From: Bdellovibrio sp.
GTDB lineage: Bacteria > Bdellovibrionota > Bdellovibrionia > Bdellovibrionales > Bdellovibrionaceae
Direction: 5' to 3'
NCBI GenBank assembly: GCA_036676395.1
Contig: JAKFCY010000002.1
Coordinates: 608,001-672,000 of the forward strand
DNA: 64,000 bases
Below are positions 1 to 64,000 of this stretch, piece by piece. The stretch's first letter is position 1, and every line of letters begins with the position of its first letter. The position numbers were made by a program, and so were the translations under genes. Under the pieces are notes generated by a model. It was not told the origin of the DNA, did no database searches, and worked only from the letters and a program-made list of their open reading frames with translations.

Positions 1-396
1 TATCCAATGGCTTTTTACGCGTTTTATATGTTCGGTATCGCGGTTCATTTATTCAGAACGCGCGTAAGAGCATTGAAAAATCGCGAAGTTTCGATGAAGT
101 ATTATAAGGCCTACACTGATACGCCACCGCCTGAATATTCTCGAGTGGCTGAACGTCACTATGAAAATCAGTTTGAAGTGCCAACATTGTTTTTTCCAGT
201 TGGAGTTATGCATTTTGCACTGGGAATGGCAAACCCACTAACTTTGGGATTAATGTGGCTGTTCGTAGTAGCTCGGTTGTTACATAGCTTTATTCACTTA
301 GGCAGCAATAACGTTAAATTAAGAATGCCATTCTTTACTTTAAGTTGGTTTGCGATCTTAGCCTTATGGGCGCAAATGATTTATTTCGTGGTTTAA
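1..396 (+). CDS. MAPEG-family membrane protein (probably 5'-truncated by the window)
   Basis: Hydrophobic helices with ENQFEVPTLF and ARLLHS motifs; frame is open from base 1. Confidence 0.75.
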   Translation, partial: YPMAFYAFYMFGIAVHLFRTRVRALKNREVSMKYYKAYTDTPPPEYSRVAERHYENQFEVPTLFFPVGVMHFALGMANPLTLGLMWLFVVARLLHSFIHLGSNNVKLRMPFFTLSWFAILALWAQMIYFVV

Positions 397-400
397 TTTA

Positions 401-1183
401 ATGAAACGGTTTTTGGTTATAGTCGGAATAGTACTTATATCGATAATTGCTTTATCTTTTGTCGGTCTTACTTTCATTTCATATCAATTACTTGATGAAG
501 TCGCACCTCATAAAACTAATTCAAAAACTAAAAATAACACTGTTGCTATAATGAACAAAGAAGTTATTGGTGTCTCACAGTCTGAAGTAGTTTCTTCGTC
601 GATTGTAGTAGTGCACAGCCAAGCTAAATCTTCGAAGGAAGATGATGAATCGGATGACGATTTTCCAAGTGTAGAGCAGTTTCTCTCAATCAACCGTCTT
701 AAGGATGAGCTGCAAAATGTTGAAATGCCCGAATTGTGTAGCGTAATTTGTGAACCCACTAGGTTTGAATTTACGAAAGAAAAAAAACAGCCTATCTATG
801 ATGTTATTGATTACTACAACAAAGAAGGCGCTAGAGCGTTGAGTGATCCGAAGTTTAGAATTACTTATCATAGATCTATAATTATGGGACAAATTTTTTC
901 GCCAACTATTATGGACTTGATTAAAGAAGCTGATGACCTTTCTAATGATGAAAACAGTAAAAATGAGGCTAAAAAACTCTGGCTTGCTTCGCGTATTGTG
1001 CCGACAATAATGTACGAATTGAATACGATGCAGCGAAAATTGAAAGATTCAAAACCGTTGATTGAATATTTCGATAAGGTTGAAAAGCTTGCAAAAAAAT
1101 GTGCTGCAAATGGTCCAGAATTAACTATTAAAGACTGTCAGCAGTTAGCTGCAAAAGTTAATATAGAAAAACCTCAAAATTAA
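401..1183 (+). CDS. Hypothetical membrane-anchored/exported protein
   Basis: 260-aa ORF with N-terminal TM segment, acidic linker and four Cys. Confidence 0.65.
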   Translation: MKRFLVIVGIVLISIIALSFVGLTFISYQLLDEVAPHKTNSKTKNNTVAIMNKEVIGVSQSEVVSSSIVVVHSQAKSSKEDDESDDDFPSVEQFLSINRLKDELQNVEMPELCSVICEPTRFEFTKEKKQPIYDVIDYYNKEGARALSDPKFRITYHRSIIMGQIFSPTIMDLIKEADDLSNDENSKNEAKKLWLASRIVPTIMYELNTMQRKLKDSKPLIEYFDKVEKLAKKCAANGPELTIKDCQQLAAKVNIEKPQN

Positions 1184-1201
1184 AATTTCACGAAGTGTTT
1201 C

Positions 1202-1252
1202 AAGCCGCAAGTTTACCGTTGGTACGGCGTGCCGACAGTCAACTTCCGGCTT
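1202..1252. terminator. Long imperfect hairpin between convergent genes
   Basis: 24-nt arms 1202-1225/1229-1252 with 3 mismatches, 2 G-U pairs and a GGC loop; no clear U-tract. Confidence 0.45.
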
Positions 1253-1267
1253 AAGAGTGGTTCAAAG

Positions 1268-1609
1268 TTATCGATTAAGTAGTTGTTTTAAATCATCCGG
1301 GATTTCTAGCGGTTGAAAAATGCCGACATTCGATAAGCCGGTATTGCCTTTCGGCGCTTTCTTAAACCATGAGCCGGGAGCTGCTAATATCAGGCGGGGA
1401 ATCTGACCTAAAATTTCAGATAAATTCCATGTCTTAAAGCCTAAACGAAACATCAATATATGAGTTAGTAAATGTGGGCCTGCGAAGTATTGCCCTAAGA
1501 TATGAGCGCGGGCTAAATGTTTCCACGCCGTTTTAAAATCAGAAGATTTTTCTGCTAAGCGCGCTAAAGATAATTCTAAATTAAAATGTTCACGAATTAA
1601 TGGAGACAT
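1268..1609 (-). CDS. DUF3703-family protein
   Basis: AWxHLxRAHILGQ and PxGNTG motifs. Confidence 0.75.
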   Translation of the reverse strand: MSPLIREHFNLELSLARLAEKSSDFKTAWKHLARAHILGQYFAGPHLLTHILMFRLGFKTWNLSEILGQIPRLILAAPGSWFKKAPKGNTGLSNVGIFQPLEIPDDLKQLLNR

Positions 1610-1612
1610 GAA

Positions 1613-2455
1613 TTAAAATAACACCGAATCAGGCAATCCCATGCGGGCTGCGATTAAGCGTACAATTTCACTGGCTGTTTCTTCTAACGCACGTTCGGTG
1701 ACGTTGAAGACTGGCCAGCGTTTATTTTGTTTAAATAAATTTTCGGCGTATTCGATTTCTTTTAAAATCTGTTGTGAAGAGGCGTAGTCGCCGCCAGTGT
1801 CTTGGCCAAATTTTTCTAATCTATTTTTACGAATACGTTGTAGTGAATCAATATCGATAATTAAGCCAACGACTTTACGTTGATCAATTTCAAAAAGCTG
1901 TTTAGGAACCGGCGAGCCTGGCACCAGCGGAATGTTAGCTACTTTCCAACCTTTGTGGCTTAGAAAAATAGATAACGGTGTTTTACTGGTTCGACTAATG
2001 CCCACAAGTACGATGTCGGCTTTATCTAATTCGGTTGAAATTTTACCGTCGTCATTACGAACTGTGTATTCGATCGCTTCGATGCGTTTGTAATAATGAT
2101 CGTTGGTTTGACGTAATAATCCTGTTTGGCTGGCTGAAGCTACCCCGAAAAAATCATCTAGAGTGACGATCAGCGGACCCAGTAAATCAACTGCGGGAAT
2201 TGATTTTTCAATACAAGTTTCTGCAATCTTTTTTCTAATTAACGGCGAAGCAAAAGTGTAGGCAATCATGCCGCGCTTTTCGAAACAATCATCGATCACG
2301 CGTAAGATTTGCTCTTCAGTGCGCAGATTTTTACAGCGGATAATATTAATTTCTTGTTCGGCGTACTGAACTAAGGCTGCACGCACCATTGTTGCGGCTG
2401 TTTCGCCGGTACCATCAGATAAAATAAAAATCGTGTGGATGTTAGTTGTAGTCAT
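1613..2455 (-). CDS. PEP synthase/PPDK regulatory kinase-pyrophosphorylase (DUF299)
   Basis: SDGTGETA, DDG, and ADIVLVGISRTSKTPLS P-loop motifs. Confidence 0.92.
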   Translation of the reverse strand: MTTTNIHTIFILSDGTGETAATMVRAALVQYAEQEINIIRCKNLRTEEQILRVIDDCFEKRGMIAYTFASPLIRKKIAETCIEKSIPAVDLLGPLIVTLDDFFGVASASQTGLLRQTNDHYYKRIEAIEYTVRNDDGKISTELDKADIVLVGISRTSKTPLSIFLSHKGWKVANIPLVPGSPVPKQLFEIDQRKVVGLIIDIDSLQRIRKNRLEKFGQDTGGDYASSQQILKEIEYAENLFKQNKRWPVFNVTERALEETASEIVRLIAARMGLPDSVLF

Positions 2456-2942
2456 GCACTATTAAGGCTTGTCTCAAACTTTCGCAACGCAGTTGTAACC
2501 ACGGTTCTGCTTGTTTTGTCATAAGCACAATATAGCGATTTTCTTCGACTCTGATCAATAAACAAACCATGATCAAAGCATCGGGAAGATGGTTAAATCC
2601 GATTTTACGTAAAAATAACGAGGCGCGTGTTTTTAAAATATTAAACAAAGGCGCCTTCGGAAGTTTAAAATGAATTTTAGGTAATTTTTTATCAATGTTT
2701 TGGCCATAGAAAAACATTTTCTGAATGTCGTTACCTTCAATCAATAAACCCATTTCAAAAAATGCAGTTAAACGTGAAAAGAAAATTTCCCATTGTTTTT
2801 CTCCGGCGCAGAATTGAATTTGTTCCAACAATTGTTGGTTCGGTTCAATTTGAAAATCCGGTGTGTGGGGAAAGTTAATCGCATCAAAATGCTCTTCGTG
2901 ATCTAGAAATTTTTCGATTTTTGAAATGAAACTATTGGCCAT
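2442..2942 (-). CDS. Hypothetical protein
   Basis: 166-aa ORF overlapping the downstream gene in the nrdR-nusB operon. Confidence 0.6.
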   Translation of the reverse strand: MANSFISKIEKFLDHEEHFDAINFPHTPDFQIEPNQQLLEQIQFCAGEKQWEIFFSRLTAFFEMGLLIEGNDIQKMFFYGQNIDKKLPKIHFKLPKAPLFNILKTRASLFLRKIGFNHLPDALIMVCLLIRVEENRYIVLMTKQAEPWLQLRCESLRQALIVHDYN

Positions 2943-2965
2943 TCATTCATCTTGAATGAATAAGT

Positions 2966-3382
2966 TTAATTTGTTGAGCTACTAACTAGGTCGCAATGCT
3001 CTAATCTGGCTTTAAGGCTAGCCGAGGGTTCGAATGGCGCAAAACAACGTAAGTTTTTGATCTGCAGTTGTTCTACGATTTGTTCTAAATCTTGGCTTTT
3101 GAATTCTTTGGGATCGTGAATTAAAAATAACCAGTCAGCATCGAAATGATTTTTACAGCCAATCAATGTCCATGGTTTTTTTGCTTTTTCAGCAGGAGTG
3201 GGCCAACCGATTTCAGTCATTAAATGGGTAAGCTCGGTTGGTTTTATAGTTTTTCGGTGGCGGTGAATTTCTGATAATAAAAATCCAGAATTAAAATTTA
3301 ATTTCCGCCACCACGCAGATGCAAGGTCCTCGTGAAGGACCCAAAGTTTACAAGCTGTCGCTGAAAGATTAGCTTCTTTCAT
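2966..3382 (-). CDS. Hypothetical protein
   Basis: 138-aa ORF overlapping the nusB stop, same operon. Confidence 0.6.
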   Translation of the reverse strand: MKEANLSATACKLWVLHEDLASAWWRKLNFNSGFLLSEIHRHRKTIKPTELTHLMTEIGWPTPAEKAKKPWTLIGCKNHFDADWLFLIHDPKEFKSQDLEQIVEQLQIKNLRCFAPFEPSASLKARLEHCDLVSSSTN

Positions 3383-3770
3383 TTCTGATCACCTGATCAA
3401 CGATACCATTCACAAACGAAGCCGCATCTTGGGTTCCGTAAGTTTTTGCGATTTCGATAGCTTCATTCATCGCAATTTTTGGTTCAATTAAATCAGCAGT
3501 GTAAAAGATTTCGCAAACAGCAATACGAATAATATTACGGTCAACAGAAGCCATGCGATCAACTTTCCAGTGGCGTGAAGCTTCTTGGATTTTTGCGTCG
3601 ATTTTTTCTTTGTTGGCTTGAACGGCTTTTACGATGTCGTAAGTGTATTTAAGAACGGCTTCATCAAAATTTTTATCGAAGACCGTAGCTAAATCAGAAA
3701 GAGACATCTGTGGGGCGAATTCAGTTTGGAATAGGATCTGGAGTGCGAGTTCCCTTGATTGTCTTCTCAT
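3369..3770 (-). CDS. nusB: Transcription antitermination factor NusB
   Basis: RRQSRELALQ, DRNIIR, NEAIEIAK, FVNGIVD motifs. Confidence 0.95.
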   Translation of the reverse strand: MRRQSRELALQILFQTEFAPQMSLSDLATVFDKNFDEAVLKYTYDIVKAVQANKEKIDAKIQEASRHWKVDRMASVDRNIIRIAVCEIFYTADLIEPKIAMNEAIEIAKTYGTQDAASFVNGIVDQVIRNERS

Positions 3771-4296
3771 CAGTAGCTTCTTTCGGTTTTTGTGTAGGTT
3801 GTAATTGAGTTGTTAAACTTAATTGCGGACCGCTTGTATCAATCATATCTATGAGTTCATCGCCTTCAAGTTTTTCTACGAAATCCTGGACGTCTTTGAA
3901 GGTCTTGTAAACACTGGCGAATCTAACGTAGGCCACGTCATCGAGTTGTTTTAATTCAGCCATCACACGGCGACCAATCACGCGCGCAGAAATTTCACCT
4001 TCACCACGAGTAATTACCCACGAAGCGATTCTTTCAACAATGGCATCAAGTGATGCGGTTGAAACAGGCCGTTTATTGCAGGCGTAAGATAGGCCACGCA
4101 ATAGTTTTTCTTTATTAAAGGGCTCACGACGTCCGTCTTTTTTGATCACAAACGGGTAGCTCAAGATGACGGTTTCCAAAGTGGAATATCTAGATTTACA
4201 CGATAAACATTCACGGCGACGGCGAATGCCATCGTCTTTCTGAACTCGTGTATCTAAAACTTTGTCTTCGGAATGTCCGCAAAAAGGGCATTTCAT
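3721..4296 (-). CDS. nrdR: Transcriptional repressor NrdR
   Basis: MKCPFC...RRRRECLSC zinc ribbon, ATP-cone VIKKDGRRE, DDVAYVRFASVY. Confidence 0.97.
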   Translation of the reverse strand: MKCPFCGHSEDKVLDTRVQKDDGIRRRRECLSCKSRYSTLETVILSYPFVIKKDGRREPFNKEKLLRGLSYACNKRPVSTASLDAIVERIASWVITRGEGEISARVIGRRVMAELKQLDDVAYVRFASVYKTFKDVQDFVEKLEGDELIDMIDTSGPQLSLTTQLQPTQKPKEATDEKTIKGTRTPDPIPN

Positions 4297-4435
4297 GGTT
4301 ATAAGTCCTCGGCTGTTTGTAACCTAGGGGAGGCTGGTTAGTCGGTCAATAGGGCCGAAGAACTGGACCCAATTTCTGCAAGGCGTTACTGGTAAATAGT
4401 GGTCAAATTGTGAGCGTAAATTTATGCTGGATAAT

Positions 4436-5095
4436 ATGAGCAAACTTAACATAATACTTCTTAGTTTTAGCATCCTGATTTCAGCAAGTTTTGTACACGC
4501 CGCAGGCGCTCCCATCGTCGGCAGAAAAGCCGCTGCGAAATATTTTCAAGCTAAAGGCGATAACAGTTACGAGGCCGCTTCGGTGCCGCGTTTTCCATCT
4601 ACAATTGAATCGTTAGGATCTGAAGATCACTATATGGCTTTGGGAATTTCTTCGTACACAAGTTCAAAAGCTTACAAGTGGGGCGTTAACAACGAAGAAG
4701 AAGTCGCTAAAACGGGTATTGATATGACCTATCGTTTGACTCAAGACTATGAACTTTTCGACGAAGTCATTCGTGTAAGTTACAACACTTACAAACCAGC
4801 CGGGCAAAAAGCTTCTAAAATGAGTTTTCTGTACGGGATGACCTTTCCGGATGCGACCTCTAAATTCCCACTATACTTCGGTTTTGCCGTCGGCCCGGGA
4901 ATTTTTTTCAATCAAATCGATGGTGAATCGACGGTGGCTCTGGATTATCAGATGTTTTTAGGGCTTCGCCTGTTTAATTTATTCGAGAGAACTGGTTTTT
5001 TTGTCGAAGGTGGTATAAAAAACCATCTGCATTTAACAAGTGATGGCCAGTTAAACGGAACTTACGTTTCGGCCGGAGCTGTATTTACGTTCTAG
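4436..5095 (+). CDS. Exported, probably outer-membrane beta-barrel protein
   Basis: Signal peptide, alternating aromatic strands, C-terminal Phe; start taken at ATG 4436, 7 nt after TATGCT (ORF open from 4424). Confidence 0.65.
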   Translation: MSKLNIILLSFSILISASFVHAAGAPIVGRKAAAKYFQAKGDNSYEAASVPRFPSTIESLGSEDHYMALGISSYTSSKAYKWGVNNEEEVAKTGIDMTYRLTQDYELFDEVIRVSYNTYKPAGQKASKMSFLYGMTFPDATSKFPLYFGFAVGPGIFFNQIDGESTVALDYQMFLGLRLFNLFERTGFFVEGGIKNHLHLTSDGQLNGTYVSAGAVFTF

Positions 5096-5122
5096 TTCGC
5101 GGGGCTCCGCGAGGAGTTCCAC

Positions 5123-6316
5123 ATGAAATTACACTTTATCCTTTTAAAAAAAGTCGCAGAAGCACTACACGATATTTTTGAAAATAAAAAATACGCTGAT
5201 AAAGTGATCGAAAAATTATTCAAAAGTAATCGTAAATTAGGTTCACGCGACCGCAAATTTATTGCTGAAACAATTTATGAAATCGTTCGTTACCACAGAT
5301 TTTACCAAACGGTTGCCCAGTCAAATGAATCATATAATTTATTAGGTGTTCATTTAGTTAAAAATAATTTAGACACGCAAGAATTTCAAGATGAGTATCC
5401 AATTGATGTGGATCTGATCAAAGCTAACTTAAAAAAGAAATACCCCATCGCCGTTACAGAATCTTTTCCTGACTGGATGAACGAGATGGGTGAAAAAGAA
5501 TTCGGTGCTGACGAATGGCAGTTGATCATGAAAGCCTTAAATAAGCAGGCTGATGTATATCTTCGCACTAACACTCTTCGTATTGAGCGCGAACAATTAA
5601 TTAAAGAATTAGAAAAAGAAGAAATCTTCACTGAAAAAGTTCACGGTCTTCCAGACTGTTTACGTTTGATCGAGAGAAAAAATGTTTTTTCAACAGCTGC
5701 ATTTAAAAATGGCTATTTTGAAGTTCAAGATGCAGCTTCGCAGTTTATTGCTCCGCTGTTAGATTTAAAACCAGGATTACGCGTTGTGGATGCTTGTGCC
5801 GGTGCAGGTGGTAAATCACTTCATATGGCCTCTTTGATGAAGAACAAAGGCAAGATTATTGCCATGGACATTCACGAGTGGAAGCTGGGTGAATTAAAAA
5901 AACGTGCCGCACGAAATCGTGTTGATATCATCGAGACAAAAGTCATTGATACAAGCAAAACTATTAAGCGTTTGGAAGGCTCTTTTGACAGAGTTTTGTT
6001 GGACGTTCCTTGTACAGGTTGGGGTGTGATTCGCCGTAATCCAGATACTAAGTGGAAGCTTAGCCCAGAGCAGATCGATAGTTTGATTAGCTTACAGCGC
6101 GAAATCATCACTGATTATGCAAAAATGTGTAAGGCTGGTGGGTTAATGGTTTATGCAACCTGCAGTATTTTAAACAAAGAAAACGAAGAGCAAGTAAAAT
6201 GGTTTTTAGAGTCTCCAGAGGGGCAAAAATGGAACTTCAAAAAAGATATTCGTTTGTGGCCACACAAAGATAACTTTGATGGCTTCTATGCAGCTCTTTT
6301 AGAGAAGAAAACTTAA
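5123..6316 (+). CDS. RsmB/NOP2-family RNA m5C methyltransferase
   Basis: VQDAAS, DACAGAGGKS, DVPCTG and YATCS catalytic motifs. Confidence 0.93.
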   Translation: MKLHFILLKKVAEALHDIFENKKYADKVIEKLFKSNRKLGSRDRKFIAETIYEIVRYHRFYQTVAQSNESYNLLGVHLVKNNLDTQEFQDEYPIDVDLIKANLKKKYPIAVTESFPDWMNEMGEKEFGADEWQLIMKALNKQADVYLRTNTLRIEREQLIKELEKEEIFTEKVHGLPDCLRLIERKNVFSTAAFKNGYFEVQDAASQFIAPLLDLKPGLRVVDACAGAGGKSLHMASLMKNKGKIIAMDIHEWKLGELKKRAARNRVDIIETKVIDTSKTIKRLEGSFDRVLLDVPCTGWGVIRRNPDTKWKLSPEQIDSLISLQREIITDYAKMCKAGGLMVYATCSILNKENEEQVKWFLESPEGQKWNFKKDIRLWPHKDNFDGFYAALLEKKT

Positions 6317-6407
6317 GTTTCTCTACGCGTTACCGTTCGATAAATTCTTTCAAAACTAGTGCGAATGTTCTAACCTTATCCTTTACTCAAAAAAAGGCAG
6401 GGTTAAC

Positions 6408-7859
6408 GTGGTATCAGCCAATAATCTTATCGCAGGAAAATGGACCGAAGGTACGCTACAAGTGCATGCCATCCATTCTCCTTACGATGGAAAACAAATC
6501 GGAAATTTTTCTGTTCCGACAAAAGAACAAATCAATACAGCAATCAATGCGGCAGCCGAAGCACAAAAAGCGTGGGGTCGTTTGCCAATTAAAGAACGTA
6601 GTAAAGTATTATTTAACTTTCGTAATATCTTACTTCGCGACATTGATAAAATTGCAAAATTAAAAGGGGCCGAGTGCGGTAAAACTTTTGAAGAAGCTAA
6701 AGCTGGATTAATGAAAGGCGTAGAAGTTTTAGAATACGCACTTTCAATTCAAAATCTAGACACCGGCGGAAAAGCTGAAGTGTCGCGCGGTGTATCGTGT
6801 GAATTTCGTCGTGAAGCTTTAGGCGTTGTGGCGAATATTACTCCATTTAATTTTCCGGCGATGGTTCCGATGTGGACGATTCCTATCGCGATTGCTTTAG
6901 GAAATTCTTATGTGTGGAAACCTTCTGAGAAAACTCCGTTAACATCTTTTTTTATTGCTGAAGCTTTAAAAGAAGCGGGCTTACCAGATGGCGTGTTCAC
7001 AGTCCTTCAAGGTGGCCACGAAACTGTTAATGCAATTATTGATCATCCAGCAGTTAAAGCGATTGGTTTTGTTGGATCTACAAAAGTAGCTAAGCTTGTT
7101 TACCAACGTGGTACGAACTTAGGAAAACGAGTTCTTTCTTTAGGTGGCGCAAAAAATCATATCGTCTTATTGCCTGATGCAAATATTGAACTAAGTGGCG
7201 TAGGGATTTCTGATTCTTTCACAGGCTGTGCCGGCCAACGTTGTATGGCAGCTTCGGTATTATTAGCTGTAGGTGATACTTCGGGTCACATCGAGCAAAT
7301 CGTAAAACGGGCATCTTCGATGGAACTTGGTAAACAAATGGGTGCCATCATCACGAAAGAACAAGTTCAGTTTTTAACTAAATCAATTGAAGCCGCTTCA
7401 ATCGCTGGAGCTAAGATTATTCTTGATGGCCGTAAAGCTAAAGCTCCCCCTGGTATGGAAGGTGGCAACTGGATCGGGCCAACGATTTTAGATAACGTTC
7501 AAGCCAATTCAGAGGCTTCGAAATTAGAATTATTCGGTCCGATTCTTTCGATCATTCGTTGTAAAGATATTTCGCAAGCCATGAGCATTGCTAATAGCAG
7601 TGAATATGGAAACGCGTGCAGTGTGTTTACTTCAAACGGTGCATTAGCAGAACGTGTAGCTAAAGAAGCACACGCTGGTATGGTCGGTGTAAATGTTGGC
7701 GTTCCTGTTCCGCGTGAGCCGTTCTCGTTCGGTGGAACAATGGAATCAAAATTTGGCCACGGTGATATCACAGGTGAGCAAAGTTTGAACTTCTGGTCGA
7801 ATTATAAAAAAATCACTACTAAATGGGAAATGCAAAGCGACTCTAACTGGATGTCGTAA
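6408..7859 (+). CDS. mmsA: CoA-acylating (methyl)malonate-semialdehyde dehydrogenase
   Basis: ITPFNFPAMVP, KPSEKTP, GGAKNH, AGQRCMA, GMVGVNVGVPVP motifs. Confidence 0.9.
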   Translation: MVSANNLIAGKWTEGTLQVHAIHSPYDGKQIGNFSVPTKEQINTAINAAAEAQKAWGRLPIKERSKVLFNFRNILLRDIDKIAKLKGAECGKTFEEAKAGLMKGVEVLEYALSIQNLDTGGKAEVSRGVSCEFRREALGVVANITPFNFPAMVPMWTIPIAIALGNSYVWKPSEKTPLTSFFIAEALKEAGLPDGVFTVLQGGHETVNAIIDHPAVKAIGFVGSTKVAKLVYQRGTNLGKRVLSLGGAKNHIVLLPDANIELSGVGISDSFTGCAGQRCMAASVLLAVGDTSGHIEQIVKRASSMELGKQMGAIITKEQVQFLTKSIEAASIAGAKIILDGRKAKAPPGMEGGNWIGPTILDNVQANSEASKLELFGPILSIIRCKDISQAMSIANSSEYGNACSVFTSNGALAERVAKEAHAGMVGVNVGVPVPREPFSFGGTMESKFGHGDITGEQSLNFWSNYKKITTKWEMQSDSNWMS

Positions 7860-7871
7860 GGAATTGAAAAT

Positions 7872-9131
7872 ATGAATATACCTAATACAAAAAGATCGAA
7901 TCACATTATTTTAGCTTCACACACGAATTTAAAATATAAAGAAACTCTTCCAGTTAACTGGGGCGAGACAACGGCAAAAGAACGTGGACCAATCGTAGCT
8001 TCTGTATCAAGTGCAAAAGCACGTAACGCCATCGGTTCGCATAGCGGAAGTTACACCGTTTACCGTGCGCTTTCAGTAGCGAGCGGAAAGTTTTCTCAAG
8101 ATCACAGACCTGATCTTCATAACACTGAAGCTCCAACTCCAATTGGTCCATATCCACAATGGATTGACGGACAAAAAATCGTAACTCTTGACCCTTGGGG
8201 TTTAGATCCGATGAAACATTTTAAAGAGTATTTCGATCAAGGTTATGATATCAGACCTTCGATTGCGATGACGCAGGCCCATTTACAATTACCTGAAATT
8301 GCTGAAGCTATTAAAGCGGGTCGCTTAAAACCAGATGGTGTTATCATTAAAGAAAATGGCGATGTTAAAGTTACGAAAGTGGCTTTAGATCCAGTTTGGT
8401 ATTTACCAGGCATCGCTCAGCGCTTAAATGTTTCTGAAGGCGAATTACGTCGTATTTTATTTCAAGAAACTGGCGGCATGTATCCGGAATTTATCACTCG
8501 TCGTGATTTAAAAGTTTGGTTACCACCAATCGGAAGCTCGACGGCGTACATTTTTGGTGATGCGACTCAGTTGGCAAATCCAAAAGTTGAATTAACTTGT
8601 CGTGTGCATGATGAATGTAATGGTTCAGATGTATTCGGTTCTGATATTTGTACTTGTCGTCCATACTTAATGTATGGAATTGAAGATGCAGCTCGTACCG
8701 CTCAACGTGGTGGTGTGGGTATCATCGTGTATTACCGTAAAGAAGGACGTGCACTAGGTGAAGTGACTAAGTTCTTAGTATACAATGCTCGTAAACGCCA
8801 AGAGGGCGGTGACACTGCGGCAACTTACTTTAAACGTACCGAGTGCGTTGCGGGTGTGGAAGATGCGCGTTTTCAAGAGTTCATGCCTGATGCATTACAC
8901 TTTTTCGGGATCACTAAAATCCACAATCTTCATTCAATGAGTAATATGAAATATGATTCGATCGTGAAAAGCGGTATCGAAGTTGTAAATCGTATTTCGA
9001 TTCCAGAGGGTTTAATTCCGGGTGATGCGCAAGTTGAGATGGAAGCTAAAAAAGCTGCCGGCTATTTTGCTCCAGAAGGCGCTAAAGATGTTGAAGGTCT
9101 TAAAAAAGTAAAAGGACGTAACATTGAGTAA
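7872..9131 (+). CDS. URC1/Urg1-type GTP cyclohydrolase II-like protein (uracil catabolism)
   Basis: Long N-terminal domain (RNAIGSHSGSY) plus RVHDECNGSDVFGSDICTCRPYL and KEGRALGEVTK. Confidence 0.88.
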   Translation: MNIPNTKRSNHIILASHTNLKYKETLPVNWGETTAKERGPIVASVSSAKARNAIGSHSGSYTVYRALSVASGKFSQDHRPDLHNTEAPTPIGPYPQWIDGQKIVTLDPWGLDPMKHFKEYFDQGYDIRPSIAMTQAHLQLPEIAEAIKAGRLKPDGVIIKENGDVKVTKVALDPVWYLPGIAQRLNVSEGELRRILFQETGGMYPEFITRRDLKVWLPPIGSSTAYIFGDATQLANPKVELTCRVHDECNGSDVFGSDICTCRPYLMYGIEDAARTAQRGGVGIIVYYRKEGRALGEVTKFLVYNARKRQEGGDTAATYFKRTECVAGVEDARFQEFMPDALHFFGITKIHNLHSMSNMKYDSIVKSGIEVVNRISIPEGLIPGDAQVEMEAKKAAGYFAPEGAKDVEGLKKVKGRNIE

Positions 9132-10323
9132 GCAAGTCACACTGTCTAATGAACAGATAGATTATATTTTATCTCCGAAGGCTATTCGCGATAATGCTAA
9201 AAAAGTTTTTGATTACACCGTAGAAGGTAACGGCTATTTTGCATTTAACGCTGATAAAATGAAGCCTACGGTGGATTACGTTTTAACGGTCATTCAAAAA
9301 AATTATCCAGATTTAAATATTCCATTTCATTCTCGTTGGGGTCACTTTCGCGTCGGCGGAACAGATCGTTCAAAACAGTTTGAAACAACAGCTGATAAAA
9401 TGGAATTAGCACGCACGAAATTAGATTTAGTCATCACTTCGGTGTTATTAGATGCTGGTGCAGGTGCTGCGTGGAAATACTTTGAAGAATCTTCGGGTAA
9501 ATCTTTTAACCGCTCTGAAGGTTTAGGGGTTGCTTCGCTTTACATGTTTAAATCAGGAGTTATGTGCTCTGACAAAAAATCATGGAAAGCAGATGCTGCG
9601 GGTCTTCAATCGGTGACAGCTAGTGATCTTGAAAAACATTTTCAGGTGACGGCGGATAATCCATTAGTTGGAGTTCAAGGCCGCGTGCAATTATTAAATA
9701 ATTTAGGTAAAGCTTGTGGGCGTAATCCAGTTTTTAAAAAAGATCACCGCCCGGGTAACATTATCGATCACTTAGCTGAAAAGTATGGAAATAAAATTCC
9801 TGCAACCGCGGTTCTGCGCGCAGTGCTTGATGGTCTTGGAGAAATTTGGCCAGGTCGTATTTCTGCAGGCAACGTCAATTTAGGTGATGTTTGGCAACAT
9901 TCAAAATTAGATTTAGTGCCGATTCATAAATTATCACAATGGATGACGTATTCATTGTTAGAACCAATTATGGATGCAGGTTTTGAAGTGACTGGTGTTG
10001 AAGGCTTAACAGGCCTTGCTGAATACCGTAACGGCGGTTTATTTATCGATTCAGGATTGTTGACGATGAAAGATCAAGCCAACCTGGCAAAAGCCTGGAC
10101 ACCGGATTCTGATTTAATTATCGAATGGCGCTCGTTGACGGTTTATCTTTTAGATCAAGTCGGTGATGCGATTCAAAAATCTTTGCAGAAATCTCCCCAG
10201 GATTTTCCGTTAGCTAAAATTTTAGAAGGCGGAACTTGGTGGGCAGGCAGATTTTTGGCTCAAGAAAAACGTGCAGGTGGTAACCCACCATTAAATATCC
10301 AAAGTGATGGAACAGTGTTTTAA
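9124..10323 (+). CDS. URC4/Urg3-family protein (DUF1688)
   Basis: IPFHSRWGHF, SVLLDAGAG, RSEGLG, HKLSQW, LAEYRNGG, LEGGTW and SDGTVF terminus; TTG start. Confidence 0.88.
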   Translation: MSKQVTLSNEQIDYILSPKAIRDNAKKVFDYTVEGNGYFAFNADKMKPTVDYVLTVIQKNYPDLNIPFHSRWGHFRVGGTDRSKQFETTADKMELARTKLDLVITSVLLDAGAGAAWKYFEESSGKSFNRSEGLGVASLYMFKSGVMCSDKKSWKADAAGLQSVTASDLEKHFQVTADNPLVGVQGRVQLLNNLGKACGRNPVFKKDHRPGNIIDHLAEKYGNKIPATAVLRAVLDGLGEIWPGRISAGNVNLGDVWQHSKLDLVPIHKLSQWMTYSLLEPIMDAGFEVTGVEGLTGLAEYRNGGLFIDSGLLTMKDQANLAKAWTPDSDLIIEWRSLTVYLLDQVGDAIQKSLQKSPQDFPLAKILEGGTWWAGRFLAQEKRAGGNPPLNIQSDGTVF

Positions 10324-10332
10324 GGAATATAT

Positions 10333-10965
10333 ATGGAAAATAAAGTTACAGTATTAAATCATCCGCTTTTAATTCACAAATTAGGTTACCTTCGCGATAA
10401 AGAAACTGGTTCTGGCGAGTTTCGCGAATTAACAAAAGAAATCAGCCGTATTTTAGCTTTTGAAGTTATGCGCGACTGGACAGATATGAAATTGGTGGAT
10501 ATCGAAACACCAATCGCTAAAGCGCAAGTTCAACGTATTCATAACACGCCGGTGGTTGTTTCAATCATGCGTGCCGGTAACGGAATGTTAGATGCCGTGT
10601 TATCGATGATTCCATTTGCTTCAGCTGGATTTATCGGGATTTACCGTGATCGTTTTGTGAATAACACGGTTGAATATTATTTTAAAATGCCTGCCGAGAT
10701 TAAAGGTAAGCTTGCGATTCTTTGTGATCCTTTAGTTGCTACCGCAGACACAATGATTGCAGCGATTGAGCGTTTGAAATCTTACGAAGTAAAACAAATT
10801 CGTATTCTTTCAATCTTGATCAGTGAATTGGCGATTCAAAGAATTCACTCTCTTCATCCAGATGTAGAAATCATGACTTTAAATATTGAAAAAGAAGTTA
10901 ACGAACATGGTTATTTAGTACCTGGATTAGGAGATGCTGGTGACAGGCTTTTTCAAACGAAATAA
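10333..10965 (+). CDS. upp: Uracil phosphoribosyltransferase
   Basis: NHPLL.HKL, IMRAG, YLVPGLGDAGDRLF. Confidence 0.93.
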   Translation: MENKVTVLNHPLLIHKLGYLRDKETGSGEFRELTKEISRILAFEVMRDWTDMKLVDIETPIAKAQVQRIHNTPVVVSIMRAGNGMLDAVLSMIPFASAGFIGIYRDRFVNNTVEYYFKMPAEIKGKLAILCDPLVATADTMIAAIERLKSYEVKQIRILSILISELAIQRIHSLHPDVEIMTLNIEKEVNEHGYLVPGLGDAGDRLFQTK

Positions 10966-11578
10966 TCCAATTATTGTCGGAGTTGCTGGCGGAAGTGGTT
11001 CTGGAAAGACCTATTTCGCCAAAGACTTAATGATGAAGCTGGGAACGGATCTGGCTGAAATTGTCTATCAAGACAATTTCTACATCGATCAATCGCATAG
11101 ATTTGACGGTGATGGTGGCTCAGTTAATTTTGATCATCCCGACAGTATTGATTTTTCGTTATTGGCCCAATGCCTTGGTCAGTTAAAAACTGGAAAAGAC
11201 ACGGATATCCCGATTTACGATTTTAAAACGCATACACGTGCTTCAAATAAATTAAAAATTCTGGCGAAGCCAATTATTGTTGTTGATGGAATTTTAATTT
11301 TTCATCCGCCAGAAGTGCGGGCGCAGTTTGATTACCTAGTTTTCTTTGATACTTCTGAAGATTTACGTTTCGAGCGTCGCTTACAGCGCGATGTTAAAGA
11401 ACGCGGACGTACTCCTGAAGGAGTCAGAGCCCAGTTTCAAAGACAAGTAAAGCCAATGCATGATTTATTTGTTGAGCCTTCGAAACATCACGCTAACGTG
11501 GTTGTTAGCGATGATTGTAATTACGATGAAATTCTTGTGAATTGCTGTAACAGTTTACAAAGTCTTAAGCCAAGTTAA
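10934..11578 (+). CDS. udk: Uridine kinase
   Basis: GVAGGSGSGKT, NFDHP, RRLQRDVKERGR; true start may be GTG 10940. Confidence 0.92.
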   Translation: MLVTGFFKRNNPIIVGVAGGSGSGKTYFAKDLMMKLGTDLAEIVYQDNFYIDQSHRFDGDGGSVNFDHPDSIDFSLLAQCLGQLKTGKDTDIPIYDFKTHTRASNKLKILAKPIIVVDGILIFHPPEVRAQFDYLVFFDTSEDLRFERRLQRDVKERGRTPEGVRAQFQRQVKPMHDLFVEPSKHHANVVVSDDCNYDEILVNCCNSLQSLKPS

Positions 11579-12121
11579 AACTTCATCGGCATTTTTATCT
11601 GGTGGAAACACCGGATAGAAAACTTTTTTGATTTTGCCATCTTCAATATACCAAGCCATACGTTTAATTAAACGCTCACCCGCGAATGTGAATGTTGGTA
11701 ATTTCATAGCATCAGTCAGCTTGTAATCTTCATCACTTAAAATCGGAAACGGAATGTGATTTCGTTCTACGAATTCTTTTTGTACAGCAGGAGATTGCAT
11801 GCTTAAGCCGTAAATATTTACGCCTAAGGTTTTGAATTCCTGATATAAATCACGGAAGCTGCAAGATTGCGGTGTGCAGCCACGAGCGCCGGGGATTGCA
11901 TCCCAAAGCTCGGGATCAGTGTTGGGTTCTAATGGACTACCAGCGCGTGGATAGATAAATAAAACTGTGGGCTTACGAAAAATTTCAATAAGCGCCACAT
12001 TTTCGCCAGTTGTCGCAGCTAAACTGATATTCGGAATAGCGTGACCACTTAGGTGGTTCGCCATTCCGTCATCAACGGGCTTTGGTAAATTTGCCGGTAA
12101 ATCGTTTAGATTGCTTCGCAT
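11555..12121 (-). CDS. Peroxiredoxin (BCP/AhpC-TSA-like)
   Basis: YP...GARGCTPQSCSFRD, VFYPVFPPD. Confidence 0.85.
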   Translation of the reverse strand: MRSNLNDLPANLPKPVDDGMANHLSGHAIPNISLAATTGENVALIEIFRKPTVLFIYPRAGSPLEPNTDPELWDAIPGARGCTPQSCSFRDLYQEFKTLGVNIYGLSMQSPAVQKEFVERNHIPFPILSDEDYKLTDAMKLPTFTFAGERLIKRMAWYIEDGKIKKVFYPVFPPDKNADEVLTWLKTL

Positions 12122-12618
12122 TAAACTAAAGACTTAAGAGCCGCTTCGTAGTTTGGTTCATCCACGATGTCAGTCACTAGTTCAGTGTGAAGAACTTTAT
12201 CGTCTTCAGATAAAACCACAACCGCACGCGCATATAAACCAGATAAAACTGTATCTTGTAAAGTTAAACCCCAGTCAGCACCGAATGTGCTTTTGAAACC
12301 AGATAAACTTTCGCAATTTTTAATGCCTTCAGCACCGCAAAAGCGCGCTTGAGCAAAAGGTAAATCTAAAGAAACGTTTAACACCACAGTGTTATTCATG
12401 TCTGAAGCTAATTTGTTAAATTGGCGAACCGAAGCAGCGCATGTGCCTGTGTCAATTGAAGGAAAAATATTTAAAACTTTTCTTTTGCCAGCGTAAGAGG
12501 TGTTTGAAGCTTCAGATAAATCGCTCTTAATAAGCTTAGAGAAAGTTACTTTTTGGCCAACAGTTGGAAGTGAACCGATCGTGTTTGCAGGTGTGCCTTT
12601 GAATTTTAAAGTAGCCAT
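12121..12618 (-). CDS. tpx: Thiol peroxidase Tpx
   Basis: FPSIDTGTCA and DLPFAQARFCGAEG. Confidence 0.95.
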   Translation of the reverse strand: MATLKFKGTPANTIGSLPTVGQKVTFSKLIKSDLSEASNTSYAGKRKVLNIFPSIDTGTCAASVRQFNKLASDMNNTVVLNVSLDLPFAQARFCGAEGIKNCESLSGFKSTFGADWGLTLQDTVLSGLYARAVVVLSEDDKVLHTELVTDIVDEPNYEAALKSLV

Positions 12619-12728
12619 GAAATCTCCTCTTTTTAGTGTGAGAATCCATAGTGAAGTAATGCGGGAAGAGGCGCTACTGTTAACGCATTGAAATATTTGT
12701 GTTATAAAATTTAAACAAATGACACGAA

Positions 12729-13490
12729 CTAAAAATACAGCTGCAAAGTCACTTTTGAGCCTTCGCGGCTGATATTGCTTTCTACACCGTTTTTAATCGA
12801 GTTTTGCTGCTCTTTAAAGTACGAGCCCATCACGCGTAGTGACGCAAAGTCTATAAACAATCCTGTAGATTGAGTGTTGGCTTTGGTGTTGCCATAAAAG
12901 TCTTCAGAGATCTGAAAATACTGACGGTAATTTCCATAGATGCCGAAATATTTGAACAAATAAAGTTGCAGCGTCCCTGCTGCAAATTGCTGGTTCATGC
13001 GGTAAGCACCAACGCTATCAGTGCGCGTGCGCAAGCCGTAATGTACAGTCAAATGCGTTCCTTGCAGTGTGTGTCCGAATAAACGTAAATTTAACATTCC
13101 AGCTGTATCCTTGAAATGTTCTTCAGTGTTGTTCTGGTATTCTCCGGTTAAGCCCACTAGTGTTGCGTATGCGGAAAGCTCTCCTTCAAAAGCTCTGAAC
13201 TTCTGTACCGGATTTACTCGATCATCCAATGAATACTGATTCATGTTAATCCCCAACATGAATTCGTACGGTGATGGAGTGTTCAGAGAAAGCCACATAT
13301 CCATAACCTGATTGCGGTTTTTCTGCTCCAACCAATCGTATAAATTAAATCGTTTAGCTTCTCGGGCTGCAGAGCCGCGCGATAGTAACCACGGTCTGCT
13401 TGATCCGCCACTTGATTCTTGCGCGCCCGCGATTTCAGTAAAAAAATGAACCAAAGTGAGAAGCGATATTATCCAAACTAGCTGTTTCAT
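12729..13490 (-). CDS. Exported, probably outer-membrane beta-barrel protein
   Basis: Signal peptide, amphipathic strands, C-terminal YF. Confidence 0.6.
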   Translation of the reverse strand: MKQLVWIISLLTLVHFFTEIAGAQESSGGSSRPWLLSRGSAAREAKRFNLYDWLEQKNRNQVMDMWLSLNTPSPYEFMLGINMNQYSLDDRVNPVQKFRAFEGELSAYATLVGLTGEYQNNTEEHFKDTAGMLNLRLFGHTLQGTHLTVHYGLRTRTDSVGAYRMNQQFAAGTLQLYLFKYFGIYGNYRQYFQISEDFYGNTKANTQSTGLFIDFASLRVMGSYFKEQQNSIKNGVESNISREGSKVTLQLYF

Positions 13491-13698
13491 ACTTCTATTT
13501 TAGCACTTTCAAGGTTTGAAAACGAAAAATGCGAAGAGTGTTTCAGTCTGAGGCGCTACAGCGTGGCTTTTTAAGAACAGAATGTCTTAGGACAAGAATA
13601 TCGAATTAATTGAATAACTATTAGTGTCATCTTGTTTAAATGTTGCTGCGCCTTAAAAACCGCGCAAGAATTTTCGCTACTACAACGAGGGGAAATTC

Positions 13699-14385
13699 AT
13701 GAACACAGTAAAACAATTGATAGCTATCTTATTCGTAAGTGTTGCGGCCACATCGGCTTTTGCGGCTTTAAAATTTGATTCAGACGTACCTAAAAGCATT
13801 CAAACACAAATGGTTGAAGACCTTGCGTTCATGAACCAAGTGCAAGGATCAGCACAAACACCTTTTCATAAAGAGATCTTTACAGCTCTTGATGGCAAAG
13901 CTTACCAAACATTTTTTGAATCACGCATTTTTTCTGTCGGCGTAGATGCTTGCGGCGGCGGGGCAGCTGTTGCTTGCGTGCAACCTTTCTTTGACCCGAA
14001 CAAAATGTGGTTAACTGAAAATTTCATCAATTTTTCTCACCCGCAAGTGGCTCGCGTAATGGTTGTGTATCATGAAGCACGTCACTCTGAGACTAAAAAT
14101 GGTAATTGGATGCATGCTAACTGCCCAAGACCTTTTCTAGATGTTAACGGTAAAGATATGGTTTCTATCTGGACAGGCGCAAAACTTGAAGGCCAACCGG
14201 CTTGTGATGCTAAATACCAAGGATCATATGGTTCATCGACAATCATGTTAAAAAATATCAGCAAGTACTGCTCTAACTGTAACGACAAAGTTAAAATGGA
14301 TGCTGATATCTATGCGATGGATCAGTTAAACCGTATTTCTAAACCGGCTGTTAAACAGTCAATGTTAGCTGACTTTGCAAACTAA
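13699..14385 (+). CDS. Secreted protein with HExxH motif (putative zinc metallopeptidase)
   Basis: Signal peptide AFA, VVYHEARH, six Cys; SD GAGGGG. Confidence 0.65.
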   Translation: MNTVKQLIAILFVSVAATSAFAALKFDSDVPKSIQTQMVEDLAFMNQVQGSAQTPFHKEIFTALDGKAYQTFFESRIFSVGVDACGGGAAVACVQPFFDPNKMWLTENFINFSHPQVARVMVVYHEARHSETKNGNWMHANCPRPFLDVNGKDMVSIWTGAKLEGQPACDAKYQGSYGSSTIMLKNISKYCSNCNDKVKMDADIYAMDQLNRISKPAVKQSMLADFAN

Positions 14386-15100
14386 CAAAGTTTTCATAAG
14401 ATTAACTCTAGGAGCTCTGCTAGTTGCAGGGCTCTTTTTCGTTGTGCGCTACTTTGATTCGACCGCTTCGAACGAACAACGCATATTGAAGCCTAGTCAG
14501 ATTGATTTTACGAAAAGTAATGAAGTTCAAGAAAAACCTGCTCCAGTTGTTGGTTCCAATTTCGAAGGTGACGACATCATTGAAGCTCCCACTATATTGA
14601 ATGAGCGTGAGCAAAAGTTATGGATAGCGGTTGAATCTATTTTAAAAACTAAGAATGACAATGATCCTGCAGTCAATGAGCTGAAGGGCCTAAGTGCTGA
14701 TTTTCATAAAGCGCTTTTTGATAAATATAACTACTTAAAGATGGAAGACCGTAATGGGCGGGGATTTATTGTATTTTTAGTCGCAAAGAATTTGAGGTCA
14801 TTTGAAGATTTAGAATTCTTGCAAAAAATTTATCAAGAAGCCCCATGTTTAAATTTAGAAAATTGTGCTGTCAGTGCAAATGATGATTCACACTCGGCTG
14901 GGGTTAATCAAACGACGACGATATATCCGCAACTTGTGGGTTTGTATCAGATCGAAAAACAATTGAATGCAAATCCTGATTTGTTGAAAGACGCGGCGAT
15001 GCGCGCTGGAATTTTAGCAACCTTGAAGCAAGCTGAAGCTTTTCCGGTTCCTGCTATTCACGAATTCGCAGCAAAAATTCGCCAAAAATTTAATCTCTAA
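14375..15100 (+). CDS. Membrane-anchored hypothetical protein
   Basis: N-terminal TM segment; overlaps the upstream gene by 11 nt. Confidence 0.6.
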   Translation: MQTNKVFIRLTLGALLVAGLFFVVRYFDSTASNEQRILKPSQIDFTKSNEVQEKPAPVVGSNFEGDDIIEAPTILNEREQKLWIAVESILKTKNDNDPAVNELKGLSADFHKALFDKYNYLKMEDRNGRGFIVFLVAKNLRSFEDLEFLQKIYQEAPCLNLENCAVSANDDSHSAGVNQTTTIYPQLVGLYQIEKQLNANPDLLKDAAMRAGILATLKQAEAFPVPAIHEFAAKIRQKFNL

Positions 15101-15846
15101 GCTGATTGTTTACGGCTTTCAGAATACTCTAAGAATAGATATTCTGATTTTTTATAAAAAGAATTGTAAGTTTTTAGTATTTCTTCTTGGCTTGAATATT
15201 CTTTAAGAGCTTCTTGTTTAAGTTTTAAATCAACCGTAATTTCAAAACCATAAAACTTACCGCGGGTAAATAGAAGATCAAAAAACATCGACATTATGAA
15301 TCCCAGACGGTGGCCTTCTTCTGCCATTAATTTATAGCCTTGGATAATTCTATGTATGATAAATTTTTTATTTTTGAAGTTTAAAAAGTAAGTAAAACCT
15401 GGCTCTCTTTTTTGTAAAAGTTTTCGTTCGCTAAAAAAGCCAAAGCTATAATTATGATATTTACTGAATTCTTTGGTCGCTAAATAGACCTGTAAATGAT
15501 GAGGATGTGGTTTTTCTCCGCCGTGAGGAGGGTGGGTGATGACAAAATCAAAACGGTACTTTGAAAAAATTTTGATAAAAGCCCGCTTTAATTCGCTTGG
15601 TCGAAGCAGCTTGTTTATGCCAGTGTCTTCGCAGTGGCCAAAAGCAACTTTAAGCCCATATTTATCTGCAACAGCCTGCAATTCTTTTCCGCGTTTAGAA
15701 ACAGCGGCATAAGTCATACATAAAATTAAAACATCATTGCGTTCTTTTAGAAGTTGTATGGATTGAAAACACCATAGCGTTTCATCATCGGGATGAGCGA
15801 CGATAATAAGAATTTTTTTGCGACAAATGTCTTGGAGGCTCTGCAT
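15097..15846 (-). CDS. PIG-L/LmbE-family N-acetylhexosamine deacetylase
   Basis: IIVAHPDDE and THPPHGGEKPHPHH metal-binding motifs. Confidence 0.8.
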   Translation of the reverse strand: MQSLQDICRKKILIIVAHPDDETLWCFQSIQLLKERNDVLILCMTYAAVSKRGKELQAVADKYGLKVAFGHCEDTGINKLLRPSELKRAFIKIFSKYRFDFVITHPPHGGEKPHPHHLQVYLATKEFSKYHNYSFGFFSERKLLQKREPGFTYFLNFKNKKFIIHRIIQGYKLMAEEGHRLGFIMSMFFDLLFTRGKFYGFEITVDLKLKQEALKEYSSQEEILKTYNSFYKKSEYLFLEYSESRKQSA

Positions 15847-15908
15847 AAGTTGAACCTTAGGTTGTCATTACTTTATATATAAGTAAAACTAATAAGTAAT
15901 AACCAGAC

Positions 15909-15923
15909 ATAGGATTTAGTTAT
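15909..15923. promoter_or_regulatory. Candidate LysR box
   Basis: ATA-N9-TAT (ATAGGATTTAGTTAT) overlapping the lysR start; a weaker copy at 15879-15893. Confidence 0.4.
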
Positions 15924-16824
15924 GATAAATATGAACCACTTAAGATCGTTTTACATTTGTGCCTTGCATAAAAATGTTACGAAAGCTGCAGAAGAACTTA
16001 AAGTTAGTCAGCCCTCAGTCAGCCAACAGCTTAAAGCCTTTGAAGAAGAGATTGGCTTTTCGTTGTTCTATCGTAATGGCCGCACGTTTGACCTTACTCC
16101 GCAAGGAAAGCGTCTATTCGAAAAGTCACAGACAATTTTTGATTCGTTAATTGGAATTCAGGATTTTATCGAACAACGCAGTGAAGTCTCGGGTGCGGTG
16201 CACCTGAGTGTTTCAGAAGAGATCGAAAGGCCATTTATTGCCAAGATTACTTCTGAATTAATCAGCAGCTCTATTTTTAGTGAAGCCCAGTTTTTTGTTC
16301 ATTCTGTCGATGACAAAATGATTACTGAAAAGCAAAAAGTAAAAAATCAGTTAATACTTTCTCATAAGGCGATGTCACAAGGCCGGTTAATCCAAACTTT
16401 TGAATTTCCGGTAAAGCTAATCACAAAAAAGCAAAACATTGAAATCAATCAGGCCAAGCAGAGTAATGTAAATGCAGTGATAGCGGCATTAGGGCAAAAA
16501 ATTATATTACCAGCGAAAACACATACGCTGCGCGCAGAGATCGAACAACATGTAAATATGGCTGAATTGCAAAATGCCGTTCTTATGGAAAGTAATATTA
16601 TGGCCTGTTTGACAGAGGCCGTTCGTCAGGGTGCAGGCTGTAGTTTGTTACCGATTCAATACGTCTATGAAGATGTGAAAAAAAATAAGTTGTCGGTTTA
16701 TGGTCCGGCTAACGGGTTTTGGAAATATAAAATTTATTTGTATGCAGGAATTGAAGCAGATGAATCCGTGGTTAAAGAGGTTCGTCATATTATTCAACGG
16801 TTCACAATAGAAAAGGGAGGCTAG
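15922..16824 (+). CDS. LysR-family transcriptional regulator
   Basis: N-terminal HTH NVTKAAEELKVSQPSVSQQLKAFE...LF.R. Confidence 0.92.
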   Translation: MINMNHLRSFYICALHKNVTKAAEELKVSQPSVSQQLKAFEEEIGFSLFYRNGRTFDLTPQGKRLFEKSQTIFDSLIGIQDFIEQRSEVSGAVHLSVSEEIERPFIAKITSELISSSIFSEAQFFVHSVDDKMITEKQKVKNQLILSHKAMSQGRLIQTFEFPVKLITKKQNIEINQAKQSNVNAVIAALGQKIILPAKTHTLRAEIEQHVNMAELQNAVLMESNIMACLTEAVRQGAGCSLLPIQYVYEDVKKNKLSVYGPANGFWKYKIYLYAGIEADESVVKEVRHIIQRFTIEKGG

Positions 16825-18198
16825 ATGGTTAGTATAATCATACCCACTTTAAATGAAGAAAAGCGCATAGCTGAAATTGTTCGTTTTTGTCTTAAATCAA
16901 AAGAAGTCGCCGAAGTGCTGGTCATTGATGATGGATCTATCGATAATACCCGCGAACTTGCGCAACAGGCAGGAGCAAAAGTTTTTTTTAGTTCAATGTT
17001 AGGAAAAGGAACTTCAATGCTTGATGGACTTTGGAAGGCCCAGACCGATACCGTGCTTTATCTAGACGGCGATATTTATAATTTTTCTGAAGATTTAATT
17101 TCTTTGATGACGGCTCCATTATTGGATAATCGCTGTGATTTCGTTAAAGGCCGATTTCACAGAACAGCAGGTCGTGTGACAGCATTAACGGCTAAGCCTT
17201 TAATAAAAGCTTTTTTTCCCGAGCTTGCAGAAATCGATCAACCACTGGGTGGAATAATTGCGGCGAAAAAAGATTTGCTTAAGAATATTAAATTTGAACC
17301 AGATTATGGTGTCGATATTGGTCTTCTGATCGATGTTTCTCAATTGGGTGCAAGAATCGAAGAGGTTGATATCGGCTCGCTTGAACATGATCATCAAACA
17401 CTTGATCAACTTGGCAATATGTCGGGCCAAATTGTTCGTGTCATTTTAGAAAGAGCTAATCGCTATAAAAAACTAGATATCACGCATTTAAAAGACACTT
17501 ATGAAATTCAGCGGGTTAACCAATTGCAGATGGAACCTATAATCAGTCGTATTGATCCGCAAAAGAAACTGGCTTTATTTGATATGGATGGAACCCTGGT
17601 CGAAGGACGTTATGTCGAACGCTTAGCCAAATATGTCGGTCGCGAAGAATTGCTTAAAAGATTATTGGATAATAAAAAATTAGATCCGATTTATCGCACC
17701 AAGATGATTGCTAAGGTGTTTTCTGGAGTTCAAAAAAGTATTTTCGAAAAAATTGCGCAAATTATTCCATTAGCCAGCAATGCGCAAAGTCTTGTGGTCG
17801 AGCTCAAAAAGCGTGGTTATACTGTAGGTATTGTCACTGACAGCTATTTCGTGGCGTCTGAAATTATTCGTAAAAGAGTATTCGCCGATTTTTCGGTAGC
17901 TCATCTTCTGGATTTTAAAAAAGGTGTTTTTTCAGGAGAAGTAAATATTTCGCCGTTATTTATCGGAGACGGATGTGCAAAACATGACTATTGTAAACTT
18001 AATCTGTTAGGGCATCTCGATCATTTTTATGACATGAAAAAATCACTTATTCACTATGCCGGTGACGGGCTAAACGATATCTGTATTATGGAAAAACTAA
18101 AAAACACTTGCGCCGTTCGACCAAAAGATCCGCTAGTTGAAGTGGCCGCGTCAGGAGTCGCTCAAGATCTAAAAGAGATTTTGGTGCGATGGAATTAG
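16825..18198 (+). CDS. GpgS-like glycosyl-3-phosphoglycerate synthase fused to a SerB-like HAD phosphatase
   Basis: GT-A motifs IPTLNEE, DDGS, LDGD, GRVT..TAKPL, QPLGG, YGVDIGLLID, HDHQ; C-terminal FDMDGTL, IVTDS, GDGLND. Confidence 0.82.
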   Translation: MVSIIIPTLNEEKRIAEIVRFCLKSKEVAEVLVIDDGSIDNTRELAQQAGAKVFFSSMLGKGTSMLDGLWKAQTDTVLYLDGDIYNFSEDLISLMTAPLLDNRCDFVKGRFHRTAGRVTALTAKPLIKAFFPELAEIDQPLGGIIAAKKDLLKNIKFEPDYGVDIGLLIDVSQLGARIEEVDIGSLEHDHQTLDQLGNMSGQIVRVILERANRYKKLDITHLKDTYEIQRVNQLQMEPIISRIDPQKKLALFDMDGTLVEGRYVERLAKYVGREELLKRLLDNKKLDPIYRTKMIAKVFSGVQKSIFEKIAQIIPLASNAQSLVVELKKRGYTVGIVTDSYFVASEIIRKRVFADFSVAHLLDFKKGVFSGEVNISPLFIGDGCAKHDYCKLNLLGHLDHFYDMKKSLIHYAGDGLNDICIMEKLKNTCAVRPKDPLVEVAASGVAQDLKEILVRWN

Positions 18199-19484
18199 AG
18201 AAAAAATTTTTTGAAATTAGAAATCATTTTCTAAAGTTATTACCTTTTTGGCTAGCTGGTGCGATTACTGCTCTGGTTGCGACCAGCTACGCCAAAGTCT
18301 TTGCCTGGGCCGAACATTTATCGCTGCAGATTTATGAAAGAACGGGACTATGGTATTTATTAATTCCGCCAGTTTTTTTTGTCGCTTCTTGGCTTTTGGT
18401 TGAATTTTTTTCTTCCCGTGCAAATGGCAGCGGCATACCGCAACTCATGGTCGCTATCGAATTATCACAAAATAAAAAATATGAGTCGATTCCGAGTTTG
18501 CTGAGTTTAAGAATTATTATAGTAAAAATATTAAGTTCACTGTTGGGTGTTCTGGGGGGCGGCGCAATCGGGCGCGAGGGCCCAACATTACAAATTTCTG
18601 GCTCGATTTTTCAGATGTTTAATACTCGGTGGAGACTTTCTGAAATACAAAACCGGTCGGCCTTTCTTATGGCGGGTGCAGCTTCAGGATTAGCGTCAGC
18701 TTTTAATACGCCGCTCGGCGGAATCGTGTATGTCGTTGAAGAATTAGCTAAATCACATTTAAGTTCGTTTCGCACGGGCGTGCTTCATGCTGTTATTGTT
18801 GCCGGTATAATTTCGCAGATGATTATGGGGCCTTACCTATATTTTGGTTACCCCAAAATAGATTCTTTTAAGCTAGTCACGATACCTTATTACTTATTGG
18901 TGGCCTTATCTGCCGCAGTTATTGTTACGCTTTTTTCTGAAGCCTTAAAAACTATTGTCATTTTTCGAAGCCGTATTGTCAGCTTCAGAGGCAAGTTGAT
19001 TTTAACTGCACTATGCGGATTTTTTTTCGCGTTGGTCACTATTTATGTTTCGGTCAATACCCTGGGGCCAGGCAAAGAGCTGTTAAATCGTCTGCTTTTT
19101 TCAAGTCAGTCGGCCCAGTTTACGGATGTGATTGTTCGCTTTTTCGGAACTCTATTAACATATGCCAACGGCGGTGCCGGCGGTATTTTTGCGCCGACTT
19201 TAACTCTTGGTGGTACAGCAGCTGGTGCGTTTAATAGTTTACTCCAGTTTGATCTGGGGCCATTGGCAATACTTATCGGAATGACAGCAGGCCTTTCGGC
19301 ATTGACACATTCGCCACTGACTTCATTTATTTTAATTTTAGAGATGACTGACCGACAATCGGCTATCTTTCCGTTAATGTTAGCGGCAATTATAGGTCAT
19401 GGCTTTTCGAAACTGGTATCAAAACAAGCCTTTTACGAATTCGTCTGCGAACGAATAACTAGTAATGCCAAGGAAATTTATTAA
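18189..19484 (+). CDS. ClC-family Cl-/H+ antiporter (no CBS domains)
   Basis: GSGIP, GREGP and GGIFAP signatures. Confidence 0.92.
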   Translation: MELEKKFFEIRNHFLKLLPFWLAGAITALVATSYAKVFAWAEHLSLQIYERTGLWYLLIPPVFFVASWLLVEFFSSRANGSGIPQLMVAIELSQNKKYESIPSLLSLRIIIVKILSSLLGVLGGGAIGREGPTLQISGSIFQMFNTRWRLSEIQNRSAFLMAGAASGLASAFNTPLGGIVYVVEELAKSHLSSFRTGVLHAVIVAGIISQMIMGPYLYFGYPKIDSFKLVTIPYYLLVALSAAVIVTLFSEALKTIVIFRSRIVSFRGKLILTALCGFFFALVTIYVSVNTLGPGKELLNRLLFSSQSAQFTDVIVRFFGTLLTYANGGAGGIFAPTLTLGGTAAGAFNSLLQFDLGPLAILIGMTAGLSALTHSPLTSFILILEMTDRQSAIFPLMLAAIIGHGFSKLVSKQAFYEFVCERITSNAKEIY

Positions 19485-20385
19485 AGTCGCGATCACGCTT
19501 TTGTAAAAAAGCATCGCGGCCTTCTTGAGCCTCATTAGTGCCATAAGCTAAACGAGTCGCTTCGCCGGCAAATAATTGCTGACCCACAAGGCCATCATCC
19601 GGCAAATTAAAACCGTATTTCAACATACGCATCGCTGTCGGAGATTTCGTATTCATCTCGGCAGCCCATTCTAACGCTACTTTTTCAAGATCAGCGTGCG
19701 GTACAACTTCGTTGACCATTCCCATATTGAAAGCGGCTTCGGCGTTGTAATTACGGCCTAAGAAGAATATTTCGCGCGCTTTTTTCTGACCTACTTGGCG
19801 AGCCAGATACGCCGAGCCGTAACCGGAATCAAAACTAGCTACGTCAGCATCGGTTTGCTTAAAGATCGCATGCTCTTTAGAAGCCATCGTTAAATCACAC
19901 ACCACATGTAATGAGTGGCCGCCACCAACAGCCCAGCCAGGAACCACTGCCATGACAACCTTTGGCATAAAACGGATCATGCGCTGAACTTCTAAAATAT
20001 GTAAACGGCCAAGCTTAGCTTGATTAACTTTATTCATTTCGCCAGTGCCGTTACTATCGTCACCTTCGAATTTGTAACCATCACGACCGCGAATGCGTTG
20101 ATCGCCACCAGAACAGAATGCCCAGCCACCATCTTTTGCTGAAGGGCCATTTCCTGTAATTAAAACCACTCCCACATCTGCAGAAATGCGCGCGTGCTCT
20201 AATGCCGTTAAAAGTTCATCAACCGTTTTTGGGCGAAATGCATTGCGCACTTCGGGTCTATTAAAGGCAACACGAACAGTGCCTTGATTTTTTGCTTTAT
20301 GGTAAGTGATGTCAGTGAAATCAAATCCAGCAACTTCGGTCCATTGAGTAGGGTCAAAAATATCAGAAACTTTTTTAGTGCTCAT
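19459..20385 (-). CDS. menB: 1,4-dihydroxy-2-naphthoyl-CoA synthase
   Basis: NRPEVRNAFRP, FCSGGDQR, SFDSGYG, EAQEGRDAF. Confidence 0.96.
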   Translation of the reverse strand: MSTKKVSDIFDPTQWTEVAGFDFTDITYHKAKNQGTVRVAFNRPEVRNAFRPKTVDELLTALEHARISADVGVVLITGNGPSAKDGGWAFCSGGDQRIRGRDGYKFEGDDSNGTGEMNKVNQAKLGRLHILEVQRMIRFMPKVVMAVVPGWAVGGGHSLHVVCDLTMASKEHAIFKQTDADVASFDSGYGSAYLARQVGQKKAREIFFLGRNYNAEAAFNMGMVNEVVPHADLEKVALEWAAEMNTKSPTAMRMLKYGFNLPDDGLVGQQLFAGEATRLAYGTNEAQEGRDAFLQKRDRDFNKFPWHY

Positions 20386-20452
20386 AGCAGATTTTGTAGC
20401 ATTGACCGAGGCCAGTGTCTAATAGATGATAGCCCTATTCGAGGTAAAAAAT

Positions 20453-21514
20453 ATGGTTCATGATTTAAATCCATTTATATTTCGCATCACTGAAACCTTT
20501 GGCCCGCGCTGGTATGGTTTTTCTTACCTACTGGGTTTCTTATGTGCTTATTTGATTATCAGATGGCTTGTTGAAAGACAAAACACCGACTTTACAGCTG
20601 AAATGGTTTCTGACTTTGTCACCTACGCAGCTTTCGGAACTTTAATCGGTGGCCGTATTGGTTACTGTTTGTTCTACGACCAGTCGCTACTTTGGAGCTT
20701 TAGACCCTCGCTGCCTTTTTGGGGAGTGTTAGCCGTTAACGAAGGTGGGATGGCCAGTCACGGCGGTATCATCGGGATTATCGTTGCGTGTTTTTTATTT
20801 GCCAGAAAACATAATTTAAACCCGGTGTATTTGTTAGATGTGGTTTCAATCGTTGGGCCGATCGGTGTGTTATTTGGCCGTATCGCTAATTTCATCAACG
20901 GTGAATTAGTAGGCCGCGTGGCGCCGAAAGATTTTCCGTTAGGCGTGCGCTTTCCTTCAGATATTTTAAACTGGCCACAGTATGAGTACGATCGGTTGCC
21001 GACGTTAACTCCGGTGGTTGAAAAGTTGGGAATCAATCCAACACGTTGGTTAGAGATCGTTAAAGATTCTCAGGCCTCGAGTACAGCAAAAGATGAATTG
21101 TATAACACACTTTACACCATCATTAATAAAATCCAAAATGGCGATCATGCCTTACGTGATGTGATTGGTCCGATTTTAGATTACCGTTACCCATCACAAT
21201 TATTCGCAGCAGCGAGTGAAGGTTTATTTACATTTCTAGTTTTATTTTTCTTAGCCCGTAAATCACGCCGTCCGGGTGTCATCGCCGGAAGTTTTATCGT
21301 GTGTTACGCGATCGTGCGTATTGTAAATGAAATGTTTCGTGAGCCAGATATCCAACTTGGCTATCAAGCGCTTGGCCTTACGCGCGGCCAATGGCTAAGC
21401 GTAGGCATGTTTGCCTTTGGTGTATTTATGCTATTTTACTGGAGCCGCACACAAACCCAGGTCATTCACGGCTGGATGCGCGGTGAAAACGTAAAACTCG
21501 GTTCAAGAAAGTAA
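20453..21514 (+). CDS. lgt: Prolipoprotein diacylglyceryl transferase
   Basis: RWYG, GGRIGY, GGMASHGG, GRIANFINGEL, YPSQL; SD GAGG before ATG 20453. Confidence 0.95.
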   Translation: MVHDLNPFIFRITETFGPRWYGFSYLLGFLCAYLIIRWLVERQNTDFTAEMVSDFVTYAAFGTLIGGRIGYCLFYDQSLLWSFRPSLPFWGVLAVNEGGMASHGGIIGIIVACFLFARKHNLNPVYLLDVVSIVGPIGVLFGRIANFINGELVGRVAPKDFPLGVRFPSDILNWPQYEYDRLPTLTPVVEKLGINPTRWLEIVKDSQASSTAKDELYNTLYTIINKIQNGDHALRDVIGPILDYRYPSQLFAAASEGLFTFLVLFFLARKSRRPGVIAGSFIVCYAIVRIVNEMFREPDIQLGYQALGLTRGQWLSVGMFAFGVFMLFYWSRTQTQVIHGWMRGENVKLGSRK

Positions 21515-21573
21515 TTGGGTGCCAGGCCGTCTTTCTGGTTGCGCCGCAGCCAGAAAGACGGCCTGGCACCCAA
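21515..21573. repeat. REP-like GC-rich palindrome, copy 1
   Basis: Perfect 24-bp inverted repeat TTGGGTGCCAGGCCGTCTTTCTGG / CCAGAAAGACGGCCTGGCACCCAA. Confidence 0.85.
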
Positions 21574-21585
21574 AAAGGAAGCTGT

Positions 21586-23175
21586 ATGAAATTATTCGCT
21601 TTGTTGTTGTTTCCGTTATCTGTATTTGCGGCTCAAGCGCCTTTGCAAATTGGTATCATTCAGGAATGGGATAATATTCATCCGGTCAGCTATCAAACAG
21701 CAGCGACTGAATCGATTTTGCAATTCATGTTTCGTGATGTGGTTTACCGCGATGCCAGTGGTAAGATTTTACCAAACCTTGCAGTGAGTATTCCTAAACT
21801 TAAAAATAAACAAGCGACATGGACTTTCAATGATCAGGCTAAATGGTCTGACGGCACTGCGATCACTTGTGCTGACTGGCATTTGGGTTGGCAAGTCGGC
21901 CTTAGTGATAATGTTTCTAAGACTGAGAAAAATATTTATTCAAAAATCGCTAACATCACTTGGGATGCTAAAACTCCTAAAAAATGTGTTGTGACATACA
22001 CGACAGATGAGTGGACTTTTGATCGTGATCTTCCGCCGGTATTACCAAGCCATTTAGAAAAATCGATTTTTGAAACACAAAATACAAAAGTTGGTTCTTA
22101 CGAACAAAGTTCTAATTACATTAAAAATCCTACTTTAAAAGGTTTATATTCAGGGCCTTACCAAGTTGTTGAGTACAAAATCGGAAGCCATATTATTTTT
22201 GAAGAAAATCCTTTTTTCTTTGGTAAAAAGCCGGCGATTAAAAAAATCATACTTAAACACGTATCAAGCACGAGCACTTTAAAAAGTTATTTATTATCTA
22301 AAGAGATCAATGGCATTTCAGCAGTGGGATTTCCACCAGATTTAGCTTTGGATTTTGCAGCAGATGCATCTTTAAAAGATTTTAACGTGCATTTTAACAA
22401 CGGGCCGATTTTTCAAGGTTTGTTTTTAAATAACGAAGACGAACTTTTAAAAAATATTTATATTCGTGAAGCGCTTACGCATGCGATTAATAAAAAAGAA
22501 TTAACGAAAGCATTTTTAGGCGGAAAATTAAATCCGGCAGAAACAATCATTTCTGAAAATGATTTAGCCTTCAAACAAAAGCCAGCAAGTTATGATCCGA
22601 AAAAAGCTGATGCTATCTTAGAAAAAAACGGCTGGGTTAAAGATGCTTCAGGAATTCGCAAAAAAGATGGCAGACCATTAGAAATCGAATTTAAAACTTC
22701 TGCAGGGATTAAACTTTACGAAACATTACAAGTTTCGATCTGTGACCACTTCAAGCGTGTCGGTATTCTTTGTAAAATCAAAAATGAACCACCACGTATT
22801 TTGTTAGGTGATTCAGTGCCTAAAGGAAATTTCCAAATCGCACTATTTGGTAACACCACTTACCCAGATACTTCTCTTAAAGGTTTATACCATTCACAAG
22901 ATATTCCGTCTGATAAAAACGCTTGGGCAGGTGGAAACATTTTACGATTTAAATCAAAAGACATGGATGCGCTGTTAGAAAAATACGATAAAGAATGGTC
23001 GCAAGCAAAACGCGCGACCATGCTAATTAAGATCGACGAGATGTTAATTTCACAAAAAGCTGTGATTCCGATTTATCACCGCCGTGAAGCTTTAGTTTTA
23101 CCAAAGGCCTTATCTGGTGTTGAGCAAAGTGCGACTGGCACTGGTATGGCTAAACCTGAAAACTGGAAATTATAA
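21586..23175 (+). CDS. Peptide ABC transporter substrate-binding protein (family 5)
   Basis: Signal peptide, AKWSDG..ITCAD, SGPY, IREAL.HAIN. Confidence 0.9.
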   Translation: MKLFALLLFPLSVFAAQAPLQIGIIQEWDNIHPVSYQTAATESILQFMFRDVVYRDASGKILPNLAVSIPKLKNKQATWTFNDQAKWSDGTAITCADWHLGWQVGLSDNVSKTEKNIYSKIANITWDAKTPKKCVVTYTTDEWTFDRDLPPVLPSHLEKSIFETQNTKVGSYEQSSNYIKNPTLKGLYSGPYQVVEYKIGSHIIFEENPFFFGKKPAIKKIILKHVSSTSTLKSYLLSKEINGISAVGFPPDLALDFAADASLKDFNVHFNNGPIFQGLFLNNEDELLKNIYIREALTHAINKKELTKAFLGGKLNPAETIISENDLAFKQKPASYDPKKADAILEKNGWVKDASGIRKKDGRPLEIEFKTSAGIKLYETLQVSICDHFKRVGILCKIKNEPPRILLGDSVPKGNFQIALFGNTTYPDTSLKGLYHSQDIPSDKNAWAGGNILRFKSKDMDALLEKYDKEWSQAKRATMLIKIDEMLISQKAVIPIYHRREALVLPKALSGVEQSATGTGMAKPENWKL

Positions 23176-23177
23176 CA

Positions 23178-23231
23178 GGTGCCAGGCCCTGTTTCTTGTT
23201 GCACTGTGACCAGAAAGACGGCCTGGCACCC
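23178..23231. repeat. REP-like palindrome, degenerate copy 2
   Basis: GGTGCCAGGCC...CCAGAAAGACGGCCTGGCACCC; right arm matches copy 1. Confidence 0.8.
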
Positions 23232-23232
23232 T

Positions 23233-24474
23233 TTAAAGCTTTAAACACTCTTCAAAGCTAGCGGGTTTTTCTTCGCCGGTTTTGAAGTCTTTGATTTTGT
23301 ACTCGATAGTTCCATCTTCTTGCTCAAACAATAAAACTGCTTTTTCAGTATTTAGCTTATTCGCACGTTCTAATTTCTTTTTGAAATTACCTGTCATAAA
23401 TACTTCGCAATATTTGTTTCTAGCGCGTAATGAGCTTGCGATTTTTAATCCTGACATTAAAGCTTTATCGCCTAAAGTGATAATCGCAACCGGAGTCGGA
23501 GCAGGCATTTGCAGAGACTGCATTAATTCGCAAAGATCGGCTAAGCGATCTACGCCTGAAGCCCAACCAACACCCGGAGTTTTTTGTCCACCCAGAGTTT
23601 CTGCTAAACCATCGTATCTGCCACCGGCTAGAACTGCACCTTGAGCACCAAGTTCAGTCGTTACAAATTCAAAAACGGTGTGGCAGTAGTAATCAAGGCC
23701 ACGCACTAATTTTGGATTGATTTGAAATGGAATTTTTAATTCAGCTAAACCATCAGTGACAGTTTGAAAAAACTTTTTTGAAGTCTCGCTTAGAAAAGCA
23801 TCCATCTTCGGAGCACCGGCAACGATTTTTTTATCGCCTTCATCTTTAGAATCTAAAATGCGCATCGGGTTTTTTTCTAAACGCACTTTTGAATCTTCAG
23901 AGAGTTGATCTTTTAACGGAGTTAAATACTGAACTAAGGCTTCGCGGTAAGCTTTACGGTCTTCTTGATCACCTAGAGTATTAATTTCTAAGACAACTTT
24001 TCCGCCGATGCCGATATCATTTAAGATTCTCCATGCAAGATCTAATACTTCGACGTCGGCTTGGGGGTTTTCTAAACCTAAAACTTCAACGCCGAATTGG
24101 TAAAACTGACGGTAACGACCTTTTTGCGGGCGTTCGTATCTGAACATCGGGCCATAATAGTAAAGTTTGTTTGGGTTGTGCTGAGCTAAACCTTCTGACA
24201 CATAAGCGCGAACTACTCCGGCAGTGCCTTCGGGGCGTAAAGTGATCGATTCGCCGCCGCGATCTGTGAAAGTGTAAGTCTCTTTGCTGACTGCATCTGA
24301 AGTTTCGCCTAAAGAGCGGTGAAAAACGTCAGAAAATTCAAAAATGGGAGTTTCAATCTCTTTAAAGCCATAATTTTGAGCAGCGCCGTAAGCTTTTGCT
24401 TCAATAGCTCTAAAGGTCTTTTTTAAAGCGGGTAATAAATCTCTCGTGCCGCGCACGCTTTGGTATTTACTCAT
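23233..24474 (-). CDS. hisS: Histidine--tRNA ligase
   Basis: [39 protein letters not shown]. Confidence 0.97.
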
Positions 24475-24504
24475 AGATGTGATGAGCATATCTTAGTTGG
24501 CATT

Positions 24505-24948
24505 ATGATGAAATGGATTTTAGCAGGAATTTTTGCATTTTCTTTAGCTGTCGGTGGCGCGTTGTACTTTATGGATCGTGGAGCCGGTGGTTCTGCCACT
24601 GAAGTTGACTGGCGTGCGCTTGATCAAATGGATTATGTGAACAAAAAAGCTCCCCCTGAACTTGAAAAGTTAAATAAAACGCGCGTAAAAATCCCAGGCT
24701 TTATGGTTCCGCTTGAAGATAACCAACGAGCGGTGACTGAATTCTTGTTAGTGCCAAGTCCGCAAGCGTGTATTCACGTGCCGGCACCTCCGCCAAATCA
24801 AATGGTGTATGTGAAAATGAAAAAAGGTGTACCTGCTGCCGATGGACCAATCTGGGTTTACGGAGATTTTGAAATTACTTTAAAACAATCGCAATACGGT
24901 GAAGCGTCTTTTGAGCTTACCGGAGATTTCATCGAACAATACAAGTAG
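24505..24948 (+). CDS. DUF3299-family protein (ZrgD-like)
   Basis: KIPGFMVPL, EFLLVP..ACIHVPAPPPNQ; N-terminal anchor. Confidence 0.85.
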   Translation: MMKWILAGIFAFSLAVGGALYFMDRGAGGSATEVDWRALDQMDYVNKKAPPELEKLNKTRVKIPGFMVPLEDNQRAVTEFLLVPSPQACIHVPAPPPNQMVYVKMKKGVPAADGPIWVYGDFEITLKQSQYGEASFELTGDFIEQYK

Positions 24949-24956
24949 GTCGTCAC

Positions 24957-25616
24957 ATGTCAGCAGTTATCGAAATTAAAGATTTGTCGTTTTCCTACGG
25001 CGAAAAACCGATTTTACAGGTTCCGCATTTAACTATCGCTAAAAATGAAACAGTTTTTCTGTTTGGCCCAAGCGGCAGCGGGAAAACCACGCTTTTAGAA
25101 ATTTTAGCTGGCGTAATCACCGGTCAAAAGGGTGAAGTTGAAATGCTGGGGCAAAAAACTCAAACGATGAGTAGTCATGAGCGTGACCAGTTTCGTTCAA
25201 ACCACATTGGTTATATCTTTCAGCAATTTAATTTGATCCCTTACTTAACAGTAAAAGAAAATATTTTATTGCCGTTTACATTCAGTGGTAAAAAATTAAA
25301 TTCAGCTTTATTCGATAAAATTGTATCTGCCTTAGGTTTGACAGAATATTCAGACCAGCTAGCAAGCCAGTTATCAGTCGGTCAGCAGCAGCGTGTGGCG
25401 GCAGCGCGTGCGCTAATTATCGAGCCAGAAATTATTTTAGCCGATGAACCGACATCGGCTTTAGATTATGATCATCGCGAGAATTTTTTAAAAATTTTAT
25501 TCGCATTAGTTAAAGAGCAGGGTTCGACTTTAATTTTTGTAAGTCATGATCGTTCGATTCAAAATCTTTTTGATCGTCAGTTAAGCCTATCTGACGTGAA
25601 TGTGGTGAGATTTTAG
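24957..25616 (+). CDS. ABC transporter ATP-binding protein (MacB/LolD-like, ZrgB-like)
   Basis: GPSGSGKT, LSVGQQQRVA, ADEPT. Confidence 0.92.
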   Translation: MSAVIEIKDLSFSYGEKPILQVPHLTIAKNETVFLFGPSGSGKTTLLEILAGVITGQKGEVEMLGQKTQTMSSHERDQFRSNHIGYIFQQFNLIPYLTVKENILLPFTFSGKKLNSALFDKIVSALGLTEYSDQLASQLSVGQQQRVAAARALIIEPEIILADEPTSALDYDHRENFLKILFALVKEQGSTLIFVSHDRSIQNLFDRQLSLSDVNVVRF

Positions 25617-25617
25617 T

Positions 25618-26964
25618 ATGAATTTATTCAAGTTAGCTTTTAAATCAATTCGTCATAGATCTTTTGCAACTACGGCTACGCTATTTTCAGTGGTGTTAAG
25701 CTTATTATTACTTTTTACCGTAGAGCGCGTACGTAGATCTGTTGAAGATAGCTTTACCCAAACTGTTTCTGGTGTGGATTTGTTAGTCGGTGCCAGAACT
25801 GGATCGCTGCAGTTAGTGCTATTTTCAGTTTTTAACATCGGCCAAGTTACAAATAATGTGTCATATGACAGTTACGATAAAATTCATCATCATCCGGACG
25901 TGGATTGGACTATTCCAATTAGTTTAGGTGATGGTCATAAAGGTTACCGCGTTGTTGGTACAACGACAGAATTTTTTGAACACTATCAAGTTAGATCTAG
26001 CGAACATTTAAAAATTGTTAACGGGTCACTTTTTACTGAAGCCAACGAAGTTGTATTAGGTGCTGAAGTTGCCGAAGTTTTAAAATACAAATTAGGCGAT
26101 AAAATCATCGTCGCTCATGGCAGTACGTCAGGTGAATCTTTTGAAGAGCATGCTGATCAGCCCTTAACTGTGGTTGGTATTTTAGGAGCAACAGGAACAG
26201 CGGTAGATCGTTCGCTTTACATCACGCTAGCGGCGATGGAACACATGCATGATGAGCATGAAGGCGAAACGCCTGAAGAGCATGCTCGGCACGAAGGTGC
26301 CAAACATGAAAAAGAAGAAGATCATGCGGGCCACGATCACCATAAACATCACGATGAAAAAGAACACGAAGGCGAAGAACATGATCACGAAGCCCACGAT
26401 CATGAACATCATCCTGAACAAATCACATCGTTTTTTGTAAAATTAAAAAGCAAAACTAAAATTTTAGCGATGCAGCGTGAAATTACTGACAATAAAGGTG
26501 AAGCCTTATTAGCCGTTATTCCAGCGTCAGTATTAAGTGATCTTTGGAAAAGTCTTTCACAAATTGAATTCGTTTTAAAACTAATTTCAGCTTTAGTGAT
26601 GGTTGTTGGCCTTATCGGCATGGTGATCGCGTTAATGACTAGTCTAAACGAACGTCGCCGTGAAATGGCGATCTTACGTTCGCTAGGTGCAGGCTTTTCG
26701 CATTTAGCAAAATTAGTTCTTTTAGAAGTGTTTTTAATTTTAGGTTTAGCCGTCATGACCAGTGCCGTGTTAAAAGTATTATTAGAAATTGCATTGACTG
26801 ATTATGTGGCGAAAAAATTTGGATTATTCTTAACGGGTTCATATTTTTCAGCGATGGATGTATCAATGATGGTTGCTACGGTCGTTATTGGGTTAGTGTT
26901 TGCGCTGGGCCCGATTGTGATCTTTAAAAACAAATCATTAAAAGATGGTCTTGCAGTCAAATAA
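25618..26964 (+). CDS. FtsX/MacB-type ABC permease with His/Glu-rich periplasmic insert (ZrgC-like)
   Basis: VDLLVGARTGSLQL, ISLGD.HKGYRVVGT, ERRREMAILRSLGA; His-rich tract at about 26240-26415. Confidence 0.88.
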   Translation: MNLFKLAFKSIRHRSFATTATLFSVVLSLLLLFTVERVRRSVEDSFTQTVSGVDLLVGARTGSLQLVLFSVFNIGQVTNNVSYDSYDKIHHHPDVDWTIPISLGDGHKGYRVVGTTTEFFEHYQVRSSEHLKIVNGSLFTEANEVVLGAEVAEVLKYKLGDKIIVAHGSTSGESFEEHADQPLTVVGILGATGTAVDRSLYITLAAMEHMHDEHEGETPEEHARHEGAKHEKEEDHAGHDHHKHHDEKEHEGEEHDHEAHDHEHHPEQITSFFVKLKSKTKILAMQREITDNKGEALLAVIPASVLSDLWKSLSQIEFVLKLISALVMVVGLIGMVIALMTSLNERRREMAILRSLGAGFSHLAKLVLLEVFLILGLAVMTSAVLKVLLEIALTDYVAKKFGLFLTGSYFSAMDVSMMVATVVIGLVFALGPIVIFKNKSLKDGLAVK

Positions 26965-26965
26965 T

Positions 26966-27442
26966 ATGGATTTTTCGAAAAACTATATTACGCCGCAAGG
27001 CTTTGCAAAATTAAAAGCCGAATACCACGAGTTAATCGCCGTCGAGCGCCCCAAGGTCGTCGAAGTCGTCACTTGGGCTGCCAGCAATGGTGATCGCTCA
27101 GAAAATGCCGATTACCAGTACGGTAAACGTCGTTTGCGCCAGATTGATGGGCGACTTCATTTTTTACAAAAGCGTATGGAAGCCGCTGAAGTGATTGATC
27201 CTAAATCACTTAAATCAGATAAAGTCATTTTTGGAGCAAAGATCACCATTGAAAATGAAGACGGGGATCAGCACACCTATCAAATCGTTGGTGAAGACGA
27301 AATTGATATTAAATTAAATAAAATTTCATGGAAATCACCAGTCGCTAAAGCCCTATTGGGTAAAAAGCTTGATGATGAAGTCAAAATTCAAAAACCAGCA
27401 GGTGATGAACTTGTTGTGATCACAGATATTGTCTTTGAATAA
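26966..27442 (+). CDS. greB: Transcription elongation factor GreB
   Basis: NYITP, WAASNGDRSENADYQYGKRRLR, ISWKSP. Confidence 0.95.
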   Translation: MDFSKNYITPQGFAKLKAEYHELIAVERPKVVEVVTWAASNGDRSENADYQYGKRRLRQIDGRLHFLQKRMEAAEVIDPKSLKSDKVIFGAKITIENEDGDQHTYQIVGEDEIDIKLNKISWKSPVAKALLGKKLDDEVKIQKPAGDELVVITDIVFE

Positions 27443-27491
27443 CACACCGCTATTTAATTGAGTCCGGCCAGTTACACGTTAGCATTAATAC

Positions 27492-28157
27492 ATGCGTAAC
27501 CGTTTAGTCTTATATTTTGCCGGATTCATTGTAGCCATCATGTGCTTTCTGATGTTCGACTATACGGCTCGTCGCGATTATCTAGTTAAAACCAGCCAAC
27601 CGCGCCAAATTGCAACCCCTGAAGCTATCGTCATTGAAGACGATGCGGATTCAGCAAATGGGATTGCTGCGCGCACAAGATTTTTAACACGCTTTAAAAA
27701 TTTTGCGATTCGCATGAACGCTCTTTCTGATGATCCCGAACAAAGCGAAGAATTCTTACGCGATTTTTCACAAACAATTAAGCCCGAAGACATTATAGCT
27801 TTAAGTAATGTTTTGAATGACCGCAAAATTAGAAATGACGAAAGAACTTTAGCCTTAGAACTGATGGTGATGAATCAAGATTTCGCCAGTCATGATTTAA
27901 TTAATAATTTTGTGCAAAATGAAAGTTTTACGACAAGAGATCATCAAGAATTTGAAATTTCGCTTCGCGCGCAGGCGATCGAAGGTTTAACTTTGTTTGC
28001 AGATAAAAAATTAGTGCGTAAAAATTTAGAAAATTTAAGAATTCGCACGCGCCATGCATTCTTGCACGACCGTGCCGAAAAAGCGATTCAATATTTGTCG
28101 AACACAAACTTAAATGTCCCAATTGAGAATGCCGATGCTGAAGCTTCGTCGCCATAA
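27492..28157 (+). CDS. Membrane-anchored helical hypothetical protein
   Basis: N-terminal TM segment; TTGAGT-N16-TAGCAT promoter 6 nt before the ATG. Confidence 0.6.
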   Translation: MRNRLVLYFAGFIVAIMCFLMFDYTARRDYLVKTSQPRQIATPEAIVIEDDADSANGIAARTRFLTRFKNFAIRMNALSDDPEQSEEFLRDFSQTIKPEDIIALSNVLNDRKIRNDERTLALELMVMNQDFASHDLINNFVQNESFTTRDHQEFEISLRAQAIEGLTLFADKKLVRKNLENLRIRTRHAFLHDRAEKAIQYLSNTNLNVPIENADAEASSP

Positions 28158-29133
28158 AAAAACTGAACACAGCTGCGATGGGCACGGCCATGATCACGGT
28201 CATGACCATAAACACGACCACGGCAATCATCATCACCATCATGTCGATATTCAAAGCGAAGCCGATATTTCGAAAGCTTTTATTATTGGTGGAGTGTTAA
28301 ATTTTATTTTCGTGATTTTTGAATTCACGATTGGTGTTATCACCGGATCAGTTTCATTAATTGCCGATGCTGTTCATAATTTCTCTGATGTGATTTCGTT
28401 ATTCTTATCGTGGATTGGTTTTAAATTAAACAAATCAAAACCTTCGGCGCAATTTACCTACGGCTTAAAAAAGATGTCATTGATGATCGCATTTTTTAAT
28501 TCGATCACTTTGATTTTAAGTTTAATTTACATTATTTACGAAGCCTACCATCGTTTTATCGAGCCACAAGCTGTTGCCGAAGATAAAATTATATTAGTGG
28601 CTGGTCTTGGTATTGGGGTAAATTTTTTATCAGCATTTTTATTTAGAAAAAACCACAGTGATGTAAATATTAAAGGTGCTTATCTGCACTTAATGATGGA
28701 TGCCTTTATTTCATTAGGTGTGGTGATTGCTGGCCTTGGTATTAAGTTTACCGGCTGGGCGGTTCTTGATCCGATTGCAGCCTGTTTAATCGTGATCTTT
28801 ATCGCTAAAGGAACAGTGTCGTTATTGCGTGAGTCTTTTGTATTATTACTTGGAGGCGTGCCGTTAACAATCAATTCAGACCAAGTCAGAAAACAGATTT
28901 TATCTTGCAATGAAGTTTTAGAAATTCACGATTTGCATATCTGGTCATTAAGTTCATCTGAAGTGGCCCTGACAGCACATATTAAAATGAAAGATAAAAA
29001 GCATCCCGGTGATTTATTTTTAAAAAATTTAAATCAAATGCTGCGGGATAAATTTGCTATTTCGCATGTGACCATTCAAATTGAAATCGGTGATTTGGCA
29101 GATGCGGCCTGTGATCTTGATAATAAATGTTAA
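28114..29133 (+). CDS. Cation diffusion facilitator (ZitB/CzcD-like) with His-rich N-terminus
   Basis: ADAVHNFSD, AYLHLMMD, IHDLHIW, HVTIQ; exact start uncertain. Confidence 0.92.
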   Translation: MSQLRMPMLKLRRHKKTEHSCDGHGHDHGHDHKHDHGNHHHHHVDIQSEADISKAFIIGGVLNFIFVIFEFTIGVITGSVSLIADAVHNFSDVISLFLSWIGFKLNKSKPSAQFTYGLKKMSLMIAFFNSITLILSLIYIIYEAYHRFIEPQAVAEDKIILVAGLGIGVNFLSAFLFRKNHSDVNIKGAYLHLMMDAFISLGVVIAGLGIKFTGWAVLDPIAACLIVIFIAKGTVSLLRESFVLLLGGVPLTINSDQVRKQILSCNEVLEIHDLHIWSLSSSEVALTAHIKMKDKKHPGDLFLKNLNQMLRDKFAISHVTIQIEIGDLADAACDLDNKC

Positions 29134-29172
29134 AAAAATAGGTCGATGATTTTTAGTCACCGCCCCATAGTA

Positions 29173-29952
29173 TTATTCAGTGATTATATCGTAAATTGTA
29201 TGAGTCGTTGTTCCTACAAGAAACGTAACTTTAAACTTAGAGTAAGAGTGAAATTTTAAAAATTCGAGTAAATTTTCACACAAGTTTCTATTAACAAAAC
29301 TATACTTACTGCCTTTGCCTAGAATAATTAAAAAAGCAGGTATAGTTGGGTTATTGCCCGTGCCACAGTCGGCAGTGGCTGCTTGGGTCATATCGTCAGC
29401 TTTAGTTTGTAAATTAACTCGCTCGGGATAAGTCGTATTAAGCCGAGCCCAGGTATAAGTTTCAGATTTAAAGATATGACGATCACGACCACCAGTTAGT
29501 GCTAAATAATAAAAATCTTTTTCGGTTAAGCCAGTTGCCGTATATAAAGTACTGCTGAGTTCATAGTTTTTATCTAAACCTGGTTCGCTTAATCCTAAAA
29601 TTTCATGAAACACGATCAAGGCTGATTTGTTTTCAGCAAGCCCTTGGCGTGATTCGCGACACCATTTTTGCGAAAGATAAATACGATTCGCTGCAGGCTC
29701 ATTCATCGCAATATATTGATTGCCCTCGTAGTTAACCATTTCAGTTTGTACTTCGACGATTTCAGCAGTGTTTACTTTTTCTAAAAAGCGATCTGAATCA
29801 AATGCGATTCCATCAACAAGACTGTGAATAACTTTGCCGTAACTGATAAAGTGTTCAACACAAGTATTGCCGCCACCGCGCACGCCAAATGATCCTGAAG
29901 CTAATGTTTGTGCCGTAATTAAAGTAATAAGTAGAAAAACTAATTGTTTCAT
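29173..29952 (-). CDS. Secreted hypothetical protein with Gly-rich mature N-terminus and HEILG motif
   Basis: Signal peptide then SGSFGVRGGGN; start overlaps the upstream regulator's stop by 4 nt. Confidence 0.7.
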   Translation of the reverse strand: MKQLVFLLITLITAQTLASGSFGVRGGGNTCVEHFISYGKVIHSLVDGIAFDSDRFLEKVNTAEIVEVQTEMVNYEGNQYIAMNEPAANRIYLSQKWCRESRQGLAENKSALIVFHEILGLSEPGLDKNYELSSTLYTATGLTEKDFYYLALTGGRDRHIFKSETYTWARLNTTYPERVNLQTKADDMTQAATADCGTGNNPTIPAFLIILGKGSKYSFVNRNLCENLLEFLKFHSYSKFKVTFLVGTTTHTIYDIITE

Positions 29953-30767
29953 AAATTTCCTGAAGTGACTTTAAAGAGCTGAATTCCTAAAGTGTATACG
30001 CTGTTTTTAATTTTTGCTTCGTGTGATAAAGCCGTAATGCGGTTGAAACATTCTTCGATGATGCCTTCAGCTTCTTTAACCTGAGCTGAGTCAAGAATGA
30101 TAGTTTCTGTTCCAACAATACGATCTTGCATTGGTAAATTGTCGATCGCCCATTTTGAACGATCTAACATCTGTTTGTAGAACGCGCGAATTGAAGTGCT
30201 TGGTGTTGCTGATTGTAAAAGGTGTGAGCAGTTTTCACTGCGCATGTATTTGTTGTCTGCAAATTTGATGAGTCCAGCTTGGCTTAAATTTGCTAAAATT
30301 TTATCCGCTTCGTCAGCTTCTAAGTTTAAAAGTTTAGTTAAACCGGCAGCGTTTATGCTTGAGTGTGCGCCAGACATTAACACCAGCGTAGAAATATGAT
30401 TCAAATCTAAAATTTTATCGAAATTAATGCTGTCGACTTTTTTACGACGGTGAGAGTGCGCCAAGCCGTTAAGCTTTTTTTGAATTTTATCGATCTTTAA
30501 ATTATCTGTTTCATGAGTAACCTGAATCATGCCCGTTAAATATTCGACTTCAGTTGCTGACAAGTCTAACCATTCAGCAACTTTTAAAGCGGTATCAACT
30601 GACAAATGTTTTTTCTTATTCATCACAGTTGATAAATAGGCTGGTGACAGATCCATTTTGTAAGCAACAGATCTTAGCGAAATTTTACGTGCGCTGTCTT
30701 CTTGTTTTTTAGAAATGGCATCGCGAACGTACACACGGTAATCGTCGTATTGAAAAATATTTGTCAT
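29949..30767 (-). CDS. TIGR02147-family (HTH + DUF4423-like) putative regulator
   Basis: IFQYDDYR, SLRSVA..MDLSPAYLS HTH, IRAFYKQML, VY.LGIQLF. Confidence 0.8.
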   Translation of the reverse strand: MTNIFQYDDYRVYVRDAISKKQEDSARKISLRSVAYKMDLSPAYLSTVMNKKKHLSVDTALKVAEWLDLSATEVEYLTGMIQVTHETDNLKIDKIQKKLNGLAHSHRRKKVDSINFDKILDLNHISTLVLMSGAHSSINAAGLTKLLNLEADEADKILANLSQAGLIKFADNKYMRSENCSHLLQSATPSTSIRAFYKQMLDRSKWAIDNLPMQDRIVGTETIILDSAQVKEAEGIIEECFNRITALSHEAKIKNSVYTLGIQLFKVTSGNL

Positions 30768-30776
30768 AGTTGGCGC

Positions 30777-30804
30777 ATAATATAAGAGCGGAAACCCTTG
30801 TCAA
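30777..30804 (-). promoter_or_regulatory. sigma70-type promoter for the TIGR02147 gene (near-leaderless)
   Basis: TTGACA-N16-TATTAT, 9 nt from the ATG, no SD. Confidence 0.65.
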
Positions 30805-31125
30805 TAGCGACAAGGCGGGGATTTTCATTACTGTTTACAAGGGTAAACTAAGGCGTTTTTGCTCTCACTTGGTTTTCATTTTACTGCTGGATGCTTGGAT
30901 ATTGGGCTCTTTCGGGCCGTAAATGATTCAAACCTCAGACACACTTTTTGTCTCAATTGAAGATAATACCAACTAAGAGCTTAAAAAAAACACTGCCACA
31001 AAGATCGAGTTGTCTCAATATAGCTCGATCTGGGCGATCTCGGTCGATTTGATTGCCGGACTCGAGTAAACAAATATAGCCTGCTTAGCCGCTGTCTCAG
31101 TAAACAGAAATAATTGAGCTACTAT

Positions 31126-31152
31126 TCATTCGATCAATGTTTAATCCGATAA
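31126..31152 (+). promoter_or_regulatory. sigma28/FliA-like promoter of fibre gene 1
   Basis: TCATT-N14-TCCGATAA, 7 nt before GTG 31160. Confidence 0.55.
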
Positions 31153-31159
31153 AGGTACT

Positions 31160-34100
31160 GTGAATACCAATCTGTTGTATGTTTATCTACTATTCAGTTC
31201 TCTTTTTGCAACATCAGCATTTGCCATTCCTGGATTAACGACTTATCAGGCTCGAATTATTCAACCAAATGGTGTGCCCTTAGAATCAAACGGCGTAAGT
31301 TTTCGTTTTACAATTTTAAATCCTGTAGAAAATTGCATTCTTTATGTCGAAGATCACAATGCGATTAACATGAATAACACCAGTGGGTTAGTTACGTTTT
31401 CGCTGGGAAGCGGAACAAAAATTTATCCAACTTCTGGCACACTTACTTTTCAAGATGTATTCAATAACTCATCTGCACCGTTAGCGTGTCAGGCGAGTGG
31501 AACTTACGGGCCTGGTGCAAACGATGTTCGTAAAATCGTGATGCAGTTTAACGATAGCAACGGTTGGCAAACATTACCAGCCATGAGTATCAATGCGGTT
31601 CCGTATGCGATGTTTGCGACAGATGCGCAAAAACTTGGAGGCGTGAGTGCCACAAGTTACGTTAATTACAGCGCGATTCCAACGTGTACAGCTTCGCAAG
31701 CGCTGCAATACACGGGTTCAGGTTTTCTTTGCATCACCGCAGGTGGTGGTAGTGCGTCGGGAACAATCACAGCCGGTGATATTACAACAGCGCTGGGTTA
31801 CACCCCGGCAGATGCAGCCACATTATCAGCTTCATATACAACAGTCGCTGCGTCGTATTCGACAGTGACAGCTACAGTTTCTACTTTAAGTACAGAAGTT
31901 GCAAGTTTAGCGGCACTTGTTTCTGGCACTTCAAATTTTTCAAGTTTAGATTTAGGTTCGGTAAGTGCTACAGGTATTTTAGCTGAAGCGCGCTTACCAA
32001 GTTTTGCAAATGTAACAAGTGGATCACAATACACAAAAGTAACTGTCGATGGCAAAGGCCGCATAACAAGTGGCGCACAACTGTCAACGGCAGATGTAAC
32101 GACAGCATTAGGTTACACTCCAGCAAGTGCATCAGCTTCTTCGCAATGGGCGACAAGTGGAACATCAATTAATTATATGACAGGCTATGTAGGTATCGGG
32201 ACAGCTTCGCCTTTACAAAGTTTTTCTGTAAGTGGTATCGGCATAGTGACAGGTAATTATGGCAGCGGCGAAGATTTAGTTGTCAGCGGCGAAGGATCAA
32301 GAATGTTTTTCTATCCTAAAAAAGCTGCTTTTCGTGCAGGCTATGTCGGAAACGACGAATGGGATGATACTAATATCGGTGAATCCAGCGTAGCCATAGG
32401 TGATAGTTCGATCGCCACAGGCTATGGAGCTGTTGCTTTAGGTGCAGGAACCCTTGCGAGTGGTACCAATTCTGTAGCCCTAGGTAAATACAGCCAAGCG
32501 CTTGGAGATAGATCAACTGCTTTTGGTGAAGCACAAGCCGTCGGCGATTTAAGTACAGCTTTTGATAGCAGTTACGCCGAAGGAATGTATAGCATTGCCA
32601 TGGGAAGCAGTAGTGCAAATGCTGATCGCGCTATAGCTATGGGATCATCAGCAAATGCAGATGGTGAATCAAGTGTTGCTATCGGCCAGTCAATTCATAG
32701 TAGAGCTTACAGATCTGTAGCGGTCGGCAGTTACAATGTCGGAGCGGGAAGCGGAACTGCATGGGTGGCGACAGATCCGATTTTTGAAGTTGGTAATAGT
32801 CAAAATGGATCTCCCCGCAGCAATGCAATGACCATTCTAAAAAATGGCAACATTGGTATTGGCATATTTGCACCAGTTACAAAATTAGAAGTCAGTGGCG
32901 GTGTAAAAATCAGTATGGAAGCTGCGGCGTGTGCTGTAAGTTACGCGGGTACTTTACGTTATAATTCAGGTAACGTTGAATATTGTAATGGCACTTCGTG
33001 GGCAGCGTTCAGTACAGGTGGTGCTGTAACAAGTGCATCCATTGCAGCAGCATTAAGTTATACTCCAGCTAATCAATCAACAGTAGCGACATCATTTACA
33101 ACTCTAACGAATTCAGTGAATATCGCGGGAACTTCGATGACTACATTAACTAGTACAGTTAATAATTTATCAACTTCATTTACAAACTTAGCAGCTGCAG
33201 TTTCTGGAATCGCAACAGGTGCTAAAGTGGCGCGCGTTGCAACGACCGCCAATATCGTGCTGTCAGGTTTGCAAACGATTGATACGATTGTTACCTTAGT
33301 CGCCGGTGATCGCGTTTTAGTTAAGAACCAATCAGCCCAAGCTAATAATGGACTTTATATTGCCGCAGCCGGTGCATGGACCCGTGCTCCTGAACTTGAT
33401 ACTTGGCAAGAAGTGTTGGGTGCCGAAGTTTACGTTGCCGATGGTCTTTCAAACCAAGGTATAGCCTATATGGTGAATACCTCGGTCTTATCTGGTACAT
33501 TGAATACAACGAGTATCCAATGGACTACGCGTGGAGCAAACTGGTTTAACGGTAACATTGGTTTTGGCTTGAGTGCACTTGCTAAAAATATTTCGGGTTT
33601 CGACAATGCGGCTTTCGGTAATTATTCTTTATCAGTAGCGACCACGGGGTCTGAAAATACCGGCGTCGGTAATTATACTTTTGAAGATTTAACAACTGGT
33701 GGCAAAAATACAGCTGTCGGTACTTCGGCGATGGGCGGCGTATCTTCAGGGTCTTTAAACACAGCACTTGGTTATAGAGCTCTAGCAAGCGTAGGAACCG
33801 GCGATGGTAATATCGGTATCGGTGCGAATGCCGGCTGGTTGATCACGACCGGATCTAACAATGTCGTCATCGGTTCAAATACCGGAGCAGCAATTGCGAC
33901 ATCATCAAATAATATTCTTTTAGCTGATGGCCAAGGTAATGAACGCATGCGCATTACTTCTAGCGGCGCCGTTGGTTTTGGAACAACAACACCTACAGCA
34001 GGATTAGAAGTTTCTGGTGGAGTTAAACTTAGCGGTACGATAGCTACATTAGATATTCCTTTAACGACATCAACTACCGGTTACATCACGATGAATAGTG

Positions 34101-37100
34101 AGCGGTTACTACATGCTTCTGAAGATTATAGTATTTTCTTAGGAAGAGGCGCCGGTAATCTTGCCGGTACGGGTGTACAGGATACAGGTATCGGTCATAA
34201 GGCACTTAAGAGCATAACTTTAGGGTATCAAAACGTGGCGGTCGGTGATTTTGCAATGGCTGATATGACCATCGGCGGAGAAAACACCGCCATCGGTTCA
34301 GAAGCTTTAACTAACTCGGTCAGTGGTAATGCCAATGTTGCAGTAGGTATTCAAGCTCTAATGAATAATACTAGTAACGAAAATACTGTTGTTGGGGCTT
34401 ATGCTCTTAATAGAACTGGTAATGGTTCTAAAAATACTGGATCTGGTTATGCTGTCTTTAATATGCTGACGACAGGATCGAATAACGTTGCAGCCGGATG
34501 GATGGCGTTAAGAAACGTGACTACGGGAAGTTCTAATATCGGTATTGGTTATAATGCCGGTACAAATCTTACAACTGGTTCTGGTAATGTGGTTATCGGT
34601 GCGAACACAGGTGCAAGCTTTGCGACTGAATCAAATAATATTTCTTTTAATGATGGCGTTGGCAATGAAAGAATTCGTGTCGTTAGTTCAGGCTTAGTGG
34701 GTATCGGCCTCTCAACTCCAGTCACAAAATTAGATGTATCGGGTGCGATTCGTATCAGTATGGATTCGGCAACGTGTGCGACAAGTTATGCCGGAGCGAT
34801 TCGCTACAATGCCGGAAATATGCAATTGTGTAACGGCACAACGTGGGCAAGTTTAGGCGGAGAAGTGACCAGCGCATCAGTGGTTTCGGCATTAGGCTAC
34901 ACGCCGGCCGCCAGTGGATCAGGGTCATCGCAGTGGACGACATCATCAACGACCATCAGTTATATGTCTGGTAATGTCGGTATCGGCATCGCTAATCCGA
35001 CAAATCCATTACATGTTGTCGGCAATCAACTTTTAGAAGGTCATCTGTTATTAAGAACCGGCAATATCTATATGGATAATAACCATGGCATCCGGGCTAA
35101 AAATGCCGCCGGCACAGAAGACCGTGATATCTTGATTATGTCGTCTTCGAATCAATTACATCTTATGAATAACACCGATGGTGACGGTGGTGATATTATT
35201 TTTAATTCAAAAGCCGGTGGTGTCGAGTCAATGCGTATTACGCCTGCCGGTCATGTCGGTATCGGCACCGGATCACCGGCTGCGCGCTTAGCGATTGAAG
35301 GAACTGGCGCAGTTGGTTTACAAATTAAAACCACAGGCGCAGGCGCAGCCGATACTTTTAATCTGGTTAATGATATGGATGCGACTGGTAATTTCTGGTT
35401 CGCAAAAGGATCATCGAACACAGTTCCGACAAGTCCAAATCGTTTAATGAATATAACGAATTGGGGTAATGTAGAAATTTTCGGCCAAGAAGTAAATAAC
35501 ACGAATGATAATTCAGGAATATTATCTCTTAAAACTCAAGCTAGTGCAGATGGTGGCCAAAGAAATGAAGTGTCATTAGAATTTTATGGCGATCGTACAG
35601 ATTTAAACACGCTGTCGGGGTATTTGGGCTATGAAAGTAACACGACATTTGATTTAACATTGATGAATAGTAAAAACGGAAAATTAATTCTTGGAACTTC
35701 AAATACCGCGGCCGTAACGATCACATCTGCGAGCGCTGTGGGTATAGGTACGACTACGCCAGACAGTGCGCTCACAATTAATTCGAATAACACTAAAACG
35801 ACTTTGCATCTTACAGCAATGGGTGGTGGTGGATATCTTAGTGCTCGCGGCAATACCTCTCAGCTAGATGTGTTTGGTGGCTATGAATATGACTTAGCTG
35901 CAGCTAATTACAAGGCTCGTGCAACAGCCGCTGCCGGCGTAGAGTTCAATGCCGGCACTTTTCGCGCATACACCAATTCAGGTCTAACAAGTGGAAACAC
36001 ATTCACTCCTACTGAACGCCTGCGTATCGATACAAGCGGCAATGTCGGTATCGGCACGAGTTCTCCTGGCTATCTTTTGGATGTAAATGGAAATTCGGCA
36101 TTGAGAGGAACGGTTTTAGGAAATGCCTATGGTATTTTAGCAGTGGGAACGGCTCCAAATAATGGGTTTTATTCGCCTGCCACAAATAGATTGGCATTCA
36201 CCGCTAACGGCACTGAAGCGATGAGAATCGATTACACAGGTAACGTCGGTATTGGTACGGCAAGTCCTACTTATAAACTTCACGTGAATGGTACATTTTA
36301 CTCTGGTGCAGCCACTGTCGAAAGTCTCACTTCCGCAGGGCAAATTAAAACAGCTCATTCAACAGCTACAATGACAGATTTTAATAATGCAGGAATTGTT
36401 TTCAATAATGGAAGCAGTAGTTACTCAGGAATTGGCTGGGCAGGAATTTCGGCATTCAATTCATTTTTAGGGCGTCGGGTTGGCGGAGACGACATTATTT
36501 TTGGTACATTAGCGGGCGGGCCTATCGTTGAACGAGTTCGATTTTCAATGGCAGGGCTGGATGTGACAGGAAGTATGACAGCTACTGGCAACGTCGGGAT
36601 CGGTACAACCACGCCGCTAGCAAAATTGCATATTGATACTGGTATAAGTACGACGAGTTACACAGGTATTAAACTTCAAAATGCATTTAAAACTTGGACG
36701 ATCGGTAATAATGTTCCAAACAATTATAATAATATTTTTTCTATTTTTGATGGAACTACATCACGGTTATGGATTGGCGACACGGGTAATGTGGGTATCG
36801 GTGTGATAAACCCATCTTACAGGCTTGATGTAAGTGGTACGATCAGAGGCTTCGGAATCACAGACTCATCTGATATTCGGTTGAAAAAAGATATTGAACC
36901 ATTGGATTTGAGTTTAGAAAAGATATTAAAAGTTAAAGGTGTAAGTTATTACTGGATAGACAAATCAATGCCAAAAAAACAGATTGGTTTTGTCGCTCAG
37001 GATTTAGAAAAAATTTATCCAGAACTGGTTGAAACTGACAACAAAGGTATGAAGTCAGTGAACTATTCACATTTAGTGGCTCCTGTCGTTGAGGCTGTTA

Positions 37101-37261
37101 AATCGCTGTATGAAAAAGTTATGGTGCTATTTGACCGCAACGAACAGCTTGCGCGCGAAGTGGCCGCTGTTAAAGCCGAAAACGCTGAAAAAACAAAACA
37201 GTTAAATGATATTCGAGCTTATTTGTGTTCGAAAGATCCAAACGCGCCGATGTGTAAATAG
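31160..37261 (+). CDS. Mosaic trimeric fibre adhesin (MAT-like) with C-terminal peptidase S74 chaperone
   Basis: Signal peptide, TYQARII.P.G N-domain, ALGYTPA and GNVGIGT repeats, YadA-like and NTAVG..AL repeats, SDIRLKKDI...IGFVAQD, terminal coiled coil. Confidence 0.9.
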   Translation: MNTNLLYVYLLFSSLFATSAFAIPGLTTYQARIIQPNGVPLESNGVSFRFTILNPVENCILYVEDHNAINMNNTSGLVTFSLGSGTKIYPTSGTLTFQDVFNNSSAPLACQASGTYGPGANDVRKIVMQFNDSNGWQTLPAMSINAVPYAMFATDAQKLGGVSATSYVNYSAIPTCTASQALQYTGSGFLCITAGGGSASGTITAGDITTALGYTPADAATLSASYTTVAASYSTVTATVSTLSTEVASLAALVSGTSNFSSLDLGSVSATGILAEARLPSFANVTSGSQYTKVTVDGKGRITSGAQLSTADVTTALGYTPASASASSQWATSGTSINYMTGYVGIGTASPLQSFSVSGIGIVTGNYGSGEDLVVSGEGSRMFFYPKKAAFRAGYVGNDEWDDTNIGESSVAIGDSSIATGYGAVALGAGTLASGTNSVALGKYSQALGDRSTAFGEAQAVGDLSTAFDSSYAEGMYSIAMGSSSANADRAIAMGSSANADGESSVAIGQSIHSRAYRSVAVGSYNVGAGSGTAWVATDPIFEVGNSQNGSPRSNAMTILKNGNIGIGIFAPVTKLEVSGGVKISMEAAACAVSYAGTLRYNSGNVEYCNGTSWAAFSTGGAVTSASIAAALSYTPANQSTVATSFTTLTNSVNIAGTSMTTLTSTVNNLSTSFTNLAAAVSGIATGAKVARVATTANIVLSGLQTIDTIVTLVAGDRVLVKNQSAQANNGLYIAAAGAWTRAPELDTWQEVLGAEVYVADGLSNQGIAYMVNTSVLSGTLNTTSIQWTTRGANWFNGNIGFGLSALAKNISGFDNAAFGNYSLSVATTGSENTGVGNYTFEDLTTGGKNTAVGTSAMGGVSSGSLNTALGYRALASVGTGDGNIGIGANAGWLITTGSNNVVIGSNTGAAIATSSNNILLADGQGNERMRITSSGAVGFGTTTPTAGLEVSGGVKLSGTIATLDIPLTTSTTGYITMNSERLLHASEDYSIFLGRGAGNLAGTGVQDTGIGHKALKSITLGYQNVAVGDFAMADMTIGGENTAIGSEALTNSVSGNANVAVGIQALMNNTSNENTVVGAYALNRTGNGSKNTGSGYAVFNMLTTGSNNVAAGWMALRNVTTGSSNIGIGYNAGTNLTTGSGNVVIGANTGASFATESNNISFNDGVGNERIRVVSSGLVGIGLSTPVTKLDVSGAIRISMDSATCATSYAGAIRYNAGNMQLCNGTTWASLGGEVTSASVVSALGYTPAASGSGSSQWTTSSTTISYMSGNVGIGIANPTNPLHVVGNQLLEGHLLLRTGNIYMDNNHGIRAKNAAGTEDRDILIMSSSNQLHLMNNTDGDGGDIIFNSKAGGVESMRITPAGHVGIGTGSPAARLAIEGTGAVGLQIKTTGAGAADTFNLVNDMDATGNFWFAKGSSNTVPTSPNRLMNITNWGNVEIFGQEVNNTNDNSGILSLKTQASADGGQRNEVSLEFYGDRTDLNTLSGYLGYESNTTFDLTLMNSKNGKLILGTSNTAAVTITSASAVGIGTTTPDSALTINSNNTKTTLHLTAMGGGGYLSARGNTSQLDVFGGYEYDLAAANYKARATAAAGVEFNAGTFRAYTNSGLTSGNTFTPTERLRIDTSGNVGIGTSSPGYLLDVNGNSALRGTVLGNAYGILAVGTAPNNGFYSPATNRLAFTANGTEAMRIDYTGNVGIGTASPTYKLHVNGTFYSGAATVESLTSAGQIKTAHSTATMTDFNNAGIVFNNGSSSYSGIGWAGISAFNSFLGRRVGGDDIIFGTLAGGPIVERVRFSMAGLDVTGSMTATGNVGIGTTTPLAKLHIDTGISTTSYTGIKLQNAFKTWTIGNNVPNNYNNIFSIFDGTTSRLWIGDTGNVGIGVINPSYRLDVSGTIRGFGITDSSDIRLKKDIEPLDLSLEKILKVKGVSYYWIDKSMPKKQIGFVAQDLEKIYPELVETDNKGMKSVNYSHLVAPVVEAVKSLYEKVMVLFDRNEQLAREVAAVKAENAEKTKQLNDIRAYLCSKDPNAPMCK

Positions 37262-37268
37262 TAAATAG

Positions 37269-38126
37269 TTAACAATCTGAAGAGTTCTCGATGACTTCTG
37301 AAACCGATAGAAGCTGTTGGTTAAGTCTGTAGACCTTTTTACCCGCGATGCTTTTTTCGTTAAATATTGCTACCATCTGACTGTTAAAATCTTGAATTAG
37401 TTCTTGAGCCTTTTGGAATTGTTCAGCAGACAGAGCCATGAATGCTGAATAGAGCTTTCTGTTTTCTGTTGGCCCGTGAATAGCCTCTTGGGCTTGTTTG
37501 AGTCCTTCTGCATGGAAAGTCCGGATATACGAGTTGCCAGGGCTGGAAGGAATTTTAAAAAACTCATTCTCTGTGTGATAGATAATGCGGCCGTCTTCTT
37601 TAACCTCTCCCGATACAAGCTTTTGCCAGAGCAGGCACTTCAAGGCGTTCTTAATTCGCTCCACCGAGCAGCAAAAATCTTGAGCCCATTTTTCTAAATC
37701 AGAAGAGGAGTCATCAAAACTCAGATAAGTAAACAGCTGAGGCACTAAAGGGTCGCTTAAAAAAGCTGAGATATCCTGGATCGCCGTTTCTTGTAGATTG
37801 CGAGACCAGCGACCATAGATTTCTCTTAAATATAACGCGCGCATTGAGTCTGTAGTCGCAATTTGGTAGTTCACCAATAGGGTTAGGTAGCTCACTTCGC
37901 CTTCACTTAGCTGTAAGCCTTTAATAAGGGCTGGGATAATCGAATGAGTTGGTGGCTTTTCGCCTAATACTAAATAGCGCAAATAAGAGCGACTTTTTAT
38001 TCCCATTTCGCCGGCCCAAGTTTCATAAGAAAAATTCCCCTCCGTGCTCTTACGATACTTGTAAAGGGCTTTGAGGAATTCAGGAAGGTCGCGGTAGTCA
38101 TAAACTTTTGGTTTTGGTGCTATCAT
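37269..38126 (-). CDS. TIGR02147-family (HTH + DUF4423-like) putative regulator
   Basis: PKVYDYRD..EFL, FSYETWA..MGIKSRSYL, IRTFH, VYRLNQQL. Confidence 0.8.
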   Translation of the reverse strand: MIAPKPKVYDYRDLPEFLKALYKYRKSTEGNFSYETWAGEMGIKSRSYLRYLVLGEKPPTHSIIPALIKGLQLSEGEVSYLTLLVNYQIATTDSMRALYLREIYGRWSRNLQETAIQDISAFLSDPLVPQLFTYLSFDDSSSDLEKWAQDFCCSVERIKNALKCLLWQKLVSGEVKEDGRIIYHTENEFFKIPSSPGNSYIRTFHAEGLKQAQEAIHGPTENRKLYSAFMALSAEQFQKAQELIQDFNSQMVAIFNEKSIAGKKVYRLNQQLLSVSEVIENSSDC

Positions 38127-38269
38127 ATCTGCATCGTAGCAAGGTCATTTATTCTTGGGACGTCCAGTTTTTTGTTCTCTAAAAAAGAACGAGTGCTCAA
38201 ATTTGCAGTTACTGTCTACGGGGTACACACAGAGTTCACATAGAATCAATACAGCGCCTCTTGCGAAGA

Positions 38270-38285
38270 TGGCATGCCTAATGCA
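38270..38285 (+). promoter_or_regulatory. sigma54 -24/-12 promoter candidate
   Basis: TGGCATGCCTAATGCA with GG-N10-GC spacing, upstream of a secreted-protein gene. Confidence 0.55.
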
Positions 38286-38353
38286 AAAGCATTTAATCAA
38301 ATTAAACAATCGCTGCCAGATCGCTTCCTCTGGAAAAAACTAAGGAGACTCTC

Positions 38354-39040
38354 GTGAAAAAAGTTATTTTAAGTTCGCTGGTTATTCTGGTTGCTGCATC
38401 GGCTTTTGCTGGGGGTGGCACTGTTGGTTCTGACGCTGTTAAAGGATCAGCCCAGCATTTTTATTCCGATGAAAATTCGGATGCTATTACTGAACTCGCA
38501 AAAGACCTACATGATAAATATGGCCTATTCGTCGCAAATTTTAAACAACATAGTGAGACCTATGTGGGAGATTTTAATCTTAATAAGATGAAAAATAAAG
38601 GGGCTGATGTAGTGGCCTACAGTGACCTTACGTTTTCAAAATCCGGAGAAAGCTATAGACTGTATTACAATACCTATAAAACAAATAGACCCGTAATTAT
38701 AACTCTGGATTCAAAATATAACTCAGCTATTGAGAAACTTTTTTTAGATATCAAGCAAGAGGCTAGCTTTGTAGAAATTGATGGTGCTACTGGCTATGGA
38801 CGTGGAGGATCGCATCTTACTGCTAGAAACTTGTCTGATGTAAAAGAATTAACATTAACTTGCACAAGAATAATTCAGTCTGATCTAAGCGGAGGAAACA
38901 GATGTCAGACAAAAACTTCAGGAATCGATTTTGCAAAAAATGAAACTGAAGTCATAGTGCAAGGTGCACACGCTGAAGTTATGGTGCCAAAAAAATATTT
39001 AAGAACTTGGAGTGAAAATTATTGGAACGGGAAATTCTAA
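38354..39040 (+). CDS. Secreted hypothetical protein with Gly-rich mature N-terminus
   Basis: SD AAGGAG, GTG start, signal peptide AFA then GGGTVGS. Confidence 0.7.
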   Translation: MKKVILSSLVILVAASAFAGGGTVGSDAVKGSAQHFYSDENSDAITELAKDLHDKYGLFVANFKQHSETYVGDFNLNKMKNKGADVVAYSDLTFSKSGESYRLYYNTYKTNRPVIITLDSKYNSAIEKLFLDIKQEASFVEIDGATGYGRGGSHLTARNLSDVKELTLTCTRIIQSDLSGGNRCQTKTSGIDFAKNETEVIVQGAHAEVMVPKKYLRTWSENYWNGKF

Positions 39041-39072
39041 AATTGTTCGCAGATTATGAATTGAAAAGCTAA

Positions 39073-39108
39073 AAGAAGTGGCCACATCGTGGCCGCTTCT
39101 TATTTTAT
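39073..39108 (+). terminator. Intrinsic terminator
   Basis: AAGAAGTGGCCAC-ATC-GTGGCCGCTTCTT then ATTTTATT. Confidence 0.7.
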
Positions 39109-39151
39109 TCTGGTCTCCTCAAGAAACCTTGCTAAATCCTGCAGTCAGAAA

Positions 39152-39769
39152 TTAAGCCTGTAAATTATTAAGCAATGTGCTCGTCGCCCACTTCATGGTC
39201 TTACCCATTTCAGCGCCGGTCTCACCGTATACATTGCGTAAATCACTCCATAAATTTGCATTAATTAAAGTAATAACTAAATGAACTCTTTGCTGTTCTT
39301 CTTTTGAAGTAGTTAACGGAATCTGAGCTTTGATTTTTTCCATGACTAGGGCGTTGAACTTGCGGCGAAATAAAACACGCGATTGCTGGCCGAAGTTTGT
39401 GTATAAATAAGCTAAGATTAAACTTTCGTATTGATCAAATACCTGAAATGAAAATTCAGCAAAATCTTCGACAGTCATGACTTGTAAATTGCCGGCCACT
39501 TGGGTGACGTAGGTTTCAAGATAAGTTTCTAATTCACGAGTTAAAGATTTTTTATCACCGAAAAAACGAAATAAGGTGCGTGTTGAAAGATCAGCGCGCA
39601 CGGCTAATTCTTCTAAAGAAATTTCTTCGCCACGTTTTTCAACTAATAGAGAAACATAGTTTTCAATAATCTTCTGTCTATTGTTATTTGATTTTTCGGC
39701 GCGCGCAGAATTGTCGTATTTTCTGGGTTTCTTAATCTTTTTAGCTGTTTTCGTGTTTTTACGTTTCAT
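39152..39769 (-). CDS. TetR/AcrR-family regulator
   Basis: RKYDNSARAE, SLEELAVRADLSTRTLFRFFGDK HTH. Confidence 0.88.
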   Translation of the reverse strand: MKRKNTKTAKKIKKPRKYDNSARAEKSNNNRQKIIENYVSLLVEKRGEEISLEELAVRADLSTRTLFRFFGDKKSLTRELETYLETYVTQVAGNLQVMTVEDFAEFSFQVFDQYESLILAYLYTNFGQQSRVLFRRKFNALVMEKIKAQIPLTTSKEEQQRVHLVITLINANLWSDLRNVYGETGAEMGKTMKWATSTLLNNLQA

Positions 39770-39775
39770 AAGAGT

Positions 39776-39804
39776 AGTATAGAAATAAGACGCGCTGTGA
39801 TCAA
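39776..39804 (-). promoter_or_regulatory. sigma70 promoter of tetR (leaderless)
   Basis: TTGATC-N17-TATACT, 6 nt before the ATG. Confidence 0.65.
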
Positions 39805-39873
39805 ATTAAAATGACATTAACACAGCCTAATAAGGGCATAATAAATGAAAAAACCTTTATAAACAGTTAATTA

Positions 39874-39901
39874 TTGACAAATAAAAAGATATTGTTAAAA
39901 T
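39874..39901 (+). promoter_or_regulatory. Near-consensus sigma70 promoter with no downstream sense gene
   Basis: TTGACA-N16-TAAAAT with a TG extension. Confidence 0.55.
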
Positions 39902-39937
39902 CAAAAGGCAGCGTCGCTGTGATTTGTAAATCAAAAT

Positions 39938-40318
39938 CTATTTAGCCGCGACCCAAAGCCTAACAGCGACTAAAATTAAGAATACAGAAAACATTCGGGT
40001 TAACGTGGCTGTTTGTAAGGTGATCGCAAATTTTGAACCTAAGTAGGTTCCGCCAAACATAACTGCAGCAATCACCAATCCGTATTTAATGTTATCCATC
40101 TGAATAAAGCCCGCACGGTAATAATTAATGATTCCTAAAATACCCACAGGTAATAATAAAGCGACCAAAGAAGTGGCCGTAGCGGTTTGCTGTTGGTATT
40201 TAAAAAGATACACTAGCATCGGCACAATAATCACTCCACCACCGATGCCAAATAACCCTGACGAGATTCCGGCAGTTAAACCAATAATTGCAGCATAAGC
40301 GATTTGTAGCGGTGACAT
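39938..40318 (-). CDS. Short TSUP (TauE/SafE) family membrane protein
   Basis: SGLFGIGGGVIIVP, ATATSL. Confidence 0.85.
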   Translation of the reverse strand: MSPLQIAYAAIIGLTAGISSGLFGIGGGVIIVPMLVYLFKYQQQTATATSLVALLLPVGILGIINYYRAGFIQMDNIKYGLVIAAVMFGGTYLGSKFAITLQTATLTRMFSVFLILVAVRLWVAAK

Positions 40319-40327
40319 GGGTATCTC

Positions 40328-41038
40328 CTATAAAGATGGGCGAATAACTTTTTTACGTAGAATTTCGGCGTCGTTTTCTGGGTGCGACACTTGAATGCTT
40401 TCAAGCCATTCAACTTTTGCTTTTTTATCGCGAATACCAAATTGCGCCGTCATTTTGCCAATTAAGCTATCGTCATCAACAAATGATGATTCGCGGTAAG
40501 GATGGTAATCAATTTTAAATAATTGCACCGGAATCTGATAATGCTGGGCAATTTCAAAGATGCCTTTTTTCCATAGCTTTTCTTCGTTTAAAGTTGTGGT
40601 GCCAGAAGGAAAAATCACTAACTGTGATTTGTTCGTAATGAGTTGTTCGCCGATGACTTTGCGCAATCTTTCGCGGTCATGTTTTGATTCGCGATCAACA
40701 AATAAAGTGCCAACACGAACTGCCGCCTGGCCTAAAATCGGCCAACGCTTAACTTCTTTTTTCGCTAAGAAAGCAATATGCGGATTTACCGCCATTAATA
40801 ATAAAATATCTAAAAAGCTGACGTGATTGCCAACATAAATACGTGGGCCTTGCACAGAATATTCACCTTGATGGCTAATATCATAACCGATGTAATTTAA
40901 AACACTTTCGGCCCAGCGCTTTTTATAATGGGTGACCTTATGTGGTTTAATGTAACTAAGTGCCAGCCAATAGAAAGTAATTCCAAAGGATCCGAAAGAC
41001 TTAATAAAATAAAAAGACTTAACCGTGTGTTTTAGCAT
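40328..41038 (-). CDS. Lysophospholipid acyltransferase (PlsC family)
   Basis: NHVSFLD, FVDR, IFPSGT. Confidence 0.88.
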   Translation of the reverse strand: MLKHTVKSFYFIKSFGSFGITFYWLALSYIKPHKVTHYKKRWAESVLNYIGYDISHQGEYSVQGPRIYVGNHVSFLDILLLMAVNPHIAFLAKKEVKRWPILGQAAVRVGTLFVDRESKHDRERLRKVIGEQLITNKSQLVIFPSGTTTLNEEKLWKKGIFEIAQHYQIPVQLFKIDYHPYRESSFVDDDSLIGKMTAQFGIRDKKAKVEWLESIQVSHPENDAEILRKKVIRPSL

Positions 41039-41833
41039 CTACTTCAGTAAATCATGAGTGTAGGTAAAAGTCGCTGCCCATCCATCGTTGCGGTCACGCG
41101 CCAAAACGCCATTTTTATTTTTATCGCCTAAGACTTCAAAATGTTTAACGGTGATAACGGGGTTATTACGGTCTGATAAATCGTTAAAATGAAACCACAC
41201 ACCGTAAGATAGATTATTTAAGCCTTCTGAATCAGCTGCGCCGTAATAATATTCGTTATGGCGTTTATCGCCGTAACCTACAGTGACGATAAAATTCGGT
41301 TCAACCATTGAAGTTCGAAGGATGGTGTTTTGAAAAGTGAATAATTTAAGTTTGCCTGATAGTTCATAATAAAGACCATTATGAGCTTTTAAGTCTTTGT
41401 GAATACCGAAAACCCACTCTGAGATATAGTCTTCGTTATAGCCCGGAATGAAAAACTCTGCTCTATTTACCCACTCCCATGAGTTCTCACGATCTGGATA
41501 AATATCTTTAATACTGTCGTGTTTGGGAAAGATCGGATTATCACTGATCGCCTGAAAGCGCGTTCTTAAGCGCACTTTATCTTCATAGACAAAATCACGG
41601 TAGCTGACCGAGCTTGTTAAAAACTCGAAGCGGTCTTCAAACATAAAAACGGCAATGACGGGAACCAGTTGAAAGTCATTATATTGAATGACACCGCGAG
41701 ACTCCCAGATCGAGAAAAACTTCGCGCCAGCTTTGACGCCGCTGACTGATTTCCATTTGTTAGTTGCTTGGTATTCAGCCAAAGCATTAAAAGAACTAAG
41801 CATTAATAAAACAGCAAAAAGTATTTTCATCAT
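41039..41833 (-). CDS. Outer-membrane protein, MipA/OmpV-like
   Basis: Signal peptide, beta-strands, HNEYYYG motif. Confidence 0.6.
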   Translation of the reverse strand: MMKILFAVLLMLSSFNALAEYQATNKWKSVSGVKAGAKFFSIWESRGVIQYNDFQLVPVIAVFMFEDRFEFLTSSVSYRDFVYEDKVRLRTRFQAISDNPIFPKHDSIKDIYPDRENSWEWVNRAEFFIPGYNEDYISEWVFGIHKDLKAHNGLYYELSGKLKLFTFQNTILRTSMVEPNFIVTVGYGDKRHNEYYYGAADSEGLNNLSYGVWFHFNDLSDRNNPVITVKHFEVLGDKNKNGVLARDRNDGWAATFTYTHDLLK

Positions 41834-42001
41834 GAGTGAATTTAAACATCATTCATTGGGGGATGCTGCCTAAATTCACATTTTAGCACGGCGTTTCACA
41901 AACCCAATCTTGACAACAATTATGGTGAATTTACCAAAAAGAGTTGCTAGCTTTCTGGCGACAACTAGTTCGATTTTGTTTCCTAAATTGAGGGGGGATA
42001 C

Positions 42002-42928
42002 ATGTATTGGAATTTTTCAAAAACGATTGCTGCCGTTTGGTGCTTTACACTTTTAACCGCAGGTTTTGCTAATGCACACATCACTTCGAAATCAGACTAT
42101 TACGGTAAAGAATTCTTAGGCCAGGTTCAATCAGGCCAATTAAAAAACGAACAACTATTAGATAAATTATTTCACGTTGTTTCAGACGCCCACATTAAAA
42201 ATAAAAACGCCCAAGACACATTAATCACAAATTGCCAATCAGCTACCTTAGAACCAGGCCAAAACTGCATTCAACACACAGCCCTTGGTTATGATACTGC
42301 AAGAAAACACATGTTCGGTGCGATCCACTTAGAACAAACACCTGATGGCGTTTACTTTGTTAAAGACGTGTACTGTGAAAAAGATTTTACAGATGAAGAT
42401 TTTGGCAGAAAAGGCAAAGGCCAAAACATCGGCCCAGGCATCATTCCGGGTGATGGTTCAATTTTAAATTGTGAACACACTTGGCCACAAAGTCGTTTCA
42501 CAACTCGCTTTCCTAAAGAAACACAAAAATCTGATTTACATCACCTATACCCAACTGATTCTAGCATGAACAGCCACAGATCTGCTTTGCGCTTCGGCGA
42601 AGTCGAAAAAGACATGGAGAAATTAAAATGCCCACAAAATCGTTTAGGTCGTGGTGCAGGCAATGCGGGAACAGTATTCGAACCACCAGTTGCTCACCGT
42701 GGTAACGTGGCGCGCGCGATTTTCTACTTCGCCACTCGCTATAAAATGAAAGTCGGCGGTGCCGAAGAAGCAACTTTAAGAATCTGGAATCAAGAAGATC
42801 CGGTTGATGCTGACGAATTAAAAAGAAACGACCAGGTTGAAGACCTTCAAGGTAACCGCAACCCATTCGTCGATTACCCAGAATTAGTTGACCAAGTGAA
42901 CATGTTTTCGTTCAGCACGACTAAGTAG
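42002..42928 (+). CDS. Secreted endonuclease I-family nuclease
   Basis: NCEHTWPQS, SDLHHLYP, RGNVARAIFYF, QGNRNPFVD; signal peptide; SD GAGGGG. Confidence 0.9.
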   Translation: MYWNFSKTIAAVWCFTLLTAGFANAHITSKSDYYGKEFLGQVQSGQLKNEQLLDKLFHVVSDAHIKNKNAQDTLITNCQSATLEPGQNCIQHTALGYDTARKHMFGAIHLEQTPDGVYFVKDVYCEKDFTDEDFGRKGKGQNIGPGIIPGDGSILNCEHTWPQSRFTTRFPKETQKSDLHHLYPTDSSMNSHRSALRFGEVEKDMEKLKCPQNRLGRGAGNAGTVFEPPVAHRGNVARAIFYFATRYKMKVGGAEEATLRIWNQEDPVDADELKRNDQVEDLQGNRNPFVDYPELVDQVNMFSFSTTK

Positions 42929-42952
42929 ATTTAAAAATTAATTCCTACAAAT

Positions 42953-42990
42953 AAAAAAAGCTAACTCCGTTGAAGAGTTAGCTTTTTTTT
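42953..42990. terminator. Bidirectional intrinsic terminator
   Basis: A7-GCTAACTC-7nt-GAGTTAGC-T8 between convergent genes; followed by an 11-bp palindrome at 43000-43022. Confidence 0.85.
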
Positions 42991-43029
42991 ACTCTGTAGT
43001 TTAGCTAACAATGTTAGCTAAAACCCTAA

Positions 43030-43464
43030 TTACTTAGGTTGAACGCGTAACATTTTTTGGATTTCAGAAACATGCATTTCTTCATCCATAATCATTTGGC
43101 GAGCGTACTCTTCTAAGAATACTGAAGAGCCTTCAACTAGTTTTAATAAATTATGTAAGTTTTTAAGCTGAGCTAATTCGTGATCTAAGCTTTCTTTTAA
43201 AATATCGTTTAAATTATGTTTGTGAGTTTCTAAAAGAGTTCCGATTTTTAAAGACGGGTGGCCACCTAAAGTTGTGATGTGCTCACCAGCTTGCGAAGCA
43301 TGTCCTAATGATTCAGTCGCTTGATCGCGAAACCATTTAATGATTGGAATTCTGTTGTGGCCGAAAACCATTAACGAGTAGTGCGTGTAACGAACAACTC
43401 CGGCAAGTTCAGCTTCCATGATTTTGTTTAGTGCATCGATTACTTTTTTCTCGTTCATAGCCAT
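43030..43464 (-). CDS. Bacterioferritin/ferritin-like protein
   Basis: ELAGVVRY, ESLGHA, DEEMH ferroxidase-type ligands. Confidence 0.82.
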   Translation of the reverse strand: MAMNEKKVIDALNKIMEAELAGVVRYTHYSLMVFGHNRIPIIKWFRDQATESLGHASQAGEHITTLGGHPSLKIGTLLETHKHNLNDILKESLDHELAQLKNLHNLLKLVEGSSVFLEEYARQMIMDEEMHVSEIQKMLRVQPK

Positions 43465-43597
43465 ACTTAGCTCCTCTACAATGGTTCTGGGTAAAAATAC
43501 CCTATAAATGAAAGCTAAATGAAAATGAACTGAAAGTCCAATAATAAGTTAAATCCATACCGTTGTAATACGGTAGGGCCTTTGGTATTGAACCGCC

Positions 43598-45277
43598 ATG
43601 TCATTAAATCGTCGCCAATTCATTAAGTCGTCTTCATTCGCAAGTTTTGTTTTAGGCTATTCGCTACAGTCAAAAGCAACCACAGGTATTTTGATGGGGC
43701 AGTCTCCTACAGCTCCTATTAATGAAAATGCAAATGATAATCCAATTCAAAATGTTCCATACTCTGAATCATCAAGCCTTGATTTCAATGGCGATAATAT
43801 CGATCGTCCGCACGATATCTTATGGAACATTGATGGCTACGTAGCTAAAAAAGGTGGAATCCCTGCCCCTTCAATTTGGAATAGTATCGTGATTGCCGGT
43901 GGTGGTATGTCAGGTCTATTAAGTGCGTATCACTTACAAGCGCACAAACCGATGTTGTTAGAACAAGATAACGTATTTGGCGGAAACTCTAAGGGCGAAA
44001 ACTTTGATGGCTCTTATTATTCAATCGGTGCAGCTTACGTAACGATTCCGGATGAAGGTTCTGATGTTGAGACTTTCTTTAAAGACACAGGCATTGCTGA
44101 CAAACTTAAATTAGAATCTGATACAGAAACTTCTGTAAACTTTAAAAATGCTTTAATGCGCGATTTCTGGAAAGGCGCAAGTGATCCAGAAAATGCAGAG
44201 CAATTTATTGCGGTTGAAGAAGAAATGCGCCGTATTTATAACGATGCGTACCCTGATATTCCATGGTTTGAAGATTCAGCAATTACTTTTGAAGAATTAT
44301 GCCGCTTAGACAAAATGACTTTTGATAAATGGCTTGATGAAACTTTTGAAGTGGTGCATCCGCATGTGCGCGAATATTTTCAAGCTTATTGCTGGTCATC
44401 TTTTGGTGGTTCGATCGATGAATTGTCTGCAGCGCAAGTATTAAACTTTGTGACCGCAGAAGTTGATGGGGTATTAGCTTTACCTGGTGGTAATGCGTAC
44501 ATCACTCAGACCTTACATACACAATTAAAAGCAAATTTACCTGAAGGCCATGTGTTATCAGGTGCCTTTGTATTACGTATTCATGAGCAAGAATCTGGAA
44601 AAGTATGGGTTACATTTGAAAGCAAACAAGGCGAGTTAATCACGGTTGAATGTGATCAAGTGGTATGTGCGTTTCCAAAATTTGTTGCCGAGCGCGTGAT
44701 CGTGAACATCGAACCTGAGCGTGTAAAAGCGATTCAAAGTTTAATGTGGCGTGGGTACATCGTGACTAATGTGATTTTAGACAGCGCTGTTAAATCACCT
44801 GGATTTGATATTTTTAATTTAAACGGCAAAATGCAACCGGCGCCGACTCCATTTAATCAGCCAAAAAATTTAACGACTGATGTTTGTTTTGGAACATGGG
44901 CACAAAATGATGAAGTAAATCATTCGGTAATGACAATGTATCGTCCGTTGCCGTTTGAGGGCGCGCGCCAATTTTTATTTAACCCTATGGCCCATCAAAA
45001 ACATTTGATCGCTTCACAAAAAGAGATCGTTGAATTTGCTAAAACCGTAAATATCGATGTCGCTAAAATTAAGGGCTATCGTTTGACACGTTGGGGGCAT
45101 TCTTTGCCTTTAGCTAGTGCTGGAACAATCAGTGACGGTACCGTACAAGCGTTAATTAAGCCTATTAATGACCGTATATTCTTCGTGAACCAAGATAACT
45201 GGGTAAATCCAGCTTTTGAGTGCGCATTTAGTGAAGCTTTGACAGTTGCACAAAAGATAGAATCTCTAAAAGCGTAG
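43598..45277 (+). CDS. Tat-exported FAD-dependent oxidoreductase (amine oxidase-like)
   Basis: NRRQFIK twin-arginine motif, IAGGGMSGL, GGNS...GAAY, TRWGH. Confidence 0.82.
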   Translation: MSLNRRQFIKSSSFASFVLGYSLQSKATTGILMGQSPTAPINENANDNPIQNVPYSESSSLDFNGDNIDRPHDILWNIDGYVAKKGGIPAPSIWNSIVIAGGGMSGLLSAYHLQAHKPMLLEQDNVFGGNSKGENFDGSYYSIGAAYVTIPDEGSDVETFFKDTGIADKLKLESDTETSVNFKNALMRDFWKGASDPENAEQFIAVEEEMRRIYNDAYPDIPWFEDSAITFEELCRLDKMTFDKWLDETFEVVHPHVREYFQAYCWSSFGGSIDELSAAQVLNFVTAEVDGVLALPGGNAYITQTLHTQLKANLPEGHVLSGAFVLRIHEQESGKVWVTFESKQGELITVECDQVVCAFPKFVAERVIVNIEPERVKAIQSLMWRGYIVTNVILDSAVKSPGFDIFNLNGKMQPAPTPFNQPKNLTTDVCFGTWAQNDEVNHSVMTMYRPLPFEGARQFLFNPMAHQKHLIASQKEIVEFAKTVNIDVAKIKGYRLTRWGHSLPLASAGTISDGTVQALIKPINDRIFFVNQDNWVNPAFECAFSEALTVAQKIESLKA

Positions 45278-45293
45278 TGTTACGCTTTTAGAG

Positions 45294-45851
45294 ATGGCTA
45301 AACTAAAACATCTCATTACCCATGCGGTAAAATTACTTCAGTATTACATAAATCGTGCTTGGTATTTGCCAATGTTATCGCTATTGGCTTTTTTAGATAA
45401 TTTTTTAGTCGTTGTTCCGACTGATGGCATTTTAATTTCAAGTTCGATGTTAAAACCGCAGAAATGGTTTTCATTTAGTTTTTGCGTGGCTGCAGGTTCT
45501 GCAATTGGTGCGTTAGCGTTAGCGTTAGTTATCGAAGTTTATGGCATTCATGTTGTTGAATATTTTTTTCCGAATATTCAAACAAGTTCAGCCTGGATAC
45601 GCACCCAGGGCTTTTTTGAAGATTATGGCTTATGGTTATTATTTGCTGTGGCGGTTACGCCCTTTACCCAACAGCCTGCCGTAATCTTAGCTGTTCTGGC
45701 CGGCGTGCCTGTTTTTCAGATTTTTGTGATTGGCTTTTTAGGGCGTTGGATTAAATTTTCATTAATGGCTTATGTTGGGTCACATGCACCACACTTAATT
45801 AAAAAGATCTGGGGCGTACAAGACGAGCTTCATGAAGTGGGTATCGATTGA
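45294..45851 (+). CDS. YqaA/DedA-like membrane protein
   Basis: Hydrophobic helices with VPTD, AGSAIG, TPF, GRW. Confidence 0.7.
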   Translation: MAKLKHLITHAVKLLQYYINRAWYLPMLSLLAFLDNFLVVVPTDGILISSSMLKPQKWFSFSFCVAAGSAIGALALALVIEVYGIHVVEYFFPNIQTSSAWIRTQGFFEDYGLWLLFAVAVTPFTQQPAVILAVLAGVPVFQIFVIGFLGRWIKFSLMAYVGSHAPHLIKKIWGVQDELHEVGID

Positions 45852-46351
45852 AAAGTTTTTCTAAAGTGATCAACATTCTGATTCTAGCCGGAGTCGTATA
45901 TATGTTCGCCACTAAAGTTCCTGGCATATATGCGCATTTTAAATCTGAAGGATCTAAAGTTTCAGATTTTTCAGTCTTACAGAATAACGGCGAAGAATTT
46001 AATTCACAAACTTTGGCTACGAAAAAAGTTATCGTGTTTTGGGCAACGTGGTGTCCGCCCTGTGAATTAGAACTTTCGCGCATCAACGATTTAGTTAAAG
46101 AAAAAAGAATTTCTGCAGACTCAGTTTTAGCGATTTCGATCAGCGAAGAAAAACAAACCGTTGATAAGGTCATTGCTGAGCGTGGTTATCAATTTCAGGT
46201 CGGTTATGATTTTGATGGCGCCGTTGCCAGCAAGTTTGCCGTCGCCGGAACTCCTACAGTTGTATTTTTAAATGCTGATAAAACGATTAACTGGATCACG
46301 ACTGGTTTAAGTCCGTTTTTAAAATTACGTATAAATATGTTTTTGGATTAA
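45848..46351 (+). CDS. TlpA/ResA-family thiol-disulfide reductase
   Basis: FWATWCPPC; N-terminal anchor. Confidence 0.88.
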   Translation: MKSFSKVINILILAGVVYMFATKVPGIYAHFKSEGSKVSDFSVLQNNGEEFNSQTLATKKVIVFWATWCPPCELELSRINDLVKEKRISADSVLAISISEEKQTVDKVIAERGYQFQVGYDFDGAVASKFAVAGTPTVVFLNADKTINWITTGLSPFLKLRINMFLD

Positions 46352-46353
46352 TT

Positions 46354-46995
46354 ATGTGTGCACAATTTGGGTTGAAAGTAAGCGCTAGTGAATTGAGAGA
46401 ATTGGGAATTTCTGTATCAAGTGCGCTTGAGGGTGTAGATGAAAGATTTCTTCCCTACACAAAAGTGCCGGTCATAGTTTTAACACCACAAGGACTAAAG
46501 CTTACGGCGATGAATTTTTCGCTGGTTCCAGCGTGGTCAAAAGAACCCAAAGTAAAATTTGCGACCCATAATGCCCGAATTGAAACCGTAATAGAAAAGC
46601 CTGCATGGCGTGAACCTTTTCAAAGCAAGCACTGTTTGTTGCCGATGACAAATTTTTTTGAATCAGCCTACGCGGGACCGCATGCGGGGCATATTATATC
46701 TTTTAATTCTGATTTAATGTTTGCCGCGGGTCTTTTTGATGTCTGGGTTAATCCAGAAACGAAAGAGCAATTGTTTTCATGCACGATATTAACAACCGAG
46801 CCATCGGCCTTTATCTTAGAAAATGGCCATGACCGTACGCCGATATTTTTAAATTTTGAAGATGGTAAGCAATGGCTTAGTTTGCGCGCGCCAGAAAAAG
46901 AAATGGTCGACTTCTTGCTATCTAAAAATGTTTACCCTGATTTGCAAGTCTCTCGTGACCGCGCGCTTAAATCTGGCTGGGAAAAACGGGCTTAA
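46354..46995 (+). CDS. SRAP/YedK-family abasic-site processing protein
   Basis: Cys2, HNARIET, FFE, HDRTP. Confidence 0.88.
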   Translation: MCAQFGLKVSASELRELGISVSSALEGVDERFLPYTKVPVIVLTPQGLKLTAMNFSLVPAWSKEPKVKFATHNARIETVIEKPAWREPFQSKHCLLPMTNFFESAYAGPHAGHIISFNSDLMFAAGLFDVWVNPETKEQLFSCTILTTEPSAFILENGHDRTPIFLNFEDGKQWLSLRAPEKEMVDFLLSKNVYPDLQVSRDRALKSGWEKRA

Positions 46996-47008
46996 AGAAA
47001 GGCTATTT

Positions 47009-47374
47009 ATGAAAGAAAAAGTAGTGATCCTTGGAGCTTCAGATAACCCTGATCGTTTTGCTCATAAAGCCATGCTGATGTTAGAACAGTACGGCCATCA
47101 GCCAATCCTTGTAAATCCCACATTAAGCGAAATTGCAGGGCACACCGTGATCGCAGATCTTGATCAGGTGCCAAGGCCAATCGACACCTTAACGATGTAC
47201 GTAAACCCGCGTATCAGCATAAACCTAAAAGAAAAAATTATTGCGTTAAATCCAAAACGGGTGATCTTTAACCCCGGTACAGAAAATCCGGCAATTGAGT
47301 TCGCACTAAAAAAAACAGGCATAGATACGATCCATGCCTGTACGTTAGTTTTGTTGTCTACCGGTAAATACTAG
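47009..47374 (+). CDS. CoA-binding protein
   Basis: [35 protein letters not shown]. Confidence 0.88.
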
Positions 47375-49191
47375 ATTGAAGCTTCGGGAGCTGGTGATCC
47401 AGCTTTTTTAAAGCCCATTGCTTTTGTTTCTTGAATATTGATGAATTCAAGAGGTAAAGAATTTTTTAAGGTTAAGAAAAATTCTTTATGCGAAGCCATT
47501 TCCATATTCCATTGTGTATTATCGATTTTCATCGCTGCATTAAATTGATCATGAGAAAATTCTAAACCTTCCCAGTTAAGATCATTGTATTGCGGAGAAT
47601 AGCCTAATTCAGTTTCAACAGCATGAGCTGTATTATCGATGCGGTTAAACATCCATTGAAGAACGCGCATGTTATCGCCGTAACCTGGCCACATGAATTT
47701 ACCCTGTTCGTTTTTACGAAACCAGTTCACGATAAAAATTTCTGGAGTCTTAGCAATACGGTTTGGCATTTTTAACCAGTGCTTGAAGTAATCACCAATA
47801 TTGTAACCGCAGAACGGTAACATCGCCATTGGGTCACGACGAACAACACCCACTTTACCAGTTGCTGCTGCAGTTGTTTCAGAACCCACAGTGGCTGCGA
47901 AGTAAACGCCTGTGTTCCAGTCTTTAGCCTGAGAAACCAATGGGATGGTATCTGCACGACGGCCACCGAAGATAAAGGCATCAATTGGTACACCTGCTGG
48001 ATTTTCCATTTCTGCATCTGCAGATGGGCATTGTGAAGCCGGAACAGTGAAACGTGCATTCGGGTGAGCCGCAAGTCTGCCGCAGCCTGGAGTCCACTCT
48101 TGGCCTTGCCAGTCAGTTAATTTTGCAGGCGGAGTATCAGTCATACCTTCCCACCAAACATCACCTTCAGGAGTTAAGGCTACATTCGTGAAAATTGTAT
48201 TTTTCGCGATAGTTAACATCGCATTTGGATTTGTTTTAAAACTTGTTCCTGGGGCTACACCGAAAAATCCAGCTTCTGGATTGATTGCGCGTAACTGGCC
48301 ATTAAGATCAGGTTTGATCCATGCGATATCATCACCAACAGTTGTGATCTTCCAGTCTTGAAATTCTTGTGGCGGAATTAACATTGCGAAATTTGTTTTT
48401 CCGCAGGCCGATGGAAATGCCGCTGCTACATATTTTTTTTCTTGTTTAGCATTTTCAACACCTAAGATTAACATGTGTTCAGCTAACCAGCCTTCTTCGC
48501 GACCTAAAGTTGAAGCGATACGAAGGGCGAAACATTTTTTTCCTAATAAGGCATTGCCGCCGTAACCAGAACCGAAAGACCAGATTGATTTTTGTTCTGG
48601 GTAATGAACGATGTATTTTGTGTCAGCGTTGCATGGCCATGTCACATCTTTTTGACCAGCTTGTAATGGCGCACCTACAGAGTGAACACATTTTACGTAG
48701 TCAGTGTTATCGTTTACTAAATTCATCACTTGCGCACCGATGCGAGTCATCACGCGCATGTTGATTACAACGTATGGAGAATCTGTAATTTCAAAACCGA
48801 TTTTAGAAATTGGTGAACCTAAAGGGCCCATGCAAAAAGGAATCACGTACATCGTGCGGCCTTGCATACAACCGTCAAAAAGTTTTCCTAGAGTTTGTTG
48901 CATTTGTTCTGGAGCCATCCAGTTATTTGTTGGCCCTGCATCTTCTTGTTTTTCAGAACAGATAAAAGTTCTGTCTTCAACACGCGCAACGTCTGCTGGA
49001 TTTGATAAAGCTAAGTATGAATTCGGGCGTAGTGTTTCATTTAATTTTTTTAATGTGCCTGAAGCGATCATTAAGTCGATCAGCTTTTGGTTTTCAGCCT
49101 CTGAGCCATCGCACCAGTGGATATTTGTTGGCTTTGTTAAAGCCGCGATTTCGTTAACCCAGTTTAATAAATCTTGATTTTGGATTTGCAT
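47371..49191 (-). CDS. pckG: Phosphoenolpyruvate carboxykinase (GTP)
   Basis: [40 protein letters not shown]. Confidence 0.97.
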
Positions 49192-49305
49192 GTCTGCTCC
49201 TATAAAATTTAGAATGACACGTTCTAAACTTTTATAGTTTTGCAGGCAAGAAATGGGTTTGTTTTGCAGCTTTTACAGGCATGATTAGAGGCTAAAAAGC
49301 CTCAT

Positions 49306-49656
49306 TTATAGACTAAAAAGTTCGCGAATGGCCTCGGCCAATTTTTCACGTGGAATTACGCCTGCACTCATTGCTGGTTCTTCGCCAAGTGGAATAAAAA
49401 GCAGGGCAGGAATAGAGCGCACTTCGAACAGGGCTGCAAGCTCAGGAGACGCTTCAGTGTTGATTTTGTAAAAATTAACCCGGTCTTTAAAGATTTCTTC
49501 AGTATCTTGTAAAATAGGATTCAGTTGATGGCAGGGGCCACACCAATCGGCATAGAAATCAATGATAGCGGGCATTTTACCCCTAAAGGTCCATTCTTTA
49601 TTTTCAGTGAAATCAAAAATTTTTTCTTTAAATGTCTCAATCGTCAGTGTTTCCAT
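49306..49656 (-). CDS. Thioredoxin
   Basis: DFYADWCGPC; start taken at METL. Confidence 0.9.
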   Translation of the reverse strand: METLTIETFKEKIFDFTENKEWTFRGKMPAIIDFYADWCGPCHQLNPILQDTEEIFKDRVNFYKINTEASPELAALFEVRSIPALLFIPLGEEPAMSAGVIPREKLAEAIRELFSL

Positions 49657-49752
49657 GACATTAAGTCTTATTAGAAAATGGCGCATTGTCAAAATGTAAT
49701 AGTCACTTGCGAATTATAGATTTGAGCGAAATAATTTTATATTGAGGTTTAT

Positions 49753-50307
49753 ATGAAAATTCTAACTTTCGCCGGTTCGTTACGAAAAGATGCTTTAAGT
49801 AAAAAACTTTGCCATGTGGTTTCTGAAATCGTTCAAAAAAATAATTTAGGTGAGATTCATTTTGTTGATTTACAACCCTTGAACATTCCCGTTTATGATG
49901 GCGACTTTGAAACTTCACAGGGGATTCCTGCAGGAGTCATGAGTTTAGGAAAACAAATCACGGCAGCTGATGCATTGATTGTTTGTACACCTGAATACAA
50001 TGGTTCGATTCCAGGTTCGTTAAAAAATGTAGTTGATTGGTTATCGCGTGAAAAGCCTGTGCCTTTAACAGGTAAACCGATGTTGCTATTAGGTTCTTCA
50101 CCTGGAGCAATGGGCGGAATTCGTTCGCTATGGCATTCGCGTCAGCCTTTTGAGGTTTTAAATACGCAGCTCTATCCGGAAATGATGGCTGTAGGTAAAG
50201 CTCATGAAGTTATTTTAGAAAATCACACTTTGAGTGAACCTAAGTTACAGCAAAATCTTGAGCGTTTACTTAAAGATTTTACCACACACGTACAAAAATT
50301 TCTCTAA
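49753..50307 (+). CDS. NAD(P)H-dependent FMN reductase
   Basis: GSLRK, TPEYNGSIPGSLKN..DWLSR. Confidence 0.92.
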   Translation: MKILTFAGSLRKDALSKKLCHVVSEIVQKNNLGEIHFVDLQPLNIPVYDGDFETSQGIPAGVMSLGKQITAADALIVCTPEYNGSIPGSLKNVVDWLSREKPVPLTGKPMLLLGSSPGAMGGIRSLWHSRQPFEVLNTQLYPEMMAVGKAHEVILENHTLSEPKLQQNLERLLKDFTTHVQKFL

Positions 50308-52823
50308 TGGCTAGAACTATTTAATTTATCCAGCAGCAGAAGTTTTTGTTTTAAATTAAAATAATCAGCCCACGGGTCTTTTGCTGTTTTTAAAATTTTT
50401 AAAACTTTATCCACAGTAAAGTCTTTCGCAGATTTTACTTTCTTTAAGCTTTGCCAGGAAATCGGAAAAGCTACGGTGGCTTCACTTTGGGCACGCGCTG
50501 AATAGGGTGTAATAGCTGTGGCACCGTAACCGTTACGTAAATAATCTAAAAATATTTTTTTGTTGCGTTTGGATTTTGAAATTACCGTAGTGAAACTTTG
50601 CGGATATTCATGCACTAACTGATCACACACAGTTTTTGCAAAGTTTTTAACTTCGTCAAAGTTATATTTACGCTGAATCGGTACATGTAAATGTAATCCT
50701 TTACCGCCACTGACCAAAAGAAAACTTTTAAGCTTAAGCCGGTCGAGCAAGTCTTTAAGCGCAAAAGCGGCTTCTTTTACTTTTTCAAAAGTGACATTGG
50801 GTGCAGGATCTAAATCAAAAACGATGACATCGGGGTGGTCGACTTGATGAATTTTACATCCGCGCGAATGAATTTCAAGTGTACCTAACTGCACAAGCTC
50901 TAAAATTCCGGTGAGCGAATCGACATATAAAACTTCATCGGGTTTATTTTTTAATTCAGAATGTAATTTCATTGATTTTAGTCCAACGCCATTGATGTCT
51001 GTGTGTTTTTGAAAAAAACAAGTTTTACCAACGCCGTTCGGGCACCTTAGTAAGGCCAATGGGCGGTTTTCGACATAAGGTAAAATCCATTTTTGAATAG
51101 TTTTATAATAATCAGCTAACTCTCTTTTTGTAAGTTTTGCTTTTGCAAATAGGATTTTATCTGGATTACTAATAGGTACATCTTTTGGTTCTGGTGGCTC
51201 TTTAACTGGCGGGCCTTTTTTTGTTGGTGCTTTTTCTTTTTGGCTGATCAGAGTGTTTAATGTTTTTTCTTCAAGTGTCACGGTTTTTGCCTTTTTGTCA
51301 TAACGTAATCCTTTATAGGCAGCATGTCTTAAAATTTTCTCATCTGTCCATGCACCGAATTCAATTTGCGCGACCAGAGCGGGCTTTACAAAGCTCATGC
51401 TGCGGCGGCGGTCATGGGCTGTCATTGCTGGAGAACCTTTTTTGAAATAGCTTTTTTCACTTTTTATTTTTTTTAGTTTTTCTAATAATTTTGTGCTTTC
51501 AGCAGAATTAAAACCAGTTCCTACACGGCCAATATATTGAAATTCATTTTGTGCATTATAGGCGCCCATTAAGAGTGCCCCCAGAGAATTATTTTTGTTT
51601 TGTAAAGTGTAACCGCCTATCACGAATTCCTGAACTTTAGAACATTTGCTTTTAATCCAGTTTTTCGTGCGTCCTGACTGGTAAATACTTTGAACTTCTT
51701 TTGAAACAATTCCTTCAAGGTTTAAATGGCAGGCTGATTTTAGAACGTTCTTGCCGTCGCCTCGCCAGTGGTCGCTGAAAAGTATTTTTTTTGAAGGAGT
51801 TTCTTTTAATAATTTTTTTAAAAGAGTTTTTCTCTCTAAGAGCGGGTAGTCCCGCAGATCTTGTCCGTTAAAGTGCAGTATATCGAACACGTAATAAAAA
51901 AGTTCATTGCTTCTATGATTGTCTAAAGAATTTTGCAGGCCCTGAAAGTGGCTAACTCCGTTGTCATCAACCCACACGATTTCTCCATCTAGCATCACAG
52001 AGGCAGCCGGGATTTTTTTACATTCTTGTTCAATAAACTTATACTTGCTTGTCCAATCTAATCCTGACCTGGTTAAAAGTTTAATGTTTGATTTTTTTTT
52101 GTGGCAAAGAGTCCGGTAGCCATCAAGTTTAATTTCATGAATCCAGTTTTCACCCTGAGGCGCAACTTCTGCTAAAAGCGCTAACTGCGGTGCTACGAAT
52201 TCTGGCAGCGCTGTTTTTACGGCTTTTATCTTTTTAGGTTTGCGCACTGGTTTTTTTACCCGGGCCTCAAAGTTGTCGTCGGGAAGTTTTTTGCCAGAGA
52301 TAACGCTTTTATCGTTTTCTAAGATATCCACATTATCTTCGGCAAACTGATCATGCCTTTTAATTAAAAGCCATTGGCTTTTTTTTGAATTTCCAATTTT
52401 TCGTGTCCGCACCAATAACCAGCGGCCGGATAGTTTTTCACCATGTAATTCAAACTCAAGGCGTCCACTTTCAAGAGCTTTAAGCGGATTTTTCGGCGGA
52501 ATCCATTCGCCGCGATCCCACACAATCACATCACCACCACCATATTCTCCAAGCGGAATGCTTCCTTCAAAATAAGCGTAGTCCATAGGGTGATCTTCTA
52601 CTTCTACGGCTAAGCGTTTATCTTCGGGATTTAAAGAAGGGCCTTTAGGAATAGCCCAGCTTTTTAAAACTCCATCTAATTCCAGACGAAAATCATAATG
52701 TAGATGCGAGGCCGCGTGTTTTTGAATGACGAAAATTTTTTTGTTTTTTGTTGAATACTTACGCCCCCGTGGTTCGAGAGTTTTTTTAAAATCACGTTTT
52801 GAATGGTATTCTTGTAAACCCAT
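50304..52823 (-). CDS. ligD: NHEJ DNA ligase D (phosphoesterase-ligase-polymerase)
   Basis: QKHAASHLHYDFRLE, EIKLDGYR, EGIVSK, FDLDP, SGGKGLH, FLDYLRN. Confidence 0.96.
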   Translation of the reverse strand: MGLQEYHSKRDFKKTLEPRGRKYSTKNKKIFVIQKHAASHLHYDFRLELDGVLKSWAIPKGPSLNPEDKRLAVEVEDHPMDYAYFEGSIPLGEYGGGDVIVWDRGEWIPPKNPLKALESGRLEFELHGEKLSGRWLLVRTRKIGNSKKSQWLLIKRHDQFAEDNVDILENDKSVISGKKLPDDNFEARVKKPVRKPKKIKAVKTALPEFVAPQLALLAEVAPQGENWIHEIKLDGYRTLCHKKKSNIKLLTRSGLDWTSKYKFIEQECKKIPAASVMLDGEIVWVDDNGVSHFQGLQNSLDNHRSNELFYYVFDILHFNGQDLRDYPLLERKTLLKKLLKETPSKKILFSDHWRGDGKNVLKSACHLNLEGIVSKEVQSIYQSGRTKNWIKSKCSKVQEFVIGGYTLQNKNNSLGALLMGAYNAQNEFQYIGRVGTGFNSAESTKLLEKLKKIKSEKSYFKKGSPAMTAHDRRRSMSFVKPALVAQIEFGAWTDEKILRHAAYKGLRYDKKAKTVTLEEKTLNTLISQKEKAPTKKGPPVKEPPEPKDVPISNPDKILFAKAKLTKRELADYYKTIQKWILPYVENRPLALLRCPNGVGKTCFFQKHTDINGVGLKSMKLHSELKNKPDEVLYVDSLTGILELVQLGTLEIHSRGCKIHQVDHPDVIVFDLDPAPNVTFEKVKEAAFALKDLLDRLKLKSFLLVSGGKGLHLHVPIQRKYNFDEVKNFAKTVCDQLVHEYPQSFTTVISKSKRNKKIFLDYLRNGYGATAITPYSARAQSEATVAFPISWQSLKKVKSAKDFTVDKVLKILKTAKDPWADYFNLKQKLLLLDKLNSSSH

Positions 52824-52831
52824 ATATAATC

Positions 52832-53740
52832 CTAATGCAATCTATGCTGAGCTGTTGCTTTCGATTTTTTATGAGAGGCCGATTTTTTGCGCGCGGCTGA
52901 CAATTGCGCTGCCGAAGCTTTTTCAGAACGTTTTGCCGCAGGTTTTCCCCGCGAAATACTTTTTTGCAGTAACGACATAAGATCGGCTGAATTTGTATTT
53001 GTGGCCTTGGGTGCTTCTTCGTACTCGGCAGCTTCTTTGGTATCTCCGGCTTTAATTTTATGGGTAATATATTTCTTAAGATCTTCCTGATATGTGTCGT
53101 GGTATTTTTCTGGTTTCCACTTTTCTGTCATTTCATCGACTAAAGTTTTTGCGGCCTTCATTTCACGGGGTGAAATTCTGACATGCGAGATATCATAGTC
53201 GTGAAGAAACTTTGCTTGTTTGACTTCGGTAACTTCATGGGCAAAACGCATAATTTCTAGTATTAAATATTCACCACGCGGAATAATAGTCACTAAATGC
53301 TGGCGGTTCCGAAGCACAAATTTAGCAACAGCAGCTTTCTTAGTTTCTTCTAAGATATTTCGCAGAAGCACATAACCTTTTTCGCCATTTTTGCCTGGCA
53401 CCAGATAATACGGTTTTTCGAATAGTAAAAAATCAACCTCTTTTAGATTTACAAAGTCTTCGATATCTATAGTCTGTGTTGATTTTGGATTCGCTTTTTT
53501 CAGTTCTTCGTCCGTTACTGTGACAAACTGATTTTTTTCATATTCGAAAGCTTTAATAATATTTTTTCTATCGATTTCTTTACCAGTAGATTTTGTATAT
53601 TGTTTGTAGCCAATCGGCGAGTAGTTGCGTTTATCGAGCATACGAAAACTAATTCGTTCGTCTTCTTTTGCACTCATGACTGAGACGGGAATGTTTAACA
53701 ACCCAAAACTAATGGCTCCATTCCATATACCACGCGCCAT
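52832..53740 (-). CDS. ku: NHEJ Ku protein
   Basis: IWNGAISFGLLNIPV, IDIEDFV, KPYYLVP; basic C-terminal tail. Confidence 0.96.
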   Translation of the reverse strand: MARGIWNGAISFGLLNIPVSVMSAKEDERISFRMLDKRNYSPIGYKQYTKSTGKEIDRKNIIKAFEYEKNQFVTVTDEELKKANPKSTQTIDIEDFVNLKEVDFLLFEKPYYLVPGKNGEKGYVLLRNILEETKKAAVAKFVLRNRQHLVTIIPRGEYLILEIMRFAHEVTEVKQAKFLHDYDISHVRISPREMKAAKTLVDEMTEKWKPEKYHDTYQEDLKKYITHKIKAGDTKEAAEYEEAPKATNTNSADLMSLLQKSISRGKPAAKRSEKASAAQLSAARKKSASHKKSKATAQHRLH

Positions 53741-53757
53741 AATACTCTCTCCTTTAG

Positions 53758-53946
53758 TTAAATCAGTTTTTCATTGTGCTGGCGGGCTTTATTTCGCGAC
53801 TTGCGAGCATCTTCGCCAACCACATCATGAGCACCTTCATATTCGGTTGAATCTTTCATATCATTATCGTGCAATGTCGCTGAATTTTTATGAACACGAG
53901 TGACCTGACTTTTTTTATGCTTATTACTGCGTGAAGCCATTGTCAT
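53758..53946 (-). CDS. Small hydrophilic protein heading the ku-ligD operon
   Basis: SD GGAGG 5 nt before ATG 53946; 62 aa. Confidence 0.55.
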   Translation of the reverse strand: MTMASRSNKHKKSQVTRVHKNSATLHDNDMKDSTEYEGAHDVVGEDARKSRNKARQHNEKLI

Positions 53947-53974
53947 ATAAACCTCCATTTATAGAATAAAGTGC

Positions 53975-53990
53975 AGCAAAGCGCTTGCCT
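53975..53990 (-). promoter_or_regulatory. sigma54 -24/-12 promoter candidate for the ku-ligD operon
   Basis: AGGCAAGCGCTTTGCT on the minus strand, GG-N10-GC. Confidence 0.55.
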
Positions 53991-54036
53991 ATAGCAGCTT
54001 GAACCTGGAAGTTATAATTATTTTTTCAGGGTAATA

Positions 54037-54738
54037 ATGGGACGTTTACCGAGGAACAGTTATTGCTGTTTAATGACGGTGATGAAAAAGTTCAGCCTAA
54101 CTTTAGTTTTGATCTCGTTGTTCGCTTTTTCTTTACTGGGGCAAGTTATAGAAGGGCATTCGGCCTACAACGAAGAAAGAGTCAGCGAAAACAAGCTGCC
54201 TGCAGTTCAAATATCTGAGTACCTTAAAACAGGCCACTTTATCAGTGCGCTTTCTGAAAATATGGAATCTGAGTTTTTGCAAATGGCACTTTTTGTGGTT
54301 TTAACAGTTAATCTTTATCAAATCGGCTCTTCAGAATCGAATAAACTACCTTACCAAAAAACCAAAGATGATTTAAATACTGAAGCCGATGAAGAACTGT
54401 ATTCTAGCGAACAAAAAAAGAAATATCCATTTTGGTGGCCAATATATGAAAGGTCACTGACTATTGCGCTTTTTTTAATTTTTGTCGGCTTTTTTCTAGT
54501 TCACGCTTACGGAAGTTTACTTTTAGTTAATGAAGAGCATTTGCGGTTAGATAAACCTTTACTTACCTTTTGGCAAATATTCAGCGAAAGCGAATTTTGG
54601 TTTGAATCTTTTCAAAACTGGCAAAGTGAATTTTTTTCGGTAGCGATGCTTTGCCTCTTAAGTATTTTCTTACGTCAAAAAGGTTCGGCACAGTCAAAAA
54701 AACTGCACCGATCGGTTTCTTACACTGGTGGTCACTAA
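54037..54738 (+). CDS. DUF6766-like membrane protein
   Basis: Duplicated ENMESEFLQM / FWFESFQNWQSEF and Q.GS..S motifs; true start may be 54073 or 54082. Confidence 0.75.
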   Translation: MGRLPRNSYCCLMTVMKKFSLTLVLISLFAFSLLGQVIEGHSAYNEERVSENKLPAVQISEYLKTGHFISALSENMESEFLQMALFVVLTVNLYQIGSSESNKLPYQKTKDDLNTEADEELYSSEQKKKYPFWWPIYERSLTIALFLIFVGFFLVHAYGSLLLVNEEHLRLDKPLLTFWQIFSESEFWFESFQNWQSEFFSVAMLCLLSIFLRQKGSAQSKKLHRSVSYTGGH

Positions 54739-57125
54739 TTATTTATTGCGGAGGGCAAGTTTGCGTCATGGTTCACCTTGTGGTGAAAAACCATTTCGTC
54801 TGTCCAATCGGATAAGTCTATCCCTAAAGCAATCGTTAATACTTCGTTAATATGTTGTACCGTATGAATTTTCATCTGTGAACGAACCTCTTCAGGCACT
54901 TCAATTAAATCTTTTTCATTACGTTCTGACATAATCACTTCGTTAATTCCGGCGCGGTGTGCGGCAATGATTTTTTCTTTAATACCACCCACCGGTAAAA
55001 CTTTTCCGCGCAAGCTGATTTCTCCGGTCATGGCTAATTTTGGATTTACCACACGACGAGAAATAAGGGAGGCCAGCGATGTTAAAAGCGTAATCCCTGC
55101 GGATGGCCCATCTTTTGGAATCCCTCCAGAAGGCACATGTAAGTGGATATCAAATTTACTAAAATCAAAGGTAGGAGCCAAAGTTTGCAATCTGGCTTTA
55201 ATTAATGATTTCGCAATTTGTGCAGATTCTTTCATAACGTCACCTAATTGGCCAGTCACGATCAATTCGCCTTTACCAGGCACGAGGGCGGTTTCGATAA
55301 ATAAGATATCACCGCCGACCGGCGTCCAAGCAAGGCCTGTGACCACACCTGCAGATGCGACAACATCTGCAACTTCGCTTTGGTAACGTTCTGGCCCTAG
55401 AATTTCTTCTAGTTTTGCCAGCTCGACTAAAATTTTTGTCTCGCCACGCAGAATTTTTTCGCTGGCGAATCTGGCCATTTCAGCAATTTTACGTTGCAGC
55501 TCACGCACCCCGGCTTCACGAGTGTAATGCGAGATGGTTTTAAACAGAGCTTCGTCACTGATTTCGATTTGTTCAGCGGTGAGGCCATGTTCTTTGATCT
55601 GTTTCGGAATCAGATGCGTTTTTGCAATATGAAATTTTTCTGCAATCGTGTACCCCGATAAATCAATCACTTCCATACGATCAAGCAAGGGCAGTGGAAT
55701 ACCTTCAAGGCTATTTGCCGTGGCAATAAAAAAGATATTCGACAAATCAAAAGCCGTATCAAGGTAGTGATCAGTGAACGTTGTATTTTGTTCTGGATCT
55801 AACACTTCAAGCATGGCTGAAGCGGGGTCTCCAGAAAAGCTGCGCGACATTTTATCGATTTCATCTAATACAAAGACAGCGTCGTTTTCTCCGGCCTTTT
55901 TAACAGCCGAAATAATTCGCCCCGGTAAAGAACCAATGTAGGTTCGTCTGTGTCCGCGAATTTCAGATTCATCCCGAACCCCACCCAGACTGATACGTTG
56001 ATATTTTTTTCCTAAGGCGCGCGCAATACTTTGGCCAAGCGAGGTTTTACCCACTCCGGGAGGGCCGATAAATAATAAAATAGAGCCGCGTTTTTCTTTT
56101 TTAAGTTTTAGTACAGCCAAATGCTGCAAAATTCTTTTTTTAATTTTGTTTAAACCATAGTGATCTGCATGCAGAATGTTTTCGGCATCATCTAAGTTAA
56201 AATCTTTTTGATTCGAAGACTTTTTCCATGGCAAAGCCACCATCAAATCTAAATGTGATCTAATCATTTGATGCTCTGGCGATTGCTGGTTCGTAGACTC
56301 AAGCTTTTTAAGTTGTTGCAGAGCCAAATCATTGGCTTCTTGAGGCATATGAGCTGATTTGATTTTTTTACTATAATCATCCAGATTAGAAGTTTCTTCG
56401 CCTTCGCCGAGTTCTTCTTTAATGGTTTTTAACTGCTCACGCAAAATATGTTCGCGTTGCGTTTGTCCAAGTTTTGTTCCCAATTTTTGACGAATATCCT
56501 GACGAACTTGCAGATTATCTTTTTGCTGATTCATCAGGTTTAATAAATGCATAATACGTTCTTTGATCGACGTCATTTCTAAAAGATGCTGTCTTTCTTC
56601 GATAGTAATTTCGATATTAGCTGCGGCTAAATAAGATAATAAGCCCACATCTTCAATAGCTAAAACTAATTCCTGAGCTTGTTCCGTGTTGCCCGGAATT
56701 AATTGTAAAACTTCAATGCTGATCTGTCTTAAACTGTTTAACAAAGCACCTTCAGTAGCGGGGTCGACATCTAAATGATCATCGACGCGCTCAGTGTGGG
56801 CTTCGTAAATTTCGGTATCGGTTTTAAAAGAAGTGACTTTCATGCGATGGTAACCACGCAAGGTCACGAAGTAACCTTGTTCGTGGGTTCCCTTAATCGC
56901 TTCGATTTTGCTTAATGTTCCCCAATGAAATAAATCATCAGTGCTTTCAATTGATTTGTCAGGATGTCGCTGCGCAAGCGTGATAATCCAATTATCTTTA
57001 AGCATGGCTGCATCAACAGCTTTTAAACTGCGGTCGCGCCCTACGCGTAATGTTTGTGTGATACCGGGATAGAGCACTGTGTTTTTAAGTGGTAAAACGG
57101 GGATGGCTCCTATTGGCATTGACAT
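54735..57125 (-). CDS. lon: Lon protease (endopeptidase La)
   Basis: GPPGVGKTS, LDEIDK, PKDGPSAG, VGGIKEK; SD AGGAG before ATG 57125. Confidence 0.97.
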   Translation of the reverse strand: MSMPIGAIPVLPLKNTVLYPGITQTLRVGRDRSLKAVDAAMLKDNWIITLAQRHPDKSIESTDDLFHWGTLSKIEAIKGTHEQGYFVTLRGYHRMKVTSFKTDTEIYEAHTERVDDHLDVDPATEGALLNSLRQISIEVLQLIPGNTEQAQELVLAIEDVGLLSYLAAANIEITIEERQHLLEMTSIKERIMHLLNLMNQQKDNLQVRQDIRQKLGTKLGQTQREHILREQLKTIKEELGEGEETSNLDDYSKKIKSAHMPQEANDLALQQLKKLESTNQQSPEHQMIRSHLDLMVALPWKKSSNQKDFNLDDAENILHADHYGLNKIKKRILQHLAVLKLKKEKRGSILLFIGPPGVGKTSLGQSIARALGKKYQRISLGGVRDESEIRGHRRTYIGSLPGRIISAVKKAGENDAVFVLDEIDKMSRSFSGDPASAMLEVLDPEQNTTFTDHYLDTAFDLSNIFFIATANSLEGIPLPLLDRMEVIDLSGYTIAEKFHIAKTHLIPKQIKEHGLTAEQIEISDEALFKTISHYTREAGVRELQRKIAEMARFASEKILRGETKILVELAKLEEILGPERYQSEVADVVASAGVVTGLAWTPVGGDILFIETALVPGKGELIVTGQLGDVMKESAQIAKSLIKARLQTLAPTFDFSKFDIHLHVPSGGIPKDGPSAGITLLTSLASLISRRVVNPKLAMTGEISLRGKVLPVGGIKEKIIAAHRAGINEVIMSERNEKDLIEVPEEVRSQMKIHTVQHINEVLTIALGIDLSDWTDEMVFHHKVNHDANLPSAINN

Positions 57126-57152
57126 ATTTGTCTCCTGACCATTTATGGTCAT

Positions 57153-57184
57153 AAAAAAACAAGGGGCACGGTTCGGCCCCTTGT
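57153..57184 (-). terminator. Intrinsic terminator between hsp20 and lon
   Basis: ACAAGGGGC-8nt-GCCCCTTGT-T6 on the minus strand. Confidence 0.8.
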
Positions 57185-57287
57185 ATGCCTCAGATAGTTC
57201 TCTCGAAACTATTTATTTAACTGGGGCAGCGGTCTAACGTCCGTGTCGACGTCTGCGTGTGAAGTCCGCTTGTTAAGGCACAGAACG
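57184..57287 (-). ncRNA. Candidate structured cis-regulatory RNA upstream of lon
   Basis: Nested and mutually exclusive stems found by eye, directly before the terminator; no family recognised. Confidence 0.35.
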
Positions 57288-57824
57288 TTAAGTCTTATAA
57301 TTTTCTTTAGCAGGCGCTTCCTTATTTGAAGTTTGTTCCTGTTTTTTTGTTCCTAAAAGTTTATCGAAGATGCCGCCTTTACCAGATTGAATTTCAATCT
57401 TTCTGGCTTGGGCCACTTCGGTTTTTGGTAAATATAATTCAAGTACGCCATCTTCATAACGTGCTTCAACCTTTTCCGCATCGATCGTGTTAGGTAATAC
57501 GAAACTTCGCTTAAACGTACCGTATGTTTTTTCATAACGATGAACTTGGTTAGTTTCATTATGTTTTACATTTTTACGTTCACCCGAAATAGCTAAAGTA
57601 CCATCAGCAACTTCGATTTTAATATCTTCTTTTTTCATACCGGGTAAATCAATACTTAGTAAATAGTGATTTTCTTCTTCCATTAATTCAGACGCCGGAG
57701 AAAATTCGCGTTCATCATAAACGGGCTGACCCGGGGGAGTAAAATGATCAAACATCCTATCCATCTCTCTCAATAAATCGGATGTTAGATTCCTACTCGT
57801 AAAAAACGGAGTTAGTGTTCTCAT
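57288..57824 (-). CDS. Hsp20/alpha-crystallin small heat-shock protein
   Basis: DLPGMKKEDIKI, L.ISGER, YGTFKRSF.LP, A.YEDGVL.L. Confidence 0.95.
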   Translation of the reverse strand: MRTLTPFFTSRNLTSDLLREMDRMFDHFTPPGQPVYDEREFSPASELMEEENHYLLSIDLPGMKKEDIKIEVADGTLAISGERKNVKHNETNQVHRYEKTYGTFKRSFVLPNTIDAEKVEARYEDGVLELYLPKTEVAQARKIEIQSGKGGIFDKLLGTKKQEQTSNKEAPAKENYKT

Positions 57825-58046
57825 ATATTTTTCCTCCTTTTAAGGTTAGAACATTTCTCTTTCTTAATTAAAAGTTGTAGCCGTGTAGATTTATGTCAAG
57901 GCGACCAAATCGTTAGATTGAAGTAATAGTTATGTCGCAAACAATAATTTATTATTGATAATATTTCTGTAAATGCGCCTTGACGGAAACATAATACGAC
58001 TCATTTCAGCAAAAACAGTTTAACTTTTTGACAGTACCAACAAGAT

Positions 58047-58074
58047 TAAAGTCTAGGTAATTGTTGCCCGATCA
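58047..58074 (+). promoter_or_regulatory. sigma28/FliA-like promoter
   Basis: TAAAG-N15-CCCGATCA, 7 nt before ATG 58082. Confidence 0.6.
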
Positions 58075-58081
58075 TTTGGGT

Positions 58082-58852
58082 ATGAAACAACATACAACAG
58101 CAATTTTATTCGCAGTAACATTAACGACATTATTAACTTTCAGCATGAATACAGCCAATGCAATGGGTCGCGGAAAACCAGTTGAGCAAGAACCAAAGCC
58201 AACACCTAAACCGCCAGTAGTCACTCCGGCGCCGACGCCGAAGCCACCAACTCCAGTTCCAGCTCCGCCACCAAAACCACCAACACCAGCACCTGGTGCT
58301 GATACTTCTGATGCAGTTCCGATGTGGGAAGCCAAAGTTTCTGGAAGCCGTGATTGGTCTAATCATTTATATTCAGAACTTGATCGTTTAGGTCAGGATT
58401 TATTAGATGTGATTCCTGCCGATGCCGCGACGTTTTGCCCGAATTATAAAAATCTAACTTATAACGAGCGTAAAAAATATTGGATCTATATGATTTCTGC
58501 GATGACAAGATTTGAAAGTTCTTTCAAAACAGATACAACGTATACAGAAGATTTCACAGATAGCTCTGGAAAAAAAGTCGTCAGCCGCGGTTTATTACAA
58601 ATCTCGATTGAAAGTGCCAATGGTTATGATTGTGAACTAAGTAATGCGCAAGACTTACATAATCCACTTAAGAATTTAAGTTGTGGTGTAAGAATTCTTG
58701 ATCGTTGGGTAGGCCGTGATGGTCGTATTGCTGGTAAAGTTGATTCTAAATGGCGCGGTGGTGCAAGATACTGGGCTGTAATGCGCGAAGGTGACAAGAC
58801 ATCTTATAAAACGATCTTAAGCTCGAGCAAAAATTTAAAAATGTGTAAGTAG
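58082..58852 (+). CDS. Secreted SLT-domain lytic transglycosylase-like protein with Pro-rich linker
   Basis: Signal peptide, PTPKPP repeats, RFESSF, SRGLLQIS, L.NP..NL.CG. Confidence 0.8.
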   Translation: MKQHTTAILFAVTLTTLLTFSMNTANAMGRGKPVEQEPKPTPKPPVVTPAPTPKPPTPVPAPPPKPPTPAPGADTSDAVPMWEAKVSGSRDWSNHLYSELDRLGQDLLDVIPADAATFCPNYKNLTYNERKKYWIYMISAMTRFESSFKTDTTYTEDFTDSSGKKVVSRGLLQISIESANGYDCELSNAQDLHNPLKNLSCGVRILDRWVGRDGRIAGKVDSKWRGGARYWAVMREGDKTSYKTILSSSKNLKMCK

Positions 58853-58862
58853 TTCTTTCAGC

Positions 58863-58900
58863 TAGATTGGCTTAATCTGAGACAGTGATAAGCCAATCTA
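58863..58900. repeat. Perfect 12-bp inverted repeat (terminator or operator)
   Basis: TAGATTGGCTTA-N14-TAAGCCAATCTA. Confidence 0.65.
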
Positions 58901-58944
58901 AAAAATTATTTTAATTTCACAGCCAATCATTCCGAAATATAATC

Positions 58945-59703
58945 ATGGTTGAATCAGCTGTAGAAGATAAAAAAATATTTCTTGTCGTTACTGAAGATAA
59001 AGCAAAAATGCAATCTATCTCGGCAGTGATCCGTTCGCATACGAATAAGGCCGCAATTTTTGAGGCCAGCGAGTTGCATGCAGCTCTGTTTAAATTTCGT
59101 AATGCGGTTCCGCATGTGATTGTTCTAGATTTAGAGGTTTCTAAGTTTTCAACTATTCAGCTAGTGAGTGATCTTTTAAAAGGTGAACACAATCAATTTT
59201 CAGTGATTTTTACCAGTGAAATTCCGGAAAATGAGTTGTTCATTGATCAAGTGATCACTGGGCAAGTTCAGTTTTTAACTGACTACACTGATAAGGCTTG
59301 CTTTAGCCAATGTCTAACAAAAGCACTTAAACGTTTGCAGCAAGAAAAGAAATCTGAATTTATCTTGCGTCAGCTAGTGTCTGGTGAGCTGCTCTTTGAA
59401 GAGGGGCATCCGGGTGACAGTATATTTTTGGTTAAAAGCGGTGAACTTGTTGCCTGGAAACTGAAAAATGGTCAGCGTGTGGATTTAGGAACTATCGGTC
59501 CTGGTGAGTTTGTTGGTGAGATGGCGCATCTTAATCAAGAGCCGCGTTCGGCAACTGTTTCTGCCAGTCAAGCCAGTGAGCTTATCGAAATACCATTTGG
59601 CAGTCTGGATATGATTTTATTTTCGAAACCCTCGTGGTCGAAAGCCCTCTTTATGACGTTGTCAAAACGCCTTAAAATCACTAATGCAAAGCTATCAGCT
59701 TAA
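58945..59703 (+). CDS. Receiver-like domain plus cyclic-nucleotide-binding domain protein
   Basis: N-terminal VVTED/VIVLD; C-terminal LFEEG..GD, GEFVGEMA, PRSATV. Confidence 0.8.
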   Translation: MVESAVEDKKIFLVVTEDKAKMQSISAVIRSHTNKAAIFEASELHAALFKFRNAVPHVIVLDLEVSKFSTIQLVSDLLKGEHNQFSVIFTSEIPENELFIDQVITGQVQFLTDYTDKACFSQCLTKALKRLQQEKKSEFILRQLVSGELLFEEGHPGDSIFLVKSGELVAWKLKNGQRVDLGTIGPGEFVGEMAHLNQEPRSATVSASQASELIEIPFGSLDMILFSKPSWSKALFMTLSKRLKITNAKLSA

Positions 59704-59743
59704 CACTAGATACGTTAGTAAACCTGTGTTACACTAATTCTGT

Positions 59744-60046
59744 ATGAAGAAGTGCATTTTTAGTCTATTAACAATAGTTGCAATCTCGTTATTAGTTTCA
59801 ATAACCCAGGCGGCGCAATGCACTCTGGTGGGTGGTACTGATTTTTCGCTTTGCACAGCGATTAGTAAAAACAACTGTGGTTTAGCGGCGAAGGGCGAAT
59901 TTATGAAATGCAAAGCCGTAACTGCAAAAAACTGCGGTTTAGCCGGTCAGGATTATTTCTTAACTTGTAAAGCGATGCTTGATCGTAATTGTGGTTTGGT
60001 TAAAGAACCTGGCTTCAGTCTTTGTTCAGCTGTAACCAAAGAGTAA
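59744..60046 (+). CDS. Small secreted Cys-rich repeat protein
   Basis: Signal peptide then four C-x10-C-x7 units. Confidence 0.75.
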   Translation: MKKCIFSLLTIVAISLLVSITQAAQCTLVGGTDFSLCTAISKNNCGLAAKGEFMKCKAVTAKNCGLAGQDYFLTCKAMLDRNCGLVKEPGFSLCSAVTKE

Positions 60047-60052
60047 TTATTC

Positions 60053-60760
60053 GTGGCTAAAAAAATCCCCAGTAAATATCAACCAAAAGGGTTTCGCATC
60101 CTTCATGAAGACCGTGACGTGATTGTCGGTAATAAATCACCCGGCATTCTTACGGTGGGCGCTCTGTGGGAACAAGAAAACACTATTCATAACATTTTGA
60201 ATCAGTATATTCGTAAGGGTAATTCCAGATCACGTGCCTGTGTGTTCGTTGTTCATCGTTTAGATCAGGCTACCTCTGGTGCTTTGATCTTTGCTAAGAC
60301 CGAAGAAGTGCAGCAGTATTTAAAGAATAACTGGAAATCGACAGTTAAAACTTATTTTGCCATTGTGCACGGGCTGTTAACGAAGAAATCCGGCACTATC
60401 GAAAGTTACCTATCAGAAGATGAAGATTATCATGTGCATTCAAGCCAGGATGCAGGTTCAGGAAAGCTTGCACAAACGCAGTACGAAGTCTTAACTGAAG
60501 TGGCAGGATTTAGTTTAGTTAAAATTAATTTATTAACCGGTAAAAAAAATCAGATTCGCGTGCATATGGCTGAACTTGGTCACCCAGTGGTGGGTGACGG
60601 TAAATATGGTAAAGCCAATACAAAATTTAAAAACTTAGCCTTGCATTCGGCAAGTCTTGAATTTACCCATCCTTTTACTCAGAAAAGAATTTTAATTAAA
60701 GCCAGTGTGCCCGCATATTTTCACGATCTGATCCCTTTCGACTATAATAATATCAATTAG
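60053..60760 (+). CDS. RluA-family pseudouridine synthase
   Basis: NKSPG, VHRLDQATSG, TG..NQIRVH, GD.KYG. Confidence 0.92.
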   Translation: MAKKIPSKYQPKGFRILHEDRDVIVGNKSPGILTVGALWEQENTIHNILNQYIRKGNSRSRACVFVVHRLDQATSGALIFAKTEEVQQYLKNNWKSTVKTYFAIVHGLLTKKSGTIESYLSEDEDYHVHSSQDAGSGKLAQTQYEVLTEVAGFSLVKINLLTGKKNQIRVHMAELGHPVVGDGKYGKANTKFKNLALHSASLEFTHPFTQKRILIKASVPAYFHDLIPFDYNNIN

Positions 60761-60882
60761 TTTTCAAGAAGGTGAGCCTACAAACTTAATATCAGTTCGT
60801 TTGCATTTTCACTGCGTTTGCAAATTTAAAAATAAAACGGCAAAGATTTGTTTTTTATTTGGTCTGGCACTAACCATAGGGC

Positions 60883-61509
60883 ATGAAAAAAACAGGAAAA
60901 ACCGCTCGCTTTAAATTACAACGTCGTCTTTTAACAGAACTTCCAGGTTTAGGAAAAGCCGGAGCGCTTGAACGTCGCCCATACCCACCAGGCCAACACG
61001 GTGGTAAACGTATTAAATATTCAGATTACCGTTTACAATTAGAAGAAAAACAAAAAGTTCGTGTGCATTATGGCATCCGCGAAGAACAATTGATCCGTTT
61101 AGTTCAATTAGCTAAAAAGAACAAATCCGGCGGCAAGTGGATCAATTCTTTAATTAACATTTTAGAAAAACGTATTGATAATATCGTATTTCGTGCTGGT
61201 TTTGTGCCAAGCATGCGTGCAGCTTCGCAAATGATTTCTCATGGCCAAGTTTTAGTGAATAACAAAAAAGTTACTATTCGTTCGCAAAAACTTAAAGTAG
61301 GCGATGTGGTTTCAATCACTGCAAAAGGCTTAACTAACCAAATCTTTTTACATTCAAAACAAAGTCCACGTTTAACTTTACCAGACTGGTTAGATAAAGA
61401 TGTTTCTGACACTAAAGCCGCAGTGACGTTGAAAGATGAACCAAATTTAGGTTCTGTGCCATTTGCATTAGACGAAGCATTAGTCACATCGTACTACTCA
61501 AAGGCGTAA
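60883..61509 (+). CDS. rpsD: 30S ribosomal protein S4, stand-alone Cys-free paralog
   Basis: PPGQHG, SDYRLQLEEKQK, LEKRIDNIVFRAG, QMISHG; no Cys; not in the alpha operon. Confidence 0.93.
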   Translation: MKKTGKTARFKLQRRLLTELPGLGKAGALERRPYPPGQHGGKRIKYSDYRLQLEEKQKVRVHYGIREEQLIRLVQLAKKNKSGGKWINSLINILEKRIDNIVFRAGFVPSMRAASQMISHGQVLVNNKKVTIRSQKLKVGDVVSITAKGLTNQIFLHSKQSPRLTLPDWLDKDVSDTKAAVTLKDEPNLGSVPFALDEALVTSYYSKA

Positions 61510-61514
61510 TTTTT

Positions 61515-61736
61515 ATGGCGACAAAATTAAATGATGGCGATTTAAATTGTTATGCGATTGATGATGACACGGCCGTGATTTCAGTTAAAGAACAAAAGTT
61601 TGTTGTTGATTATTCGACACTGATGGATTTTTTAACTGAACTTGCCGTTGTGGCCGCGCAAGTTGAAAATGCAACGATGAATGCAACTGCAGAACAAGAG
61701 CAATTAGAAACTTGTGCTTGTGTAAGATTGCATTAA
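61515..61736 (+). CDS. Small acidic hypothetical protein
   Basis: 73 aa, starts 5 nt after the rpsD stop; ends CACVRLH. Confidence 0.5.
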   Translation: MATKLNDGDLNCYAIDDDTAVISVKEQKFVVDYSTLMDFLTELAVVAAQVENATMNATAEQEQLETCACVRLH

Positions 61737-61824
61737 TTGCGTTTCATATTGAGACTTTTTTAATGAGTTCTTAACAACTGACACAAATATATTCTAAGGT
61801 GTTTGCTAAGTTGGGTTTTAGACC

Positions 61825-61852
61825 TCTAGTAGGTGTATGAAAATGCCGAAAA
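61825..61852 (+). promoter_or_regulatory. sigma28/FliA-like promoter of fibre gene 2
   Basis: TCTAG-N15-GCCGAAAA, 7 nt before GTG 61860. Confidence 0.55.
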
Positions 61853-61859
61853 ATAGAGG

Positions 61860-64000
61860 GTGGAACGTCGCTGTAACTACCGCTTAATATTACTATTTTT
61901 TGTACTATTTTTTTCAATAGTTGCATCGGCATCACCACAGGTTACGACTTACCAAGCCCGCATCGTAAAGCCTGATGGCTTACCTTTAGAAACTGCCAAC
62001 GTTAATTTTAAATTTTCTGTTTTAAATCCTGCCGCGGATTGCGTTTTGTATGCTGAAACCTTTTCAGCGATCAATATGGCAAATTCTGCAGGTATTATTT
62101 CGTTCACGCTAGGGTCTGGTGTAAAAACTTTTCCCGCAAGTGCCACAACATTTGCGCAGGTTTTTAATAATTCAACGCCTGTGCTTTCTTGTGATGCGGG
62201 TGGCCCGCCAGATTATTCTCCGCTGTCTTTTGACGTTCGAAAAGTGGTCATGCAGTTCAACGATGGGGCTGGTTGGCAAACACTTCCGGCAATGTCGATC
62301 AATGCCGTTCCGTATTCGATCTATTCTGGTGATTCACTTCGTTTAGGTGGAGTCAGCGCAACTAACTATGTTCAATACTCAACAATTCCAACTTGTACTG
62401 CTTCGCAAGCTATTCGTTATGATGGTTCAAGTTTTTCTTGTGTAACATTAGCCAGTGGTGGTGGCGCATCCAGTACAATCACTTCCGGTGATGTGACAAC
62501 AGCTCTAGGGTATACTCCGGCGAACACTTCAACTGTAGGAACTTCATTTTCCACGGTGACTGCGACGTTAAGTTCATTAACTAGTTCACAGACAACTTTA
62601 ACTTCAACAATAAGTACTTTATCAGCATCATATTCAGCTTTGTCCGCTTCGATGACGACTTTTACAGATTCGCAATGGACGGCAAGTGCTACAGATATTT
62701 TTTATACTTTAGGAAATGTCGGTATCGGAACAAGTACGCCAGTTACTAAACTTGATGTGGCCGGCGGCATTCGTATTAGTATGGAACCAGCCACCTGTGC
62801 TGCAGGTCTTGCAGGAACATTACGTTATAACTTAGGCATTGTAGAATACTGTAACGGAACATCATGGACTGCATTTGGCGTTTCGGGTGCTGGAATTTTA
62901 GCTATAAACGGCTTAACTTCAGGCTCACAAACTTTTGCGATGGGTGCCACTGGCACTCAACCTAATGTGTCTTCAACGGGAACAGTGCACACAATTAATA
63001 TTCCAAATGCAGCGTCAGCTGCGGTGACTGCAGGTCTTTTAGCAAATACAGATTATCAAATTTTTACAAATAAAATGAATGCCACTAGTGCCGCAGTGAT
63101 TTCGGCATTAGGTTATACTCCGGCAAGTGTTACAGCTCATGTTATGGCAACTTACCAAGTGCGCGTCGCGACTAGTGGCAATATCGCTTTATCAGGAAAT
63201 CAAACCATCGATGGCATAAGTGTTGTCGCTGGTGATCGTGTCTTAGTTAAAAATCAATCGGCACAGCAAGAAAATGGTGTGTATGTTGCAAATGCTGGTG
63301 CATGGACACGTGCAGCAGATATAAATACTTGGGAAAAAACTATCGGCTACAAAGCTCACGTTACAGAAGGTGCAGCTTGGGAAGGAATGACTTTTTCTTC
63401 AAACACATCAGTGGGCGGCACTCTTGATAGCACAGTTTTTGAGTGGAGTTCTGCAGGTAGTACAAACATCAGTTTAAATACAGCGCAGGGCTTTAGTGCA
63501 CTTGGTGCAAATACGACAGGAACAACAAACGCTGCATATGGGCCAGGAACTCTGGCTTTAAATACAACCGGATCAGCGAATACAGCCAATGGATTTCGTG
63601 CTCTTTATTCAAATTCAACGGGATCGTATAATACTGCCAACGGAGCAATTTCACTTTTTAGCAATATCTCGGGATCATATAATACGGCCAACGGATATCG
63701 TAGTCTTTACTTTAATACCGGAAGTTACAATACGGCGACAGGTTATCGTTCTCTTTATTTAAATTCCACAGGAATTAATAATACAGCTAACGGCTATAAT
63801 GCTCTGACAAATACGACGACCGGAAGTAATAATACAGGAGTTGGTTTTAGCGCGGGAAGCGCGATCACTACCGGAAGCAACAACGTCGTCATTGGTTCAA
63901 ACACAGGTTCAAGTTTTGCGACAGATTCAAATAATATTTCAATCAGTGATGGGGCGGGTAACGAACGAATTCGCGTGGTCTCCAGCGGTAATGTGGGGAT
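61860..64000 (+). CDS. Second mosaic fibre adhesin (MAT-like), 3'-truncated by the window; not in the ORF track
   Basis: Hand translation is open from GTG 61860 to the end: MERRCNYRLILLFFVLFFSIVASASPQVTTYQARIVKPDGLPLE...; paralogous to 31160-37261. Confidence 0.9.
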   Translation, partial: MERRCNYRLILLFFVLFFSIVASASPQVTTYQARIVKPDGLPLETANVNFKFSVLNPAADCVLYAETFSAINMANSAGIISFTLGSGVKTFPASATTFAQVFNNSTPVLSCDAGGPPDYSPLSFDVRKVVMQFNDGAGWQTLPAMSINAVPYSIYSGDSLRLGGVSATNYVQYSTIPTCTASQAIRYDGSSFSCVTLASGGGASSTITSGDVTTALGYTPANTSTVGTSFSTVTATLSSLTSSQTTLTSTISTLSASYSALSASMTTFTDSQWTASATDIFYTLGNVGIGTSTPVTKLDVAGGIRISMEPATCAAGLAGTLRYNLGIVEYCNGTSWTAFGVSGAGILAINGLTSGSQTFAMGATGTQPNVSSTGTVHTINIPNAASAAVTAGLLANTDYQIFTNKMNATSAAVISALGYTPASVTAHVMATYQVRVATSGNIALSGNQTIDGISVVAGDRVLVKNQSAQQENGVYVANAGAWTRAADINTWEKTIGYKAHVTEGAAWEGMTFSSNTSVGGTLDSTVFEWSSAGSTNISLNTAQGFSALGANTTGTTNAAYGPGTLALNTTGSANTANGFRALYSNSTGSYNTANGAISLFSNISGSYNTANGYRSLYFNTGSYNTATGYRSLYLNSTGINNTANGYNALTNTTTGSNNTGVGFSAGSAITTGSNNVVIGSNTGSSFATDSNNISISDGAGNERIRVVSSGNVG

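Follow-up and report, generated by a model that had tools for sequence, protein, structure and literature searches.

The question raised by this locus, which lies in a window of 64,000 nucleotides (the whole stretch of DNA analysed) from a Bdellovibrio sp., is what a GpgS-type glycosyltransferase fused to a HAD phosphatase makes in the company of a PIG-L family deacetylase, a ClC transporter and a LysR family regulator. The genes and the segment that carries them are as follows:

15097-15846, minus strand: PIG-L gene, 249 aa
15922-16824, plus strand: lysR, 300 aa
16825-18198, plus strand: glycosyltransferase-HAD (GT-HAD) fusion, a single ORF of 457 aa
18189-19484, plus strand: clc
15101-19459, no strand: inserted module, bounded by the stop codons of two convergent host genes and delimited by comparison with genomes G137 and G158

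The four ORFs are intact as to their catalytic motifs, and the genes are confirmed as real. The coordinates bear out the arrangement described in the original prediction: the ATG of the fusion directly abuts the lysR stop codon, the fusion and clc overlap by 10 bp, the PIG-L gene diverges from lysR across a gap of 75 bp, and both module ends overlap convergent neighbours (4 bp between the PIG-L gene and the ORF at 14375-15100; 26 bp between clc and menB, 19459-20385). The module is a clean insertion of ~4.36 kb that is absent from close relatives: in G137 (flanks 91-92.5% identical) and G158, the first of these neighbours abuts menB without the module. Given that both flanking host genes abut directly in G137, the overlaps at the module ends are attributable to the insertion. 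None of the 31 matching plasmid records covers 80% of the fusion, and no joint skipping the module was found in 4 runs. The best explanation is that the module is a horizontally acquired ion/osmotic-stress islet, the host being a predatory-type bacterium.

The probable role of the four genes is to produce a small, protective sugar compound and to transport chloride. In the preferred reading, to which we assign a probability of about 45%, UDP-GlcNAc and 3-phosphoglycerate would be converted, via GlcNAc-glycerate, to a zwitterionic glucosaminyl-glycerate. The transferase domain, which has the appropriate fold and motifs, would move the sugar from an NDP-sugar to the C2 hydroxyl of 3-phosphoglycerate; the fused HAD domain, with its motifs in place, would remove the phosphate; and the PIG-L enzyme, for which both the linkage to the fusion and the active site are observed, would remove an N-acetyl group, before or after the phosphatase step or already on the donor. 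If PIG-L removes an N-acetyl group, the transferred sugar would have to be GlcNAc, and the pathway would end in 2-O-(alpha-glucosaminyl)-glycerate, which, unlike the anionic glucosylglycerate, is a zwitterion with no net charge.

The fusion consists of two domains:

16825-17490, plus strand: N-terminal GT-A domain, GpgS/MpgS-like of the actinobacterial type (match to PDB GpgS, E 7e-28; structural model)
17545-18198, plus strand: C-terminal SerB-like HAD phosphatase domain (profile matches, motif alignment)

Pfam and NCBIfam searches identify GT2 and HAD domains in this protein; the best model is GpgS (NF010496), with 189 bits against an equivalog cut-off of 262, and the GT domain of the fusion is shorter than that model. 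The modeled GT domain superimposes on GpgS/MpgS structures with an rmsd of 1.5-1.9 A over about 225 columns and about 35% identity. The Lys114-Asp134-Glu232 network, the DxD motif and His258 of GpgS, with roles described in the passages of PMC2581804 cited here, correspond to K61, D81-x-D83, D164 and H188; the other key residues are Y161, M199 and the GRVT acceptor loop (G116-R117-V118-T119), which is kept in 82-83 of the 83 rows at each position and contains the equivalents of the glycerate-carboxylate-binding Val186/Thr187 of GpgS. Glu212 of the GpgS PLxGE motif and Arg261 are not kept (I144 and Q191), and the replacement is family-wide, with Glu212 changed to I/M/L, Glu232 to D, Asn260 to S/M/H and Arg261 to Q/K in nearly all 83 rows. 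The PLGG motif was considered as a sign of mannose use and rejected because the GpgS of 7pdo also has PLGGE. The family-wide substitutions and the missed GpgS cut-off would fit a scheme in which a donor different from glucose, or an acceptor different from 3-phosphoglycerate, is a trait of the whole fusion family and the deacetylase adds an optional last step on a different product. Such a scheme is quite improbable, given that mannosylglycerate synthase likewise has Asp at the Glu232 position (D164 here), that Glu212 has a structural role (both in PMC2581804), and that the Gfo/Idh/MocA neighbour, tried as a candidate GH109 hexosaminidase, has no such match in NCBIfam or among the best 60 of 65 and the best 60 of 71 PDB rows.

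The donor-pocket residues K61, D81, L141, Y161, D164 and M199 are identical in the clade that includes this fusion and in relatives without PIG-L, so that room for an N-acetyl group is not indicated, and the described GpgS/MpgS enzymes use glucose or mannose donors (PMC2581804 and PMC3240985, in the parts cited). Both observations count against the preferred reading, and the unchanged pocket favors a doubtful but serious alternative, namely that the product of the fusion is simply glucosyl- or mannosylglycerate and that PIG-L was co-transferred with a substrate of its own, e.g., in the salvage of prey GlcNAc or GlcNAc-phosphate by a host without NagA. Two positions on the active-site side set the clade apart (G109 in 58/58 members vs 1/62 outside; H or Q at position 190 in 58/58 vs 1/62), in favor of the preferred reading, but G109 and H190 may mark no more than descent. 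H190 is rejected as a strict indicator of the deacetylase: P0312 and P0323 carry PIG-L alongside Q190, and G508 has Q190 but no PIG-L.

The HAD domain contains motifs I-IV (D253, D255, T338, K391, D414, N417, D418) and an invariant C384-x2-H387-x2-C390 signature. Its score with the SerB model is 67 bits, below the cut-off of 144, and the position of SerB Glu20, a residue reported to bind the serine amino group (PMC6321591, in the part cited), is R262 or S in 120/120 fusions.

The PIG-L protein belongs to the PIG-L/LmbE family (PF02585, E 1e-15) and is the single PF02585 match in the genome; its structural model (pLDDT 94) has LmbE deacetylases as the best folds, and an Atlas search returned PIG-L clusters only. 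The motifs H18-P-D20-D21-E, R52-x-x-E55, D74 and H114-P-H116-H117 provide the metal ligands and the general base and include counterparts of MshB Arg68/Asp95/His144, so that the HxDD+H pattern is complete (R52 and D74 are mapped by PIG-L alignment, not by superposition), and the catalytic residues are kept in 65-66 of 66 rows. By these features the protein is a predicted metal-dependent de-N-acetylase of a distinct subfamily. According to a passage in a review, an N-acylglucosamine core was the target of every LmbE member known at the time (PMC4101496). The fold matches also include a non-deacetylase, the GalB hydratase, another point against the preferred reading. The nearest relatives in a phylum sample (20 loci) are mostly encoded beside NagB-like genes, 9 of them confirmed as PF01182, and two others are fused to NodS-like domains; these are GlcNAc contexts. 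The pairing of sister PIG-Ls with NagB-like genes, like the failure to find a NagA match in this genome, is compatible with GlcNAc salvage; however, the NagB-family enzyme needed to use the product was not found in the genome either.

The helix pair 157-192 is a basic and aromatic insertion in PIG-L (net charge of +0.25 per residue in helix 157-173; 18-23% aromatic residues in the pair), and the top fold matches are lipoglycopeptide deacetylases. These features could point to coupled enzymes acting on a GlcNAc glycoside linked to a membrane or a lipid, which would alter envelope charge and yield no free solute. This is rather improbable: with a hydrophobic moment of 0.29-0.31, the insert helices do not exceed the core helices, the GT domain retains the GRVT loop suited to a small acceptor, and a recurring flippase, GT-C or acyltransferase gene was not found beside the clade members.

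Mycothiol synthesis proceeds in the order MshA, MshA2, MshB, which equals the reaction order considered here, and among PDB sequences the subfamily profile matches MshB best, albeit weakly (E 7e-4). A mycothiol- or bacillithiol-like thiol scaffold, as entertained in the original prediction, is nevertheless very unlikely: in this genome (99.3% complete) no BshC match was found and no MshC match rises above the cut-off, and a cysteine ligase gene was found neither in the module nor in the clade loci.

Gene linkage argues for a joint function. A search of 182 family genomes (E<=1e-30) detects the PIG-L subfamily in 6, each time no more than about 2 kb from a fusion gene or stub, in three gene orders and with a different or absent transporter and regulator; no member was found away from the fusion in these genomes or in a 401-genome phylum sample. 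Among the best 120 fusion clusters, PIG-L is apparently on the same contig, judged by an identical length of the longest contig, in 25 of 58 clade members and in 0 of 62 others. The linkage is thus conserved, and the lack of conservation that the original prediction named as a refutation is not borne out. The restriction of the subfamily to fusion loci speaks against co-transfer for salvage, as does the persistence of the pair through rearrangements that lose LysR and ClC. Paired PIG-L and fusion identities co-vary (21 pairs, Spearman 0.78, 0/5000 permutations) with PIG-L identity down to 28%, and pN is 0.15-0.25 against saturated pS (6 pairs). Every paired case belongs to one clade, moving as a block; a quick tree gives weak support to its root and to a monophyletic grouping of the 6 PIG-L-linked rows (62%). 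G064 has a broken PIG-L copy beside lysR (38 bits). In G508 the lysR-fusion-clc operon is intact, and of PIG-L there is, at most, a decayed start (4/500 shuffles score as high). PIG-L is absent from 81/81 outside fusion loci, 29 of which have 3 kb on both sides. The outside loci and G508 favor ordinary glucosyl- or mannosylglycerate and, together with the block movement of a single clade, count against a glucosaminyl product.

The fusion is common (2015 clusters in several phyla). Since G060 and G180 lack LysR and ClC or have other genes in their place, the proposed four-gene set stands in the linkage of PIG-L to the fusion but not as a functional unit: the core is the transferase plus the deacetylase, and LysR and ClC are exchangeable. 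Ion or osmolyte genes adjoin the fusion in 39 of the 81 outside loci, ClC in 14 (raw counts with no background control), which supports a two-step glycosyl-glycerate stress solute and lends family-wide weight to the predicted salt/ion-stress context. No match to the trehalose-synthase family was found in the genome.

The ClC protein (Voltage_CLC, PF00654, E 9e-67) is the sole tblastn match for ClC in the genome and contains GSGIP, GREGP, YVVEE and a Tyr aligned to Y445 of ClC-ec1, to which we assign the roles of central Ser, gating Glu, inner Glu and central Tyr. It is a probable Cl-/H+ antiporter and would adjust chloride and protons. The LysR protein contains HTH_1 (E 1e-18) and a weak LysR_substrate domain (Pfam), and is below the cut-offs of the best 25 of 52 NCBIfam models and hence of every named subfamily among them. 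Two boxes are conserved in or near the divergent gap:

15879-15893, plus strand: box 1, dyad-like T-N11-A, ATA(A/G)GTAAAAC..AT, in 7/7 aligned lysR-bearing loci
15909-15923, plus strand: box 2, ATAGG-N-AT, 30 bp downstream of box 1, in 6/7 loci, overlapping the lysR ribosome site and start

The ATA-N9-TAT-like boxes noted originally are judged real from this conservation; the exact pattern occurs once (15909-15923; shuffle mean 0.22, P=0.196), and its count is rejected as a signal, not being above chance. Two other genome matches to the box are inside ORFs and are taken as chance, and a promoter scan gives 14 sites vs 11.2 expected, none in the divergent gap. With its two domains and a conserved T-N11-A box in a divergent gap, the locus has the features of the LysR type; box 1 is a probable recognition site, and LysR would bind the boxes, probably controlling both directions.

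The repeated pairing of the fusion with the deacetylase suggests that the product may be an undescribed amino-sugar. The complete proposal holds that a GpgS-type transferase has switched to UDP-GlcNAc and, with its fused SerB-like phosphatase and a dedicated LmbE deacetylase, makes glucosaminyl-glycerate as a zwitterionic compatible solute new to description, and that a compact islet has spread this ability among predatory Bdellovibrionota. It is tentative, with somewhat less than an even chance of being correct. If true, the sugar-glycerate solutes would include an amino sugar, GlcNAc would join glucose and mannose among the donors described for this type of enzyme, and LmbE deacetylases would have one more substrate; in the widest version, roughly 2000 deacetylase-less fusions would make GlcNAc-glycerate. 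A neutral product, needing no potassium counter-ion, would suit coupling to chloride exchange. Even with a glucose donor, the fusions, which number about 2000 clusters and have a phosphatase of the SerB type, appear to be uncharacterised as a family.

Among known systems, the two-step glucosyl-/mannosylglycerate pathway of actinobacterial-type GpgS/MpgS (PDB 4y6n, 7pdo, 3f1y) and GpgP shares with the fusion the GT-A fold, the Lys/Asp/acid triad, DxD, the GRVT loop and the metal His; unlike these enzymes, the fusion carries its phosphatase, has Glu212/Asn260/Arg261 replaced and Glu232 shortened to Asp, and is linked to a deacetylase. MgsD of Dehalococcoides mccartyi, described as a bifunctional mannosylglycerate synthase acting on 3-phosphoglycerate, likewise combines synthase and phosphatase in one polypeptide (PMC8490865, in the part cited), as does the 457-aa ORF, but the phosphatase of the fusion is SerB-like, the comparison being by description and not by sequence. 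Of the 11 Pfam and 25 NCBIfam families that are listed for the fusion, none is a model for the classical MPG-synthase or MpgP, and HAD-IIB reaches only E 0.004. MgsD itself combines GT55 and HAD-IIB. With the MshB/BshB/LmbE deacetylases, PIG-L shares the HxDD+H motif and the Arg/Asp/His substrate residues, but it differs from them in its 12-20% structural-alignment identity, in His at the Asp146 position and in the helical insert. The sugar-on-small-acid logic resembles that of mycothiol/bacillithiol synthesis, as in GlcNAc-malate, except that the partner is a GT-A rather than a GT4 enzyme and that the cysteine ligase was not found. Finally, the ClC of the module shares GSGIP, GREGP, xxxEE and the central Tyr with ClC-ec1 (ClcA), but scores 196 bits against the ClcA cut-off of 350 and is coupled to an operon of sugar enzymes.

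The original prediction of a four-gene module is borne out on re-examination of the window, both for the ORFs and for every junction:

15097-15846, minus strand: PIG-L deacetylase
15922-16824, plus strand: LysR-family regulator
16825-18198, plus strand: fusion of a GpgS-like glycosyltransferase (GT) and a SerB-like HAD phosphatase, 457 amino acids
18189-19484, plus strand: ClC transporter, a probable antiporter

The family assignments also hold in Pfam and NCBIfam searches (PIG-L; LysR; GT2 and HAD, with GpgS as the top model; ClC). The ATA-N9-TAT-like boxes claimed between the divergent genes fared unevenly: the exact pattern occurs once, at chance level (P=0.196), but a T-N11-A dyad at 15879-15893 is kept in all 7 aligned loci, and a second box, 30 bp beyond this dyad, in 6 of the 7. 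We propose that the LysR regulator controls the module.

The module is an insertion of approximately 15101-19459, and the gene overlaps at its ends exist because the PIG-L gene and clc terminate within host genes. In the 51 other genomes of the genus, a search for the fusion found nothing beyond weak GT2 matches; at E<=1e-40, 8 of the 384 genomes searched in the order carry the fusion, the host among them, and G177 adds a 66-codon stub. Among the 15 genus loci with the left flanking gene, this gene abuts menB in two (G137 and G158), and 12 have no menB inside 1.5 kb. The remaining locus (G118, L202:2234-3550) carries about 1.3 kb of unlike DNA at the same convergent junction, which may thus take up insertions repeatedly. 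With a GC content of 0.35-0.42, the four genes are close to the genome as a whole (0.40). A contig of another study spans 14317-19806 with 253 differences; therefore, a related strain has the module at the same site. To the left, 13699-15100 encodes two neighboring ORFs with hydrophobic N-termini and without a Pfam or NCBIfam match; 16 of the 52 genomes of the genus have the second.

The PIG-L protein belongs to a subfamily of its own, with 74 clusters at E<=1e-3. A search of 182 genomes of the host's family yields 14 with a match, 6 of these at E<=1e-30, and all 6 such genes adjoin the fusion or its stub: divergently across lysR (the host, G115, G066 and G177), directly upstream of the fusion (G180), or downstream of it, beyond a putative Na+/H+ antiporter (G060). 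The G005 locus ends at a contig end. In a 401-genome phylum sample, full-strength matches come from the host and G180 only. Equal length of the longest contig served as a stand-in for location on one contig. By this measure, among the best 120 of 2015 fusion clusters, the subfamily is paired with the fusion in 25 of 58 within the clade of the host's fusion versus 0 of 62 outside; two of the pairs are seen directly (L089 and L070). At the 81 loci that lie beyond the family group of the host, no PIG-L gene was found; 29 of these loci extend 3 kb on either side. In G064 (L071:8819-11040), lysR is joined to the middle of the GT domain, and PIG-L and the fusion are both broken; in G177 (L074:8107-8320), the fusion is truncated. 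Both appear to be decaying modules, with an assembly artefact as a possible alternative.

Alignment of 66 sequences from the subfamily shows that the HxDD+H motif and the equivalents of the Arg, Asp and His described in passages of PMC4101496 as conserved substrate residues of LmbE enzymes are retained; the gene is under purifying selection. Among 20 weaker PIG-L matches in the phylum, the majority adjoin a NagB-like gene (PF01182 in all 9 neighbors scanned). A sister clade in Bdellovibrionota (L173-L190) is divergent from a short NagB-like gene, possibly a NagA-independent GlcNAc catabolic pair, and 2 of the 20 matches, from two Bdellovibrionota genomes, are fused to a NodS-like methyltransferase (L171:862-1902, L172:823-1869).

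The GT domain of the fusion superposes on GpgS at 1.5-1.9 A and retains E11, K61, D81, D83, GRVT, L141, Y161, H188 and M199, the counterparts of which bind nucleotide, metal, sugar and glycerate according to passages of PMC2581804. Family-wide, Glu232 of GpgS is replaced by Asp and Glu212 by a hydrophobic residue, and Asn260 and Arg261 are altered. In the HAD domain, the catalytic motifs are complete. The position of Glu20, which in phosphoserine phosphatase binds the amine (PMC6321591, in part), is occupied by R or S in every one of the 120 fusion clusters, and R291 is near-invariant (119 of 120). These residues would suit an amine-free carboxylate as substrate, e.g., a glycosyl-phosphoglycerate. 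GpgPs described so far are HAD-like or histidine phosphatases (PMC3240985, in part). All 120 clusters share the motif C384-x2-H387-x2-C390-K391 without variation (fusion residues 384-391; 17974-17997 in the window); the Cys and His residues of this motif, with a frequent Cys near residue 420, may form a structural metal site of the HAD domain.

The fusion and PIG-L are the constant pair, and the regulator and transporter differ among loci. An LmbE enzyme whose GlcNAc site is intact and whose gene occurs solely beside that of a sugar transferase most simply acts on the product or donor of that transferase. From the observed genes, folds, motifs and linkage, we infer the donor, acceptor and product: the fusion would use UDP-GlcNAc and 3-phosphoglycerate, and subsequent removal of phosphate and acetate would give glucosaminyl-glycerate (probability about 0.45). 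Against this stand a donor pocket identical to that of relatives lacking PIG-L, and the origin of every paired case from one mobile clade. Furthermore, in G508, from another family, the operon is intact with PIG-L reduced to a decayed start at most, which shows that the deacetylase can be lost. A less likely reading, still to be taken seriously, is that the fusion makes glucosyl- or mannosylglycerate and the deacetylase is a passenger; it is improbable that the coupled enzymes act on a lipid-linked substrate.

The fusion family comprises 2015 clusters (E<=1e-60) among 8000 scored candidates, with named members in Burkholderiales, Chitinophagaceae, Planctomycetes, Acidobacteria and one DPANN archaeon; the host is a member of the Bdellovibrionota, as the closest named homologs are in Bdellovibrionota and Pseudobdellovibrionaceae genomes, at loci within the host's family. 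The best 80 of 562 metagenome matches, together with 7 loci from genomes of the family and 2 from named genomes, gave 89 loci at which neighbors were read; two duplicates (L001, L002) were left out, and L074 has the stub only. Recurrent neighbor genes of the ion-transport, mechanosensitive or trehalose/sucrose kind occur at 39 of the 81 outside loci (a raw count; many of the loci are short), and ClC at 14 of the 81, 10 of them in a single clade and the other 4 elsewhere in the tree. This neighbor content supports a stress-solute role of the family. That the whole family shares a product different from those considered above is quite unlikely. In a Burkholderiales-like clade (L109, L112, L114-L116, L119, L120, L124, L147), the cluster MarR/ClC/fusion/sodium-solute symporter/Gfo-Idh-MocA suggests glycoside uptake and oxidation. 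At 10 of the 89 loci, on distant branches (L067, L068, L072, L089, L101, L126, L136, L140, L142, L158), a DUF389 membrane protein is encoded close to the fusion, and 9 loci have the putative Na+/H+ antiporter PF07399. The second fusion copy of G060 (L073:4449-5879; 31% identity) is degenerate, with the DxD and HAD motifs gone.

In the literature searched (titles, the openings of abstracts and passages, mostly open-access, covering part of the sugar-glycerate literature), no glucosaminyl- or GlcNAc-glycerate, no PIG-L deacetylase tied to a compatible solute and glycerate, and no description of a fused GpgS-phosphatase were found. The module falls outside the thiol pathways, and a thiol product is highly improbable given that BshC was not found and MshC did not rise above the cut-off. 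The fusion resembles the bifunctional MgsD (passages of PMC8490865) but is not an MgsD member; likewise, it lies outside the GpgS equivalog, and its phosphatase outside SerB. In its mode of working, the module is like GpgS plus GpgP. We take it as a genuine and novel form of the sugar-glycerate pathway, in which the deacetylase is a well-supported partner and the product is putative.
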